Of a stretch of 54,385 bases of DNA, positions 1 to 54,385 are shown piece after piece. The DNA is from a virus. Lineage: Duplodnaviria > Caudoviricetes. Where the stretch lies: positions 1-54,385 of IMG/VR virus record IMGVR_UViG_3300045952_000282, one strand, 5' to 3'. A program made the position numbers and the translations under genes. The notes beneath the pieces were generated by a model. It was not told where the DNA came from, did not search any database, and worked only from the letters and a program-made list of their open reading frames with translations. Numbering within the stretch: position 1 is the stretch's first letter; each line of letters begins with the position of its first letter.

Positions 1-249
1 AGCGATCTTCTTCGCTACCTCTTCGCGATTCTGCTCGAACGTACGGCGAATGAACGAGCGCTGCGGCACGCCGGCGCGCGGCGACCCGAACTCGTGGATC
101 GCGGCCAGCTCAACTGCGCTAATACCGATCTGCACGCGCCTATCGCTGCCCTTCAGAACACCGACTTTTACCGACGAGCCACCGAGCTTCACGAGCTGCC
201 GCTTCAGCGCCAGCCCCTCGCGCGTCCATTTGGGTTTACGACGCGCCAT
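1..249 (-). CDS. 5' part of neck/tail-completion protein (variant allele of 53710..54225)
   Basis: ATG at 249, reads MARRKPKWTREGLALKRQLVKLGG...; continues across the circular join. Confidence 0.8.
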   Translation of the reverse strand, partial: MARRKPKWTREGLALKRQLVKLGGSSVKVGVLKGSDRRVQIGISAVELAAIHEFGSPRAGVPQRSFIRRTFEQNREEVAKKIA

Positions 250-409
250 GAGTCACCCAACGACGGCGAACCTCGCCATTGTCCCGCGAAGAAGAGTGCG
301 GTACTCCTGACCGAAGACAGTCTTGTCAAATGTCGGATCAGCACCCTCCGACGAAACCGCCGAATACTGCCGACTGAGCCCACCCGCAGACTCGCCAGTG
401 ACGATCCCG
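1..409. repeat. Terminal overlap, left copy (matches 53977..54385)
   Basis: 1..111 is identical to 53977..54087; the remainder is colinear with many mostly synonymous substitutions. Confidence 0.95.
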
Positions 410-627
410 AAGCCACTGCCCGCGTTAGCGCCCTGAAGCGTGAGCGTACCGAAGTGAGCAGCGAGAAGGATGCGCGCATACTTCAACTTCGGCGACGACT
501 CGCCTCCCCACACGTCAACGGCAAGCGTTGTATTGACATGATTCAGGATCGTGGTCTGCGCGCCGCTGGAGACGGAACTCAGCCCGGAAGAAAAAGCCGT
601 TACATCGCTCCAGGAGATCGACGCCAT
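253..627 (-). CDS. Head-tail adaptor (DUF4054-like)
   Basis: LLAAHF...GESAGGLSRQY...TVFGQEY motif pattern; lies downstream of the major capsid gene. Confidence 0.75.
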   Translation of the reverse strand: MASISWSDVTAFSSGLSSVSSGAQTTILNHVNTTLAVDVWGGESSPKLKYARILLAAHFGTLTLQGANAGSGFGIVTGESAGGLSRQYSAVSSEGADPTFDKTVFGQEYRTLLRGTMARFAVVG

Positions 628-628
628 G

Positions 629-1327
629 TCACTGCGGCCTCACCAACCGGATTGAAGCGTTGATTGCAGCCGACGCAGTTCCGACGAGCGCGTATGCCAC
701 AATTCCCGGCGAGTGCTGCAGCCGACGAGTGTAAGCGTCACCGGGATTGATCGCGATCGCGCCGTCATCGGCAAAACCGAGGGCCGGGTCAAACGCGAAC
801 CACTCGACACGATGTGTGTCGTCGGCCGGATCTTCCGAGCCCTGCACGTCGCTTAAGGTAATGACGCCTGTACCGGCTGAAGTGATATCAATCGGATCGG
901 CGCCGGTCAGCCAATCATTAAATGACGCGTAGAGCTGGATAGTATTGGCGTCGACAACACCGATCCAGTAGTTAGTAGCGGCCACAATACCACCCGGAAG
1001 TGTAAGCGTGGAAGCTACCGTCACCGGCCCGTCGCCGCCGCGATACGTGTGCCCTGTAATCCCGAGCTCGTTGTCGGTGGTGTCGACTGAGTCAACGGTA
1101 TCGTCGGCGATCGTGCCGGGTTTCCGCTCAGCGCCGCCGATGCGGAAGTTCGTGAGATTGGCCGCCACAGACGACCAGATCTGGAGATCGAACTCGAGAT
1201 TAAGTACAGCTCCCCAGTCGGCGACCGCGCCCCATTGGGCCGGAGGCGGAGGAAACGTGAACGTATCATCACCGCTCGCGAGGGTAACCTCGCTACCGCG
1301 TCGAGCTATTGCTTCCCAAAAAGTCAC
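629..1327 (-). CDS. Virion structural/decoration protein with inserted beta domain
   Basis: Follows MCP, RBS GGAG; central GDGPV...TNYWI...NTIQL domain is shared with the sheath and terminator proteins. Confidence 0.65.
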   Translation of the reverse strand: MTFWEAIARRGSEVTLASGDDTFTFPPPPAQWGAVADWGAVLNLEFDLQIWSSVAANLTNFRIGGAERKPGTIADDTVDSVDTTDNELGITGHTYRGGDGPVTVASTLTLPGGIVAATNYWIGVVDANTIQLYASFNDWLTGADPIDITSAGTGVITLSDVQGSEDPADDTHRVEWFAFDPALGFADDGAIAINPGDAYTRRLQHSPGIVAYALVGTASAAINASIRLVRPQ

Positions 1328-1345
1328 GATTCACTCCTGAAAAGA

Positions 1346-1386
1346 AAACCGGCGCCGTGGTCGCCGCCAGACGAACACACGGCGCC
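1346..1386 (-). terminator. Probable intrinsic terminator after the major capsid gene
   Basis: CGGCGCCGTG...CACGGCGCCG stem followed on the minus strand by GTTTTCTTTT. Confidence 0.5.
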
Positions 1387-1408
1387 GGAGGGGAGAGATA
1401 ATTCAGTT

Positions 1409-2359
1409 TTAGATACCGTCGCCGTACGCAACGGCGACCGGGTAGCGAATAACCACGCCGCCGCAGCGAGCGATGCACGGGATCTCGAAGTTCAGGCCAT
1501 ATTGCTGATAAGGCTGCGGGCTGAACTCCATCGGGATCAGAGCACCGCAAACCATCGGATCCTTCACAAAGCAGATCATGCGGTTAGCGTTACCGGCGCC
1601 CGCACCAGACAGCTTATGCCAGCTCTCGACTGAATCGAGGAACGGGCTGTTGCTAAGCAGGTACTGCAGTGCGGTCTTGTCCGCGTTGTCACCCATTGGA
1701 GTGCTCGCCAAGTAGGCGTACTCCATGGCCGGCAACACGAGGGTCATCTTCCCATTCAGGCCCTGCGCTTCTTTCATAGCGTTCCATCGCTGAGCGAGGA
1801 AGGTGTTGACGTCGGCTACCATTTGCGCGCCAGTCGCGTTCGGCGCGCCGGCGTTCAGCCAAGTATCGACGCCACCTTTATCACCAGGGACGAAGGTGCT
1901 GTCGTCAACCTCGCTGTTATTGATGAAGCCCTTCATCTGATGTTCGGTCGAACCGAACGCCAGAAGGTCGTCAATCGATTCTTCGATCGCCTGGCGAGCA
2001 GCGCGGGCGAGCAAATCGCTAAGCGGTTTACCCTTCGCAGCCGCAGCCTTAATCTCGAAGATATCGTAGCCGTACTTATCACCGAGCGGTTTGATCCGGC
2101 TGGTGAACTCTTCGCCCTGGGCCTCGACGGACGGGAGATCCTTCGCGCCCGGCGCGATAATCTTCGCTTTACCGCGAGTCTCATACGTACGATAGGTGTA
2201 CGTATCGTCAGTCTCGCCGACGTCGGCGACTTTTGGGAGAAGCATCCGCCCTTTCAGCAGCGGAAACTTCACGTCATAGATTCGGTTGTCGATGGCTTCA
2301 AGCTCTCGTGCAAAGAAGAGCGACTCGTTGCCGTCGAGCCTGTCTTGTTGTTTGCTCAT
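1409..2359 (-). CDS. Major capsid protein (DUF2184, HK97 fold)
   Basis: FFARELEAID...; C-terminal ARCGGVVIRYPVAVAYGDGI is typical of DUF2184; RBS AAGGAAGG. Confidence 0.9.
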   Translation of the reverse strand: MSKQQDRLDGNESLFFARELEAIDNRIYDVKFPLLKGRMLLPKVADVGETDDTYTYRTYETRGKAKIIAPGAKDLPSVEAQGEEFTSRIKPLGDKYGYDIFEIKAAAAKGKPLSDLLARAARQAIEESIDDLLAFGSTEHQMKGFINNSEVDDSTFVPGDKGGVDTWLNAGAPNATGAQMVADVNTFLAQRWNAMKEAQGLNGKMTLVLPAMEYAYLASTPMGDNADKTALQYLLSNSPFLDSVESWHKLSGAGAGNANRMICFVKDPMVCGALIPMEFSPQPYQQYGLNFEIPCIARCGGVVIRYPVAVAYGDGI

Positions 2360-2377
2360 GGTATCTGGTCGCCTTCC

Positions 2378-2887
2378 TTAGTCGTTGTTCAGAGCCGCAA
2401 CTGCGTTCATGTCGATTTCGAGCAGCGCCGTTCCACCGTCACTGCCGCCCTCGAGATACTGCGCACCCGCGAGGACCGCGCAATCGGTGGAATCCGCCGT
2501 AGTGCGAAACGCGCCGAGCTGCTCACCGGTGTCGGCCACAACGCGCACGCGAACCGCCTCACCAGCGACGACATCCTCTTCAAGGAGAACGCGAATAGTC
2601 CCCTTGCGAAGAACAGCAACGGAAGCGCTCGGCTTCAAACCATCGTCTCCGAGGTTGTCGAGATCACTCGATCCCTTTGAATAGGCGTGTGAGTGCATCA
2701 CGACACCGAGTGGCACTGTGCCGTCGGTCGGAAGCTTGCACTCGCCTTCGGTAGTCGTGGCGACCACGAGGACGCCAAACGGAATCTCCGCCGTAGTTTC
2801 AGCGTTGAAATAAGATTGCGAGGAGAGATGTTGGTCGACAACGCCGGCAAACACTTCACGCTGCGCGTTAACTTCAGATTGAGACAT
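2378..2887 (-). CDS. Capsid cement/decoration protein
   Basis: IPFGVLVV...VLRKGTIRV; lies between scaffold and MCP. Confidence 0.75.
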   Translation of the reverse strand: MSQSEVNAQREVFAGVVDQHLSSQSYFNAETTAEIPFGVLVVATTTEGECKLPTDGTVPLGVVMHSHAYSKGSSDLDNLGDDGLKPSASVAVLRKGTIRVLLEEDVVAGEAVRVRVVADTGEQLGAFRTTADSTDCAVLAGAQYLEGGSDGGTALLEIDMNAVAALNND

Positions 2888-3492
2888 TAGCGGCTCTCCT
2901 TTTCGAAGGCGAGGTTGTTTTGACGGTCAAGGAAACGCTCACGGGCTGAGCGATTGTCCCGGCGCTCTTCAGTCGCCGGCGCGCGCTCGGTGATCTCGCG
3001 GACGCGAGCCATTGCGGCCACGCCCTGCGCACGGTTCTTCACGAGGGTTTTGAAACAACCACTGACGAAGGCGTCAGCTGCGTTGGCTTCAACGGGAGCG
3101 TCAAGTCGCTCAATCACTTTAATCATGACCTGGCGATCGGTGTACTCATCGAGACGCTCGTCGCCGAGGACTTCGGCCGCCTGGCGCTCCAGTTCCACAC
3201 GAGCACGCACCGCTTCGCGGACTCTGGCCGGTTCGTTCGCGGCATAATCTTTACGAGCTTTGTCCTGCGCCTGCACTTGCTTCTTCAGCGACGCGTTCTC
3301 GAGTTTCAATTTCTCGATGTTCACGTCCGCACGTTCTTTCTGAAGAGCCTCGTGGCCGGCCTTTTCCGCACGAAGTTTGCCTTTCAGATCTTCGATCTCG
3401 ACCGTAGCAGCATCGAGAGCTTGCTCAGCGTTATCCGCCCGGAGAGACTCCGCAGCGAGCTGCGTCATTGCATCATTAAGTTGATCTTCCAC
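2887..3492 (-). CDS. Capsid scaffolding protein
   Basis: Coiled-coil, RxD-rich sequence; GTG at 3492 preceded by GGAGA RBS (the track's 3663 start is probably too long). Confidence 0.7.
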   Translation of the reverse strand: MEDQLNDAMTQLAAESLRADNAEQALDAATVEIEDLKGKLRAEKAGHEALQKERADVNIEKLKLENASLKKQVQAQDKARKDYAANEPARVREAVRARVELERQAAEVLGDERLDEYTDRQVMIKVIERLDAPVEANAADAFVSGCFKTLVKNRAQGVAAMARVREITERAPATEERRDNRSARERFLDRQNNLAFEKESR

Positions 3493-3496
3493 TTGG

Positions 3497-4078
3497 TTAT
3501 CTCCGAGCGAGAAGTACATTTGAAACGGCCATCGCAGAATCACGATGCGCCGGAGAAACTGAATCCATGCGCGCACGCACCTCCGTGCCGGCGCGACCGC
3601 TGTACACGAGCGCAACATGGTCGGCGACGATCTGGCGCTGCACTGCGTCGTAACGCTGACCATCCGGCGTCACGCCAGGGGTCCGGTCAAGCTCCACCTT
3701 GTAGCCGGCGCTAAGCTGTAGCTTGCCGGCTTCCATCGCTGCGATCGTGGATTTGTCGAAGACCGTAATCCGAGCACGGACCTTGTCACCGTCCCGTCGC
3801 ACATTGCTGATAGCGCCAACCACGTGACCGCGGGCATTCGCACCAAGCAGTCCGGCCGGATGATCGTTCGTCAGAGGCACACCCTCAAATGAGGAGAGCG
3901 ACTCAGAACGAAACACTTCGTCAGCCGGGCGGTACTCACGACGCTCCTGATTACCGTCGGCGTAAGAAAGGATCCCGACGCGCGCGAGATAAGCATCAAC
4001 GCGAATACGCCCGTCGCCCAAGCGTTGCACGGGTTCAAGAGCGCACATATCAAAGCGAACGAGTGACACCGGGGTCAC
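3497..4078 (-). CDS. DUF2213 prohead protease-like protein
   Basis: ARVGILSY...PLTNDHP...LSAGY...DHVALV..GRAG motifs. Confidence 0.85.
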   Translation of the reverse strand: MTPVSLVRFDMCALEPVQRLGDGRIRVDAYLARVGILSYADGNQERREYRPADEVFRSESLSSFEGVPLTNDHPAGLLGANARGHVVGAISNVRRDGDKVRARITVFDKSTIAAMEAGKLQLSAGYKVELDRTPGVTPDGQRYDAVQRQIVADHVALVYSGRAGTEVRARMDSVSPAHRDSAMAVSNVLLARR

Positions 4079-4185
4079 TCACGAGATTAACATAAAAGCG
4101 TCGACTCGTCGATAGTCTAACGGGTAGCAATCATTAACATGTTGTGTAGTTCTGAATGGATAGCAATCCGGTAGACTGAAGAGCG

Positions 4186-4533
4186 ATGACGTGGATTTGG
4201 GTGTCCGGGCTCTTCCTGGCGATGGCTGCTGTCGCCGCCGCTATCTCGTGCGCTTACCACCATGCACGCGAGGACGGGCGCGCACTCACGGCCGCGAACT
4301 GGGGACTGCTGCTCGACGTGCTGCAAACCGCACCGATTCTCTTCCTCTGGTTTGCGGACTCGCCGGCTGCTCTGATCGGTGACTTCCTCGGCGGATGGTT
4401 CGGTGTGTTCTTCGGCGTTCGTTATGTTACGCGCAAGGCCGGTTCGGCGACTCGAACGCGAATAAAAAACAAGTCCCCTCGGAGTCGCGGAAAGTGTTCG
4501 AAGAAGCGTCCACGGAAACCACGACGCCGGTGA
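4186..4533 (+). CDS. Hypothetical membrane protein, antisense to the head operon
   Basis: Two to three hydrophobic segments and a basic tail; overlaps the convergent 4427..4660 ORF. Confidence 0.45.
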   Translation: MTWIWVSGLFLAMAAVAAAISCAYHHAREDGRALTAANWGLLLDVLQTAPILFLWFADSPAALIGDFLGGWFGVFFGVRYVTRKAGSATRTRIKNKSPRSRGKCSKKRPRKPRRR

Positions 4534-4660
4534 CCCAACACTCCTCGTCACCGAGCTCAAGCACGAACGACTGGCCGACGCGCGGCAACTCCGTCGCCCA
4601 ACCGGAGACCGCAGTCGGATCTGCGTTGACACTGAGATCGATTAACCGGATGTGCATCAC
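4427..4660 (-). CDS. Hypothetical protein
   Basis: Start overlaps the stop of the minor head gene. Confidence 0.45.
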   Translation of the reverse strand: MMHIRLIDLSVNADPTAVSGWATELPRVGQSFVLELGDEECWVTGVVVSVDASSNTFRDSEGTCFLFAFESPNRPCA

Positions 4661-5508
4661 TCGTTTGACTCTCCGAGAATGTCGTCGAAAACAGGGTCCG
4701 CAAAACAGCGACAGTTGATAGGCTCGCCCGGGAGTCCTTCTGTCGGGTGGCCCTTCGGATACTTGAAAGTTTCACCGTCGAGCTGTCGGTGAAGCGGGCG
4801 AACGCGGGCATCGTGCACGCTGCGCCAGATGAACTTCTCCACACCGAGCGCCTGATGTCGCGCGGCATTAACCTGACCGTACATCTTCCCGACCTGATCC
4901 CGTGCAATGAGTTTCGACTTCTCCTCAGCGACGCCAAGTTTTAACTCGATCTCTTCCGCTAAATGCTTATGCAAGGTACCGTTAACAAGCGCGCGCGTCG
5001 CGGCCTGCTCAATCTCCGCTAGCGTCCGCTGCGGAAGCGCGGTGATGAGTGAGACGTTCTCATTAATAAATCCTTCGATCTGCGGTACGAGATTAGGCTC
5101 TCGCGCAAACACGTTCGCACCGAGCGCCGCGTGCACCTGGCGATCAAGCTGAACACGCTGATAGGTCGCAATCTGCCGCGCAAACTTACCGGCCAGTTCT
5201 TCGACCGCCTGCAGGGAGATCGCCCGGCCCAGCGCGGCCGTTGCTTCGGCGATGAGCTGGCGCACGCGCGAGCCCTCGCCCGCGTCGGTGCGCTCGTGCG
5301 CGGCGGACTCGACAAGACGTGGCAAGGCGTCACGCAGCGGCTGGAGCGAGCGTCGCACCTCGTCAACGATCCGCAGGAGAGCCGCGGCGTACTCGCGTTC
5401 AATTGTCTTCGGGAAGACCTGGCGGGGTATACGTCGACGCGGCGGTCGAATCCCGAGCGAACGGCGCAGACGGAGCAACCGCACGGTTTCTGCGGTACGG
5501 GGATTCAC
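4657..5508 (-). CDS. Minor head morphogenesis protein (SPP1 gp7/Mu gpF-like)
   Basis: LIARDQ...WRSVHDARVRPLH...PGEPINCRC. Confidence 0.9.
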   Translation of the reverse strand: MNPRTAETVRLLRLRRSLGIRPPRRRIPRQVFPKTIEREYAAALLRIVDEVRRSLQPLRDALPRLVESAAHERTDAGEGSRVRQLIAEATAALGRAISLQAVEELAGKFARQIATYQRVQLDRQVHAALGANVFAREPNLVPQIEGFINENVSLITALPQRTLAEIEQAATRALVNGTLHKHLAEEIELKLGVAEEKSKLIARDQVGKMYGQVNAARHQALGVEKFIWRSVHDARVRPLHRQLDGETFKYPKGHPTEGLPGEPINCRCFADPVFDDILGESNE

Positions 5509-7064
5509 TACTCCTCGTGCTTCCGTTTGCGTGTCTTTTTGCGGGGTGCTTCGTCTTTTTTGTCGGATTCCGATGGCTCACTCGGAGCTTCGGACGCGCT
5601 GACTTCAAGCTGTTTCTCAGCGAGTTCCCGTTCGGCTTCTTCCTCATCGAGTTCCCTTTGAGACTTCACAGGCGCGTCTGCGGCCGGCTCCAGTTTCGCG
5701 CGCGCTTCGAAATCAATCACAGTCTCAAAACTGTACTCGTCACCGCCGTAGCGATTGAGCGCTACCTCTTCGGCAGACAACACGCAGTTCGTGATGTTGA
5801 TGGAGTCAGCTTGCGCCTGGATCATGCGCGCCTCCGCCATCTCTTTCTCCGTCGCTTGCCAGAGGGGACGGAAGCGGAAACTCCAATGCTCTGGCTCCTT
5901 GATCTTGAGGGCCGCGAAAGTCACCTGTGCGATGTACTCGAGACGAGGGCGCAGCTTGCGATCCTGCAGGCCGGCAATCTTATCGTACCAGAACCGGATG
6001 TCCGCGTTCCCAGTGGCGTTCAGGCCGGCCGGACTCTGTCCCATGAGGCGCGTGACCGGGATATCGCCGGCTGCGGCGATGCGAACTGCGAACCGATCGA
6101 GCGTCTCTGGCATACCGGAGATCGGAGTCTGCTGTCTCTGGAAGTCGTCTTCTTTATCGACGACGACGATACGCGAGAAGCTCCGACCCATTTCGAGCGC
6201 TTGCAGGCGCGCCTTCACAGCCGTGGTGTTGTTCTCCGCGGCCATGATGTCGAAGTCTTTCATCTTATACACGCCCTGCGCAAAATCGCGCATGAGGTAC
6301 CCGGCCGCACTCCAAGCTACACCGAAGTCGAAGAGCACGCGGCGGACGCGGCTGAGAACGGAGTCACCCCAACCCTCGTAAGGTTGATCGCCGCGCTTCC
6401 GGGAGACGCGAATCCCTGGGAAGAGAATCAGACGCGTCTCGTGAATGAGCTGCTCACTGATGAAGCCGCCGCGGCCAACACCGTGCGGACGCAGACGCCA
6501 GAGCTCGACCTGGCCGTACTTCGGTGCCGTCGGGTTCTCGTAGTATGTCTCCGGGATCAGCTCGTCCGGCTGCAATGTCGTGAGGAAGTCGAAAGAGGTG
6601 ACAGTCTTCAGGTTGAGCGGCAGCTGCCAGCTCACCTGCATATCGTTGACGCCGAGCAGGATCGCCGCGCCCCCATACGCGCGCTCGTAGGAGATCGCGT
6701 CCCATAACGCCGGCGTGAGTCCGAGCTCTTCCCACTTCGAGTGCATCTTCTCCGCGATACCCTTCGCGTCGAGATTCTTGTCGGTGGCTTCGCGCACGCG
6801 AAGCTCGAACCCGGCGCGAAGCATCTCGTCGGCGTACGCCTCGACGATCTTAGCTGCCATGTCCTCGGTGCGCCAAAGGAGCGCCGCTTCCTCAATCGGG
6901 ACGATATCAGCGCGATAACTGTCCGCACTGCGCCTGTCCGCGCTAGTTCCGAAGCCGCCGAGGACGTTTACGTAATCATCACCACGCGCGGCCTTACGCG
7001 GTGCAGGACAGAGCGGGCAGGTCCCGCCGGTAAGTGCGCGGACGGTAGAGTGGGAGCAGGACAC
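5508..7064 (-). CDS. Portal protein (DUF1073 type) with N-terminal Cys/His peptide
   Basis: RAYGGAAI, IHETRL, WGDSVL, IPVTRLMGQSPAGLNATG motifs; precedes the minor head gene. Confidence 0.9.
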   Translation of the reverse strand: MSCSHSTVRALTGGTCPLCPAPRKAARGDDYVNVLGGFGTSADRRSADSYRADIVPIEEAALLWRTEDMAAKIVEAYADEMLRAGFELRVREATDKNLDAKGIAEKMHSKWEELGLTPALWDAISYERAYGGAAILLGVNDMQVSWQLPLNLKTVTSFDFLTTLQPDELIPETYYENPTAPKYGQVELWRLRPHGVGRGGFISEQLIHETRLILFPGIRVSRKRGDQPYEGWGDSVLSRVRRVLFDFGVAWSAAGYLMRDFAQGVYKMKDFDIMAAENNTTAVKARLQALEMGRSFSRIVVVDKEDDFQRQQTPISGMPETLDRFAVRIAAAGDIPVTRLMGQSPAGLNATGNADIRFWYDKIAGLQDRKLRPRLEYIAQVTFAALKIKEPEHWSFRFRPLWQATEKEMAEARMIQAQADSINITNCVLSAEEVALNRYGGDEYSFETVIDFEARAKLEPAADAPVKSQRELDEEEAERELAEKQLEVSASEAPSEPSESDKKDEAPRKKTRKRKHEE

Positions 7065-7071
7065 CGTCTAC

Positions 7072-7101
7072 AGTATAACGTCGACCATGCTAGCTCTGCA
7101 A
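7072..7101 (-). promoter_or_regulatory. Promoter for the portal operon (-10 TATACT with adjacent GTCGAC), probably leaderless
   Basis: TATACT at 7072-7077 lies 7 nt before the GTG at 7064. Confidence 0.5.
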
Positions 7102-7156
7102 TAATGTTATGAAATCATTTGGTTTTTCAACAGGTTGAAAGTCGGTCGCTATTCAC

Positions 7157-7192
7157 TTGTGTTCGGTGAACGGTCGACGTTATAGTGTCGAC
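7157..7192 (+). promoter_or_regulatory. Promoter TTGTGT-18-TATAGT with two GTCGAC flanking the -10
   Basis: -10 lies 6 nt before ATG 7193. Confidence 0.5.
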
Positions 7193-7414
7193 ATGGCGAG
7201 AGAGAAGAAACCAAGCTTTCAAGTGGGTGATGAGGTTGTTCTGGCGTCGCATGTTTCGACCTCGTACTACCCGGGCGTTCTTCGCGACACGGTATTGCGT
7301 GTGTCCGCAGTTTGCGGCACGGGCACAAAACGCAATCCGTGGACGCTGCGCGTCACCGACGGTACCAACTTCTGGGGGAATGAGCCGAACGACTTCGTTA
7401 AGGTGGTGCGCTAA
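7193..7414 (+). CDS. Hypothetical small protein (SH3-like FQVGDEV motif)
   Basis: ORF directly after the promoter. Confidence 0.6.
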   Translation: MAREKKPSFQVGDEVVLASHVSTSYYPGVLRDTVLRVSAVCGTGTKRNPWTLRVTDGTNFWGNEPNDFVKVVR

Positions 7415-7452
7415 CGCGCCGCCATTCTCTACCAAGCGCAAAGGAGCAATCT

Positions 7453-7647
7453 ATGTACACTGTCGAAAAACAACTGACCGCTCTCATACTCGGAACTCTC
7501 GCCCTTCTGGCAATCCTGGCGCTGTTCGGCGCCTGCGACACGTCCAGCCCACCCGAGATCGGGGAGTTGCAAACCGACTGCCCGGTAGATGTCGACGAGC
7601 TGTGCTTGATCGACAACGTTTGGCAGGAGTGTCCGGCTGTTGACTAG
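7453..7647 (+). CDS. Small putative lipoprotein
   Basis: RBS AAGGAG; hydrophobic signal ending LFGAC; Cys-rich acidic tail. Confidence 0.65.
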   Translation: MYTVEKQLTALILGTLALLAILALFGACDTSSPPEIGELQTDCPVDVDELCLIDNVWQECPAVD

Positions 7648-7658
7648 TTGTTGACTAG
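7638..7658 (+). repeat. Integrase arm-type sites, left pair (TGTTGACTAG x2)
   Basis: Exact 10-mers at 7638 and 7649. Confidence 0.7.
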
Positions 7659-7704
7659 CCGGCGGCTCTGAAGCGCTTTACAGCGTGGAACTGTCTGGAT
7701 TCAT

Positions 7705-7750
7705 TGGAGCCGATGGACAGGATTGAACTGTCGACCTACGGTTTACGAAT
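7705..7750 (-). other. attP core: 3' half of tRNA-Thr(CGT)
   Basis: Minus strand reads ATTCGTAA ACCGTAGGTC GACAG TTCAATC CTGTC CATCGGC T CCA (anticodon loop, T arm, acceptor strand, CCA); no 5' half; next to the integrase. Confidence 0.85.
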
Positions 7751-7867
7751 TCTTGGATCTACCGTCCCACGAACGTCCGTTCGGTCCCGGTCGCGCCTAA
7801 CATGCCTGATTCTAACGCAGGGTGATTCAACTCACGTCCCGGTCCGTCCCTCCGAGAACGCACCGCG

Positions 7868-7889
7868 TGTTGACTAGTCTGTTGACTAG
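7868..7889 (+). repeat. Integrase arm-type sites, right pair (TGTTGACTAG x2)
   Basis: Exact 10-mers at 7868 and 7880. Confidence 0.7.
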
Positions 7890-7917
7890 TGAGCCGGAAA
7901 AACACGACACTGACCTC

Positions 7918-8148
7918 ATGGCAAACGAACCTGAATGGAAGCCGATAGCCTGGCGCTACGAAACAGCAACCCTCCTAGCGGAGGTTTGGGAGACGGTTCA
8001 CGGAACGGTTCTATGGCGCATTCGTGACCGCGCAGGTCGCGTTGTAGCGGAAGGCGGCGCGGAAGACATGCCAGCCGCTCAACTCCGTGTCGCGCGTGAT
8101 TTAGAGAGATGCCTAACTGGCGACCTCAGGGTGACGCCGATTAGATGA
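7918..8148 (+). CDS. Hypothetical protein
   Basis: ATG 7918; stop overlaps the integrase start (ATGA). Confidence 0.55.
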   Translation: MANEPEWKPIAWRYETATLLAEVWETVHGTVLWRIRDRAGRVVAEGGAEDMPAAQLRVARDLERCLTGDLRVTPIR

Positions 8149-9404
8149 AGGTCCACTTCACGAAGCGCAGCCTTGAATCCCTAGAACCGCCGCGGGAAGG
8201 CTTCCAGCGCGTCGTCTGGGATACCGAGCTCCCGGGCTTCGGCGCGGTCGTCGGCCGACGCGGGATCACGTTCGTCGCGAACTTCCGCGCGAACGGGAAG
8301 CTCCGGCGGATGAAGATCGGCCAGCTAGGCGCGCCGCGGCCGGCCGGCGGGACCTGGACGCTCGCCGATGCGCGCAGGCGCGCGCGGGAGATCCTCGGCC
8401 AGGTCGCCGGAGGCGAAGACCCTAGCGCCGAACTCCGCGCGAACAAGGAAGCGCTCACGCTTGAAGAGGGGATCAAGCTGCATGTCACCGACATGCGGAA
8501 GCGAAAGTGCAGCGAGCGGTCGATCGAGACCTACGAAGAAGAGCTCGGCCGACACCTGAAAAACTGGCTGGATCGCCCGCTGACCGAGCTCACCGGTCTG
8601 ACGCTGCACAAGATACACAGCAAGCTAGAAGAACACCCACACGTCGCGAACCGCGTCGTTGCCGCAGTCTCCGCGGTCTGGAACACGGTCGACCGACTCC
8701 ACGAGCTCCCGGGTCGCAATCCTGCGTCACGCGTTCGACTGTACAGCGTCGAACCGTCGCGCCAGCGGATCGAAGATGAAGACCTCCCGGACTGGTACGC
8801 ACGCGTCCAGACCCTCACGCCGATCCGGCGCGACCTCTACCTAACATTTCTGTTCACCGGTCTGCGCTCCGAGGACGCGCGACACATCCGCTGGAACGAA
8901 GTAGACCTCGAGCGCGGCTCGCTCTACCGGCCGGATCCGAAGGGCGGCTCGAAGAAAGCGTTCACGCTCCCGCTCCCTAACACGATCGTTCAGATATTCA
9001 AACAACGCCAGGCGGAGAACGCGATACTGTTTGCACCGCACGGTGGCGATCATGAGTGGGTGTTTCCCTCGCGCTCGCGCAAAACCGGGAAGGTACAACC
9101 GGTCGCCGAGCCGAAGGAGCGCCGGACAAAGGACGGCAAGCGTAGCCGGAAGTCCGCCGACCTCGAGCAGTACCTACCCGGACCACACACGCTCCGGCGA
9201 ACCTACATCAGCGTCGGGCGTGAGATCGGGATCGCAGAAATAGACATGCACGCGCTCGCAAACCATTCATTTTCGAGCGGTAGAGTTCAGGATCAGTACG
9301 TCCGCCAGGCGTTCCAACACCTGGCTACCTGCCAAGCGCGCATCGAGGCCGCGCTCTGGACGCGGATCTCACTTTCCGACTTGCTACCGTCGACGTCGCC
9401 GTGA
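8145..9404 (+). CDS. int: Tyrosine integrase with N-terminal arm-binding domain (P4-like)
   Basis: WDTELPGFG arm domain; catalytic TGLR, HTLRR, NH and Y residues. Confidence 0.95.
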   Translation: MKVHFTKRSLESLEPPREGFQRVVWDTELPGFGAVVGRRGITFVANFRANGKLRRMKIGQLGAPRPAGGTWTLADARRRAREILGQVAGGEDPSAELRANKEALTLEEGIKLHVTDMRKRKCSERSIETYEEELGRHLKNWLDRPLTELTGLTLHKIHSKLEEHPHVANRVVAAVSAVWNTVDRLHELPGRNPASRVRLYSVEPSRQRIEDEDLPDWYARVQTLTPIRRDLYLTFLFTGLRSEDARHIRWNEVDLERGSLYRPDPKGGSKKAFTLPLPNTIVQIFKQRQAENAILFAPHGGDHEWVFPSRSRKTGKVQPVAEPKERRTKDGKRSRKSADLEQYLPGPHTLRRTYISVGREIGIAEIDMHALANHSFSSGRVQDQYVRQAFQHLATCQARIEAALWTRISLSDLLPSTSP

Positions 9405-9417
9405 TAGCGTCGACTCC

Positions 9418-9600
9418 ATGGGGTCAGAGCAGTACGTCGACGAGCGAGAGTTAGAGCGCCGGCTCAACATCTCGGCGAAGACCTGGCGCAACTGGCGCGC
9501 CGCACGAAAGGGTCCGCCGTATCGAAAGCTAGGGAAGCGGGTTGTCTACCTGTGGACCGAGGTGCAGGCGTGGATCGACAGGCAGAAGGTGGCCGCGTGA
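9418..9600 (+). CDS. Excisionase / AlpA-like HTH protein
   Basis: SAKTWRNWR..RKGPPYRKLGKRVVY....VQAWI. Confidence 0.85.
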   Translation: MGSEQYVDERELERRLNISAKTWRNWRAARKGPPYRKLGKRVVYLWTEVQAWIDRQKVAA

Positions 9601-10400
9601 GCGTCTTACCGCTGCATCACACGCACTCGCAGATCATTCGGCTCCTGCGGTGTCTTAAAAACACACCTGCAAACCCGAACACTACAAAACGCTGGTCAAC
9701 ATCTGCGCTCGTGCGCGCTGCGCGAATTAAATACCGGATCCTTACGCACGCCGTAAGGTGCGGAGTCGTGAAAATCAATCCGTGGGCCATCACCGACAAA
9801 GGAGAAAACTGGCTTCGTTGGGAAGATGGACAACTTAAAAGGAAAGCTAAGCTCATGCACGCCGACACAACAACCACCTGCCGCAACATTCTATTTTTAC
9901 TGTTTACACAACCACTCAATCCACTGACCGACGCCGCTAGGACCACGTCAGAGCTGCTGCGAGCGGTCGACTACTCCGCGAGTTCAAAGGAAGGGCGCCG
10001 ACTGCTGACCGCCTTGGCTAAAGACGGTTTGGTTTATCAGCCGGTCCCGGGCTACTGGCTTCTCACCGAAGCCGGGATAAAACAGCACGAACAGTTGAGT
10101 GTAATAGACAGACTAAAAACGATAAAAGAGCCAGTTGTCGCTGAAGATGGGCTGCAAAAAGCACGACGGCTCGTCGATCAACAATATAAAAAACCCCCTG
10201 TCAGCGATCTGGATCGCGTGGTGCGCCTCGAACGAAAAACTGCGGCGCAGAGGAAGACTCTCAAATACTACACCACACGAATCGAAAGTCTTTCGACCGC
10301 TCTGAAGAAATGCGAAGCCGAGCACAAAGAATTTCTTAATGCGCTTGATATGCTTCGTGCCCATCTTGCCCATCTTGGCGCGCTCGGAGCTCTGAAGTGA
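9597..10400 (+). CDS. Hypothetical protein, possibly tandem winged HTH plus coiled coil
   Basis: Repeated W.ITDKG / WLLTEAG wing motifs; GTGA coupling to the xis stop. Confidence 0.55.
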   Translation: MSVLPLHHTHSQIIRLLRCLKNTPANPNTTKRWSTSALVRAARIKYRILTHAVRCGVVKINPWAITDKGENWLRWEDGQLKRKAKLMHADTTTTCRNILFLLFTQPLNPLTDAARTTSELLRAVDYSASSKEGRRLLTALAKDGLVYQPVPGYWLLTEAGIKQHEQLSVIDRLKTIKEPVVAEDGLQKARRLVDQQYKKPPVSDLDRVVRLERKTAAQRKTLKYYTTRIESLSTALKKCEAEHKEFLNALDMLRAHLAHLGALGALK

Positions 10401-10618
10401 TCGCCACGTCGAGCAGCTTCGAAGATGCCACCTTCGACGACGAGCCGGACGATGAAACCGTCGAGCTACTCGTTCAACAAGGCTGGCGTGATTTTTTCAA
10501 CGGCCGGCCTAACGGGATATGGGCCGACATCAGTTGGTACTGGCTCGGGTGGGGTATGGCCCACGAAGCCGAACAAGCGCACAAGCTAGAAAAAGTCGAA
10601 GAAAGGAGAGCAGCATAA
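10397..10618 (+). CDS. Hypothetical protein
   Basis: Coupled ORF in operon. Confidence 0.55.
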   Translation: MIATSSSFEDATFDDEPDDETVELLVQQGWRDFFNGRPNGIWADISWYWLGWGMAHEAEQAHKLEKVEERRAA

Positions 10619-10773
10619 TGGAAGAAGTCACCGAGAAACTATCCGCCGAAGAGCTCGTTGTTCGCGAGCGTCTCGAAGACGCCGAGCTGGAGCGCTTGCT
10701 CCACGAGCTGGTGCTCGACCCGGCACACGCGGAGACGTGGGAGATCCTCGCGAGAGTGACGGTGTGGCTGTGA
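10618..10773 (+). CDS. Hypothetical small protein
   Basis: RBS AAGGAG; TAATG coupling. Confidence 0.55.
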   Translation: MEEVTEKLSAEELVVRERLEDAELERLLHELVLDPAHAETWEILARVTVWL

Positions 10774-11096
10774 AATTAACACCTAGAAAACTAGATGCAC
10801 TCGAGCAAGAGTTTATCAACACCAAATCTCACGATGAGCTAGGCTGCTGGGCGCATAAACACGCCGATGAAATCATCACTGCCTTACGTGAGGCGTGGGC
10901 GGAGCGGGACCTGGCGCGATCGGAATATACAGAGCTGCTCTGCAGCACACCGCTTGGACCGGATATCGCCCGCGAAGCCCGTGCCGACGAGCGTGAGGAG
11001 TGCGCGAAGATCGCTGACAAATATGATCAGGACGAGTGTGGCTCTAACTTCTGCTACTGGGTTGCAAGAGACATCCGCGCCCGGGGGAAACTATGA
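10770..11096 (+). CDS. Hypothetical protein
   Basis: GTGA coupling; EREECAKIAD...ARDIRAR motif common in phage small proteins. Confidence 0.6.
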   Translation: MKLTPRKLDALEQEFINTKSHDELGCWAHKHADEIITALREAWAERDLARSEYTELLCSTPLGPDIAREARADEREECAKIADKYDQDECGSNFCYWVARDIRARGKL

Positions 11097-11311
11097 CGCT
11101 ATCAAGCCACATTCAACACCTTCGCTCGCGCGGCTACAAGATCACGAAGATCTATCTGCGCGCCCGTCCGCGACGACCTTTATCAACCGCTCCGGTTGAG
11201 GTCGCCCCGGATCTCTGCGCGGAGTATCACACCGACTACATCATCGAGACCGAAGGCCCGAAGAGACGGCGGAAGAGTCGAGCGAAAGCTAAGACGATTG
11301 AGACTTCGTAA
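11093..11311 (+). CDS. Hypothetical basic protein
   Basis: ATGA coupling. Confidence 0.5.
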   Translation: MTLSSHIQHLRSRGYKITKIYLRARPRRPLSTAPVEVAPDLCAEYHTDYIIETEGPKRRRKSRAKAKTIETS

Positions 11312-11740
11312 ATCGCCCGACGCCGAACAGGAGCAGACCTACTAGGCAGAGGACACTCCCACTCTCGAAGCTGCCCTGCTGACAGGCCGTTGGACTGACC
11401 GCGGCCAGGAGCGCGCCGACTCCCATAAATAACTTACTCACCGCACCAGCGTATCAGCCGGAAAGTGTAAGTCGGAAGGTCCGCGCTTAATTTTGCGCGT
11501 TGTCGCCGTAACGCGCGGCTAAAAATGCATGCTGGCCAGCTACTTAGCTCTCCGGGCATGCGCTGTGCATTAAATAAATGCATGCACCCACATCTAGGAA
11601 GCGCTAGCCGACGTCGCCCGACAACCTCTCACCTAAATAAGCCCGACAAAGTGCAGATCTTGCGCGCTCCGTGTTACGTTTTAAGGCAGGGTGACGGGAG
11701 TCCCGCATGATTTGCGTGGCGTCGGGGCGCCCGGATTAGT

Positions 11741-12160
11741 ATGGGCACACGTCGTACACGTACAACGCACCATGAGCGACTCGCCGATGAAGGTTGGGCT
11801 CACGAGACGACGACGCTTTACAGCAAAGCATTTCATAGTGGCTTTTTTGCGCTGGTTGCCTATGTACCGGAGTTCGGGTGGGGCTGGAGCTTCCGACATC
11901 GCAACTGCACCATTACCCTCGCGAGCGGATTCGTTCGCAACCTTCTGCAAGCGCGAACCGCCGCTCTCAACGAGTTCGTCTCGTACAAAGAGGCCGCCCG
12001 TAAACTCCTCGAGCAGTCGCAAGGACACCACATCCTAGCCGCGCAGGCGCTCCGCACGCGCGCGGGCGACAACATCGACGCGATGTCTCCGTACAAAGCT
12101 CTTCTAGAGCTACTTGAAGACGCAGAGAATTGGGACAGCGAAGACCTGCCGGAAGACTAG
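11741..12160 (+). CDS. Hypothetical protein
   Basis: 139-aa ORF convergent with terL. Confidence 0.55.
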   Translation: MGTRRTRTTHHERLADEGWAHETTTLYSKAFHSGFFALVAYVPEFGWGWSFRHRNCTITLASGFVRNLLQARTAALNEFVSYKEAARKLLEQSQGHHILAAQALRTRAGDNIDAMSPYKALLELLEDAENWDSEDLPED

Positions 12161-13719
12161 CCGACCTTGCCTTGTTCGGTGCGGAGTCCGAGCGCCTTCA
12201 TCTTCGTCGCGTAGCTTGACGGAGTGCGGAAGTAGTTGAGCGCCTGCGTGAAGACGTCGACCTGATCGTCGCGCTTGCCGGCCGGGAACGCGCAGACCTC
12301 CGCAAGGAATTCTTCGACCCACGGCGCGCCGCGCGGCAACGCCACGTTCCCGCCTTCGACGTAGCTCTGCACCGCCATCGCCCGCGACTCTTTATCCGTA
12401 CCGACTTCGACTTCGATGATTCCCGGGATGTCGCGCCGGAGCTCTTCGACCACGTCCGGCCCCATGGCTTTCATCTCAACGATCACTTTGCGCGCGCGCC
12501 AGCGCTCACGCATGTCTTTAATCCGCCGCACCGTCTCGCGGAGCGAGATCTTCCCCTTCCACACTTCCAGCATGAAACGGTCGGGACCTTTGCGCGCAAC
12601 CGCGGCGATCGCGGTGTTCGAGCCCTTCAAGGTCTTCTTAGCCGCGCAGTCCACGGAGATAACGATATCCTCGAAGTTTTGCGGCTGTTCATCGTAATAC
12701 TTGAACCAGGAATATTTGAAGATCCCGCCCTCGCGCGCGAACGGGGCCTGTTGATACTGAGTCTGAAACTTGAACTCCGACTTCGCCCGCTCCGCTTCCA
12801 CGGTCTCAAGCGGGAAAATTTGAGGGCTGAGGCACTCGCCTTCGACCATTCGTATGTCGTACTCGCCGAGTGGCGAAGAACGACGCTCGCCGTCGAACAA
12901 CATCGGCAGACTAACCCGAGCCCAGCCGTGCTGCTCGGCCCAGGCGGCCAGGTCTTCGACGTGCGTCTTCTGACAAATCATGACCCGGGTCGAGAAGACC
13001 ATGCTGTTGACGCGGTTATCGACGGTGTTCACGTACCGGTCAATCACCGCTAGGCGCTGCACGTCCGATTCAACGTTGTTCGGGTCGTGCGGGTCGTCGA
13101 TCACAAGCATGTCCGCGCGTTCACCGACGATGTCCGCGTCCAATCCGCGCGCCGCGCGAAATCCGCCGATGGTGTTCAAGAATAACTCGACGCCGTCCGC
13201 GTCCCGGCGAATCTCCCACTCCGGGTGAAACGCCTCCTGGTACCACTCCGAGCGAATTAGGTCGCGCGCCATTCGCGAATCGCGAATCGCGACACGCGGG
13301 TTACACGACAAGCAAATTGCTTTCAGACCTGGCCAGCGGATCCACGCCCATGGGATTAAATACGTGAGGAATCGCGACTTCATGCACCCGGGCGGGATGG
13401 TGATGAGAAGGTTCTGCAAGCGCTGTCGGTAGGTCGTGTCGTCGTTCGTCTTTGCCCAATCCTCGACCAACACCTGCAGGTGATTCGCGAGGACGTCGAA
13501 GTACCAGACCCACGTGAGTTTCGCGGTCTCAACCCCGCTATTTGCCCACGCCTCGCGGAAGAACCGGGCGAAGGAGCGCCGGCACTGCTCGGCCAGGCGC
13601 TGCTGCGGCGTGATTGCGGACAGTACCGCGGTCACGATCGGTTTCACCTGACGGCCCGGCGGACAGACGGGACAGGTCCCGCCGGTCAGTTCGCGGATCG
13701 TGGTGTGGGTGCAGTTCAT
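12157..13719 (-). CDS. terL: Terminase large subunit
   Basis: Walker A-like IPPGCMKS, Walker B LVIDDP, QYQQAP, nuclease ISVD...DDQVD; ATG 13719 with GGAG RBS. Confidence 0.95.
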   Translation of the reverse strand: MNCTHTTIRELTGGTCPVCPPGRQVKPIVTAVLSAITPQQRLAEQCRRSFARFFREAWANSGVETAKLTWVWYFDVLANHLQVLVEDWAKTNDDTTYRQRLQNLLITIPPGCMKSRFLTYLIPWAWIRWPGLKAICLSCNPRVAIRDSRMARDLIRSEWYQEAFHPEWEIRRDADGVELFLNTIGGFRAARGLDADIVGERADMLVIDDPHDPNNVESDVQRLAVIDRYVNTVDNRVNSMVFSTRVMICQKTHVEDLAAWAEQHGWARVSLPMLFDGERRSSPLGEYDIRMVEGECLSPQIFPLETVEAERAKSEFKFQTQYQQAPFAREGGIFKYSWFKYYDEQPQNFEDIVISVDCAAKKTLKGSNTAIAAVARKGPDRFMLEVWKGKISLRETVRRIKDMRERWRARKVIVEMKAMGPDVVEELRRDIPGIIEVEVGTDKESRAMAVQSYVEGGNVALPRGAPWVEEFLAEVCAFPAGKRDDQVDVFTQALNYFRTPSSYATKMKALGLRTEQGKVG

Positions 13720-14279
13720 ACACCACACTCCGAACAACATCGGAAAGGGTAGTTCTCAACCGGGCCGGTTAGGTCGGCCAGCTGCTCGGTGACTTCGGCG
13801 CGTTCGGACTGGTGCGGCCGCGGTTTGCAGGCCGGACAGTCGCGAAGACCCGATCGCGAACAGTGTCGCTCGCGCCGACGACTGCGACTCACGATGCACC
13901 TCTAGTGATTTCAAGTAGATACAGCGATTTCGATTTTAGATCTGAAATTTTGAATACTTGGGCGATTTCGATTTCAAGATATGCGTATGTCAGGCTAGGC
14001 CGCCCGACTACATGTGGGGGGTGGGGGGCTGGTGTACGACCGGGTGGGTATCTGTGTGAATCCGCCTTACTTGTCGTGTGATAACCCCTATTAACACACC
14101 TATGATGGCGCGCATGGCGCGAATCCGAGTCAAGCAAGTGATTACAGAGGCTTGCGTTGTGGATTCTGGCGCAGAGTTGACTAGTCAACACTATAGGCAA
14201 CGTAACCATTCGCTATCACTAGGCTTCTCGGTGCAACCTAGGGTTAGCTTATTCCTGGGTTGACGGCCGCTCATGCTCG

Positions 14280-14750
14280 CTACTGGATAGCCAGCTCGGT
14301 CAAAGCTTCTCTATCTTCGCTCAGGTGAGCATGAGCTCGCTCCAGAGCCGCTAACTCGTCGTCGGACAGGTATCGGGCCAGCTCGTTGCCAATCTGGGCA
14401 GGCTCGACTTCCTGGACACGCAGGGTCGCAGGCGCTTGACCCCAGCCGCGGTCGTAGAGCAGCTTGGCCGCTTGCACGACAACGGCGTTCGCTGTGTGGG
14501 GATCCATCGCAATGTCGTAAACCTTACGCGTTAACTTAGCGAAATCCACTACATCGCGGACCATTGCGGCGAGACCTTTTGGCCGCCCGCCGCCAGGTAT
14601 CGGCGGGCTTCCCGGTAAAATCCTTCCGGTTTTTGGGTCGCGAAGCGGTTTGAGTGTTTTCGCGGCCGGTTTGTGTCCTTTGGTAGGCATATGTAGGGTC
14701 GTTGCGGTCGATGTAGGCGACTTTGATTTCGAGGCCCCCGTCAGGCCCAT
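14280..14750 (-). CDS. terS: Terminase small subunit (DUF5681-like); start may be 14690
   Basis: TGRILPG...GGGRPKG and AAKLLYDRGWG motifs; upstream of terL. Confidence 0.75.
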   Translation of the reverse strand: MGLTGASKSKSPTSTATTLHMPTKGHKPAAKTLKPLRDPKTGRILPGSPPIPGGGRPKGLAAMVRDVVDFAKLTRKVYDIAMDPHTANAVVVQAAKLLYDRGWGQAPATLRVQEVEPAQIGNELARYLSDDELAALERAHAHLSEDREALTELAIQ

Positions 14751-14856
14751 TTGGCTCGAAAAACAAGGAGTCTCAATCGCAGCTTACCACACCTTGCGTC
14801 GACGCGCCATCAATTTCCAGTCGACCGCCGACGAAGCTCAGCCAAAAACAAGGTCG

Positions 14857-14999
14857 AGTCCGTTCCATTCTGCTCGCCTGCTTCACACAACCTGTCCGTC
14901 AACGGTACGTAGTTCGTTCTCCGGCCTCCTACGGAGAGCCGGAACGAACCCGTACGTACCAGCGTTCCAGAACGCTACTAGAACGAACCGGAACGGACT
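14857..14999. repeat. Nested inverted repeats / multi-hairpin element
   Basis: AGTCCGTTCC...GGAACGGACT encloses a long hairpin at 14904-14960 and AGCGTTC-CA-GAACGCT at 14961-14976. Confidence 0.65.
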
Positions 15000-15606
15000 A
15001 CCTCTTCCTGACCGATTTACCCACGAGCGAGTTCCCCCTCCGACGTCTCGCCGCCCGGAGCGGACTATCCTTCTTCGGCCCACGCGCCTGTCCGTCTAAA
15101 TCCCACGTGTAGGTCTTCTTCCGAGGTGACGCCTTATCCACCGACACGAGGGCGTTGTACTCGAGCCGGTTCAAAGCCGAGTGCAGTTTAGTCTCATTAG
15201 CACCGCTCAGGAGCTTCAACTCCTGGTGACTCACCGAGCGAGGGTAGACCGCCTCGATAAGCCCTTGGAGCCACGGGTAAAGCCTCTCCGTGCCCGTCTC
15301 ACCCTCCGGCTCATACCGCCAGAGCCAGAGCCGTGGCGCGCCCAGTATCGCCAGCGACAGCGCTTTCCCGTTCTCCGCCAGTCCTTCGAGCTCTCCCCGC
15401 GTCTCGTCGACGCCCTTTCCGAGCTCTTCCGCCAACTTGTCGACGTCGGACGGTTGATAGTCGATAAGTTGCTGGATTGGGTTAGTACCGCGGGCCACCG
15501 TTTTCGTCGCCGCAGTAGTACCCGCACTCTCGAGCCGCGCGAGGCGTTTCTCGATTTTCTTGAGGAACTGTAGGACATCTCCCTTGTCGGCTTCTTTTCG
15601 TTTCAT
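14998..15606 (-). CDS. Winged-helix DNA-binding protein, candidate repressor
   Basis: Divergent from the replication operon; C-terminal ELKLLSG....LHSALNRLE...LV wHTH pattern. Confidence 0.55.
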   Translation of the reverse strand: MKRKEADKGDVLQFLKKIEKRLARLESAGTTAATKTVARGTNPIQQLIDYQPSDVDKLAEELGKGVDETRGELEGLAENGKALSLAILGAPRLWLWRYEPEGETGTERLYPWLQGLIEAVYPRSVSHQELKLLSGANETKLHSALNRLEYNALVSVDKASPRKKTYTWDLDGQARGPKKDSPLRAARRRRGNSLVGKSVRKR

Positions 15607-15756
15607 ACCCGTTCAGTGGAGCACGAAGCGTGCCGGTGAGTCAACGTTCATTCGTTTACGTGTATTCAGTCATCTAGCGAACCGTCGACGTGCAACACGT
15701 TGTGCAACGGTGGCGCAACTGGGGCAACACTCGCCAGTGAGGCCCCCAGTCGACGG

Positions 15757-15785
15757 TTGACTCCTGTGCGTCGACGGTGTACAGT
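15757..15785 (+). promoter_or_regulatory. Sigma70 promoter TTGACT-17-TACAGT with GTCGAC in the spacer
   Basis: Near-consensus boxes upstream of the primase-helicase gene. Confidence 0.65.
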
Positions 15786-15877
15786 GGACATACTTACCGC
15801 CCGTCCGCTTCCGCAGGTGTTCGACCTGACCCCTTGAGCCCACGGAAGCGACGCGGCATTTTTAGGGGTCACAGAGC

Positions 15878-18094
15878 TTGATAGTCACCTATTTCGCCCG
15901 CGGCTTGAAAGACATCTCGACGTCAAACGTTGTTGAGATGACGTGGGAGCAGCTGGTCGAGTCGCTCAAAACCCACGAGCGTCGAGCCAATAAAGAAGGC
16001 CCGGGGTTTGCGCCGACGGAGTTCAAGAAAGAGCGCTGCACGTGCGGAATGATGCACTGTCCACGCGAACGCGGTCATCGCATTAACCAGAACGTTGTAC
16101 GAGTCCACGCCCTGGCGCTGGACCTAGACAAAGGCTTCGACGGTAGCGCGATGACCATCGAGGCGGCGAACGCGGTACTCGAGAAACTCGTCGCGCGTGG
16201 CGTGGAGTTCTGCGTCTACTCGACCCATAGCTACAAACCGCCCGAGAAGGCGGCCCTACGCGCGCTTGTGCGTCTTTCTCGTCCAGTCGAGGCCGCGGAG
16301 TGGGAGAGGTTCTGGCACGCGGCGATTGGCTACCTCGGTATCCCCGTCGGCACCGGTTCGCAGAAAGGTAAAGCCGATCCGCCCGCGCGGTTCTGGTACT
16401 TGCCGTCCGCACCGGAGGGTGCGGAGGTTCTGGCCGGTAGTTTCCCCGGCGCCCCGCTTGACGTCGACGCTCTCCTGGCGAGTGCGCCGGCGCCCGAGCA
16501 GAAGAAGGAAAAATCGACCGGGATTTCTTACACCGACTTTCCCGAAGCGGACCGGAAGACCGTCGAGGCGGCGTGGACCGCGCTTCTAAAACACGGGCCG
16601 CACGTGCAGGGCCAGTCGTCTGACGGACACACCTTCCAGGCGTGTGCGATAGCTTTGAACGATTGGGCTCTGTCGGATGAGATTGCTTGGCCGTTAATCG
16701 AAGCGTGGAACAAGAGCAGTCAACCGCCCTACCCAGAAGACAAGCTACGCGACACGTTCGAGCGCTGTGCTAAACGTTACGCCACAGGTGAACCCGGGAA
16801 GGCGCGAGCGGATCATATCTTCGCGGAGGTGATGAAACCACTCATCCCAAAGCCTGAGGCGCCGGAGCTGGCGCCTGAAACGACGCACGAGTTTAAACCG
16901 GCATTGCGCGCGGATGAGATCTCGAAGCTGGAACGCAAGCCGAAGAAGAAATACGCGACATGGTGTAAAGCGCTCGACTTCGCGCTCGGAGGGGGTTTGT
17001 GGACTCGCCGTGTGACCACGATTTGTGCTCCACCTGGAGCCGGCAAAACCGCTTTCGTAACTCAGACAACGTTATACCTCGAACCGACGATTCCAGCGTT
17101 ACACATCAGTACTGAGCTTGATACCGAAGAAATGGTGTCGCGTTACGACGGTAACGCAAGCAATCGCTCATGGTCGCAGCTAGACGAAAATGCGATTAAA
17201 TGGTGTGACGCTCTAGATGGAAAACGTATCCACTTCATTGGCTGTGACGATCTACCGGCCGAGACTGACAAGGTGTTCGAGCTGATTGAGCAGAACATCG
17301 CCGCGCTCAAAGATAAATATGGTGTCGCGCCGCTGCTTGTCGTGGACTACGTACAAGACATTGTCCGCGGTGCCAGCGACGACAAGAAACGCGGAGCCGT
17401 CGGTATGGCAATCAAAGCTCTACGTCAAATAGCGGTGCACCACGACTGTGTTGTGATTGCGGTCTCGAGTGTTAGCCGCGGATTCTATAGCGGCGCGCAA
17501 ATCGAAAAGATGCGCGAGAATGATGATGCGCGTGTGTTTCTGGCCGCAGCGAAGGAGTCGGGTGACATCGACTTCGACTCCGGTGCGGTGCTTTTTCTTG
17601 ATGTAGACCCATCCGAAGATGGGAACGATCAAAACGCGCGGATTGCGATTGCGAAAGCTCGAAGCGGTCATCCGGGACGATTCGTAGGTGCGAAGTTCAC
17701 CGGCTTGACCGGGCGCTGGGCTGAGTCGATTGAGGCCGCCGAAGCAATGAGACCTGAGTCGCGCGCAGAGCGCAAACGGCTGAAACAGGCGACCACGGAC
17801 GCAGAAATCGTATTACGGATGGTAAGAGAACTGCACATAAAGAATGAGCACTTGGCGAAAACCGTTCTGGCCCAGAAGTGTGGCGGAAACTATAAACGGA
17901 TGTTGAGTGTGGTCGAACTCTTACTCGACGACGGACGTCTGGAGTCCTGCACCGAGTTTAATCTGCGCGGAAATAAGAACGTGGAGAAGATATGGCCTGC
18001 AGGTACGATACCTATGCCCGCGCCTGCAATCTCGAGCACAGAAGCGTTAACCGGGATCGAGAAGATTATAACTAACCGTAAACGCACTGATTAG
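15878..18094 (+). CDS. Primase-helicase fusion (prim-pol/PriCT plus DnaB/RecA-like helicase)
   Basis: LALDLD and YSTHS primase motifs; Walker A APPGAGKT, LVVDY, ESGDIDFD, AKARSG. Confidence 0.85.
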   Translation: MIVTYFARGLKDISTSNVVEMTWEQLVESLKTHERRANKEGPGFAPTEFKKERCTCGMMHCPRERGHRINQNVVRVHALALDLDKGFDGSAMTIEAANAVLEKLVARGVEFCVYSTHSYKPPEKAALRALVRLSRPVEAAEWERFWHAAIGYLGIPVGTGSQKGKADPPARFWYLPSAPEGAEVLAGSFPGAPLDVDALLASAPAPEQKKEKSTGISYTDFPEADRKTVEAAWTALLKHGPHVQGQSSDGHTFQACAIALNDWALSDEIAWPLIEAWNKSSQPPYPEDKLRDTFERCAKRYATGEPGKARADHIFAEVMKPLIPKPEAPELAPETTHEFKPALRADEISKLERKPKKKYATWCKALDFALGGGLWTRRVTTICAPPGAGKTAFVTQTTLYLEPTIPALHISTELDTEEMVSRYDGNASNRSWSQLDENAIKWCDALDGKRIHFIGCDDLPAETDKVFELIEQNIAALKDKYGVAPLLVVDYVQDIVRGASDDKKRGAVGMAIKALRQIAVHHDCVVIAVSSVSRGFYSGAQIEKMRENDDARVFLAAAKESGDIDFDSGAVLFLDVDPSEDGNDQNARIAIAKARSGHPGRFVGAKFTGLTGRWAESIEAAEAMRPESRAERKRLKQATTDAEIVLRMVRELHIKNEHLAKTVLAQKCGGNYKRMLSVVELLLDDGRLESCTEFNLRGNKNVEKIWPAGTIPMPAPAISSTEALTGIEKIITNRKRTD

Positions 18095-18120
18095 AACAGT
18101 CGACACGTCGACGCTATAAT
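18092..18120 (+). promoter_or_regulatory. Promoter TAGAAC-17-TATAAT with two GTCGAC in the spacer
   Basis: Perfect -10 lies 6 nt before GTG 18127. Confidence 0.65.
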
Positions 18121-18126
18121 GTAAGT

Positions 18127-18789
18127 GTGCGTTACCTCTTACTAGTGTTGTGTCTGCTCTTCGGCTGCGTCGTCGATAAAATAAAGGTGATCCCGCAGCC
18201 GACCACCCCGCCCGAGCCGGAGATGTCATTCGTCGAGGGTCTAATTGACAGTACGGTGCAGGTTTGGGCTACTTGTCCCGACGGTACTTCCGGCTCTGGC
18301 TCCGGTGTGGTTATCAGCCAAACTGACATCTACTCTTTAGTGGCGACAGCGGCGCACGTGGCTGAGTCTGCGACTTGCTCTCTCAAAGTCGACGGTAAAG
18401 CGTGTTATCTGATGAAAATAAACAGAGAAGACGATACCGCGATTATTTGGTGCGCACCGTCATCGAGAACACCTCGGGCGCTGGTCGCACCTGTGTTAGG
18501 TGAGCCGGTGTGGGTTGTCGGTTACCCGTTCCAGCTCCACGGCAGTAAGACGCAGTTACAGGTCACAACCGGTAATGTCTCCGCTGTTTTCGACGACCGT
18601 TTCAAGTACTCGGCTCCGAGCTACTTCGGCAACTCTGGCGGCCCTATCTTTAACGCACGCGGCCAGGTCGTCGGATTGGTTGTACTTCTCTATAGCGCTG
18701 GGCGTAACCCATGGGGTCGGATCATCCCCATGCCGGGGGAATATTTTGGGACTTCCGCGGCGAAATTGCTGGATTTATGGGCGCAGTGA
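18127..18789 (+). CDS. Trypsin-like serine protease, lipoprotein
   Basis: Lipobox LFGC; GSGVV, TAAHV, GNSGGP. Confidence 0.9.
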   Translation: MRYLLLVLCLLFGCVVDKIKVIPQPTTPPEPEMSFVEGLIDSTVQVWATCPDGTSGSGSGVVISQTDIYSLVATAAHVAESATCSLKVDGKACYLMKINREDDTAIIWCAPSSRTPRALVAPVLGEPVWVVGYPFQLHGSKTQLQVTTGNVSAVFDDRFKYSAPSYFGNSGGPIFNARGQVVGLVVLLYSAGRNPWGRIIPMPGEYFGTSAAKLLDLWAQ

Positions 18790-18797
18790 AAAAGTTG

Positions 18798-18832
18798 TTG
18801 ACGGGTGACGTGTCGACGCAGTATGGTCGACT
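18798..18832 (+). promoter_or_regulatory. Promoter TTGACG-18-TATGGT with two GTCGAC
   Basis: Boxes visible in the intergenic region. Confidence 0.55.
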
Positions 18833-18868
18833 GGAGATCGGGGGCTAGACTTTAACGCACACGGGCCG

Positions 18869-18927
18869 GCGCGGAAGGCTGGCAGCACAATCCTCCCTCT
18901 CCCCCTACACCCAACAGCCTTCCGCGC
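18869..18927 (+). repeat. 13-bp perfect stem with C-rich loop
   Basis: GCGCGGAAGGCTG...CAGCCTTCCGCGC. Confidence 0.7.
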
Positions 18928-18950
18928 TGCGCCTAGTTTAGGAGCGGGTT

Positions 18951-19196
18951 ATGGCATTGCGTAAGGAGCAACAGGCGCGGACGCGCAACGCAATTCTGGC
19001 TGGGGCGCGTCAGCTTTTTCAGGAGCGCAGCTTCGACAAAACGTCGATGGCAATGATCGCCGCAGCGAGCGGTATCAGCGTCGGCGGTCTGTACATCTAC
19101 TTTAAAAACAAGCACGCAATCTTCGAAGCCGTCTTCGGTAGCTCGTTGCGTGACGCTCGTCGCGAACTGGAACTAAACATCATGGGGGCTGTATGA
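18951..19196 (+). CDS. TetR-family HTH protein (DNA-binding domain only)
   Basis: TRNAILAGARQLF....FDKTSMAMIAAASGISVGGLYIYFKNKHAIF. Confidence 0.9.
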   Translation: MALRKEQQARTRNAILAGARQLFQERSFDKTSMAMIAAASGISVGGLYIYFKNKHAIFEAVFGSSLRDARRELELNIMGAV

Positions 19197-19453
19197 AGAC
19201 GTTACAGGAGCAGGTTGAGCAGGTACATCGAATCATCGACGACATCGCACACGTGCGGTCAGGGATGAATAGAACAACGATTTTTGCTGTGCTGGTGCAG
19301 CAACTGAATCGTCGGCTGTACCGCGGAGTCGTTGACGCGCTCCGGCGTCACTTCGTTAAAAACCCCGGCGGCGTATTTACGTCCGATGATTATCACTGGG
19401 CGGTTAGAGAAGCCGCGCAGGAACTTGAAGGAAAGGGTGCCGGAGTTTGCTGA
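19193..19453 (+). CDS. Hypothetical protein
   Basis: Coupled ORF. Confidence 0.6.
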   Translation: MKTLQEQVEQVHRIIDDIAHVRSGMNRTTIFAVLVQQLNRRLYRGVVDALRRHFVKNPGGVFTSDDYHWAVREAAQELEGKGAGVC

Positions 19454-19671
19454 TGCGCTGGTTTACGCGTAATAGCGTCGACGGGTGGCTCTCGCCTTAC
19501 GTGAGTGAGTGGTCGGCCCCGCCGGTGCGGTTTCGCGACGGTGAGTCGGTTAGTTGGCTGAACCCATCGGCAGAATCGCCCGCGTTCGTTGCGCTTCACA
19601 CACTGGAGACGGTGAAGCGAATGATCCGCACGGCGCCCGATGATGATTTGCAGTGTGTGAGGTACGGATGA
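19453..19671 (+). CDS. Hypothetical protein
   Basis: TGATG coupling. Confidence 0.5.
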   Translation: MRWFTRNSVDGWLSPYVSEWSAPPVRFRDGESVSWLNPSAESPAFVALHTLETVKRMIRTAPDDDLQCVRYG

Positions 19672-19925
19672 CTGGGTTAGTGTTTTTCGCGGGTGTGTTT
19701 GCGTACACGTTCATCGGGACGCTGGTCGCGCATCGTTTGGACGATAGTGTGTCACATTCCTTCGATGCTCCGTTTGAGCATCCGCTAGTCGTCTTGGGCG
19801 CCATATTTTGGCCCGTTGCGGTACTTCTAGGCACGCCGATTAGCCTTGGCAATCGCGTGGCGCGGCAGCTGAAGCAGCGCGCCGATCAGAAGGCGTTACC
19901 TCCAGCGAGAGTTGTAAAGAAGTGA
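19668..19925 (+). CDS. Small membrane protein
   Basis: Two hydrophobic segments, FWP motif; ATGA coupling. Confidence 0.6.
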   Translation: MTGLVFFAGVFAYTFIGTLVAHRLDDSVSHSFDAPFEHPLVVLGAIFWPVAVLLGTPISLGNRVARQLKQRADQKALPPARVVKK

Positions 19926-21685
19926 CGCCAGAAGTCTTCCTCGGTCGCACCGTCGTCGACGGTAAGGTGCAGTTCTGGTCGATGTCTTCCCTCGAGAAGG
20001 GTGACACGGACCGGGAAGGCTGTCTCCGCAAGTGGCATTACCGCTATGTCATGGGGATCAAGGAGCCGGAGAAGCCCTGGCTCAAGCTCGGTGACGAGTT
20101 CCACAAAGAAGCGGAGAACTACCTCCGCAGCGGAAATCGCGCTGCGTGCTCGCCCCTCCTGCTTAGCGGCCTGCACCTCATGCCAACGCCGGGGCCGGAT
20201 TTACTTCTCGAGTACCCGCTTCCACTCATGCGCACCGGTGAAGGTGTGCGCATCGTGACGATTGACGGCGCACAACGCCTGGTTGGAGGGAAGCTCGTCG
20301 GCGCATTTAACATCGCCGGCATTCCCGTTACCGGGAAGATGGACTGCGTCGACTCGCGCGGAACATACATCACCGAAGAAGGTGAGATCCGTGATGACAA
20401 CCTGAACTCTATCAGCGTCAGCGATTGGAAGACCGGCAGCGATTGGCGTTATCACAAGACGAGGCACCAGCTTCCTGACTCGCTGCAGATGACCGGGTAC
20501 GCGCATTATCTAGCCGGTGCGTCGGCGTCGGATTACGTCCGCCTCACGCACGTGTTCTTCAATAAGAAGGCGCGCGACGCTCGCCGGTCGACAATACCGG
20601 TACCGCGCGGCGAGATCGCCCGACGCTTCCAGCGCATCGAGAAGATCGCGCACACGCTGACGCAGGTCGCGTGCGAGACCGATCCGCTCAAGGTCGACGC
20701 CAATACCAATGTTTGTTCCGCCTACGGCGGATGTCCCTATCGCGGTGAGTGCCCTGCAAGCCGCGAGAAAACCCTCGTTGACATGTTTGGTCCCGGAATG
20801 AACCGAGACCGTAAGGAGCTAACTATGAGTCTCGATCTGATTGCCCGTCTACAGCAGCAAAGCGCCCTTGCGACGTTGACCGCGCCGGCGCCGACCGTCC
20901 CGCCCGGCTTTGCCGAAGCCATCCGAACGCTCGACAATCTACCGAGCGGACGTCCCGCTCTCTCCGGTGACGCGGCGCAAGCCTACGCGGCATTGAAGGG
21001 CGTGGAGTGGAAGAAAGGCGCCGGGTTCGCCGGCACCGGTGAACTCGGTAAATACACCAGCGACAGCGTGGAGCAAATCATCGCTATCGCGGCCGAAGTA
21101 GCGAAGCAACCGGCTCCGCTTCCGCCCGATGCGCCGAAGTCGAACCCGGCGCTCGCCGCCGTACCGGTCGAGGGTGAGCTCCCGCCCGGCGTGGTGAACC
21201 CTCCGCCCGTCGAGGAGAAGAAGAAAGGCAAGGCTAAGAAAGCCGCGGCTCCAGCGCCGACGCTTCCGACGGCCGCGACGGGAAACGCGGCGACGGTTGC
21301 CCCGGTTGTGGTTATTCCCGCGGGCGCACCTGTGCCGACGCAGAACCTCTCAGCACCTATCACCCCTTATGAGTCGGTGACCGGTGGCCTGCAGGTCTTC
21401 GTCGATTGCATGGTAAGTCAGCAACTCCCCTCGCTCGACTCAATGGTTGATGCGTGTGTTGCGAAACTCCAGGAGCTCAGCGGCGTCGCTGATATTCGCA
21501 TCGCGCCAAACGACAGCCCGCTCGGTTATGGTAAGTGGAAGGCTGGCCTCGCGCTTGCCATGAAAGAAGAAGCCGCGAAGCTGGCGCCCGGTTCTTACGT
21601 CATGTCCGGCTACGGTGAGATCCGGGCCGCGGCGGCGGAGGCGCTCAGCTCCGTCGCGACCCTCTTCGTACGAGGCGGGCGCTAA
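19922..21685 (+). CDS. Cas4/AddB-like PD-(D/E)XK exonuclease with long Pro/Ala-rich C-terminal extension
   Basis: GCLRKW, GKMD, DWKT, QMTGY, C.....CPY...C. Confidence 0.85.
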   Translation: MTPEVFLGRTVVDGKVQFWSMSSLEKGDTDREGCLRKWHYRYVMGIKEPEKPWLKLGDEFHKEAENYLRSGNRAACSPLLLSGLHLMPTPGPDLLLEYPLPLMRTGEGVRIVTIDGAQRLVGGKLVGAFNIAGIPVTGKMDCVDSRGTYITEEGEIRDDNLNSISVSDWKTGSDWRYHKTRHQLPDSLQMTGYAHYLAGASASDYVRLTHVFFNKKARDARRSTIPVPRGEIARRFQRIEKIAHTLTQVACETDPLKVDANTNVCSAYGGCPYRGECPASREKTLVDMFGPGMNRDRKELTMSLDLIARLQQQSALATLTAPAPTVPPGFAEAIRTLDNLPSGRPALSGDAAQAYAALKGVEWKKGAGFAGTGELGKYTSDSVEQIIAIAAEVAKQPAPLPPDAPKSNPALAAVPVEGELPPGVVNPPPVEEKKKGKAKKAAAPAPTLPTAATGNAATVAPVVVIPAGAPVPTQNLSAPITPYESVTGGLQVFVDCMVSQQLPSLDSMVDACVAKLQELSGVADIRIAPNDSPLGYGKWKAGLALAMKEEAAKLAPGSYVMSGYGEIRAAAAEALSSVATLFVRGGR

Positions 21686-21819
21686 TGGAGTTTCTATTGG
21701 CGCTTGTAAGCGGTGCCGCCGGCGGCCTGGTGGTCGTCGGAAGCATCATACTCACGGCGAAGATTGTAAAAAGCCGGACGCGACGGGTACACAGGAGGAA
21801 GCATGGCTCCGCCACGTAG
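21685..21819 (+). CDS. Small membrane peptide (44 aa, not in the ORF track)
   Basis: MEFLLALVSGAAGGLVVVGSIILTAKIVK...; TAATG coupling. Confidence 0.5.
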   Translation: MEFLLALVSGAAGGLVVVGSIILTAKIVKSRTRRVHRRKHGSAT

Positions 21820-21991
21820 CCCAGTGCGAACGAGGAAGATCACTTCTAAGGAGTGCACCTGCTCGAAGTGCGGGCTGACTACCCACTCAATCCCAGGGAC
21901 AAAACATCGTCGCTGTACCGGGCATGAGAACGCGACATCCACTCGACCAAAACACAGCGCAGCTCCGGCCGGTCGAGGTACGTGGGTGTAA
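21803..21991 (+). CDS. Small Zn-ribbon-like protein
   Basis: RBS AGGAGG; CSKC...HRRC. Confidence 0.6.
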   Translation: MAPPRSPVRTRKITSKECTCSKCGLTTHSIPGTKHRRCTGHENATSTRPKHSAAPAGRGTWV

Positions 21992-21993
21992 TC

Positions 21994-22287
21994 ATGACCT
22001 ACATTCCGTGTATTCAGTGCGGGCAACTCCCTTGCACCTGTAGCCAAACCGTGCCGATTCTCCCCTGGCACCCACCGGATGAGCCCATGCTTCCACCCGT
22101 ACCCACGTACACGGGCACTAGCGTGCGTTTCCTCTACCCGGATAACGACTACCTAGCGGGCGAGCTCTATCGCCAGGATCAATTAATCGACGCGGCGCGC
22201 GCAGCGATTAAAGAGATCCTCCGTCACCGTAAGCCAAGCAGGAAGATGCTACAGCGTGCGCTTCGAATTTTGGAGGCGAAATCTTAA
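21994..22287 (+). CDS. Hypothetical protein
   Basis: N-terminal CIQC...CTC. Confidence 0.55.
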   Translation: MTYIPCIQCGQLPCTCSQTVPILPWHPPDEPMLPPVPTYTGTSVRFLYPDNDYLAGELYRQDQLIDAARAAIKEILRHRKPSRKMLQRALRILEAKS

Positions 22288-22289
22288 CC

Positions 22290-24221
22290 GTGCCGGTCGA
22301 TGTGAAGCAGTTCGCCGGCCCGGACTTCAAGCCGCGGGCCTGGCAACCGTCTGCACCGGAGCGCGGATGGGCTGGCTCACAGCCGCCGGTAAGTAGCTCA
22401 CCCGACCTAGCTCGAATCCTCGACATACCCCGTCGCGCTCGGCTATCGCCGGGTACGCCGGAGTCCGAGGCGCTTATCGACTTCGTGACCGAGCGGTACC
22501 GTAAGCGGTTACAAGGCGCCTGCCAGTGCAGCGAGCTCAAGCGCGATTGCATCACCCGGCTTAACCTCACGCAGGCGTGGGGGCTAGCGGAGATCGAGCT
22601 GCGCCAGGGTTTGATCGGCCCGATTGTAGTCGGCGGAGGGAAGACCTTCCTCGAAATCCTCGCACCGCTGGCTATGCCGAACTGTGAGAGCGCGCTCTTG
22701 CTCGTTCCGTCATCGGTACTCGACCAGCTCGTTTTCGACTATAAGCTACTCTCGCAACACTTCCGCGTTCCCTCGCTCATCGTGCACGGGCGCGACGTGC
22801 GGGTACCGACCAGCGAACGTGCGTGGCTGCGCGTCTTCCCATATTCACGGTTGAGCCGGCCGGAGAATAGCGAGTTCATCGAGAGCGCCCGGCCGGACTT
22901 CATCATCGCGGACGAGTGCGACAAGCTACGGCACGCCGACTCGGCGACGACCGCGCGCGTGCTGCGCTACTTCTTCAAACACACCGACACACGGTTCGCA
23001 GGTTGGTCCGGCTCGCTGACGGACTCAAGCGTGACCGACTATAACCACCTGGCCGCGCTCGCACTGCGCGAGAGCTCACCGCTTCCGATCAGCCGCCAGG
23101 TCGCCGAGGATTGGGCGCGCGCGCTCGACCCGGTGCGCGAGGGCGAGGAGTCGGCGCCGGCCGGTGCGCTCTCGAAGCTATGCGACGAGGGCGAGGATCT
23201 CTACTCCGGCTTTAGCCGTCGCCTGCTCGAGACCGAGGGTGTCGTTAGCTCAACCGATGCGGGCGTGGTCGTGCCGCTGAACGTGCGCAAACGCCCGGCG
23301 CCGGCGATACCGGATGTCGTCAACGCTCACCTGAAGAAGTTAAGAGCTATGTCGGTGCGCCCGGACGGCGAAGAGTTCACCGACGCGCTGCAGGTATCGA
23401 AGTGTGCGGTAGAGCTGGCGTGCGGTTTCTATTATCGCTGGAAGTACCCGCGCGGCGAACCGCAGGAGCTTATCGAGCGCTGGTTTGAAGCGCGAAAGCG
23501 ATGGAACAAGGCGGTACGCGAGAAGGTGAAAGAGCGCCGGCCGCAGCTCGACTCGGAAGACTTGTGCGCGAAGGCCGCCGCGCGCGCGTGGGGAGACCTC
23601 GACGACTCGTCGCGCGTGGTGAACCGGTTCTCACACTACGATACGAAGACCGGGCAGCCGATTTACGTGCAGCATATCGAAGGGAAGAAGGACGGGCCGC
23701 GATGGAAGTGTCCATTCTGGCCAGCGTGGCGCGACATCCGCGACCAAGTACAGCCGGAGGTCGAAGCGGTCTGGGTTGACGACTACCTAGCGCAGGCCGC
23801 GGCGGATTGGGCGCTCGAGTCGCCCGGTATCGTCTGGTATGGACACCAGGCGTTCGGTAGACGCGTCGCCGAATTAGCGGGGCTACCGCTCCATAGCGGC
23901 GGCCAGAAGGCCGGCGAGCGGATAGGACGGGAACGAGGCGACCGGTCAATCGTCGCCTCTATAAAGAGCCATGGGCGCGGTCGGAACGGGCTGCAGTTCT
24001 TCTTCAGCCGCCAGCTCGTCGCCTGCCCGCCGTCGACGGCGACCGACTGGGAGCAGCTACTTGGTCGAACGCATCGACGTGGCCAAACCAAGGAAGTTAC
24101 AGCGGAATTTTACGCCCACACCTCGGAGTTACGCGCGCATTTACAGACCGCAATTGCCCGCGCCGCGTACGTGCAGGCGACGCTGGGCGCGTCTCAAAAA
24201 CTCGTCAAAAATATCCTTTGA
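22290..24221 (+). CDS. Superfamily 2 DNA helicase
   Basis: VGGGKT, ADECD, SGS, GRGRNGLQ, EQLLGRTHRRGQ. Confidence 0.9.
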   Translation: MPVDVKQFAGPDFKPRAWQPSAPERGWAGSQPPVSSSPDLARILDIPRRARLSPGTPESEALIDFVTERYRKRLQGACQCSELKRDCITRLNLTQAWGLAEIELRQGLIGPIVVGGGKTFLEILAPLAMPNCESALLLVPSSVLDQLVFDYKLLSQHFRVPSLIVHGRDVRVPTSERAWLRVFPYSRLSRPENSEFIESARPDFIIADECDKLRHADSATTARVLRYFFKHTDTRFAGWSGSLTDSSVTDYNHLAALALRESSPLPISRQVAEDWARALDPVREGEESAPAGALSKLCDEGEDLYSGFSRRLLETEGVVSSTDAGVVVPLNVRKRPAPAIPDVVNAHLKKLRAMSVRPDGEEFTDALQVSKCAVELACGFYYRWKYPRGEPQELIERWFEARKRWNKAVREKVKERRPQLDSEDLCAKAAARAWGDLDDSSRVVNRFSHYDTKTGQPIYVQHIEGKKDGPRWKCPFWPAWRDIRDQVQPEVEAVWVDDYLAQAAADWALESPGIVWYGHQAFGRRVAELAGLPLHSGGQKAGERIGRERGDRSIVASIKSHGRGRNGLQFFFSRQLVACPPSTATDWEQLLGRTHRRGQTKEVTAEFYAHTSELRAHLQTAIARAAYVQATLGASQKLVKNIL

Positions 24222-24250
24222 CTCTTCCGCGTCGACGGAGTATCGTCGAC
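24218..24250 (+). promoter_or_regulatory. Promoter TTGACT-17-TATCGT with two GTCGAC
   Basis: Near-consensus boxes upstream of the SSB-like gene. Confidence 0.65.
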
Positions 24251-24301
24251 CAATCAACTGTTGTTTGTCTGGATTTTGTTCGGAATTGAAAGGAAGTGAG
24301 T

Positions 24302-24886
24302 ATGTCTAGTCCTAGTTTTTGGCAACAAATGGCGAACGCGAACTCGGGACCGTCGAAGGTGAAAGAGGGTGATCACCTCTTCGCTTTGCAAAGCTTCGAA
24401 TGGTTCAAGACGGAGCGTCATGGTCACGCAGTGTCAGCGAAATTGGTCGTGCTGGAGTCAACGTCGCATCCGGTTGGAGCTTTGGTCGACAACGCATGGT
24501 TTGTTCAGGGTGAATCTCCAGAGAAGGCAATGGCGAAGATGAAAGAGTTCATCGCCGCTCTTCTCGATATCGCCGATCCTGTGCAGCTAGCGGCACAGGG
24601 TGAAGCGCTTATGTCCGCCGAGCAACCGGGTCGCGGAATGCAGATCCGGTGCTCGGCGGAAAAGAAAACGTCACGCAACAAAACCACGTTTATTCAGCTC
24701 TCGTGGTCGCACGTTCCCGGCCAGAACGCGCAGAGCGTGGCACAGGTCAGAGCGTATCTTGATTCTCGCGCGCCGGTCGCGCCTGCAGCTCCCACTTTCC
24801 CGGCTGCAGCTGCGCCCCCAGTCGCTTCTCCAGCGCCAGCTGCCCCGGGTCTCCCGGCGTCGCTCGCGGGTCTTGGCTTAAAATAA
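24302..24886 (+). CDS. Putative single-stranded DNA-binding protein
   Basis: Position in the replication module; predicted beta-rich core with Pro/Ala tail. Confidence 0.55.
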   Translation: MSSPSFWQQMANANSGPSKVKEGDHLFALQSFEWFKTERHGHAVSAKLVVLESTSHPVGALVDNAWFVQGESPEKAMAKMKEFIAALLDIADPVQLAAQGEALMSAEQPGRGMQIRCSAEKKTSRNKTTFIQLSWSHVPGQNAQSVAQVRAYLDSRAPVAPAAPTFPAAAAPPVASPAPAAPGLPASLAGLGLK

Positions 24887-24897
24887 CCACCCCACCA

Positions 24898-24952
24898 GGC
24901 AGCGGAGCGCGCCTATACCCTCAGCGTTAGCTCCGCTGCCACCTTCTCTGTT
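24898..24952 (+). terminator. Hairpin / possible terminator
   Basis: GGCAGCGGAGC...GCTCCGCTGCC followed by a pyrimidine-rich run. Confidence 0.45.
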
Positions 24953-24962
24953 CGGAGGTTTT

Positions 24963-25139
24963 ATGGCACGTAAGGAATTACGTCGCGAAGCCGAGTCTAT
25001 CGAGCTGCGCGAAGTTGAGCGCTCGTTCGCTCGTCACCAGAAGATCGGCAACATATTCGAAGTTGTCCTAGTTGGTGTCGCGTGGGTAGTCGCTCTCTCG
25101 TTCGCACTCGCGGTGATCATGTTGTGGATGTTGGTATGA
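24963..25139 (+). CDS. Small membrane protein (58 aa, not in the ORF track)
   Basis: RBS GGAGG; C-terminal TM helix; ATGA coupling to the next gene. Confidence 0.6.
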   Translation: MARKELRREAESIELREVERSFARHQKIGNIFEVVLVGVAWVVALSFALAVIMLWMLV

Positions 25140-26005
25140 CGACAGCCGCGACGACAGCGTTCTGCGCGCACAAACTCGAAGGTGGCGATGGTCGTTACCT
25201 TTGGATCGACGGCAACGGCAAAGTGACCGCCGGGAACGGCACGCTTGCTAACCCATCGCCGAACGCCTTCAGCCTGGTGCAAATCGCCGACTGCCCGTTC
25301 GCGACGTCTATATGTGCGAAGTCTTGCTACGTCCATAATCTCGAAAAGCACGCGCCCGACACGCACGCGCTGTACCAACACAACAGCTCAACGATCCGTA
25401 ACATTTTAAACAACGTTCCGATTGCGATCGATGACTCGCCAACTCAGTGGCTAACCGGTGACTCGCCAACGCAATGGGCGCGTCGACTCGGCACCTGGAT
25501 TGCGAAGAACTGCCAGGGCGGCTTCCGCTGGCACGTAAGCGGCGACGTGTTCTCCCTTCGGTATGCGCAGTGGATTGCGCAAGTGTGTCAAGCGAGCCCT
25601 AACGTGCAGCATTGGATTTATACGCGCTCATTCTCGTATGTCGGCCCGCTCATGGCCGCGGAGAACTTGACGATCAACCTCTCCTGCGACGCGGAGAATT
25701 ATCAGCAGGCCATGACGCTATACAACAACTGCCGCGAACTCCAAAGCGAGCCTTTTGGCGGCACGGTTAGCAACGTACGCCTTTGCTACCTGCAAAGCGA
25801 TCCTGGTTTTGCGCCCAATCTTCCGCCTGATTCTGTGATTTTTCCCGATTATCATCTTCGGGGCGAAACGGATCAGGGGAGGGCCTGGTTTCATAAACGT
25901 TTAACGCCGGCACAGAAGAAAATGGTCTGTCCGGTTGATTATCACGGCAAGTCGGAACGGCGCCGGTGCGGGCCGTGTGACAAGTGCATCAAGACGCCAG
26001 CATAG
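25136..26005 (+). CDS. GP88-family radical-SAM-like protein
   Basis: AFSL....CP.....C...CY, FRWHVSGD, WIYTRS, NLS.D, CxxCxxC. Confidence 0.75.
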   Translation: MTTAATTAFCAHKLEGGDGRYLWIDGNGKVTAGNGTLANPSPNAFSLVQIADCPFATSICAKSCYVHNLEKHAPDTHALYQHNSSTIRNILNNVPIAIDDSPTQWLTGDSPTQWARRLGTWIAKNCQGGFRWHVSGDVFSLRYAQWIAQVCQASPNVQHWIYTRSFSYVGPLMAAENLTINLSCDAENYQQAMTLYNNCRELQSEPFGGTVSNVRLCYLQSDPGFAPNLPPDSVIFPDYHLRGETDQGRAWFHKRLTPAQKKMVCPVDYHGKSERRRCGPCDKCIKTPA

Positions 26006-26249
26006 GAGGGGAGATTGACTGTTCGACCATGGGTGACGGCGAGACCGCTGAAGGAATGGGAGTTACGACACAACAGGGAGGAGCTTTTGGACGAGTTGCA
26101 GGATGTCTCAGGGGATGTCGGAGAAGACGCAGCGGAGCTGGTGAAACAACTCAACGAGATTTTTCAACGAGGACATGTGCTCGAACGGATTCCGCCGGTC
26201 GAGCGGACACAACTGCAAGCACGACTCATTCGTTTAGAGGAGTTGCTTT

Positions 26250-26669
26250 ATGCTCAACGTGAAAATCAGAATCCTGGACGGCGGTCGAATGCCGACAAAA
26301 GGAAGCGAACTGGCAGCCGGATGGGACCTGTACGCAGTCGAACCGGTTCTAGTACCCGCCGGGTACTTAGCAAAAGTCCCCCTAGGCGTAGCCCTTGAGA
26401 TACCGCCCGGCTGGTACGCGCAGGCGAATCCTCGCTCCGGTCTGTGCGCTAAGGGTATCGAGGCATCAGTAGGCACAATTGATGCTGACTATCGCGGCGA
26501 ACTCTGCGCCGTCGTGAAGAACCTCGGACCGAACGACTGGGTAATTGGTCGCGGCGATCGTGTTGTGCAGCTCGTGTTCCTTCCAGTACCGCTCGTGATC
26601 TGGGAGGAAGTTCAGACGCTTGACGACACTCTCCGCGGCAAGGGCGGATTCGGGAGCACCGGCGTATGA
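26250..26669 (+). CDS. dut: dUTPase (trimeric)
   Basis: AAGWDL, PRSG, GTIDADYRGE, RG.GGFGSTG. Confidence 0.95.
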   Translation: MLNVKIRILDGGRMPTKGSELAAGWDLYAVEPVLVPAGYLAKVPLGVALEIPPGWYAQANPRSGLCAKGIEASVGTIDADYRGELCAVVKNLGPNDWVIGRGDRVVQLVFLPVPLVIWEEVQTLDDTLRGKGGFGSTGV

Positions 26670-27223
26670 CGCCTATCTCGTTAGTTCTCATCGTCCTCGT
26701 TATCGCTACCTTTGTCGTGCGACGCGATCTGCTGCGCACCCTCATGGACTGGGGTTTGCACCGAGGGGTTGCCTACGTAATCCCAGATTATCTCACCAGC
26801 AAACCATACCTCAGCCGATTCCAGTTCCCGCGCTTCGGTATTCGGCCAATGGTGCACCAGATACACCGGCCGGATCACGATAGGCATCTACATAACCATC
26901 CGTGGAAGTGGTCGTTCTCGATCATCCTAAGCGGCAGCTATGACGAAGAACGAGTTGTTGGTTGGTCACGCGAGCGACTGGGGCGAGAAGTTCCGATAGT
27001 CAAAACTCGCCGTGTGCGGTTCTTCAACTTCCTTCGGAGTTATGACTACCACCGGATAACGAATCTGCACGGCGACGTGTTCACGCTCTTTATCGCGGGA
27101 CCGCGGACGCCCGGCGACGTCTGGGGTTTCCTCACGCCGGTTGGTTGGGTTGAGTCGAGCGAGTACATAGCGCAGCAGAAGAGGGCGCTTGAGCGGCGTT
27201 ATCGGAGGTCGACTCGCAAGTGA
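26666..27223 (+). CDS. Cupin-fold protein with N-terminal membrane anchor
   Basis: D.DRHLHNHPW....SIILSGSYDE...YHRI...TLFI.G. Confidence 0.65.
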   Translation: MTPISLVLIVLVIATFVVRRDLLRTLMDWGLHRGVAYVIPDYLTSKPYLSRFQFPRFGIRPMVHQIHRPDHDRHLHNHPWKWSFSIILSGSYDEERVVGWSRERLGREVPIVKTRRVRFFNFLRSYDYHRITNLHGDVFTLFIAGPRTPGDVWGFLTPVGWVESSEYIAQQKRALERRYRRSTRK

Positions 27224-29493
27224 AACCCGACCGCCTTATAGCACTACCGACGGCCGGTGTGAGTTTCGACCTTGAGACTCACCGGATCCAGCCCGGTCTC
27301 GTCGCGCCTCCGATCGTCTGCGGTTCGGCTGGCTGGAAGGAGACGGACGGTAAGATTCGCGGAAAGATTCTTGACGTAGCGGGCGCGCGGCGTGCGTTCC
27401 GAGGGCTTCTCCAAGACCCTACGAGAATCATCGCAGGTGCGAACCTGCCATTCGACAACATTTGCATGATCGTTGACGCATGGCGCAACGGCGGCGACTG
27501 GGAAGAGCTGGTGCGGCTCATCTTCCAGGCGTACGAGGATCACCGCTTCTTCGACGTCCTTATTGCGCAGGCGCTCGACGGCATTGCCAAAGGCACGCTC
27601 GGACTCCATCCGAAGACGCTGAAAGACCTTACGAACGAGAACGGCGAGCCGACGCGACGTTACAACCTTTATAACGTCACGGAGATCCAGACCGGTCGCG
27701 ATACGGCGAAAGCACTCGGCCGCTGGCGCAACTCGTACGCCCTGCTCGAGGGTATCCCAATCGAGCAGTGGCCGCTTGACGCGCTGCAGTACCCGGTCGA
27801 CGACGCGTGCAACACGCGCGAAGTCGCCGACCTGCAGCTCACGAACTGCGAGAACCTGCACGACGTTGCGTTCCAGTGCTACACCGACTTCTGCCTTAAG
27901 CTGGGCGCGGCGTGGTCGTTCGTCACCGATAAGGCCGCGGTCGACGCGTTGGAAGCCAAAACGCTCGACGGGCGGGTCGAGGACGCGCAGCCCTTCCTCG
28001 CCGCCGGGTTTATCCGGGAGGGGAAAGAGAAAGACTACTCAGAAAACCAGGGCACTGTCCGCCGCGCAACCGCTTTGGCCTACGGGTGCGGCGGACAGTG
28101 CCAGATCTGTCTCGGTACCGGTATGGTTGGGACAACGTCGAAGTGTACGCGCTGCAAAGCGTCGCCCGGCGTCGACCCGAAGGGCGGGACTTGCACGAAG
28201 TGCAACGGCTGCGGACGGGTGCCGGCGAAGAAGGGAAAGAACTGCGTCGCGTGCGGTGCGACGGGGCTCGACATTAAGAGCGCGCCGGTGCCGATGACCG
28301 ACCCGAGCGACAAGTTCCCGCAGGGGCAGATCCAGATCGGCCGCGATGCGTTAATCGAGTCCGGCGACGATCAGCTCATCGAGTATGCTGAGTTCAAGGA
28401 GCTCGACAAACTCGGTTCGACTTATATCCCGTGGCTTCGCGGCGGACACGATGAGGACGGGAATCCGCGGCCGATTCGGCTGTCGCCCAACGCGCTCGTC
28501 GACACCGGCCGGACAAGCTACGGCGTCGAGCATCAGCTCCCGCGCGGCATGGGCGTGCGTGAGTGCATCCGCGCGCGCGACGGTTGGGTGTTCTACAGCG
28601 TGGACTGGGGTGGCGTCGAGCTGGTCACACATGCGCAGAGCTGTCTCTGGCTCCTAGGGCACTCTCGTCTCGCTGAAGTTATCAATCAGCACGGCGCCGG
28701 CGCAGTTCACGCAGCCTTCGGCGCCAAGCTCGCCGGTATCCCGTTCGAGCAGTTCGATAAGAAGAAGCACGGCGCCTATAGGCAGTGTGCCAAAGCCGCA
28801 AACTTCGGATTTCCGGGCGGCATGGGCGCAGTCAAGCTGGTACTTCAGCAGCGTAAAGGTGGACCGGACACCACCGGGCCGGACGGACGCGTTTACAAAG
28901 GGCTACGGTTCTGCATTCTCATCGGCGGTTCGGATCGGTGCGGCGTCGAGAAGATCACCGAGTGGAAGGAGCGCCCGACTACACCGGTTTGCAAACGCTG
29001 TGTTGAAGTAGCCGACAAACTACGCGACGAGTGGTTCGAGCAGTGGCCGGAGAATCGAGAATATTTCCGTTTTGTCTTCGAGCTCGTCGACCGCAACGGC
29101 CACGTCGTCTCGCACGTGGACAAACGGAAACGCGGCGGCGTGTGGTTTACCAACGCGTGTAACGGTTTCTTCCAGTCGCTCGCCGCCTATGCTGCGAAGC
29201 TGTCGCTACAGCGTGTTTCGAAAGAGCAATGGTGCGACCGCCAGAGCGCGATGTACGGTGCGAGAAACATATACGTCGTACATGATGAGTTATTCGGCAC
29301 GTGTCGGAAAGAAGTCGGGCACGAAGTCGCGCACCGCGTTAGTGAGATCATGATCGCAACGCTACGTGAGGTGTGTCCCGACATTCGAAACGTTGAAGCG
29401 CCGCCGGCGTTGATGGCTCGGTGGTTTAAGGAAGCCGAAGCAGTTTACGGGCCGGATGGTCGGCTCGTTCCTTGGGAGCCGGAGGTGAAATAA
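27220..29493 (+). CDS. polA: Family A DNA polymerase with zinc-finger insertions
   Basis: Exo I FDLET, DTGRTS, motif A VDWGGVEL, motif B RQCAKAANFG, motif C VHDE. Confidence 0.92.
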   Translation: MKPDRLIALPTAGVSFDLETHRIQPGLVAPPIVCGSAGWKETDGKIRGKILDVAGARRAFRGLLQDPTRIIAGANLPFDNICMIVDAWRNGGDWEELVRLIFQAYEDHRFFDVLIAQALDGIAKGTLGLHPKTLKDLTNENGEPTRRYNLYNVTEIQTGRDTAKALGRWRNSYALLEGIPIEQWPLDALQYPVDDACNTREVADLQLTNCENLHDVAFQCYTDFCLKLGAAWSFVTDKAAVDALEAKTLDGRVEDAQPFLAAGFIREGKEKDYSENQGTVRRATALAYGCGGQCQICLGTGMVGTTSKCTRCKASPGVDPKGGTCTKCNGCGRVPAKKGKNCVACGATGLDIKSAPVPMTDPSDKFPQGQIQIGRDALIESGDDQLIEYAEFKELDKLGSTYIPWLRGGHDEDGNPRPIRLSPNALVDTGRTSYGVEHQLPRGMGVRECIRARDGWVFYSVDWGGVELVTHAQSCLWLLGHSRLAEVINQHGAGAVHAAFGAKLAGIPFEQFDKKKHGAYRQCAKAANFGFPGGMGAVKLVLQQRKGGPDTTGPDGRVYKGLRFCILIGGSDRCGVEKITEWKERPTTPVCKRCVEVADKLRDEWFEQWPENREYFRFVFELVDRNGHVVSHVDKRKRGGVWFTNACNGFFQSLAAYAAKLSLQRVSKEQWCDRQSAMYGARNIYVVHDELFGTCRKEVGHEVAHRVSEIMIATLREVCPDIRNVEAPPALMARWFKEAEAVYGPDGRLVPWEPEVK

Positions 29494-29496
29494 AGT

Positions 29497-30072
29497 ATGA
29501 GCAAAAAACCGGAATCTATTGTAGTCGGTATCTCAGAGGCAGCGCAGATCTGCGGGTTGTCTACACACGAGATTCGTCGACTGGCGAGGGTAGCCCTATC
29601 CGATAAACCAAGCCACGATCCAATCCCAGTCTTCCGCGCAAGCGGTAAGCGCGGTGCGCTGTTGTTTGACAACCGGAGGCTAGAGACTTGGGTGCGCATC
29701 AGAGATGAGGCATTGCGTGAGTATCGTACCAATCGTAAATCACGCGCAACAAAGAGGCTGACATCTATCGAAAGGTTAGAGAAGTCTGTCGCGCGCCTTG
29801 AAGAGCTTCTCACGATAGAGCGACCAACGGCCGACTGCGACCCGCTGATAAACCTCTTCTTTATAGGGGGCGATAGACAGGGGCAGGTGAAGAGCAAGTT
29901 CTCGAGTGAGAGTTATATCGTTGGTTATCACTCCTGGATTGATGGGCGCGAGATGAGCTGGAGTGTAGTTAGCGCCGCAAATATGCAAGGTTGGAAGTTT
30001 TTTAGAGAACACTCCGAGTTCGTGCGGGCCAAGCAACAAACCTTGCTGAGCGGAAGCGAGGTCGGTTTGTGA
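29497..30072 (+). CDS. HTH DNA-binding protein (Xis/MerR-like N-terminus)
   Basis: GISEAAQICGLSTHEIRRL. Confidence 0.6.
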   Translation: MSKKPESIVVGISEAAQICGLSTHEIRRLARVALSDKPSHDPIPVFRASGKRGALLFDNRRLETWVRIRDEALREYRTNRKSRATKRLTSIERLEKSVARLEELLTIERPTADCDPLINLFFIGGDRQGQVKSKFSSESYIVGYHSWIDGREMSWSVVSAANMQGWKFFREHSEFVRAKQQTLLSGSEVGL

Positions 30073-30326
30073 GCTGCGGTAAACGCGCGCTAGCGCCGTG
30101 CAGACACGTCGGCGAGACTATAATCGGGCAGTACGTCGGGTGCGAACTCTGCGACCCGTACGTTGACGAAGACACGCTCGATCTTGAGTGTCCGCATATC
30201 GAGTTCTACGAGAGCGAGTTCGACCGCTTCGGCGCGTTCGGATTCTACAGGGAGACGATGAGCTTCTGTGTTGCCTGCGGTACGCGGCTCTACACGACGC
30301 TGGGTAAAATGAAGGTGAAGTTGTGA
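30069..30326 (+). CDS. Cys-rich hypothetical protein
   Basis: CxH and CxxC pairs; coupled ORF. Confidence 0.55.
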   Translation: MSCGKRALAPCRHVGETIIGQYVGCELCDPYVDEDTLDLECPHIEFYESEFDRFGAFGFYRETMSFCVACGTRLYTTLGKMKVKL

Positions 30327-31618
30327 TCCCGCTGCTATCAACCGAGCGCGCATGTCTTCTCGCTGGAGACGCGGCCGATCTTACCCTGCCGCCGAACTCG
30401 GTTGACGCTATCGTGTGTGATCCGCCGGCGGGCGTTTCGTTCATGGGGAAGAGCTGGGATGACGATAAAGGCGGCCGCGACGAGTGGATTCGCTGGCTGG
30501 CCGCTACGCTAGCGCCCGCATTTCATGCATTGAAGCCGGGCGGGTACGCGCTTGTGTGGGCGCTCCCTCGTACGTCGCACTGGACCGCACTCGCGCTCGA
30601 GTACGCAAGTTTTGAAATTCGCGATCGGGTTAGTCACCTCTTCGGGACTGGCTTCCCGAAGTCGCTTGCACTAGATAAGGCGATTGACGACCACTTCGGA
30701 GCGGAACGGGTTGCGGTATCCGCAAACCCGAACCACCGCGCTGTGAGTGGCGTTGGGTATGAAGGCGTGTACGCCGGCGGAAACACCGGCGCGGCCGTCA
30801 TCACCGCGCCGGCGACCGCAGAGGCGAAAGAGTGGGAAGGTTGGGGTACCGCGCTTAAACCAGCGTGTGAAGACTGGTGGCTCGTGCGGAAACCGCTCGA
30901 GGGAACGTACGCCGAGAACGTTCTGAAGTGGGGAGTCGGCGGTCTCAATATCGACAGCTGCCGTATCACGACAGACGAACCTCTCACGCGTAAGCTCGGA
31001 AAGACAACCGTCTCGGATTCCGGGTGGGTGAGCTCGAACCGTTCCGAGATCGCAGGGAAGGACGGCGGTCGCTGGCCGGCGCACCTGGTGCTCGACGAAG
31101 AAGCCGCGGCTGCGCTCGACGCCACGCAGCCGAAGAGCCAATCCCGGAAGGGGAAACCACGCAAGGGTAAGCAGGGCGACGGCTGGGGCATGAGTCACAC
31201 CGGCGCGGAGTATGAAGACGCCGGCGGACCGAGTCGCTTCTTTTACGTCACTAAACCTAGCAAGGCGGAGAAGAACACCGGCTGCGACAACCTTCCGGTC
31301 AAATCCGGCGGTGAAGCAACCGACCGCGTGGACGGGTCGAAGGGTCTGCAGAACCCGCGCGCGGGCGCCGGCCGCGGCGGAGGCTCGCGCAACTTCCACC
31401 CGACTGTGAAGAGTGTCGACCTTATGCGCTGGCTTTGCCGGCTGATCGCTCCACCGGGCGGCGTGATTCTCGATCCGTTCTGTGGCTCCGGTAGTACCGG
31501 CGTCGCGGCGCTCGCGGAAGGTTTTAGTTTCATCGGCGTCGAGCAGTCGCCCGAGTACGCGGAGATTGCAAAAGCGCGGCTAGAGCACGCGCTGAAGGGA
31601 GTGAACGATAATGAATAA
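30323..31618 (+). CDS. DNA N4/N6 methyltransferase (beta class)
   Basis: IVCDPPA, GFPKS, HPTVK, ILDPFCGSGSTG. Confidence 0.92.
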   Translation: MIPLLSTERACLLAGDAADLTLPPNSVDAIVCDPPAGVSFMGKSWDDDKGGRDEWIRWLAATLAPAFHALKPGGYALVWALPRTSHWTALALEYASFEIRDRVSHLFGTGFPKSLALDKAIDDHFGAERVAVSANPNHRAVSGVGYEGVYAGGNTGAAVITAPATAEAKEWEGWGTALKPACEDWWLVRKPLEGTYAENVLKWGVGGLNIDSCRITTDEPLTRKLGKTTVSDSGWVSSNRSEIAGKDGGRWPAHLVLDEEAAAALDATQPKSQSRKGKPRKGKQGDGWGMSHTGAEYEDAGGPSRFFYVTKPSKAEKNTGCDNLPVKSGGEATDRVDGSKGLQNPRAGAGRGGGSRNFHPTVKSVDLMRWLCRLIAPPGGVILDPFCGSGSTGVAALAEGFSFIGVEQSPEYAEIAKARLEHALKGVNDNE

Positions 31619-31994
31619 AGAACAACTCCAGCACCTCAAAGACCTGTGCTCCGCGGCAACGCCTGGACCTTGGGAACAGAGACCTGTGAAGTGCCTGGGA
31701 ACCTGGGACGTAGGCTCATCTGCAATTTATCATTGGCCTTACTCAGGGGAGAGGGCAATCCGTTGCGAGGAGAGGGACGACGCAGCCTTCATCGCCGCAG
31801 CCCGGAGTGCACTGCCTGAGTTGATAGCGGAGGTGGAGAGGTTGGAGGCTGAACTCTCAAAGGTTCGTGCGGATTACCTATCGCTGCTAGGGCAGGTGAT
31901 ACAGCCCGAGGAGTGCGACGTATGTCGGTTGCGACTGAAGGGCTGGGACATCGCGGGCTACAGAACCGCGTGCACGTGCGGCGGTCGAAAATGA
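31611..31994 (+). CDS. Ead/Ea22-like protein
   Basis: AATPGPW...DAAFIAAAR..LPELIAEVERL. Confidence 0.75.
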   Translation: MNKEQLQHLKDLCSAATPGPWEQRPVKCLGTWDVGSSAIYHWPYSGERAIRCEERDDAAFIAAARSALPELIAEVERLEAELSKVRADYLSLLGQVIQPEECDVCRLRLKGWDIAGYRTACTCGGRK

Positions 31995-32518
31995 GCTACG
32001 TCCTCGCCGTCGATCCGTCGCTTCGCTCGACCGGCGTAGCGCTCTTTCACGACGGTAAGCTCGTAGCGGCTGCTCGTTTAGGCGGTTTTGATACCGGCGG
32101 ACTCGGTAAACGTTGCTATCGTGTCGCGCATTCGATTCGATTGTGGTGGCATGAACACCAGCCGCCCGTTCCGTGCGTTCCGACCCTTGTTTTCGAGTGG
32201 CCGCAGATCTACCGAGCCAGCAAAAGCAAGGGCGATCCGAACGACCTCGTACCGCTCGCGGGCATAGGCATGGCGCTTGCCGGAATGCTAGATGTCGATC
32301 CGGTCACTCCAACGCCGGCGGAATGGGCTGGCCAGCTAAAGAAATTCACGAATGGTGATGTCGGCCGGTCGCCGCGTGCAATTCGCATAAGCTCGCGTCT
32401 AACGCAGAACGAGCTTTGCCACTGGCAGAATCAGCACGACGTGATTGACGCGATCGGTTTAGGACTCTGGTACCTCGGACGCTTGGCGCCAAAGCGGGTA
32501 TTCCCCGGAGCAACGTGA
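31991..32518 (+). CDS. RuvC-like Holliday junction resolvase
   Basis: VLAVDPSLRSTGVA, FEWP, TPAEW, HDVIDAIG. Confidence 0.85.
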   Translation: MSYVLAVDPSLRSTGVALFHDGKLVAAARLGGFDTGGLGKRCYRVAHSIRLWWHEHQPPVPCVPTLVFEWPQIYRASKSKGDPNDLVPLAGIGMALAGMLDVDPVTPTPAEWAGQLKKFTNGDVGRSPRAIRISSRLTQNELCHWQNQHDVIDAIGLGLWYLGRLAPKRVFPGAT

Positions 32519-32632
32519 TAACGCTGTACCAAGTTCGTTGTTGGCTGCTCTGGCCATGGCACGAATGGCGCTGGCGACGCGTATGTCACACGCACCGTGT
32601 CTTCGCTCTAGAGCGCCGTGGCTGGTAGCTGG

Positions 32633-33701
<1,069 letters not shown>

Positions 33702-33724
<23 letters not shown>

Positions 33725-33890
33725 GAGGGAAATCGGAGGCCGGCGCGATCGGCCGCGTCTCTTTCAGGTCGCGATTCCGCGGGAGCGGCCCGGGACGCAG
33801 CGGCGTTGTGTAAGACCATTCGCGGGCGGGCGGTTGAAAGCAGGCGACGGGAAGCGTATCGTGTTCTCGGTCTTTGCGGCGTGACCCCAT
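33702..33890 (-). CDS. Small hypothetical protein upstream of sigma
   Basis: ATG lies 6 nt after the TATCGT -10 box. Confidence 0.4.
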
Positions 33891-33943
33891 AAGTCGACGA
33901 TAACCCGAAGAACGTCCCGATGTCGACGGTAAACCGTCGACGC
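33891..33943 (-). promoter_or_regulatory. Promoter for the sigma operon with three GTCGAC
   Basis: TCGACA-18-TATCGT; palindrome GTCGACGGT-TT-ACCGTCGAC. Confidence 0.5.
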
Positions 33944-34588
33944 TCAATTCCCGAACGTATACGCTAGGATACGAGGCAACACGGCGTCATACCAAAGCTG
34001 ACCCGGATCCTCTTTCACCTTATTACAGTCGCGGTGCCCGAACCCGGCACGCGTCTTCGTCATTGGCGCCCAGTCGCAAATCGCTTTCGTAACCCGGCAG
34101 GCCGCGACAATCATTTCCTCCGGCCACTCCGTACCGTAACCCTCTTGCTCGATACCGATGCTGTGTTGGTTAGGGTGTCCGAGCCTGGGTAGATTGAGCC
34201 GCTGCTTACCGCCCGCGTGCCATGCCATGTGCGTCAGCGGGACCTGCTGAATAATCGAGCCGTCGCGACAGATGGTGACGTGCCAGCTCCCAACATGAAG
34301 CTTCGGATCCTCTTTCTTCACTTCACTGAACGCTCGCGCACGGCGCTTGGCCATGTTCATCCCGGTCCCGTACTTCGTCGCGGTATAGTGCCAGACAATC
34401 GCCTTCGGCTTCTCAGACGCGAACGGGCCGTCGAACCACGACGGGTGACTCGGAACATGCTTGACTCCGTCACCTACCAACCAGCCGTCAGCATCCACAC
34501 CGAGCGGAGACGCAATACCAGTTTCTTTTGGCGATATCGCCAGCTTCAGTTGGCGGATAAGTGACGCTATCTTCTCGAAGAGCCTCAC
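33944..34588 (-). CDS. N-acetylmuramoyl-L-alanine amidase (endolysin)
   Basis: IVWHYTA, AWHAG, SIGIE, GH.D....K.DPG. Confidence 0.92.
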   Translation of the reverse strand: MRLFEKIASLIRQLKLAISPKETGIASPLGVDADGWLVGDGVKHVPSHPSWFDGPFASEKPKAIVWHYTATKYGTGMNMAKRRARAFSEVKKEDPKLHVGSWHVTICRDGSIIQQVPLTHMAWHAGGKQRLNLPRLGHPNQHSIGIEQEGYGTEWPEEMIVAACRVTKAICDWAPMTKTRAGFGHRDCNKVKEDPGQLWYDAVLPRILAYTFGN

Positions 34589-35124
34589 TTCTTATCTCCG
34601 AGGATTTGGCCGAACATGCGCTGTGCGCGTTCAATTAAGTCGCCATCGGCGCGGCGTGATTCAAGAACGTAGTCGAACGGGACGCTGTCGACTTGCTCGC
34701 TGGCGTGTTCGCCGTTGTCGTTCGACGGGCGATCCGGGCAGATAAGCTTGACGACGATCCCGCCTCGCAATCGGATTGCGCGCGACTCGTTCGGGAAACG
34801 AAGGTCGTCACACACCCACGTAATACCGTGGCGTAGCGCGCCCATTGCCGCGTTGACCCACACGTCGCTACCGAGTACGTCTCGGCACACGTCCGTGCCG
34901 AGGAACTGCAGGAGCTGGCGAGATGACTTCCCGTAACGTGGATCGACGGCTTCCTTCTCTTCCTGCGTGCCGAATAGCTGCGCGTCGGTAAGCCCATAAA
35001 TCCGTCGCGCCATTTCCTTCAGCGGCGCGGCGTAGGAGAACTTCTGCGCACCGTACGAGTCGCGCAACCAGTTTGCGACCGTGGTCTTCCCGCTGCCGGC
35101 TTTACCGAGTAGTCCAATAATCAT
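34585..35124 (-). CDS. Deoxynucleoside monophosphate kinase
   Basis: GKAGSGKT, YAAPLK, RQLLQFLGTD, DLRFPNE, HASE. Confidence 0.92.
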   Translation of the reverse strand: MIIGLLGKAGSGKTTVANWLRDSYGAQKFSYAAPLKEMARRIYGLTDAQLFGTQEEKEAVDPRYGKSSRQLLQFLGTDVCRDVLGSDVWVNAAMGALRHGITWVCDDLRFPNESRAIRLRGGIVVKLICPDRPSNDNGEHASEQVDSVPFDYVLESRRADGDLIERAQRMFGQILGDKK

Positions 35125-35134
35125 TTACCGCTCC

Positions 35135-35331
35135 TTACGTCCAGAAAAAATGACCGGTGAGAAGACCGAACGCGAAAGTGATGAGGAACTTCAAGAGCCG
35201 GATCTTTTGATCCCAGTAACGGACACGCTCGGTGATCGTGTTACCGTCTCGCTGATCCAGCCAGAGCCAGACATCCCAACCGATGATCCCGAGGGTTAGA
35301 GCGGCCATGATTATGGTGACTGTGAGCTCGC

Positions 35332-35335
<4 letters not shown>
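35135..35335 (-). CDS. Small 2-TM membrane protein (possible holin)
   Basis: Two hydrophobic helices; near the endolysin gene. Confidence 0.5.
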
Positions 35336-36188
<853 letters not shown>

Positions 36189-36192
<4 letters not shown>

Positions 36193-37958
36193 GCCGCCTT
36201 CTTCCCCTTGCGTTTCTTCTCCGGCTCGCGTCGCCACTTCCCGCCGATGATGAAGACGAGCTGTCGCTTGCCGTTCGGCCAGATGAGGCAATGCGCGTGC
36301 GCCCACGTGCTCGGACCACTCGTGTACTCGAGCGACAGTCTGGAGCTCGTGCCGACCGCCCACGCGCCGCGGATGATACCCGGCGTGTGCGAGTGCCCGG
36401 TCACAGTACGCGCGCCGATGCGGTCGAACTGGTTTAGCGTTCCCTTCTGTCCGTTGATTCCGTGGTCGCCGTGGTACGACACAACAACGCCGGCGATTTC
36501 CGCGACTTCATCACGAGAGAGGAAACGCACGGACTCGGGTACGTGCGGGCGCGCATATAACTCCAGCGGATCGGCCGCGCGCACGCCGCGGTCAGTCATC
36601 TCGATCGTATCGACCCACTCGGCCCACAACTTCACGAGAAGCTGGGCGTTGTCCGGGTCTGATAGCGGCGTCGCTTTCTTCAGCCACTTCGTCAGGTGAT
36701 CGTGGTGATTCGAGGGTACGATCCAGCGCTCGGAGTTCGCGGGCGTAGTCTCTTTGATAAACTTGACGACGTTCCTAAGCTCCTTCTCTAGAAGGTGCAT
36801 TCCGACGCCGCGCTTCCCGATCTGCACGACCGGGTCTTTCTCGGTGTGATGATTGACGGCGTACGAGTCAAGCACGTCGTGACTTACGATCACCTCCGGC
36901 TCGGTAGCTTCGACAATTCCGCCTTCGCCGTACGTACCTTCGCGACACGCTTTGTCGCTGAACTCGACGTGGACGTCGCCTTCGATAAGCGCCTTCGGTC
37001 GCGCAGTGTCACCGGGACCGTTCGGCCCGTAGTAGACGCAGTCGATATCGTAGAATCCGCCCTTCTCGTCGCCCATGAGCTGGCGCACGTGGAAGCGCGG
37101 GCCTTCTTTCTCGATAACAAGCGCGGCCGGCGTATGCACGAAGTTCGCTCTCGCGCCGGCGCGCGTCGTGCTGTACTGCAGCTCCGCGCTAACCGTACCG
37201 GTTGAGTAGATAGCCTTCGGCATTTTACGCCGCGGCGACGGGACCATCTTCAGACCGAGCTGTGCGTGACCGAAGATTGCGGAGCTGCCGCGGCTGATCG
37301 CCTCGAGACCTTCGAGCGGACTTGAGGCGGTCGCGCCCACGCGCACTTGACCCATAACCACGAGGTGTTCGTGAAGCTGCAGGTTCTCGTCGGTCAGGTA
37401 CTGGTGCGTTTCCATCGGCCACCAGGCGCGATAAATGCTGTGTTTATCCTCACCACGCGTGGTCGGATTTTTGTATCGCGCAGGGATAACAATGAGCTCG
37501 GCGTTACGCGCTTCGCAGTAACCAAGCAGCGCCTTCCAGAATGGTTTGTTCAGCTCAACGTTATTAAGTGCCGAGGTGACGACGAAGATCTGCGCGTCTG
37601 TGAACGCAGCGCGGCGCTCATCCGGTAGCTTCCAGTGGACATCGCCAGGATTCAACGGCGGCAGCTTGTCCGGTTCACGCTTCAGAAACAGATCGCGCAG
37701 CGGCGGCAGCTGTTTGGTGTGTCCCGCGGCACGAAGACGCGACACCCAGTTCTCGAAGGTGCGGACGGGTAAAACCGGCAAGCTCGGACACCGAGATCGC
37801 AGTTTCTGAATCAACTCTTCCTGGTTGTGGGATTTCGAGGCGAGAGGGGCGACCCACTTGAGAATGGCTTCGTCCCATTGTGCGCGGCGCTTTGCAGATA
37901 TCACGACAGCTCCTAAGCGAGGGGGTTTAGAAAGCAATTGCGCCGACAGTTCCGCCAA
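36189..37958 (-). CDS. T5 A1-like metallophosphoesterase/nuclease
   Basis: FVVTSA.NN, GDVH, HD, SNH, HGD, GHSHTP, VGTSS.L.L.Y..GPS.W. Confidence 0.75.
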
Positions 37959-38304
37959 TTATCGCGGCCAGGCCGACGGCAGTGAGCCACAAGACGCGCG
38001 ACGAGCTAGCCGACTCTCGATAGAACTTCTTTTCCGCTTCGCAGCGGGTCCGATCTTTCTCGAGTGTTCGCACGTGCGCATCAAGTTTGTCGTGAACAGT
38101 TTCGCTCAGGATATAGGACGGTGGCAACGCTAAACCGTCGACACCTTCGATTTTTACTGTGAATGGTACGGTAACATGTAGATATTCCGTCGGTGGCGTC
38201 AACGGAATAACGTCGAAAGAGGGGTCGGCCGCCACGCTCGCAGGTCGGAGCAGGAACGCAACGAGCGCAGCAGCCGTTACCACCAAACGTTTACGGGTAT
38301 TCAC
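37927..38304 (-). CDS. Secreted/membrane protein, possible spanin-like lysis accessory
   Basis: Signal peptide, coiled coil, C-terminal TM; RBS GGAG before GTG 38304. Confidence 0.5.
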   Translation of the reverse strand: MNTRKRLVVTAAALVAFLLRPASVAADPSFDVIPLTPPTEYLHVTVPFTVKIEGVDGLALPPSYILSETVHDKLDAHVRTLEKDRTRCEAEKKFYRESASSSRVLWLTAVGLAAIIGGTVGAIAF

Positions 38305-38878
38305 GAGCGACTCCGATGGCGCCGGAGAGTCCATTGGTCGGAGTTGCGTCGACCGCGGCCTGGCCGGCTGCTTCCGCTTTCGCCACGGTGGCTCGGTCTT
38401 TTGCGAAGACCCAAAGAGCCAGGTCGATGACGGTCTTCGCCCAGCCGGGCATCCACTTACGACCCTGCAGCCAGACCAACCGAGGAACTACGAGCTCTTT
38501 GAGCAGCGCATACCCGCCGGCTAAGGTAGCTGCGGCACCTACAGCAGACCACAACAACCCGGCGGACAGAGCACCTCCGCCGGCCAGCCCGGTGCAGACC
38601 GTCGCCGCAAAACCGCCGACAAGCGTCAGAAGCGCCTTCCCTTCGCCTGTGTTGAGCCAGGGCCAGAACTTCCCACCGTAGCGCCAGGCCAGAGCAACGA
38701 GCGCAGAAAGAGCGGTAAAGCCGGCGAGTGCGTATTGCCCGCTACGCGCTGCGTCAACGAGCGCCTTGAACATGTCCGCCGGCGCGTCCGATGTGGCCGC
38801 CTCAGCCGCGAACGCGGTCGCGACGAACGACAGAAAGGCGATGGCAAAAAGCGAGAAGAACGAGAGTATAGATTTCAT
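38291..38878 (-). CDS. Multi-pass membrane protein (holin-like)
   Basis: RBS GGAGG; several TM helices; follows the tail fibre genes. Confidence 0.6.
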   Translation of the reverse strand: MKSILSFFSLFAIAFLSFVATAFAAEAATSDAPADMFKALVDAARSGQYALAGFTALSALVALAWRYGGKFWPWLNTGEGKALLTLVGGFAATVCTGLAGGGALSAGLLWSAVGAAATLAGGYALLKELVVPRLVWLQGRKWMPGWAKTVIDLALWVFAKDRATVAKAEAAGQAAVDATPTNGLSGAIGVAREYP

Positions 38879-39054
38879 GATGCACCTCCACCGCACGAGA
38901 TAGCGGTGATTTTGGTAACTGCTTCGCACGGCGCTTGGTAGTCCGGCGGTAAAGTCTTGCAGGCGAGAGCTAGCACCACGCCCGCGACAGCGGCAATCCG
39001 CCGCTGTCGCTTGCGTCTCTCAGCCGAGAAGATGTCTTCGCGACGTTTAGTCAT
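38875..39054 (-). CDS. Small putative lipoprotein/membrane protein
   Basis: Basic N-terminus, LALAC; coupled ORF. Confidence 0.55.
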   Translation of the reverse strand: MTKRREDIFSAERRKRQRRIAAVAGVVLALACKTLPPDYQAPCEAVTKITAISCGGGAS

Positions 39055-39941
39055 TACGGCACGCGATCCACGGTTACCCAAAGGGCATACAGCCGGACAT
39101 CGCCAGGCGGCGAACCTGTGTCGTTTATCTGAAAAAATGCGCTGTATGCGGTATCCGCCGCAACAACGGTAGTTAGACTCGATACGGTGAGTGATTGGAA
39201 ATTACCGGTGCCGTCGGTAATGGTTTGAGTAGATCCAAGCTGAGCTACGGTGCCCGGGGGAGCAACAGCATCCGTCATAAGTTGTGAGTGAACTGCTAGG
39301 TGAATTTGTTGGGTGCCACCGCTGTCATTACAACGGACTTTCGCTTTAACCGATTTAATCCGTTCCCCTATCTCAACAGGGAGATCAATCGCCAAGGGCG
39401 AGTCGTGGTTAAAAGCATAGTAACGATCGCCCGTACCGACGTTGCCGACAGTACCGACCATCTTGTTAATAGAGCCGGTGTAACCTAAACCCGGCTCTAA
39501 AAACGGGATTGTCACTAACCGCGTGATCTCTCCGTGGTAGATATTCCCGGTTACTGTCAAGTCGCCTCCGACAGACGCGTCATCTGTTATCACAGCGTCG
39601 TCGTTGATGAGCAAGTCGTCGGATTCAAGTGTGCCGACGAACTGTCCGCCGAGCGTGACGTTACCGTCGATGACCACACTACCGTCAACGTTGAGGTCGG
39701 CGTCGAAGTCGACATTGCCGGTGACACCGAAGGTGCCGTCGATTGTGTGATTTCCCGTAAGAGCGCCGTCTGAGAGATATAGAAACCACTTGTAAGCTTC
39801 CAGCGCTAGGACGTTGAAGTAGTCGCTAACTGCGATCTGGCCAGCCGTCCAGCCGGTATCTCGTTGACCGCTACTCGGTGCGGTGTTGTTGGTTTCGTCG
39901 GTCGCCCAACGGGAATCAGCTACTACAGGTTTATCAGCCAT
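39054..39941 (-). CDS. Tail fibre protein
   Basis: N-terminal WA...P....DTGW..G.....YFN...Y baseplate anchor; beta-helix repeats. Confidence 0.75.
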   Translation of the reverse strand: MADKPVVADSRWATDETNNTAPSSGQRDTGWTAGQIAVSDYFNVLALEAYKWFLYLSDGALTGNHTIDGTFGVTGNVDFDADLNVDGSVVIDGNVTLGGQFVGTLESDDLLINDDAVITDDASVGGDLTVTGNIYHGEITRLVTIPFLEPGLGYTGSINKMVGTVGNVGTGDRYYAFNHDSPLAIDLPVEIGERIKSVKAKVRCNDSGGTQQIHLAVHSQLMTDAVAPPGTVAQLGSTQTITDGTGNFQSLTVSSLTTVVAADTAYSAFFQINDTGSPPGDVRLYALWVTVDRVP

Positions 39942-39944
39942 GGT

Positions 39945-40508
39945 TTAACTCCTGGCGTCGATCAGTTTTTTGGAATCTAGGTTGCCTACATCAAGGATCA
40001 GCCACTCACCTGGCTCTTCGGCGGAAGACTCAAGGATCAGCCGCACGCCCGCCGCCTTGGCTTTGAAGAGGAAGCTGAAAACGATGTCAGCCAGATCGTC
40101 ACTGGTCGCGACATCGAGTAAGCGGATGATGATTGTCGCGATGTTGTGTCGCTCGGCCTGCACTAGTAGAGCGTCATCGTCAACGATCAGACGAGTGATC
40201 TTGATCAGTTCCTCGACGGATGCAAGCGAGCGGTTCGTAGCGACACGTGCGCGGATATAGCGGCGATAGTCATCATCGCTTAAACCAGCCCGCGGCTGGC
40301 CGACGATGTCACCGAGCTGATCGAGCTGAACACCCTCGGCGGTATCAATGCGCCGCAGGGTGTACAACTGCCAGGCCGCGTCCGATAGCTCCTGCACCTG
40401 CGTAACAAACACAGTAACCAGCGCACGGATATTCGCCTTGTCCTTGTGCTGTTGCGGCAGGCGCGCGAGGGCGCGCTCGACGCGGTCTGTGATTTGAGTA
40501 AGAGGCAT
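39945..40508 (-). CDS. Baseplate wedge protein (DUF2612-like)
   Basis: DTAEGVQLDQLGDIVG.PR...DDDYR..IRAR; KAAGV. Confidence 0.85.
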   Translation of the reverse strand: MPLTQITDRVERALARLPQQHKDKANIRALVTVFVTQVQELSDAAWQLYTLRRIDTAEGVQLDQLGDIVGQPRAGLSDDDYRRYIRARVATNRSLASVEELIKITRLIVDDDALLVQAERHNIATIIIRLLDVATSDDLADIVFSFLFKAKAAGVRLILESSAEEPGEWLILDVGNLDSKKLIDARS

Positions 40509-41851
40509 TATGGAGTACCGTTAATTGCAGTAACTGTGATTCTCGAGGTGTCGTACGTTGCGAGCTGACGGTTGTTTATAGGGACCGTTGTGCCGGTTGT
40601 CGGGCTAGGCGCGTCGTCGAGCTGCACATCGGTGACATCGAGCACGCCGGTGACTTTAAAAACCTGAGCACTCACCCACGACGCGACAGCGTCGAGGCCC
40701 GCGTCGCGCGCATCGCCCGCGGTTACAATAGCTTCTTTAATCTGGTCATCGCCGTCGGCCGGATAAGTGTTGGGATCCTTCGTGACGAACACGTCGATGT
40801 AGATCTCGACTTCCTCCGGGCGAGTGAACGCGACATCGTGCTCGGTACCCTCGCTATCGACGGTCGTGCCTTCTTCAGTGCCATAAATACGGATACCGGC
40901 GGCGACCGAGTCGAACAACGCATCCCAGATGTCCTGGTCGTCTCCGCCGCGCACGAGGACCTCAACCGAGTGTGGCGGTACGCCGTCCAAGTCAGTCGCG
41001 TCGGTGTCGTTGTAGAACACGGTCGCGTGCGTAACAGCTTCAACATCAAGAATGTCGGCGCGGATCGCGTCTGCCGGCGCCTTGCCTGCACGCGCGAGTT
41101 CTAGCTCTCGACGAATACGGAGCGACTCGTCAGTTTCAATGTCCGCGCCTAAGTCCGCGTCTAAAAGATTGATCACTGACTGCCAGCCGCTCACCGGCGT
41201 TTCGATAATAGTAATAGTGCCCGAGTTACCGACAATCGGCCCGGTCTCGACCGATTCGGCCTCCGCGTCAACGGCCGCGTCACCCTCGCCCATGTACCGC
41301 CAGTGCACCGTGCCATCGGTAATGTCGTCGCTCGTCGTTGTCGGCCCGCCGGAGCCGGCGCTAGTCCCGGCAGTGATGCACACGTACGCCCGATCAGCGT
41401 TCGTTCGACGATCGCCGATCACGTACGCCGTGGTACCCGCCCACGCGGTGAGGGTCACGAGAGTAGCTTCCGCCAGCGTCTCGAACAAGTCGCCAGTTCC
41501 GTCAACACTAGCCTGGCTCCCCGCCGGAACATCCGTCCCGTTGTCTCCTGTTAACGTGAGTGTGACCGCCGAACTTCTCGCTTCCTCGCGGACAGTTCCG
41601 GTCAGTAAACACACGGCGTCAAGCGCGGCGTCCGTCGATTCGTCCGAGCCTTGCGAGTGGTAAACAGCCTCGAGCTCTTCCCAAACTTCCGCCAGCTGCT
41701 CGCAGAAAATGCCGTTAATCTGTCCGAGTAACGAGACGTCACTCACGTCTATAGACGCGCCGAATGCTGACTTCTCATCGTCGTTGACTTCGCCGCGCAG
41801 ATCTTCGAGCGTTTTAGGAACAAATCCAGTACTGAGTAATCCGAAGGGCAT
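40508..41851 (-). CDS. Baseplate J/gp47 protein with inserted carbohydrate-binding-like module
   Basis: ETDESLRIRR, PPHSVEVLV.GG, AAGI; insert AW...TAY..GD.......YVC..AGTS...W. Confidence 0.9.
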   Translation of the reverse strand: MPFGLLSTGFVPKTLEDLRGEVNDDEKSAFGASIDVSDVSLLGQINGIFCEQLAEVWEELEAVYHSQGSDESTDAALDAVCLLTGTVREEARSSAVTLTLTGDNGTDVPAGSQASVDGTGDLFETLAEATLVTLTAWAGTTAYVIGDRRTNADRAYVCITAGTSAGSGGPTTTSDDITDGTVHWRYMGEGDAAVDAEAESVETGPIVGNSGTITIIETPVSGWQSVINLLDADLGADIETDESLRIRRELELARAGKAPADAIRADILDVEAVTHATVFYNDTDATDLDGVPPHSVEVLVRGGDDQDIWDALFDSVAAGIRIYGTEEGTTVDSEGTEHDVAFTRPEEVEIYIDVFVTKDPNTYPADGDDQIKEAIVTAGDARDAGLDAVASWVSAQVFKVTGVLDVTDVQLDDAPSPTTGTTVPINNRQLATYDTSRITVTAINGTP

Positions 41852-41852
41852 T

Positions 41853-42302
41853 TTAGCCTACCTCCGTTGTTTGAAGACTCGACTCGCCGAACGTGGTCCG
41901 TACCTTCCAGCGAATAGACAGCGTCCGCACGGGCGAGTCGTATTCCAGCCGCAACACTGGGATCTCGAGCACGTTTGGAACTGACAACAGCTCTTCGCGG
42001 AACGCGTTCCGTATCCGCACTTCACTGTCTTCGAAGTTGTGGCCAAGGATCTCCTGGTGATACGGGATCCCGCGATCAAGATCTAAAAACCACTCTTCTC
42101 GAAACAACAGCAGGCGCAAATGACAGCCTTGCACGACCGCCTCTAGGCCAGTTGTGAAACTGAGGTCGGTACCGATGAGCAAATCACTGTCGTCACCCAG
42201 CATCAGATCGATCGGCTCATCCGGTATCTCTATCCCGGCGGCCTCGAGAGTAACGACCTGCTCGGGCGCTAGCTCCCAACTAACTGACGGGAAACTAGGC
42301 AT
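41853..42302 (-). CDS. Baseplate wedge / sheath initiator (gp25-like)
   Basis: RL..FREEWFLD...GIPY. Confidence 0.8.
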   Translation of the reverse strand: MPSFPSVSWELAPEQVVTLEAAGIEIPDEPIDLMLGDDSDLLIGTDLSFTTGLEAVVQGCHLRLLLFREEWFLDLDRGIPYHQEILGHNFEDSEVRIRNAFREELLSVPNVLEIPVLRLEYDSPVRTLSIRWKVRTTFGESSLQTTEVG

Positions 42303-43083
42303 CGTCGACTACTCCTAAGTTTCCAGTTGAAAGCACTGGCACGAATTCGAACTTCGGCGGAAATGACCAGCCACCGGTTCGCCACACCGTAAAATGCGTT
42401 CCGTTGGTTGTGCTGCGCGTGTTGCGGTACTTCCCTCGGAATCCGTTGAGGCTGTCGTACGCAACTTCGCAGACAGAATCACCGTTACGAGATGAAACAA
42501 TAAGGATGAACAGCGAGAGGGTCTGGCTATCGTCAAGATCAAACTCGACGATTGTGTTGCGGAACACGTGCGAGGGCTCCGGCGGAGTTACACCAGTGAT
42601 GACGACAGGCTGCACATCGTCGACCGCGCTGCTAAAAGATAGATAAGCAGGGGACGCAGTACCCCCGACCGCTATAAGACCAACGGCGTTAGCCGGCGTC
42701 TCGAATTTATAGATTCCGTCGCCTAGCTCACTGAAGCTAGGCAGCGGGAGATCTGCTTCAGTCGATACGTCTTTGAGTAAACTCCAGGTAGGAGTCAGGC
42801 CGGTAAGCGGCACGCCGTCTCCGTCGAACGCTGCAAAAGTAGTGTTGAGAAAAGCCTCGACATGCAAGTAACGAGGGGTAGCGGTCGCACCGAGATCAAT
42901 CGTCCCGCAGAAGTCAGCAACATCGACCGGCAGCTCGAACTTATATGCGCCGCCGCTGATCTCTTCGATGGACGGTTCGCTCGCAGCTGTGCCGGTCTCA
43001 GCATCGAACGTCGCGAGCCACGTCGGCGTTAGCCCCGCTAAAGGCGAGTTGTTTGAGTCGTATGCTGCGAAAGCGATCAGCAT
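42295..43083 (-). CDS. Virion protein with tandem duplicated N-terminal domain
   Basis: FAA.D....PL.GLTPTW...E...G.YKFE.P occurs twice. Confidence 0.65.
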   Translation of the reverse strand: MLIAFAAYDSNNSPLAGLTPTWLATFDAETGTAASEPSIEEISGGAYKFELPVDVADFCGTIDLGATATPRYLHVEAFLNTTFAAFDGDGVPLTGLTPTWSLLKDVSTEADLPLPSFSELGDGIYKFETPANAVGLIAVGGTASPAYLSFSSAVDDVQPVVITGVTPPEPSHVFRNTIVEFDLDDSQTLSLFILIVSSRNGDSVCEVAYDSLNGFRGKYRNTRSTTNGTHFTVWRTGGWSFPPKFEFVPVLSTGNLGVVDDA

Positions 43084-43410
43084 TTATTTCTGATCTCCTG
43101 CTTCGGTGATAGCGGCGAAGAAGCTCTCGAGCTGCTCGAAGTCGAACATGTGCATCTGGCGCTGCTTACAAACAGCCACGAGCACCTGAAGATCGTGGTC
43201 GGATATTTCACAGGCGCCGAGGCCGCTATCTACAGCTTTCTTAATCGCTTGTTTCGCGTGGCTGATAGCCTGCGCTATCTCTAGAGTGCCGGAAATGTTC
43301 CCGAGGATCCGACCGACAAATTCCAGAAACGGAAGCGGATCTGAGTATCGCTGCGGTCCTGGAACGGCAGATTTGAAGGGTACGGGATCTGGAATGGTGA
43401 TGTTTTTCAT
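43084..43410 (-). CDS. Hypothetical protein, possible fibre chaperone
   Basis: RBS AGGAG; follows the fibre gene. Confidence 0.6.
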   Translation of the reverse strand: MKNITIPDPVPFKSAVPGPQRYSDPLPFLEFVGRILGNISGTLEIAQAISHAKQAIKKAVDSGLGACEISDHDLQVLVAVCKQRQMHMFDFEQLESFFAAITEAGDQK

Positions 43411-43419
43411 AATTCGCTC

Positions 43420-44976
43420 CTAAGCAAACATCGGCACCCAACGAGTGTTCGTGCCGTCGTAAACCTTGAACCACCCGACAGCGTCGAGGCTGGCAGGTCC
43501 CGTGCCCGTGCCCTGTGCTGGCGCCTTCAGATTAGTTTGCGCTCCGTCGCCCACGCCCGTGGCATTCGTGATCATTAGCGTGCTCGCAACTGCGCCCGGA
43601 TCACCGTCGGCCGCAAAACCCAACATGCGGGCATAGGATGACCCGTCGATCGAAGTCACGTTTTGGATTGCTCCGGCCTGCAAGTCTAAGTTCGCGCCGC
43701 CTGCCTTCATCGTGATGTTGCCAGAGTTGCTAATCGTGCCGTTCTGCAAATCCAAGTTACCGACGCTCGTCGCCATGGTAAGCCCGCCGCAGCCGACGAT
43801 AGTCCCGGAGTTCATGGTGATCACCGAGCCAGAGCCTCCGAAGGTCAGGTCATCGACGGCGGTAATGTCGCCGCCCTGCATATCGATGACCGAGCTCGAG
43901 TTTAGAAACGTAAGGTCGTCGACGTTGCTGATATCTCCGCCCTGCAGGTCCAGCAAAGAACTAGAACCTTGAAATGTAATGTCATCGACAGTCGTGATGT
44001 CTCCGCCTTGAAGGTCAAGAGAAGCAGCACCGGAGAAGGTGATACCGCCGACATTGATGACGTTGTGCGTCTGCATATCGAGGCACGCGCCGCTCGCGTG
44101 CCCGGTGCCCGTAAACATCGCAATCAACGTCTCCGAGCCTGAGTCGCCGATGTTGATACGGAGCTCGCTATTGCCTGCGGTAGCTGATACTTGGTTGAGA
44201 ACCAGCTGCGCGCTGCAGCTGACGCTCGCTGCACCGTTCCAGCGCGCACCGAATAACTCGAGGAACGGTGAGGGGTTGAACTGATCACCGACGGTAGCGT
44301 TCAAGCTCTGCATTCGCAGGCGTCCGTCGTTGTAAACAGCAAACCGATTCAATCCGTAATCGTTCTCGACGATACGAATCTGGACGATGCCATCTTGAGC
44401 GGCCGGGCCACCGCCGTTCACGCCGTCATACTTCTGAATCGTGATGCTATGCCCAGGTGTCTCCTGGAAGAGCATGTGCCCGAAGTTAGGAACGGTCGGA
44501 GAATCCCAGAGTGCGATGTAGTGGATCGAGTTTGGGATAGGGGCAGGCGCTCCACTCAGATACTGAAGAGTCGCAATAAAGCCTCTAGTCGAATCCTGAT
44601 ACGTAGCCGCTTCGTAACCAACAGCATCGGTCCCTAGAAGGATGGTATCGAAGGCGTCACCGTGGCCCGCGTGAATCACTTTGACAGCCCCGCCGCGGTT
44701 TCCGTCGGTCTGGTTATCAGTGATCTCCCAATAGTGGATCCAAGGATGAAGACCATCAGGACCGGGATCCGGGTCGAGCCTTGCATACTGAGCCGTCGAC
44801 TCGTCGTTGCCGGCCAGCGGCCACGAAGTGAGACGCGTCCTATATCGAACATCAATTACTTGACCGGTAACCGGCTCTTCGAGGTTCTGGATTACCCCGG
44901 AGCCGGTTAAGCCGTCGAGACCTCCGCCGCCTCCGCCTCCGTCTGGACCTGGTACTATAGCGCCACGACAAGTCAT
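43420..44976 (-). CDS. Tail fibre/spike-like protein with 22-aa repeats
   Basis: About six to seven LDLQGGDI..VDD.TF..S.S repeats. Confidence 0.7.
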   Translation of the reverse strand: MTCRGAIVPGPDGGGGGGGLDGLTGSGVIQNLEEPVTGQVIDVRYRTRLTSWPLAGNDESTAQYARLDPDPGPDGLHPWIHYWEITDNQTDGNRGGAVKVIHAGHGDAFDTILLGTDAVGYEAATYQDSTRGFIATLQYLSGAPAPIPNSIHYIALWDSPTVPNFGHMLFQETPGHSITIQKYDGVNGGGPAAQDGIVQIRIVENDYGLNRFAVYNDGRLRMQSLNATVGDQFNPSPFLELFGARWNGAASVSCSAQLVLNQVSATAGNSELRINIGDSGSETLIAMFTGTGHASGACLDMQTHNVINVGGITFSGAASLDLQGGDITTVDDITFQGSSSLLDLQGGDISNVDDLTFLNSSSVIDMQGGDITAVDDLTFGGSGSVITMNSGTIVGCGGLTMATSVGNLDLQNGTISNSGNITMKAGGANLDLQAGAIQNVTSIDGSSYARMLGFAADGDPGAVASTLMITNATGVGDGAQTNLKAPAQGTGTGPASLDAVGWFKVYDGTNTRWVPMFA

Positions 44977-45605
44977 TAAGCACCTTTCAAGATCTGCGTA
45001 CCAGACGCGCTAGGAGGACTGGTCAACGGCGTACCGCTAACCTGCAATGGCGTGCCGGGTGTCACGCCCGTGTGAACATGCGATCCGATATATGACTCGA
45101 GAGCATCGATGTCCGCTTTCGTCGCAAGCTGAGCCGACCCGCCCGCGTGGATAAGCGGCGCAACAATAACCATCGCCGTTGCGTGCACCCCCGCCGAGTC
45201 CACCGGATCAGAGAACGGTCGCAGACCGGGAATGAAGACCGCGTCGCTCAGCGTATTACGTCGATCGTCACCCGGATCAACTTCACCACCTTTTGACTTC
45301 CACTTGTCGAGGCTGCCGCTCGTGAAGATTAGAAGCCCGGTCGCGCCAGAAGCGATCGGCCAGGTGATACTGATAATGCCAGCGCCAGGAAACGCTACCG
45401 GAACGTCGGGAATGGCCGGAAGTGATTCGGCCTGGCGTTCATCAGCTTCATCTTTATAACCGCGTTTCAGAAGCGGCTGGACAGTCACCTTCTGCCGCGT
45501 TGAGTCATAACTCTCAACTCGAGCAGGTAGAGCGGTGAAGATGTCGCCTTGCTGGGCGGCGATAGCAGTACGCAACACTTCAGATAATGTCGGTGTGTTG
45601 CTCAT
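44976..45605 (-). CDS. Baseplate central spike (Gp138 family)
   Basis: TALPARVESYD, DVPV.FP, LSDAVFIPG, HVHTGV iron-binding tip. Confidence 0.9.
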   Translation of the reverse strand: MSNTPTLSEVLRTAIAAQQGDIFTALPARVESYDSTRQKVTVQPLLKRGYKDEADERQAESLPAIPDVPVAFPGAGIISITWPIASGATGLLIFTSGSLDKWKSKGGEVDPGDDRRNTLSDAVFIPGLRPFSDPVDSAGVHATAMVIVAPLIHAGGSAQLATKADIDALESYIGSHVHTGVTPGTPLQVSGTPLTSPPSASGTQILKGA

Positions 45606-46462
45606 AAACGTATTGCCTCAATGTCGGAATCCCAAACATTGCTGTGTGTGTCGCCGCTATGACGCACACGTTCGACACGGAACAAACCACTCACCACCTT
45701 GGACTCAACCAGGATGCGCCCGCCTGGCGTGATCTCAGGTCGGCAGAGCGTCGTCACGTGTAAGATCGGAGGGCGTTTCTTATCCGGCGGCGTGCCGAAT
45801 GAAGGCGAGCCTTTCATTCCGGTGTCGCTAGCGATACGGATAACATCGTCCGCGCGCGTCTCGCTACCGCCGAGAATTTGAAGGCGGCCATCCTGAATTG
45901 ACCACTGCTTTCCAAGCGGTTTGAGTAAGCGCGTCATTTCACGGTAAGCAGGCCCGCTCAAAGTAACGCCATTGGCGAACTGCTTCTGAAGCTCTTTGGC
46001 CTCCGTGACCGTACGCGGCAAAGACAAACCCATACTCTTAGCGGTATCGGTTACAAGCTGTTTAACCGTGGCTCCGCCTTGATATGCCTTACTGATCCGC
46101 CCATGTCGATAGGCTCGGAGACCGTCGCCTAACTGGAGCCGAGTCTCCCAATCAACACGGTCGAGATTCGACTCGGCCCACTGCAGGTCGCCTTCAAAGA
46201 GTCGCGAGAACTGATCATCGTAGGCGACTTCGACGCGAACATGAGTAGGTTTCCGTTGAAGCTGCATTCGCGTCCGCTCGGCCAAGTTAAAGATCGCGAG
46301 CTGGCATGTATTCGGATCATGCTCCAGCGACTTCTCGACCGTGAATGTCACGCGAAGGTCGGTGACCGTGGTGACGTTCGTCACCTGCTGCCGGAAAAAC
46401 TGGTTACCTTCGGCCGGCTGGCTGATCGTCACACGCGCATTGCGTTTGAAGTACCTCATCAT
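45602..46462 (-). CDS. Baseplate hub protein
   Basis: PNTC.L.IFNL, WSIQDG, TGM.GSP, HSGDT. Confidence 0.85.
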   Translation of the reverse strand: MMRYFKRNARVTISQPAEGNQFFRQQVTNVTTVTDLRVTFTVEKSLEHDPNTCQLAIFNLAERTRMQLQRKPTHVRVEVAYDDQFSRLFEGDLQWAESNLDRVDWETRLQLGDGLRAYRHGRISKAYQGGATVKQLVTDTAKSMGLSLPRTVTEAKELQKQFANGVTLSGPAYREMTRLLKPLGKQWSIQDGRLQILGGSETRADDVIRIASDTGMKGSPSFGTPPDKKRPPILHVTTLCRPEITPGGRILVESKVVSGLFRVERVRHSGDTHSNVWDSDIEAIRL

Positions 46463-46791
46463 GACGAGGTCTTCTCCGAATCGGGGAAATAATAAACAAC
46501 GACACGAGTTCCCATGTCATCGAAACCGGCGTCTCGCCCTTCATTAGACAAATCGCGGCAAACGAAGACTCCGGGCGGGAAGTTCGAATTCGCCACCCCG
46601 CTCCCGATGGCCGCACCGAGTACCAGCTTGAGACCGTGTGCAATCGGTGTCTCGTCCTCCTGAAGGAGATCTAAATACCAAGCTTCGTCGCGACCGTTCC
46701 ACCGAACATCTAAAACATACTGCTCCCCATCGAGCGCGGTCCCTACGCGATAGTTAGGAAGAGACGGTTGCAGTGGAAGAAGTGCGGCCAT
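46459..46791 (-). CDS. Baseplate plug-family protein
   Basis: L.G.QY....RWN.R...WYLDL. Confidence 0.75.
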   Translation of the reverse strand: MAALLPLQPSLPNYRVGTALDGEQYVLDVRWNGRDEAWYLDLLQEDETPIAHGLKLVLGAAIGSGVANSNFPPGVFVCRDLSNEGRDAGFDDMGTRVVVYYFPDSEKTSS

Positions 46792-46793
46792 GT

Positions 46794-47447
46794 TTACCTA
46801 GACACCTGTTGCGACGGGGCCGGAGCACTCCACGCCGGCCGACTTAACGCTTCATCGTAAGGAACGACACGACTGAGCTGCTGCTCTTCGTCCTCAATCA
46901 CCCAACCCAGCGGCGTGGCCGCCGGGATCGCGGCTTTGTTCCCCAAGTTCACCTTCTTACGCGCACGAGGAACTGACACGCGGATAGTGGCACGTTCGTT
47001 TGTGACGATACGTACTTGTTTGAACGTAGCGGTGAAAAACAACGCATCGCCGGTGTCGGGATCCTGTCGAACCTGCAGACTCTCGATCGCCATATTCCGA
47101 TAGTCGAGCTCGGGTGTGCGAACGGTGACTAGCGCCCGGTTCTTACGAGTCTCGAGGAGAAAAGCTAATGCTTCAACACTTCGTCTGGTGCCGAACTCGT
47201 CGACCGGTGGCACGGCGGACTCGCCGATCGGAGTGTCGGAGACAATACCTTCCAGCTGCAGAACAACCGGCCGCGGTCGAACATTGTCTACATGATCCGC
47301 CTCCGACTCGACCGGGTAGTCGGTGACCTCGGAGTCGAAAGTCGGATTGATGATCTGCGCGGCGTCGAGTGACAGGCCGGACTCGTCCTCGAGTCGTGTC
47401 GCACTGGTCGCACCTGGCGTCGACTGTCGAACAATCGTGACGCTCAT
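46794..47447 (-). CDS. Baseplate / tail tube initiator protein
   Basis: VTDYPVE......D.V...P..L.LEG.VSD; Y.NM.I.SL. Confidence 0.8.
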   Translation of the reverse strand: MSVTIVRQSTPGATSATRLEDESGLSLDAAQIINPTFDSEVTDYPVESEADHVDNVRPRPVVLQLEGIVSDTPIGESAVPPVDEFGTRRSVEALAFLLETRKNRALVTVRTPELDYRNMAIESLQVRQDPDTGDALFFTATFKQVRIVTNERATIRVSVPRARKKVNLGNKAAIPAATPLGWVIEDEEQQLSRVVPYDEALSRPAWSAPAPSQQVSR

Positions 47448-49018
47448 AGCCCGGCCCCCTGTGATGCGCTCGCGTCGCGGTAATGCTGCTGCAGGCGCTG
47501 GTCGACTTGGTTCGCGACTTCGGCCGGGTCGGCCGAGTTGCTCGTCACGTTGATCACCGGATTATTATTGTTATTGATCACGGTCGTGCCCGCGGCCGCC
47601 GCGGCACCGGTTTTAAACATGTCGAGCGGCGCGCCAGCGGAGACCGCCATGGCGTCCTCGAACCGGCCCTCCTGGTGCAGTTTGTTACCGAGCGCAACCC
47701 GAGCCGCCACGTCTTCGGCCTTTTTCATTTTATCAGGATCGAACTCAAACAAATGCTCTCGGAGGTAACGGTTCTTCTCTACCTCCGGGTCTCCGAACGG
47801 CGATTTCCCGCCTTCTGTCTCGTCGCTGTACTCGGTGTCAAAGTGACGATCGAGTGCATCAACGATCTTCACGGTGATGCCGAGGATCTTCTCAAGCCCT
47901 TTCGCGAACTTCTCGAGACGCTCCGACGTGAACGCTTCGGCAACGGCAACCTTCAGGTTGTTCCAAGCTTTCTCCGCTTTGAAAGAAGAGCTCGCCTGCT
48001 TCTCCGCGTAATCCTCTTGCACGTCGTTCGCTTGAAGCGTTGACTCGGTAAGCGCATCCCAGGCGCCCTTATTCTTCGTGAGCTGGATAAACGCGGCGTA
48101 GGCTTCTTTGCTGCCGAACGCCCGCGTTAAGAGTGCTGGGTCGCGCGCCAGTTTGCTGTCCGCGATCGACTCGATAATCTCGTCGAATGACTTGAGCGTC
48201 TTGACGGTCTGGCCCTTCTCGTTCTTCTTGACGTCGAAGACCTGGACCCCGCCGGCTTTAAACAGTTTCGCGTTCTGCCGGATAGAGCCCATGAGTCGCT
48301 CGAGACCATTGGCCGCCTCGGACGTCGACCCGAAGCCTTGACGGGCGAGTTGAAGCGCGGCGGCCAGGCGAGACGCGCCTTTGACGCCAGCGCCCTGGTC
48401 GAACTGATTCGCTAGCGGCGCGAGGCCGGCGAAGACACTGGCCAGTTCGTTGAGCTCGACTGCGCCTTTCTTACCGCCCTGGATCAGGATGGAGAAAGTC
48501 TTCTCGAAGTCGGCTGGGTCGAGTTGCAGGTTCTGCTTCAACGCAGCGGCTGTACGCGCGATGTCCTCGATATTCGAACCTGTCGCGACGGCGACCTTCG
48601 AGAAGGTTTCCATCTGCTCGGCTGCGCCTTTGCCATCGCCAGTGATTGCCGTGTACGCCGCAGCACCTGCAAGGATCTCTTCCTTCGCTTGCCCGGTTGC
48701 TTTCGAGACGTCGAGGATGCGCTTCTTCATCTCGTCGTACGTGCCGAGTGCGTGCTGGCTATTGATACCGAGTTGCGTCAGCGCTTTGTCGAAATCGAGG
48801 GCGTCCTTCGTAGCGACCACCATGCCGGCGGCTAAGGCGGTGACTCCTAGTTGCGTCGCATCCCACGCGAGGCCCGCCGCACCCTTGGCAAACTTTGCCC
48901 AGCCTTTCGTCTTACGTTTAATCTTCGCATCTGCCGCGTTAAGAGCACGGTCAAGCTTCGCAACCGTCGCCGGATCGACGTCAATCTTCAACTCGGCGAA
49001 TAGGTCAGCGACCTTCAC
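47444..49018 (-). CDS. Tape measure protein
   Basis: 524-aa Ala-rich helical protein after the tail chaperones. Confidence 0.9.
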   Translation of the reverse strand: MKVADLFAELKIDVDPATVAKLDRALNAADAKIKRKTKGWAKFAKGAAGLAWDATQLGVTALAAGMVVATKDALDFDKALTQLGINSQHALGTYDEMKKRILDVSKATGQAKEEILAGAAAYTAITGDGKGAAEQMETFSKVAVATGSNIEDIARTAAALKQNLQLDPADFEKTFSILIQGGKKGAVELNELASVFAGLAPLANQFDQGAGVKGASRLAAALQLARQGFGSTSEAANGLERLMGSIRQNAKLFKAGGVQVFDVKKNEKGQTVKTLKSFDEIIESIADSKLARDPALLTRAFGSKEAYAAFIQLTKNKGAWDALTESTLQANDVQEDYAEKQASSSFKAEKAWNNLKVAVAEAFTSERLEKFAKGLEKILGITVKIVDALDRHFDTEYSDETEGGKSPFGDPEVEKNRYLREHLFEFDPDKMKKAEDVAARVALGNKLHQEGRFEDAMAVSAGAPLDMFKTGAAAAAGTTVINNNNNPVINVTSNSADPAEVANQVDQRLQQHYRDASASQGAGL

Positions 49019-49161
49019 TGCCGGGCCTCGTTGTGTGCGATCACGACCTCTACCAAGTCCTGGAGGTCATCGATAGAGATGGCGTTGAGCTCGGTTATGG
49101 ACAGGCGACCTGAGACCCACAACGCGTGCGCTGGTGCGAGTGCTGGGTTCGGCCACTTCAT
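49015..49161 (-). CDS. Second tail assembly chaperone segment (-1 frame extension)
   Basis: -1 frame is open from the slippery TTTTTTC at 49224-49230 to the stop at 49015. Confidence 0.65.
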   Translation of the reverse strand: MKWPNPALAPAHALWVSGRLSITELNAISIDDLQDLVEVVIAHNEARQ

Positions 49162-49601
49162 GCTGCGCTGTTGACCTCCGCCGTCGCTTCGGATTCGCTG
49201 TCGGTACCGAGCGACGGTTCGTCGAAAAAACTGAGGAAGTTCACCTCGACAGAGAAGAACGCGACCTTCAGCAGTGTCGGCAACTTTCCGTAGAAAACCT
49301 TTTCAACCACTCGCGGATCAGTGAGCTCGACGAACTTCGCTTGCTCGCCATCCTTCTCCGCATATAACGCGCGTGCGCCGCGCAGGAGCGAAGACACCAG
49401 CTTCCGCACCTGATCTGGCGGAAGGATTTTACAGACGCGAAGAAAGAGCAGCAGGTTCGGCCGCGTGAGGTTGCCTAGGTCCTGCTCTACATCAATCGCG
49501 CCAAGGATTTGAGAACTGAGCTCCAGAGCGTCCCACACAGGGAGCTGCGTGATCGTGATCTCTAACCCGTCGATGGTACGGGTCTCGGTTTTTGGTCCCA
49601 C
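49158..49601 (-). CDS. Tail assembly chaperone
   Basis: Between tube and TMP; ends ...VNFLSFF. Confidence 0.8.
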   Translation of the reverse strand: MGPKTETRTIDGLEITITQLPVWDALELSSQILGAIDVEQDLGNLTRPNLLLFLRVCKILPPDQVRKLVSSLLRGARALYAEKDGEQAKFVELTDPRVVEKVFYGKLPTLLKVAFFSVEVNFLSFFDEPSLGTDSESEATAEVNSAA

Positions 49602-49633
49602 AGTTCTGCTCCTAACCGCAGGCGGTCGCCTGC

Positions 49634-50074
49634 TTAGCCGACGATGATTTGCCCACCTACCAGCTTGCTCAACCTGGCGCAGTCAATCATCCACTCGACG
49701 GTACCGGCTGCAGCGCCGCGGCCAACCTCGGGATACCCTTGGATCCAGGCGGCCGGTGCAGCAACGAGCGTGGTACCGCTGAGGTCTTTCAGCATGAAAG
49801 GTCGAATCCCGGTCCCAAGTTCCTCGTCTTCTGCCAGTATCGCCGACAGCAGATCGTTCGTCGGGCTAGCTTGAAGAAGAGTGAGCGTAACCGTCCCGTC
49901 GCGCCTTCGTTTACGCACACGCACAACATCTCCGCCGGCACCGGCGGTCATCTCGAAGGTCGGCTCGGTGCGTTTAACCGTCACGAAGTCTTCGGGGCCG
50001 TACCCGGTAATGAGAATGGGGCCGAAGGTCACAGTAACGAGGCCCGGATCATAGGTATGAAGTAGTTCAGCCAC
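49634..50074 (-). CDS. Tail tube protein (DUF3277-like)
   Basis: TYDP..V.V.FG, G.VTLTLLQ.SP.N..LS, KDLSG. Confidence 0.9.
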   Translation of the reverse strand: MAELLHTYDPGLVTVTFGPILITGYGPEDFVTVKRTEPTFEMTAGAGGDVVRVRKRRRDGTVTLTLLQASPTNDLLSAILAEDEELGTGIRPFMLKDLSGTTLVAAPAAWIQGYPEVGRGAAAGTVEWMIDCARLSKLVGGQIIVG

Positions 50075-50083
50075 GTTCGCTCC

Positions 50084-51718
50084 TTAGACGGATACCGTTC
50101 CAGTCACGGTGACTTTGTGGATAGCGCCCGCCAGGGTGCCGGAGAATTTGACATTGGGAAGCAGGCGCAGCGCTTTGTCGCTGGTGCTGACGCTCGCCAC
50201 CTTCGGGACAGTGACTGCCGGCGCCGGATTCCGCGCAAAGATTCGTCGATCAACTGCACGCTGACACGACGCGCGTACAGCGCACTCGATAACGGACACA
50301 CCCTCGTCTTCGAACGGGATTTTCTCCGCGCCCGCGAGCGCGCCGAAGACTTCTTTCGACATGTCATCTTCGAGCCAGTCGAGATTGCGACGGTTGTCTA
50401 TAAACAGGAAGGTGCTGCTTCCGACGGTGCCTTCAAACGTGATCGCCACACCGGCAACTTCCTCGTACGAATTGGCGCGCCGGTTGACGAGATTAAGGCG
50501 TTGCGTCGCGGTGAGATTCACTGGCGTCACGCCGGCCAGATTGCGGAACTTCCAGGTGCCGGCACCCGGCTCGATCGGGAGACAGCGGCCCATCCACGCG
50601 GACGAGAAGAACTCTGCAGGAGACGGGTGATAAGACCCGAACGTATATGAGTAGCTCTCGTTCTTGATTTCCTGCAGTGTGTCTGTGTTGGCTTCGTTCT
50701 CTGCGACCGTGATCGCATCAGTCTCGTTCACGGTTGGGCCGTAGAGCTTCCGATTCGTCTCGCACCACGCTGCGGCCGTGAGCACGTAGCTGCGGGAGTT
50801 ATACAGAGTGACCAACGCGTACCAGCTAGAATCCTCGAGAAGGATGGCAGCGAGGTCATCGTCGACGTCCGCGTCGGCGTGAGTCTGCTCGATCGACAGA
50901 TCAGCCGGGTCCACTTCCAGGGAGAACCAATCGCCGGCCGCGGTACCAGTGACGACGATACCTGCATACGGAGAGACGGTGTTTGCAGTGTCGCTAATGG
51001 TTTGAGTCCCGGTGCCATCATCACTCAGAGGTTGAGCGGTGCCTGCCAGCGCGTTAGCGAGGGACGTAGCTAGCTGACCTTTCGTCGTGGTGACTTTGAT
51101 GTACCAGTAGTCGGTGAGCGCGGTCAGACCTGAAGGCAGCGCACCGCCGGCGTTGCTGACTTGGAACGGTCCGTCTCCGGTTTCAAGTGTGACAGGCGCG
51201 GCAAAATTGATAGAGTCGTCGTCGGCCTCTCCGGTGAACTCAGTGTCCGAGAAAACTAGCGGCTGAAACGTCGCCGTGTAGTTCTTATCGACGATCGTAT
51301 TCAGATCAGTCAGCAACCCGTTCGCGATCTCTTGTCGGGTGGCAGCGGTATCGCTTGCGTAGGTAGCGCTCTCGGCGTCGAAGCCCTCGCCATCAGCAGC
51401 GATCGAGTACGTGTGCGAATTCCGCACGGACGCTACAGCGATCTCATACTTCTGCGTCACCGCGCCGGCGGCACGACCGATCGCGATAGTCTCCGGGTGC
51501 GGAGACTGCGAGAAGAGAGCGACGGCCGCGCGATACTCAGGGCTCGAAGAATCGGCGAAGTCTTCGGCGACCCCGGCGATATCGGTGTAGAAACGAATCC
51601 GTTCCGGGAAAGTCGCGTTGTGGCTCAGGATCAACGGAATCCCAAAGCCGGCTCGCGCAATCCCGAGCGAATCTTGAGTAATAGTTAAACTGACATGATT
51701 CGACAGTGCGCCAGCCAC
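50084..51718 (-). CDS. Tail sheath protein (DUF3383-like) with inserted domain
   Basis: AGFGIPLI, FSQSP.P, TWKF..L.GV, KIPF...G, LAGAIH.V.V.G; GTG 51718 lies 6 nt after TATACT. Confidence 0.92.
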   Translation of the reverse strand: MAGALSNHVSLTITQDSLGIARAGFGIPLILSHNATFPERIRFYTDIAGVAEDFADSSSPEYRAAVALFSQSPHPETIAIGRAAGAVTQKYEIAVASVRNSHTYSIAADGEGFDAESATYASDTAATRQEIANGLLTDLNTIVDKNYTATFQPLVFSDTEFTGEADDDSINFAAPVTLETGDGPFQVSNAGGALPSGLTALTDYWYIKVTTTKGQLATSLANALAGTAQPLSDDGTGTQTISDTANTVSPYAGIVVTGTAAGDWFSLEVDPADLSIEQTHADADVDDDLAAILLEDSSWYALVTLYNSRSYVLTAAAWCETNRKLYGPTVNETDAITVAENEANTDTLQEIKNESYSYTFGSYHPSPAEFFSSAWMGRCLPIEPGAGTWKFRNLAGVTPVNLTATQRLNLVNRRANSYEEVAGVAITFEGTVGSSTFLFIDNRRNLDWLEDDMSKEVFGALAGAEKIPFEDEGVSVIECAVRASCQRAVDRRIFARNPAPAVTVPKVASVSTSDKALRLLPNVKFSGTLAGAIHKVTVTGTVSV

Positions 51719-51724
51719 GTTCAA

Positions 51725-51753
51725 AGTATAGCGTCGACGGGTCGACGGTGCTA
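51725..51753 (-). promoter_or_regulatory. Promoter TAGCAC-17-TATACT with two GTCGAC in the spacer
   Basis: Same layout as 18092..18120. Confidence 0.65.
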
Positions 51754-51785
51754 CGTTGTCGGGAACGCTGATTTTTACTGTCTTT

Positions 51786-53360
51786 TCAGTAGGCTATAGT
51801 CCAGCCCAACGTCGACAGCAGCGTTTTGTTTGCGAGGCCGGCAGCGATCAGTGCCTGCGCCTGCGCCGGCTCCCAAAGAGCCCAATAACCGTAGCGACTG
51901 ATCCGGGTAGTCCCGCCAAAGGCCCCGATATGAGCTCCGACCAGATCAGAAACACCCTCCCAGTGGGTAACCGAGAACTGCTCCAGGTCGGTGAAGCACT
52001 TGGTTTCGTTGGTTACTGCGTTGCGGACTATTAAATACGGATGTACGGCTGCCAAGCCATCATGGGCAAGAGTGCCAAACGCCTGGATCCCGTTGGTAAA
52101 AACGCCCGGCCTATTGGTTACGCCGCCCACCGTGAGCGCCGGCCCACGATTAACTATCCCCGATCCGCCAGCACTAGCGAGCTGTCGCGTCGCTGTATTC
52201 GAGGCGAATGACGCATAGATGAGCATGGCCACAGACTCTCCGCTGGCGATGATTCGAGCGGCTCTCTCCCACCGGGCATTAGCGGTGTCGACGGAAAAGC
52301 CCACGAACTTCCGCGTCCAAGCGGCGACACTCTGCTGGTAGAGGTGATTCGAACCGCCAGCGGTCGCATTCTGTCCGCCCAACTGATCGACAAGCGAACC
52401 GCTCGTCTCCTGGCATAGGTAAAGATGCGTGGGCGACGGAATCTCTAACTGAGCCCAATGAGCCGCCGTCTCCGGGACGTATGCGCTATCCGGCCCGTCG
52501 CTCGGCACTACGTCGAGTTCAGGTGGCATCTCGTCCGGCGGGATCCGAGTTGTACGGCCCGTGTTCGTGTGGGTTACGTCAGTGCGCTCGATAAACGTAC
52601 CGGTCTCAGAAACTTCATCAGCGAGGTATCCGAAGACGCGTAAATGCGCACGCGGTTCTAGGACAGTCTGTCCAACAGCGCTTGTTACGTCGAGAACAGG
52701 TTCAAACCGAGAAATCCCGATACCCGCCGCTATGAGTGCGTTGCGAACGGACGGAAGTTGAGCTTTAGTGATGACGTTGTTCAATAGAGCGACGGCCATA
52801 TTAGAACCGGCCGGTGACGCGTCGAAGCAACGCACCTCGAGTACGAACTCACGAAGACCTTGGACTTTATGATCGATTTCAGAGCCGGCCAGTGTCGTCG
52901 TGTGGTTGCTAACAAGCATCTGGCTACCGCTGCCTTCGCTCGTAATGCTGACCGCTGTGTATGCTTCCGCAGCCGCTCTAAGAAAACTGTTGGCGATTTT
53001 GAAAGTGTCGGCACCCGTTCGGATAATCCAGAACTTTGTCTCGCTATCGACACCACCGGGCAAGTCGTCGCCGAGGAAATGTACCGGCCCTGTACCGCTC
53101 GTCAAACCGTGTGCGGTTACCGTAAACTCGTCAGTGTCCGGGTCAACCGACTCGATAGTTAAGTTGAACGAAATGAGCCGGTCGGTGCGACGAGTCCAAT
53201 CGCGACCCAGTCGACGCACCGACTGGATCTCCATATCGACAAATGTCCCCTGTGGCTGGCCGCCGTTCTGATTCGCCCAGATTACTTTCGCGTCCGCGAG
53301 ACCAGTTCCGGCTTCGATCCAATTCTGGATAGCTAACTGGACTGTAGACCAAGCGATCAT
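51786..53360 (-). CDS. Tail terminator/neck protein with inserted domain and C-terminal LamG-like domain
   Basis: N-terminal VIWANQ...P; position before the sheath gene; C-terminal HLY...E.SG...D..G lectin-like pattern. Confidence 0.65.
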   Translation of the reverse strand: MIAWSTVQLAIQNWIEAGTGLADAKVIWANQNGGQPQGTFVDMEIQSVRRLGRDWTRRTDRLISFNLTIESVDPDTDEFTVTAHGLTSGTGPVHFLGDDLPGGVDSETKFWIIRTGADTFKIANSFLRAAAEAYTAVSITSEGSGSQMLVSNHTTTLAGSEIDHKVQGLREFVLEVRCFDASPAGSNMAVALLNNVITKAQLPSVRNALIAAGIGISRFEPVLDVTSAVGQTVLEPRAHLRVFGYLADEVSETGTFIERTDVTHTNTGRTTRIPPDEMPPELDVVPSDGPDSAYVPETAAHWAQLEIPSPTHLYLCQETSGSLVDQLGGQNATAGGSNHLYQQSVAAWTRKFVGFSVDTANARWERAARIIASGESVAMLIYASFASNTATRQLASAGGSGIVNRGPALTVGGVTNRPGVFTNGIQAFGTLAHDGLAAVHPYLIVRNAVTNETKCFTDLEQFSVTHWEGVSDLVGAHIGAFGGTTRISRYGYWALWEPAQAQALIAAGLANKTLLSTLGWTIAY

Positions 53361-53713
53361 GGCCGATCCTTTCTAGATACATACGCGCGGTAATGCGTCA
53401 CGCCTATGTACGTCCAGTCCTCGACTTTAAAAACCTCGTACGTTGAGCCGTCGATAGAGATGCTGTCTGGAGCCTGAGTCGCCGTGCGCGTTAATAGCTG
53501 CGTGGTTGTGTAGAGAACTCGCGTCTCGTCAGTGCGCTGGCCTTCGGGCAAAACCTGCAGATCGCGGCCACTCAAAGGCTGCACCGACGCAACAATTGAG
53601 AAGCTGGACGTAGAGCCGGCGGATAATATTCCGCCAGAATACGACCCGGCTCCGGTGCGCGTGACTGTATAGGTACCAGTCGCGAAGGTCGCAATAGCGT
53701 CGTTAATACTCAC
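53357..53713 (-). CDS. Head closure protein
   Basis: ASVQP....LQ.LPEG.R; D.I...G..YEV. Confidence 0.8.
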   Translation of the reverse strand: MSINDAIATFATGTYTVTRTGAGSYSGGILSAGSTSSFSIVASVQPLSGRDLQVLPEGQRTDETRVLYTTTQLLTRTATQAPDSISIDGSTYEVFKVEDWTYIGVTHYRAYVSRKDRP

Positions 53714-54225
53714 TCAACCTCCCACGTGATAGCGCCGAGCAACCGGCCAGTATCAACGAGAGGACGCCGCGAACCCTTCCGCTCGATCGTCGCAGGCGCG
53801 TTCGGAGGCGGCACGCCAGCTCCGGTCGTGATCGTTTTCTTGACAAGGGTCGCGCCCCACGCGCCCAAGCGCCCAAGCGCACGCGCGGCCGACGGCCTCG
53901 GCTTCTGTCGCTTCCAGAACGCCAAGCTGCGTAGCGTCGAGCGAGTACGCGAGAACACAAACTGACTCGCCAGTTCAGCGATCTTCTTCGCTACCTCTTC
54001 GCGATTCTGCTCGAACGTACGGCGAATGAACGAGCGCTGCGGCACGCCGGCGCGCGGCGACCCGAACTCGTGGATCGCGGCCAGCTCGACCGCGCTGATT
54101 CCCACTTGCACGCGCCTGTCGCTACTCTTCAGAACGCCAACCTTTACTGACGAACTCCCGAGCTTCGCGAGTTGCCGCTTTAGCGCTAACCCCTCGCGCG
54201 TCCATTTAGGTTTACGACGCGCCAT
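53710..54225 (-). CDS. Neck / tail-completion protein
   Basis: AAIHEFG...P.RSFIR; PNAP.TI.RKGS..PL.DTG.L. Confidence 0.85.
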   Translation of the reverse strand: MARRKPKWTREGLALKRQLAKLGSSSVKVGVLKSSDRRVQVGISAVELAAIHEFGSPRAGVPQRSFIRRTFEQNREEVAKKIAELASQFVFSRTRSTLRSLAFWKRQKPRPSAARALGRLGAWGATLVKKTITTGAGVPPPNAPATIERKGSRRPLVDTGRLLGAITWEVE

Positions 54226-54385
54226 GAGTCACCCAACGACGGCGAACCTCGCCATTGTCCCGCGAAGAAGGGTTCGGTACTCCTGACCGAATACGGTCTT
54301 GTCGAATGTCGGGTCGGTCCCGTCCGGTGAGAACGCCATATACTGACGACTCAATCCGCCAGCGGACTCACCGATGACAGTTCCG
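53977..54385. repeat. Terminal overlap, right copy (divergent allele of 1..409)
   Basis: Colinear with 1..409 at offset 53976; includes the 3' end of a variant DUF4054 gene. Confidence 0.95.

Follow-up and report, generated by a model that had tools for sequence, protein, structure and literature searches.

The large terminase subunit (TerL) and the portal protein are the best-studied parts of the phage packaging motor, and their flexible N-termini, usually invisible in structures, are ignored. In the phage DNA of 54,385 nucleotides analyzed here (the window), both proteins open with the same short Cys/His-containing peptide, called the tag below. To which protein does the tag belong, how did it come to stand on the other, and what might it do there?

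Genomic Context of the Two Genes

5508..7064, minus strand: portal protein, 518 aa, start GTG 7064 (Phage_portal_3, phrog_146)
7005..7064, minus strand: N-terminal tag of the portal, (GTG)MSCSHSTVRALTGGTCPLCP, paralogous copy
7065..7085, minus strand: promoter-like box GTCGACGTTATACTGT plus 5 nt, directly 5' of the portal GTG
7157..12160, plus strand: opposite-strand lysogeny cassette between TerL and portal, with small ORFs
8145-9404, plus strand: integrase in the cassette (Arm-DNA-bind_3 and Phage_integrase)
9418-9600, plus strand: excisionase-like gene in the cassette (HTH_17)
12157..13719, minus strand: large terminase TerL, 520 aa, start ATG 13719 (Terminase_6C, phrog_38)
13660..13719, minus strand: N-terminal tag of TerL, MNCTHTTIRELTGGTCPVCP, with Cys3, His5, Cys16 and Cys19, conserved on 10 other TerLs
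13716..13892, minus strand: 58-aa ORF with CPAC...CSEC, its stop overlapping the TerL ATG
14280..14750, minus strand: TerS-like protein P0239 with a degenerate basic arm ...GRILPGSPPIPGGGRPKG

The window TerL matched Terminase_6C (PF17289) with residues 361-503 (E = 4.5e-13) and phrog_38 with residues 48-512, the N-terminal ATPase part included (E = 8.9e-77); 106 homologs were found at E ≤ 1e-20. It is classed as a Terminase_6 type large terminase with a predicted C-terminal RNase-H-like nuclease domain. The portal matched phrog_146 from residue 23 onward (E = 2.2e-96) and Phage_portal_3 (PF06381) at profile positions 6-356 of 357 (E = 5.8e-77), a whole-length match that assigns it to the PF06381 family; relatives with solved structure are PDB 9jlf, 8hds and 9l01. 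The lysogeny cassette is 5.1 kb long, and the phage is temperate. The 58-aa ORF was without a Pfam match. For P0239 itself neither a Pfam (DUF5681 included) nor a PHROG match was obtained; jackhmmer tied it to the ORFs immediately 5' of TerL in L149-L152, L154, L161 and L163 (E of 1e-20 to 1e-36), and five of these seven ORFs matched DUF5681.

One Peptide at the Start of Two Proteins

On the minus strand, the portal codons from 7064 to 7005 read (GTG)M-SCSHSTVRALTGGTCPLCP and the TerL codons from 13719 to 13660 read MNCTHTTIRELTGGTCPVCP. Both follow M-x-C-x-H-x7-GG-T-C-P-x-C-P, and the peptide that a preliminary description had placed on both proteins was found at these positions, with identity at 14/20 residues and 44/54 nucleotides (repeat D6, 7006-7059 versus 13661-13714, 81% identity across 54 nt). 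The 14-nt string ACCGGCGGGACCTG is common to both copies. The similarity exceeds chance by far. Among 10.45 million 54-nt pairs sampled from the window none reached 44 matches (maximum 32), the degenerate pattern C-x-H-x7-GG-x-CP-x-C was found twice in the window and never in 100 shuffles, and phmmer with the portal of a relative (P0111) detected the peptide in the window TerL frame (E = 2e-06). Nei-Gojobori counting over codons 2-20 yielded 6 synonymous differences on 15.7 sites and 7 non-synonymous differences on 41.3 sites. The resulting dN/dS of about 0.36 between the copies supports purifying selection on the tag peptide itself in both proteins, as had been suggested before.

The sequence context also supports the starts that include the tag, and the assumption that the peptide lies inside both ORFs held. 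For the portal, the first codon is GTG at 7064, which corrects the ATG given earlier. It is the sole ATG, GTG or TTG 5' of the conserved portal segment R-x-D-x-[WY]-x-N-x-L-x-G-x-G (D29, G37 and D43 invariant), an in-frame TAG is found two codons upstream, and close relatives have ATG (MACTH...) at the same place. A TATACT box, part of a recurrent motif, precedes GTG 7064 by 7 nt, and that motif stands 6 nt before three other long ORFs. The promoter-like motif had 19 matches in the window versus 2.07 expected, and the arrangement seen at the portal was repeated ahead of ATG 7193, GTG 18127 and GTG 51718. The portal mRNA is thus probably leaderless. The TerL ORF is open from ATG 13740; the supported start is ATG 13719, which follows a GGAG at a distance of 8 nt and overlaps the stop of the preceding ORF as ATGA.

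Distribution of the Tag on Large Terminases and Its Ligand Pattern

Eleven TerLs were found to carry the tag (P0005, P0006, P0009, P0011, P0237/MW202816.1, L149, L150, L151, L152, L154 and L170), and a 137-row tree placed 10 of them in one 15-member clade (local support 99%). By this phylogeny the tag is the native N-terminus of one Terminase_6-type TerL clade. A profile search matched TerL (5) and portal (6) proteins only, with 10 of the 11 matches being profile-building sequences and only 8000 word-sharing candidates scored. The motif was expected to be kept in related phages, and it is retained even where the proteins are 32-45% identical and the spacing shifts by one residue. As a general feature of TerL plus portal it did not hold up, since it belongs to the TerL clade and seven other phages with a tagged TerL (L149-L152, L154, L170 and MW202816.1) have a portal without it.

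In the aligned tags three Cys (C3, C16, C19) were invariant (11/11) and the His (H5) was present in 10/11; the exceptions were a Gln for this His in portal P0136 and C-H in place of C-x-H in the L154 TerL. The proposed C-H-C-C ligand pattern, Cys-x-His...Cys-x-x-Cys, is hence conserved in relatives, and its four Cys/His ligands stand in two closely spaced pairs as in zinc knuckles. Most likely the tag is a small zinc knuckle of about 20 residues, Cys-x-His-x10-Cys-Pro-x-Cys. It joins the protein body through a short or Pro-rich linker that is flexible. At E ≤ 10, no zinc-finger family of Pfam matched; the TerL peptide gave two non-zinc matches at chance level, the portal peptide gave none, and the atlas score of 0.79 was under the noise mark. 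Among the Pfam models the tag could not be placed in a described zinc-finger family. Its composition is not strongly basic and aromatics are absent, unlike typical nucleic-acid-binding knuckles. AlphaFold2 models, computed without metal, gave the tag with low confidence as a short helix followed by coil (TerL: mean pLDDT 88, tag pLDDT 63-66, helix at residues 6-11; portal: pLDDT 35-49 for residues 1-50, helix at 7-12).

The Tag Occupies the Place of Another Arm on Portal Proteins

Tagged portals are rare, with 5 of 120 among the homologs listed, 0 of 66 IMG/VR loci and 0 of 80 GTDB loci, and they split into four separate groups in a 121-row portal tree. The tag is kept in the relatives P0111, P0233, P0235 and P0113, while three further lineages with 42-44% identity (P0124/P0236, P0136 and P0187) have it at the same position. 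The nearest untagged kin of the tagged portals possess complete N-termini with GRFxKGxSGNPxGRP in the place of the tag, ahead of a conserved R-DGW-N-LTG segment. Such a GNP-type arm was found on 6 of the 7 untagged portals of tagged-TerL phages (L149-L152 and L154 by motif regex, MW202816.1 by Pfam DUF5681 with E = 2e-6). It is basic, corresponds to about the first 20 positions of Pfam DUF5681 (PF18932) and is also present on the TerS-like protein. Using regular expressions on 83 portals with recognisable core, 33 DUF5681-type arms, 5 zinc tags and 45 N-termini with neither were counted. DUF5681 matches reach about model position 68 of 77 on the TerS-like ORFs of L161 and L163 and cover only positions 2-28 or so on portals. 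The Pfam gathering score was not reached by the portal matches or by those of several TerS-like ORFs; exceptions, above 27.5 bits, were P0125, P0002 and the TerS-like ORFs of L152, L161 and L163. On the window portal no PF18932 match was found at E ≤ 0.1, and the zinc tag occupies the arm position.

No N-terminal tag shared by portal and terminase had been known to the preliminary description; on PF06381 portals, however, an N-terminal arm of the kind seen in TerS-like DUF5681 proteins is common. Like the tag, this arm is short, stands at the extreme N-terminus before the same conserved portal segment and can be common to the portal and a terminase subunit of one phage, as found by Pfam for portal and TerS-like protein in L163 and L069. 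Unlike the tag, it is basic and Gly/Pro-rich without Cys or His, it is paired with the TerS-like protein instead of TerL, and it is common (33/83 portals) where the tag is rare (5/83). Taken from sequence comparison, the tag shows itself as an undescribed Cys/His module that marks a TerL clade and can apparently replace the DUF5681 arm of the portal.

Origin of the Portal Copy

As tagged portals are rare and scattered over four tree groups, the portal tag was most likely copied from TerL. The window portal tag most resembles TerL tags from its own lineage: it shares 14/20 residues with the TerL tags of the window and of P0006 and 8/20 with that of L149 (counted from the sequences). Copy-specific signatures, I8/CPVCPP on TerL and V8/CPLCPAPRK on the portal, are kept across relatives, so the duplication predates the diversification of the lineage; the relatives sharing it are 75% (TerL) and 87-88% (portals) identical by BLASTP. 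The window portal most likely owes its tag to an old copying event within the genome, in which the TerL 5' end took the place of the usual portal arm. A cognate TerL was seen for one of the four tagged-portal lineages and was not visible for P0124/P0236, P0136 and P0187, and therefore a copy of the phage's own TerL is shown for the window's lineage only.

The preliminary description had considered a duplication at the edges of the inserted cassette. This stood in one part, as the portal copy marks the very point where cassette and portal meet, and fell in another, as the repeats flank TerL plus the cassette; in age, the event predates the split from the relatives just named. A target- or attachment-site duplication of the cassette was rejected, because the repeats at 7005-7064 and 13660-13719 enclose TerL while the cassette ends at about 12160. 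By comparison with other phages, the junction of TerL and portal has taken up insertions repeatedly: in L154 the genes are direct neighbors, and in L149-L152 there are 2-2.6 kb of mostly opposite-strand ORFs between them. In L151, an Endonuclease_7 gene (E = 2e-15) lies between a 76-aa tag-bearing remnant and a TerL with a second tag, which shows that a mobile gene can move in without leaving the TerL body untagged. This resembles the free-standing homing-endonuclease insertions by phage terminase genes and has its counterpart in the window, where tag copies likewise stand around inserted DNA; in the window, however, a lysogeny cassette with a tyrosine integrase was inserted, and it is the portal that bears the second tag.

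Possible Function and Alternative Explanations

In the explanation that we favor, about 65-75 nt of the TerL 5' end would have been duplicated into the place of the portal's GNPxGRP arm in the ancestor of the window phage and its close relatives, landing where the opposite-strand cassette and a new leaderless promoter now adjoin the portal gene, and both tags would since have been kept by purifying selection. The knuckle may act as a small, flexibly tethered binding arm that could trade places with the DUF5681 arm without loss of function. Its target would most simply be the packaged DNA, else a shared packaging partner, handled by both TerL and portal. A small zinc-stabilised arm binding DNA or a partner is our best guess, and the account as a whole, from native TerL knuckle to copied binding arm, has in our judgment an even chance of being right. 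Two analogies point to DNA. The N-terminal arm of the HK97 small terminase sits in the DNA minor groove with Lys4, Arg5 and Arg7 along it (PMC11331095), and the portal of Pam3, a sequence relative, anchors a DNA lasso of about 160 bp at the wing (PMC9942802).

A possible, if unlikely, alternative, in line with the docking tag of the preliminary description, is that the knuckle docks to one packaging protein, e.g., a TerS-like one, with the TerL tag used to form the holo-terminase and the portal copy recruiting the terminase to the procapsid. The TerS-binding region of lambda TerL is its N-terminus, which would fit. So would the conserved small hydrophobic helix face (I/V8, L11) and the low net charge of the tag, and PF06381 portals otherwise bear the arm of the other terminase subunit, as in a mimicry of terminase arms. 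However, portal N-termini in general are located in the wing inside the capsid, and the terminase docks at the clip. Moreover, in TerS proteins the C-terminal part generally binds TerL and the N-terminal part binds DNA (PMC11331095), and therefore the DUF5681 arm replaced by the knuckle is more likely a DNA arm.

Less probable still is a tolerated relic, in which the cassette severed the portal from its operon and a recombination supplying promoter and start carried the TerL 5' end along, leaving a portal tag without function of its own. A portal copy placed right on the cassette junction and preceded by a leaderless promoter box, the repeated insertions at the TerL-portal junction (L154 versus L149-L152) and the tag duplicated beside the Endonuclease_7 gene in L151 are what such an event would leave. 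A functionless tag agrees poorly with the dN/dS between the copies, with every Cys, His, Gly and Pro position being kept where other positions vary in the four distinct portals P0111, P0233, P0235 and P0113, at 87-88% BLASTP identity to the window portal, and with three more portal lineages tagged at the same position. As 45 of 83 portals with recognisable core have neither arm, a plain N-terminus was an available option. That the 54-nt repeat works as nucleic acid, e.g., as a pac, recombination or regulatory site or as an mRNA 5' structure, with an incidental peptide, is hardly credible despite its identical 14-nt core and the recombinase and mobile genes nearby in several relatives and here (resolvase immediately before TerL in L150-L152, Endonuclease_7 in L151, the window integrase cassette), as the peptide is conserved at 32-45% protein identity with one-residue spacing changes, differences between the window copies are enriched at synonymous sites, and the 5' contexts differ, leaderless for the portal, Shine-Dalgarno sequence with translational coupling for TerL.

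Returning to the copied binding arm, a wider reading appears rather doubtful to us, namely that the PF06381 portal N-terminus is a swappable adaptor copying the N-terminal arm of one of the phage's own terminase subunits. The usual form would then be the TerS-type DUF5681 arm, with the TerL-type zinc knuckle used here and possibly in the three other lineages. If true, the DNA end or a docking site would, during packaging, be contested by portal and terminase or passed from one to the other, a mimicry-based hand-off undescribed for any packaging motor.

Comparison with Known Systems

Retroviral nucleocapsid CCHC knuckles are likewise very small modules with three Cys and one His, which in their case bind one metal; their ligand order and spacing, C-x2-C-x4-H-x4-C, differs, and the tag is without their aromatic and basic nucleic-acid-binding residues. 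The HK97 arm, too, is a flexible stretch at the N-terminus of a packaging protein, and it takes on order when it meets its target (PMC11331095). It has no metal site, is confined to TerS and shows no sequence similarity, which makes it an analogy and not a family member. The zinc fingers of herpesvirus pUL28/pUL56 are terminase zinc elements tied to DNA binding or subunit contacts (PMC9611059); unlike the tag they are internal, belong to the TerS-equivalent subunit, are absent from the portal and are unrelated in sequence.

The arms described here link TerS, TerL and portal through apparently interchangeable, modular N-terminal ends, and a tag of about 20 residues offers experiments a defined handle on the way terminase, DNA and portal come together. 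The database gene call of the window portal (P0112, 450 aa) starts at Met69 and misses the tag, and leaderless GTG starts of this kind are likely mis-annotated elsewhere.

Genomic setting and the shared N-terminal peptide

The record of 54,385 bases represents a complete virus (completeness 100%, CheckV) with a terminal direct repeat, positions 1-300 matching 53977-54276. PHROG matches, among them major head protein, tail sheath, baseplate, tape measure, sigma factor, DNA polymerase, two methyltransferases and an endolysin, characterized it as a contractile-tailed temperate phage. TerL and portal are ordinary members of the Terminase_6 type and of Phage_portal_3, respectively.

Features around the portal and TerL genes
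4657-5508: Mu-F-like protein
5508-7064, minus strand: portal (Phage_portal_3, E = 5.8e-77; phrog_146, E = 2.2e-96)
between portal and TerL, plus strand: cassette of 5.1 kb with integrase and HTH_17 genes
8145-9404, plus strand: tyrosine integrase, in the cassette
9418-9600, plus strand: HTH_17 excisionase-like gene, in the cassette
12157-13719, minus strand: TerL (Terminase_6C, E = 4.5e-13; phrog_38, E = 8.9e-77)
13716-13892, minus strand: 58-aa ORF with CPAC...CSEC, four Cys, zinc-ribbon-like, no family match

The portal starts with (GTG)MSCSHSTVRALTGGTCPLCP and TerL with MNCTHTTIRELTGGTCPVCP; 14 of these 20 residues are identical. At the DNA level the two copies agree at 44 of 54 positions (repeat D6), while none of 10.45 million sampled pairs of 54-nt segments from the window reached 44 matches (maximum 32). 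A degenerate motif pattern gave 2 matches in the window and none in 100 shuffles, and the shared peptide noticed in the preliminary description is thus real. The synonymous differences reported there were confirmed as well: differences between the portal and TerL copies are enriched at synonymous sites, with 6 synonymous changes over 15.7 sites versus 7 non-synonymous changes over 41.3 sites (dN/dS ~0.36). This Cys/His peptide, a putative zinc knuckle, is called the tag in the following.

The minus strand at ~7708-7750, ~400 nt from the integrase gene, carries the 3' part of a tRNA gene (T-arm, acceptor strand, CCA). Neither ARAGORN nor Rfam found a whole tRNA at this site, and Rfam gave no useful match on 7000-8200. 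The fragment probably serves as attP core, with a tRNA gene of the host as integration target, and could point to the identity of the host.

Start codons and a putative leaderless promoter motif

The database call of the window portal (P0112, 450 aa) begins at Met69 and omits both the tag and an N-terminal segment, located upstream of Met69, that is conserved in the portal family (invariant D29, G37, D43). The gene is misannotated here, probably on account of its leaderless GTG start. GTG 7064, two codons past an in-frame TAG, is the sole start codon upstream of the conserved segment, and close relatives carry ATG at the same position (MACTH...). The TerL start, ATG 13719, is preceded by GGAG at a distance of 8 nt and overlaps as ATGA with the stop of the upstream 58-aa ORF, which is translationally coupled to TerL in this way. 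With these supported starts, both proteins include the peptide, as had been assumed.

A motif, GTCGACGYTATANTGT, lies with its TATACT box 7 nt ahead of GTG 7064. Window-wide, 19 matches to this motif were found at up to 3 mismatches compared to 2.07 expected. Besides 15 weaker copies, the four best are:

Best copies of the motif
7070-7085, minus strand: ahead of GTG 7064 (portal)
7173-7188, plus strand: 6 nt before ATG 7193
18107-18122, plus strand: 6 nt before GTG 18127 (lipoprotein-like protease)
51723-51738, minus strand: 6 nt before GTG 51718 (tail sheath)

All four are near-perfect, and in each a TATAnT box stands 6-7 nt ahead of the start codon of a long ORF, which is GTG in three cases and ATG in one. 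TATACT followed by 7 nt and ATG was also found ahead of several small ORFs in the IMG/VR loci L150-L152. This arrangement suggests that the motif copies are phage promoters making leaderless mRNAs. The gene call of the portal homolog P0235 extends 18 codons further upstream and reads ...TLYCR... there, a translation of the window's promoter box in a different frame; the box thus seems conserved at the DNA level.

Distribution of the tag among large terminases

The tag was found in 4 of 106 TerL homologs (E <= 1e-20) and in the TerL of the GenBank phage MW202816.1. IMG/VR searched with the portal alignment yielded 66 loci; 51 of these had a recognisable TerL, which carried the tag in six (L149, L150, L151, L152, L154, L170). 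A second IMG/VR scan with the tagged TerLs gave 80 loci, the sole tagged case being L235, which shares its contig with L170. A metagenome scan with the TerL alignment returned only 2 loci, both distant. In the record MW202675.1, 'TCPAC' upstream of TerL is a chance match, as a stop codon precedes it.

In a TerL tree of 137 rows, from which the tag had been removed beforehand, 10 of the 11 tagged TerLs fell into a single clade of 15 rows (local support 99%). Among the closest rows lacking the tag are P0007 and P0010, whose sequences start at or within the conserved core and may be truncated calls. Given this clustering and the possible truncations, the tag is best read as ancestral to the 15-row clade.

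The preliminary description had proposed a search for the peptide in other phages and a check of its co-occurrence on portal and TerL. Relatives do keep the tag, but the portal is untagged in all seven other phages with tagged TerL (L149-L152, L154, L170 and MW202816.1). A basic N-terminal arm of the GNPxGRP type is present in five of these IMG/VR portals and in that of MW202816.1; the L170 portal has neither arm.

Tagged portals and the DUF5681 arm

Tagged portals were rare. They amounted to 5 of the 120 homologs listed, plus P0236 found later, and were absent from the 66 IMG/VR loci of the portal-alignment scan, from 80 GTDB genome loci and from the 16 portals seen in the further 80 IMG/VR TerL loci. 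An IMG/VR scan with a single portal protein as query found nothing. The seven tagged rows formed four separate groups in a portal tree of 121 rows, namely the window with P0111 and P0113, P0124 with P0236, P0136 alone and P0187 alone. The untagged portals closest to them are complete at the N-terminus and show GRFxKGxSGNPxGRP at the same place, an arm assigned to DUF5681 by Pfam (P0125, E = 1e-6; MW202816.1 portal, E = 2e-6). Among the 83 of 120 listed portals with a recognisable N-terminal core, regular expressions assigned the zinc tag to 5, the GNP-type arm to 33 and neither to 45.

On portals the DUF5681 match covers only about the first 20 positions, while in the TerS-like proteins of L161 and L163 it reaches to about position 68 of 77. 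DUF5681 is, in fact, the family of TerS-like proteins whose genes directly precede TerL. The window ORF 14280-14750 is homologous to them (jackhmmer) and has no Pfam match. Portals of the window portal's family thus commonly bear the arm found at the N-terminus of the TerS-like subunit, and the portal of the window lineage bears the N-terminal module of TerL instead. A stricter rule, by which the portal arm always equals that of the ORF upstream of TerL, was rejected, as this ORF lacks the GNP motif in MW202816.1.

Origin of the portal copy

By hand count, the window portal tag matches the TerL tags of the window and of P0006 at 14 of 20 residues and that of L149 at 8 of 20; its nearest counterparts are the TerL tags found in its own lineage. 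P0006 and the portal P0235 may share one contig, as both come from contigs of 28,528 bp. Relatives with 75% identical TerL and with portals 87-88% identical to that of the window keep copy-specific signatures (TerL, I8 and CPVCPP; portal, V8 and CPLCPAPRK), which places the duplication before the divergence of these phages. The similarity sets in 5 nt upstream of the start codon and declines past codons 20-24.

A duplication at the edges of the lysogeny cassette had been suggested. The portal copy indeed adjoins a divergent promoter region at the cassette edge, but, with TerL also lying between the two repeats, a target-site duplication of the cassette was ruled out.

Insertions recur between TerL and portal. 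The genes are direct neighbours in L154 but lie 2-2.6 kb apart in L149-L152, with mostly opposite-strand ORFs in between. A further insertion became visible behind the TerL tag itself:

Insertion behind the TerL tag
L151 4565-5479, compared with L152 5331-5560: Endonuclease_7 (HNH-type)

In L151 the endonuclease gene (E = 2e-15) lies between a 76-aa remnant ORF, which holds the old tag and linker and is near-identical in DNA, and the TerL body, which starts with a second copy of the tag overlapping the endonuclease stop. L151 is thus a parallel case of a tag repeat around an inserted gene, and the TerL body evidently requires a tag.

A small serine recombinase is encoded between the TerS-like gene and TerL in L151 (3909-4565; Resolvase, E = 2e-36, plus HTH_7), in L152 (4675-5331) and at the equivalent position in L150. 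Its stop abuts or overlaps the TerL start codon in L150-L152, an unusual position for a resolvase.

Structure and possible function of the tag

AF2 predicted the TerL body with a mean pLDDT of 88 and the first 30 residues with 63-66, as a helix at 6-11 followed by coil. The same short helix was predicted at 7-12 of the portal tag (pLDDT <50). In L150 and L152 more than 100 residues of low-complexity linker separate the tag from the TerL core, so that the tag appears as a small tethered module. The TerL linker of L152 (5331-7328) holds a further four-Cys element, CPKC...CSAC, between tag and ATPase core.

As an accessory module the tag has no earlier description in the literature searched, and with its transfer to the portal a further variant joins the modular N-terminal arms of the window portal's family. 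Judged by title and abstract start, none of the papers listed describes a zinc module at the N-terminus of a phage TerL or portal, and one paper mentions DUF5681. The only terminase zinc fingers met in the literature examined, those described for herpesvirus pUL28/pUL56 (PMC9611059), are internal to the terminase subunits, in contrast to the N-terminal tag.

As the tag takes the place of the basic DUF5681 arm, the two may be functionally interchangeable. The N-terminal arm of HK97 TerS is described as lying in the DNA minor groove (PMC11331095), and the Pam3 portal, a relative of the window portal, as anchoring a DNA lasso at its wing (PMC9942802). By analogy, DNA would be the simplest common target of tag and arm. 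The protein partner proposed in the preliminary description, for which the tag would serve in docking, stays a serious rival, since the tag is not very basic and lacks aromatic residues. A complex prediction of the TerS-like protein with TerL 1-60 and zinc, run without controls, scored 0.01 against a mark of 0.32 and speaks neither for nor against such docking.

Searches beyond TerL and portal added little. Pfam matched no family to the tag in the two window peptides, an atlas search with the tag peptides gave nothing useful, and a full HMMER scan with the two window peptides retrieved only the window's own TerL and P0111; a match to P0240 was false, this being a tandem-repeat protein. A profile of 11 tags matched only TerL (5) and portal (6) proteins, 10 of these 11 matches being training sequences among only 8000 candidates scored. 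Scanning IMG/VR with a strict DNA pattern yielded 34 loci at the correct spacing compared to 27 for a wrong-spacing control, with none at a TerL or portal start. The sole tag look-alike outside TerL and portal among the pattern matches was found in the IMG/VR locus L052, on the minus strand near 6083 of the reverse complement, as a free-standing ORF of ~57 aa reading ...CQHLTVVGTLGGTCPTCPRP and ...MRECRRCQHLTVVGTLGGTCPTCPRP.
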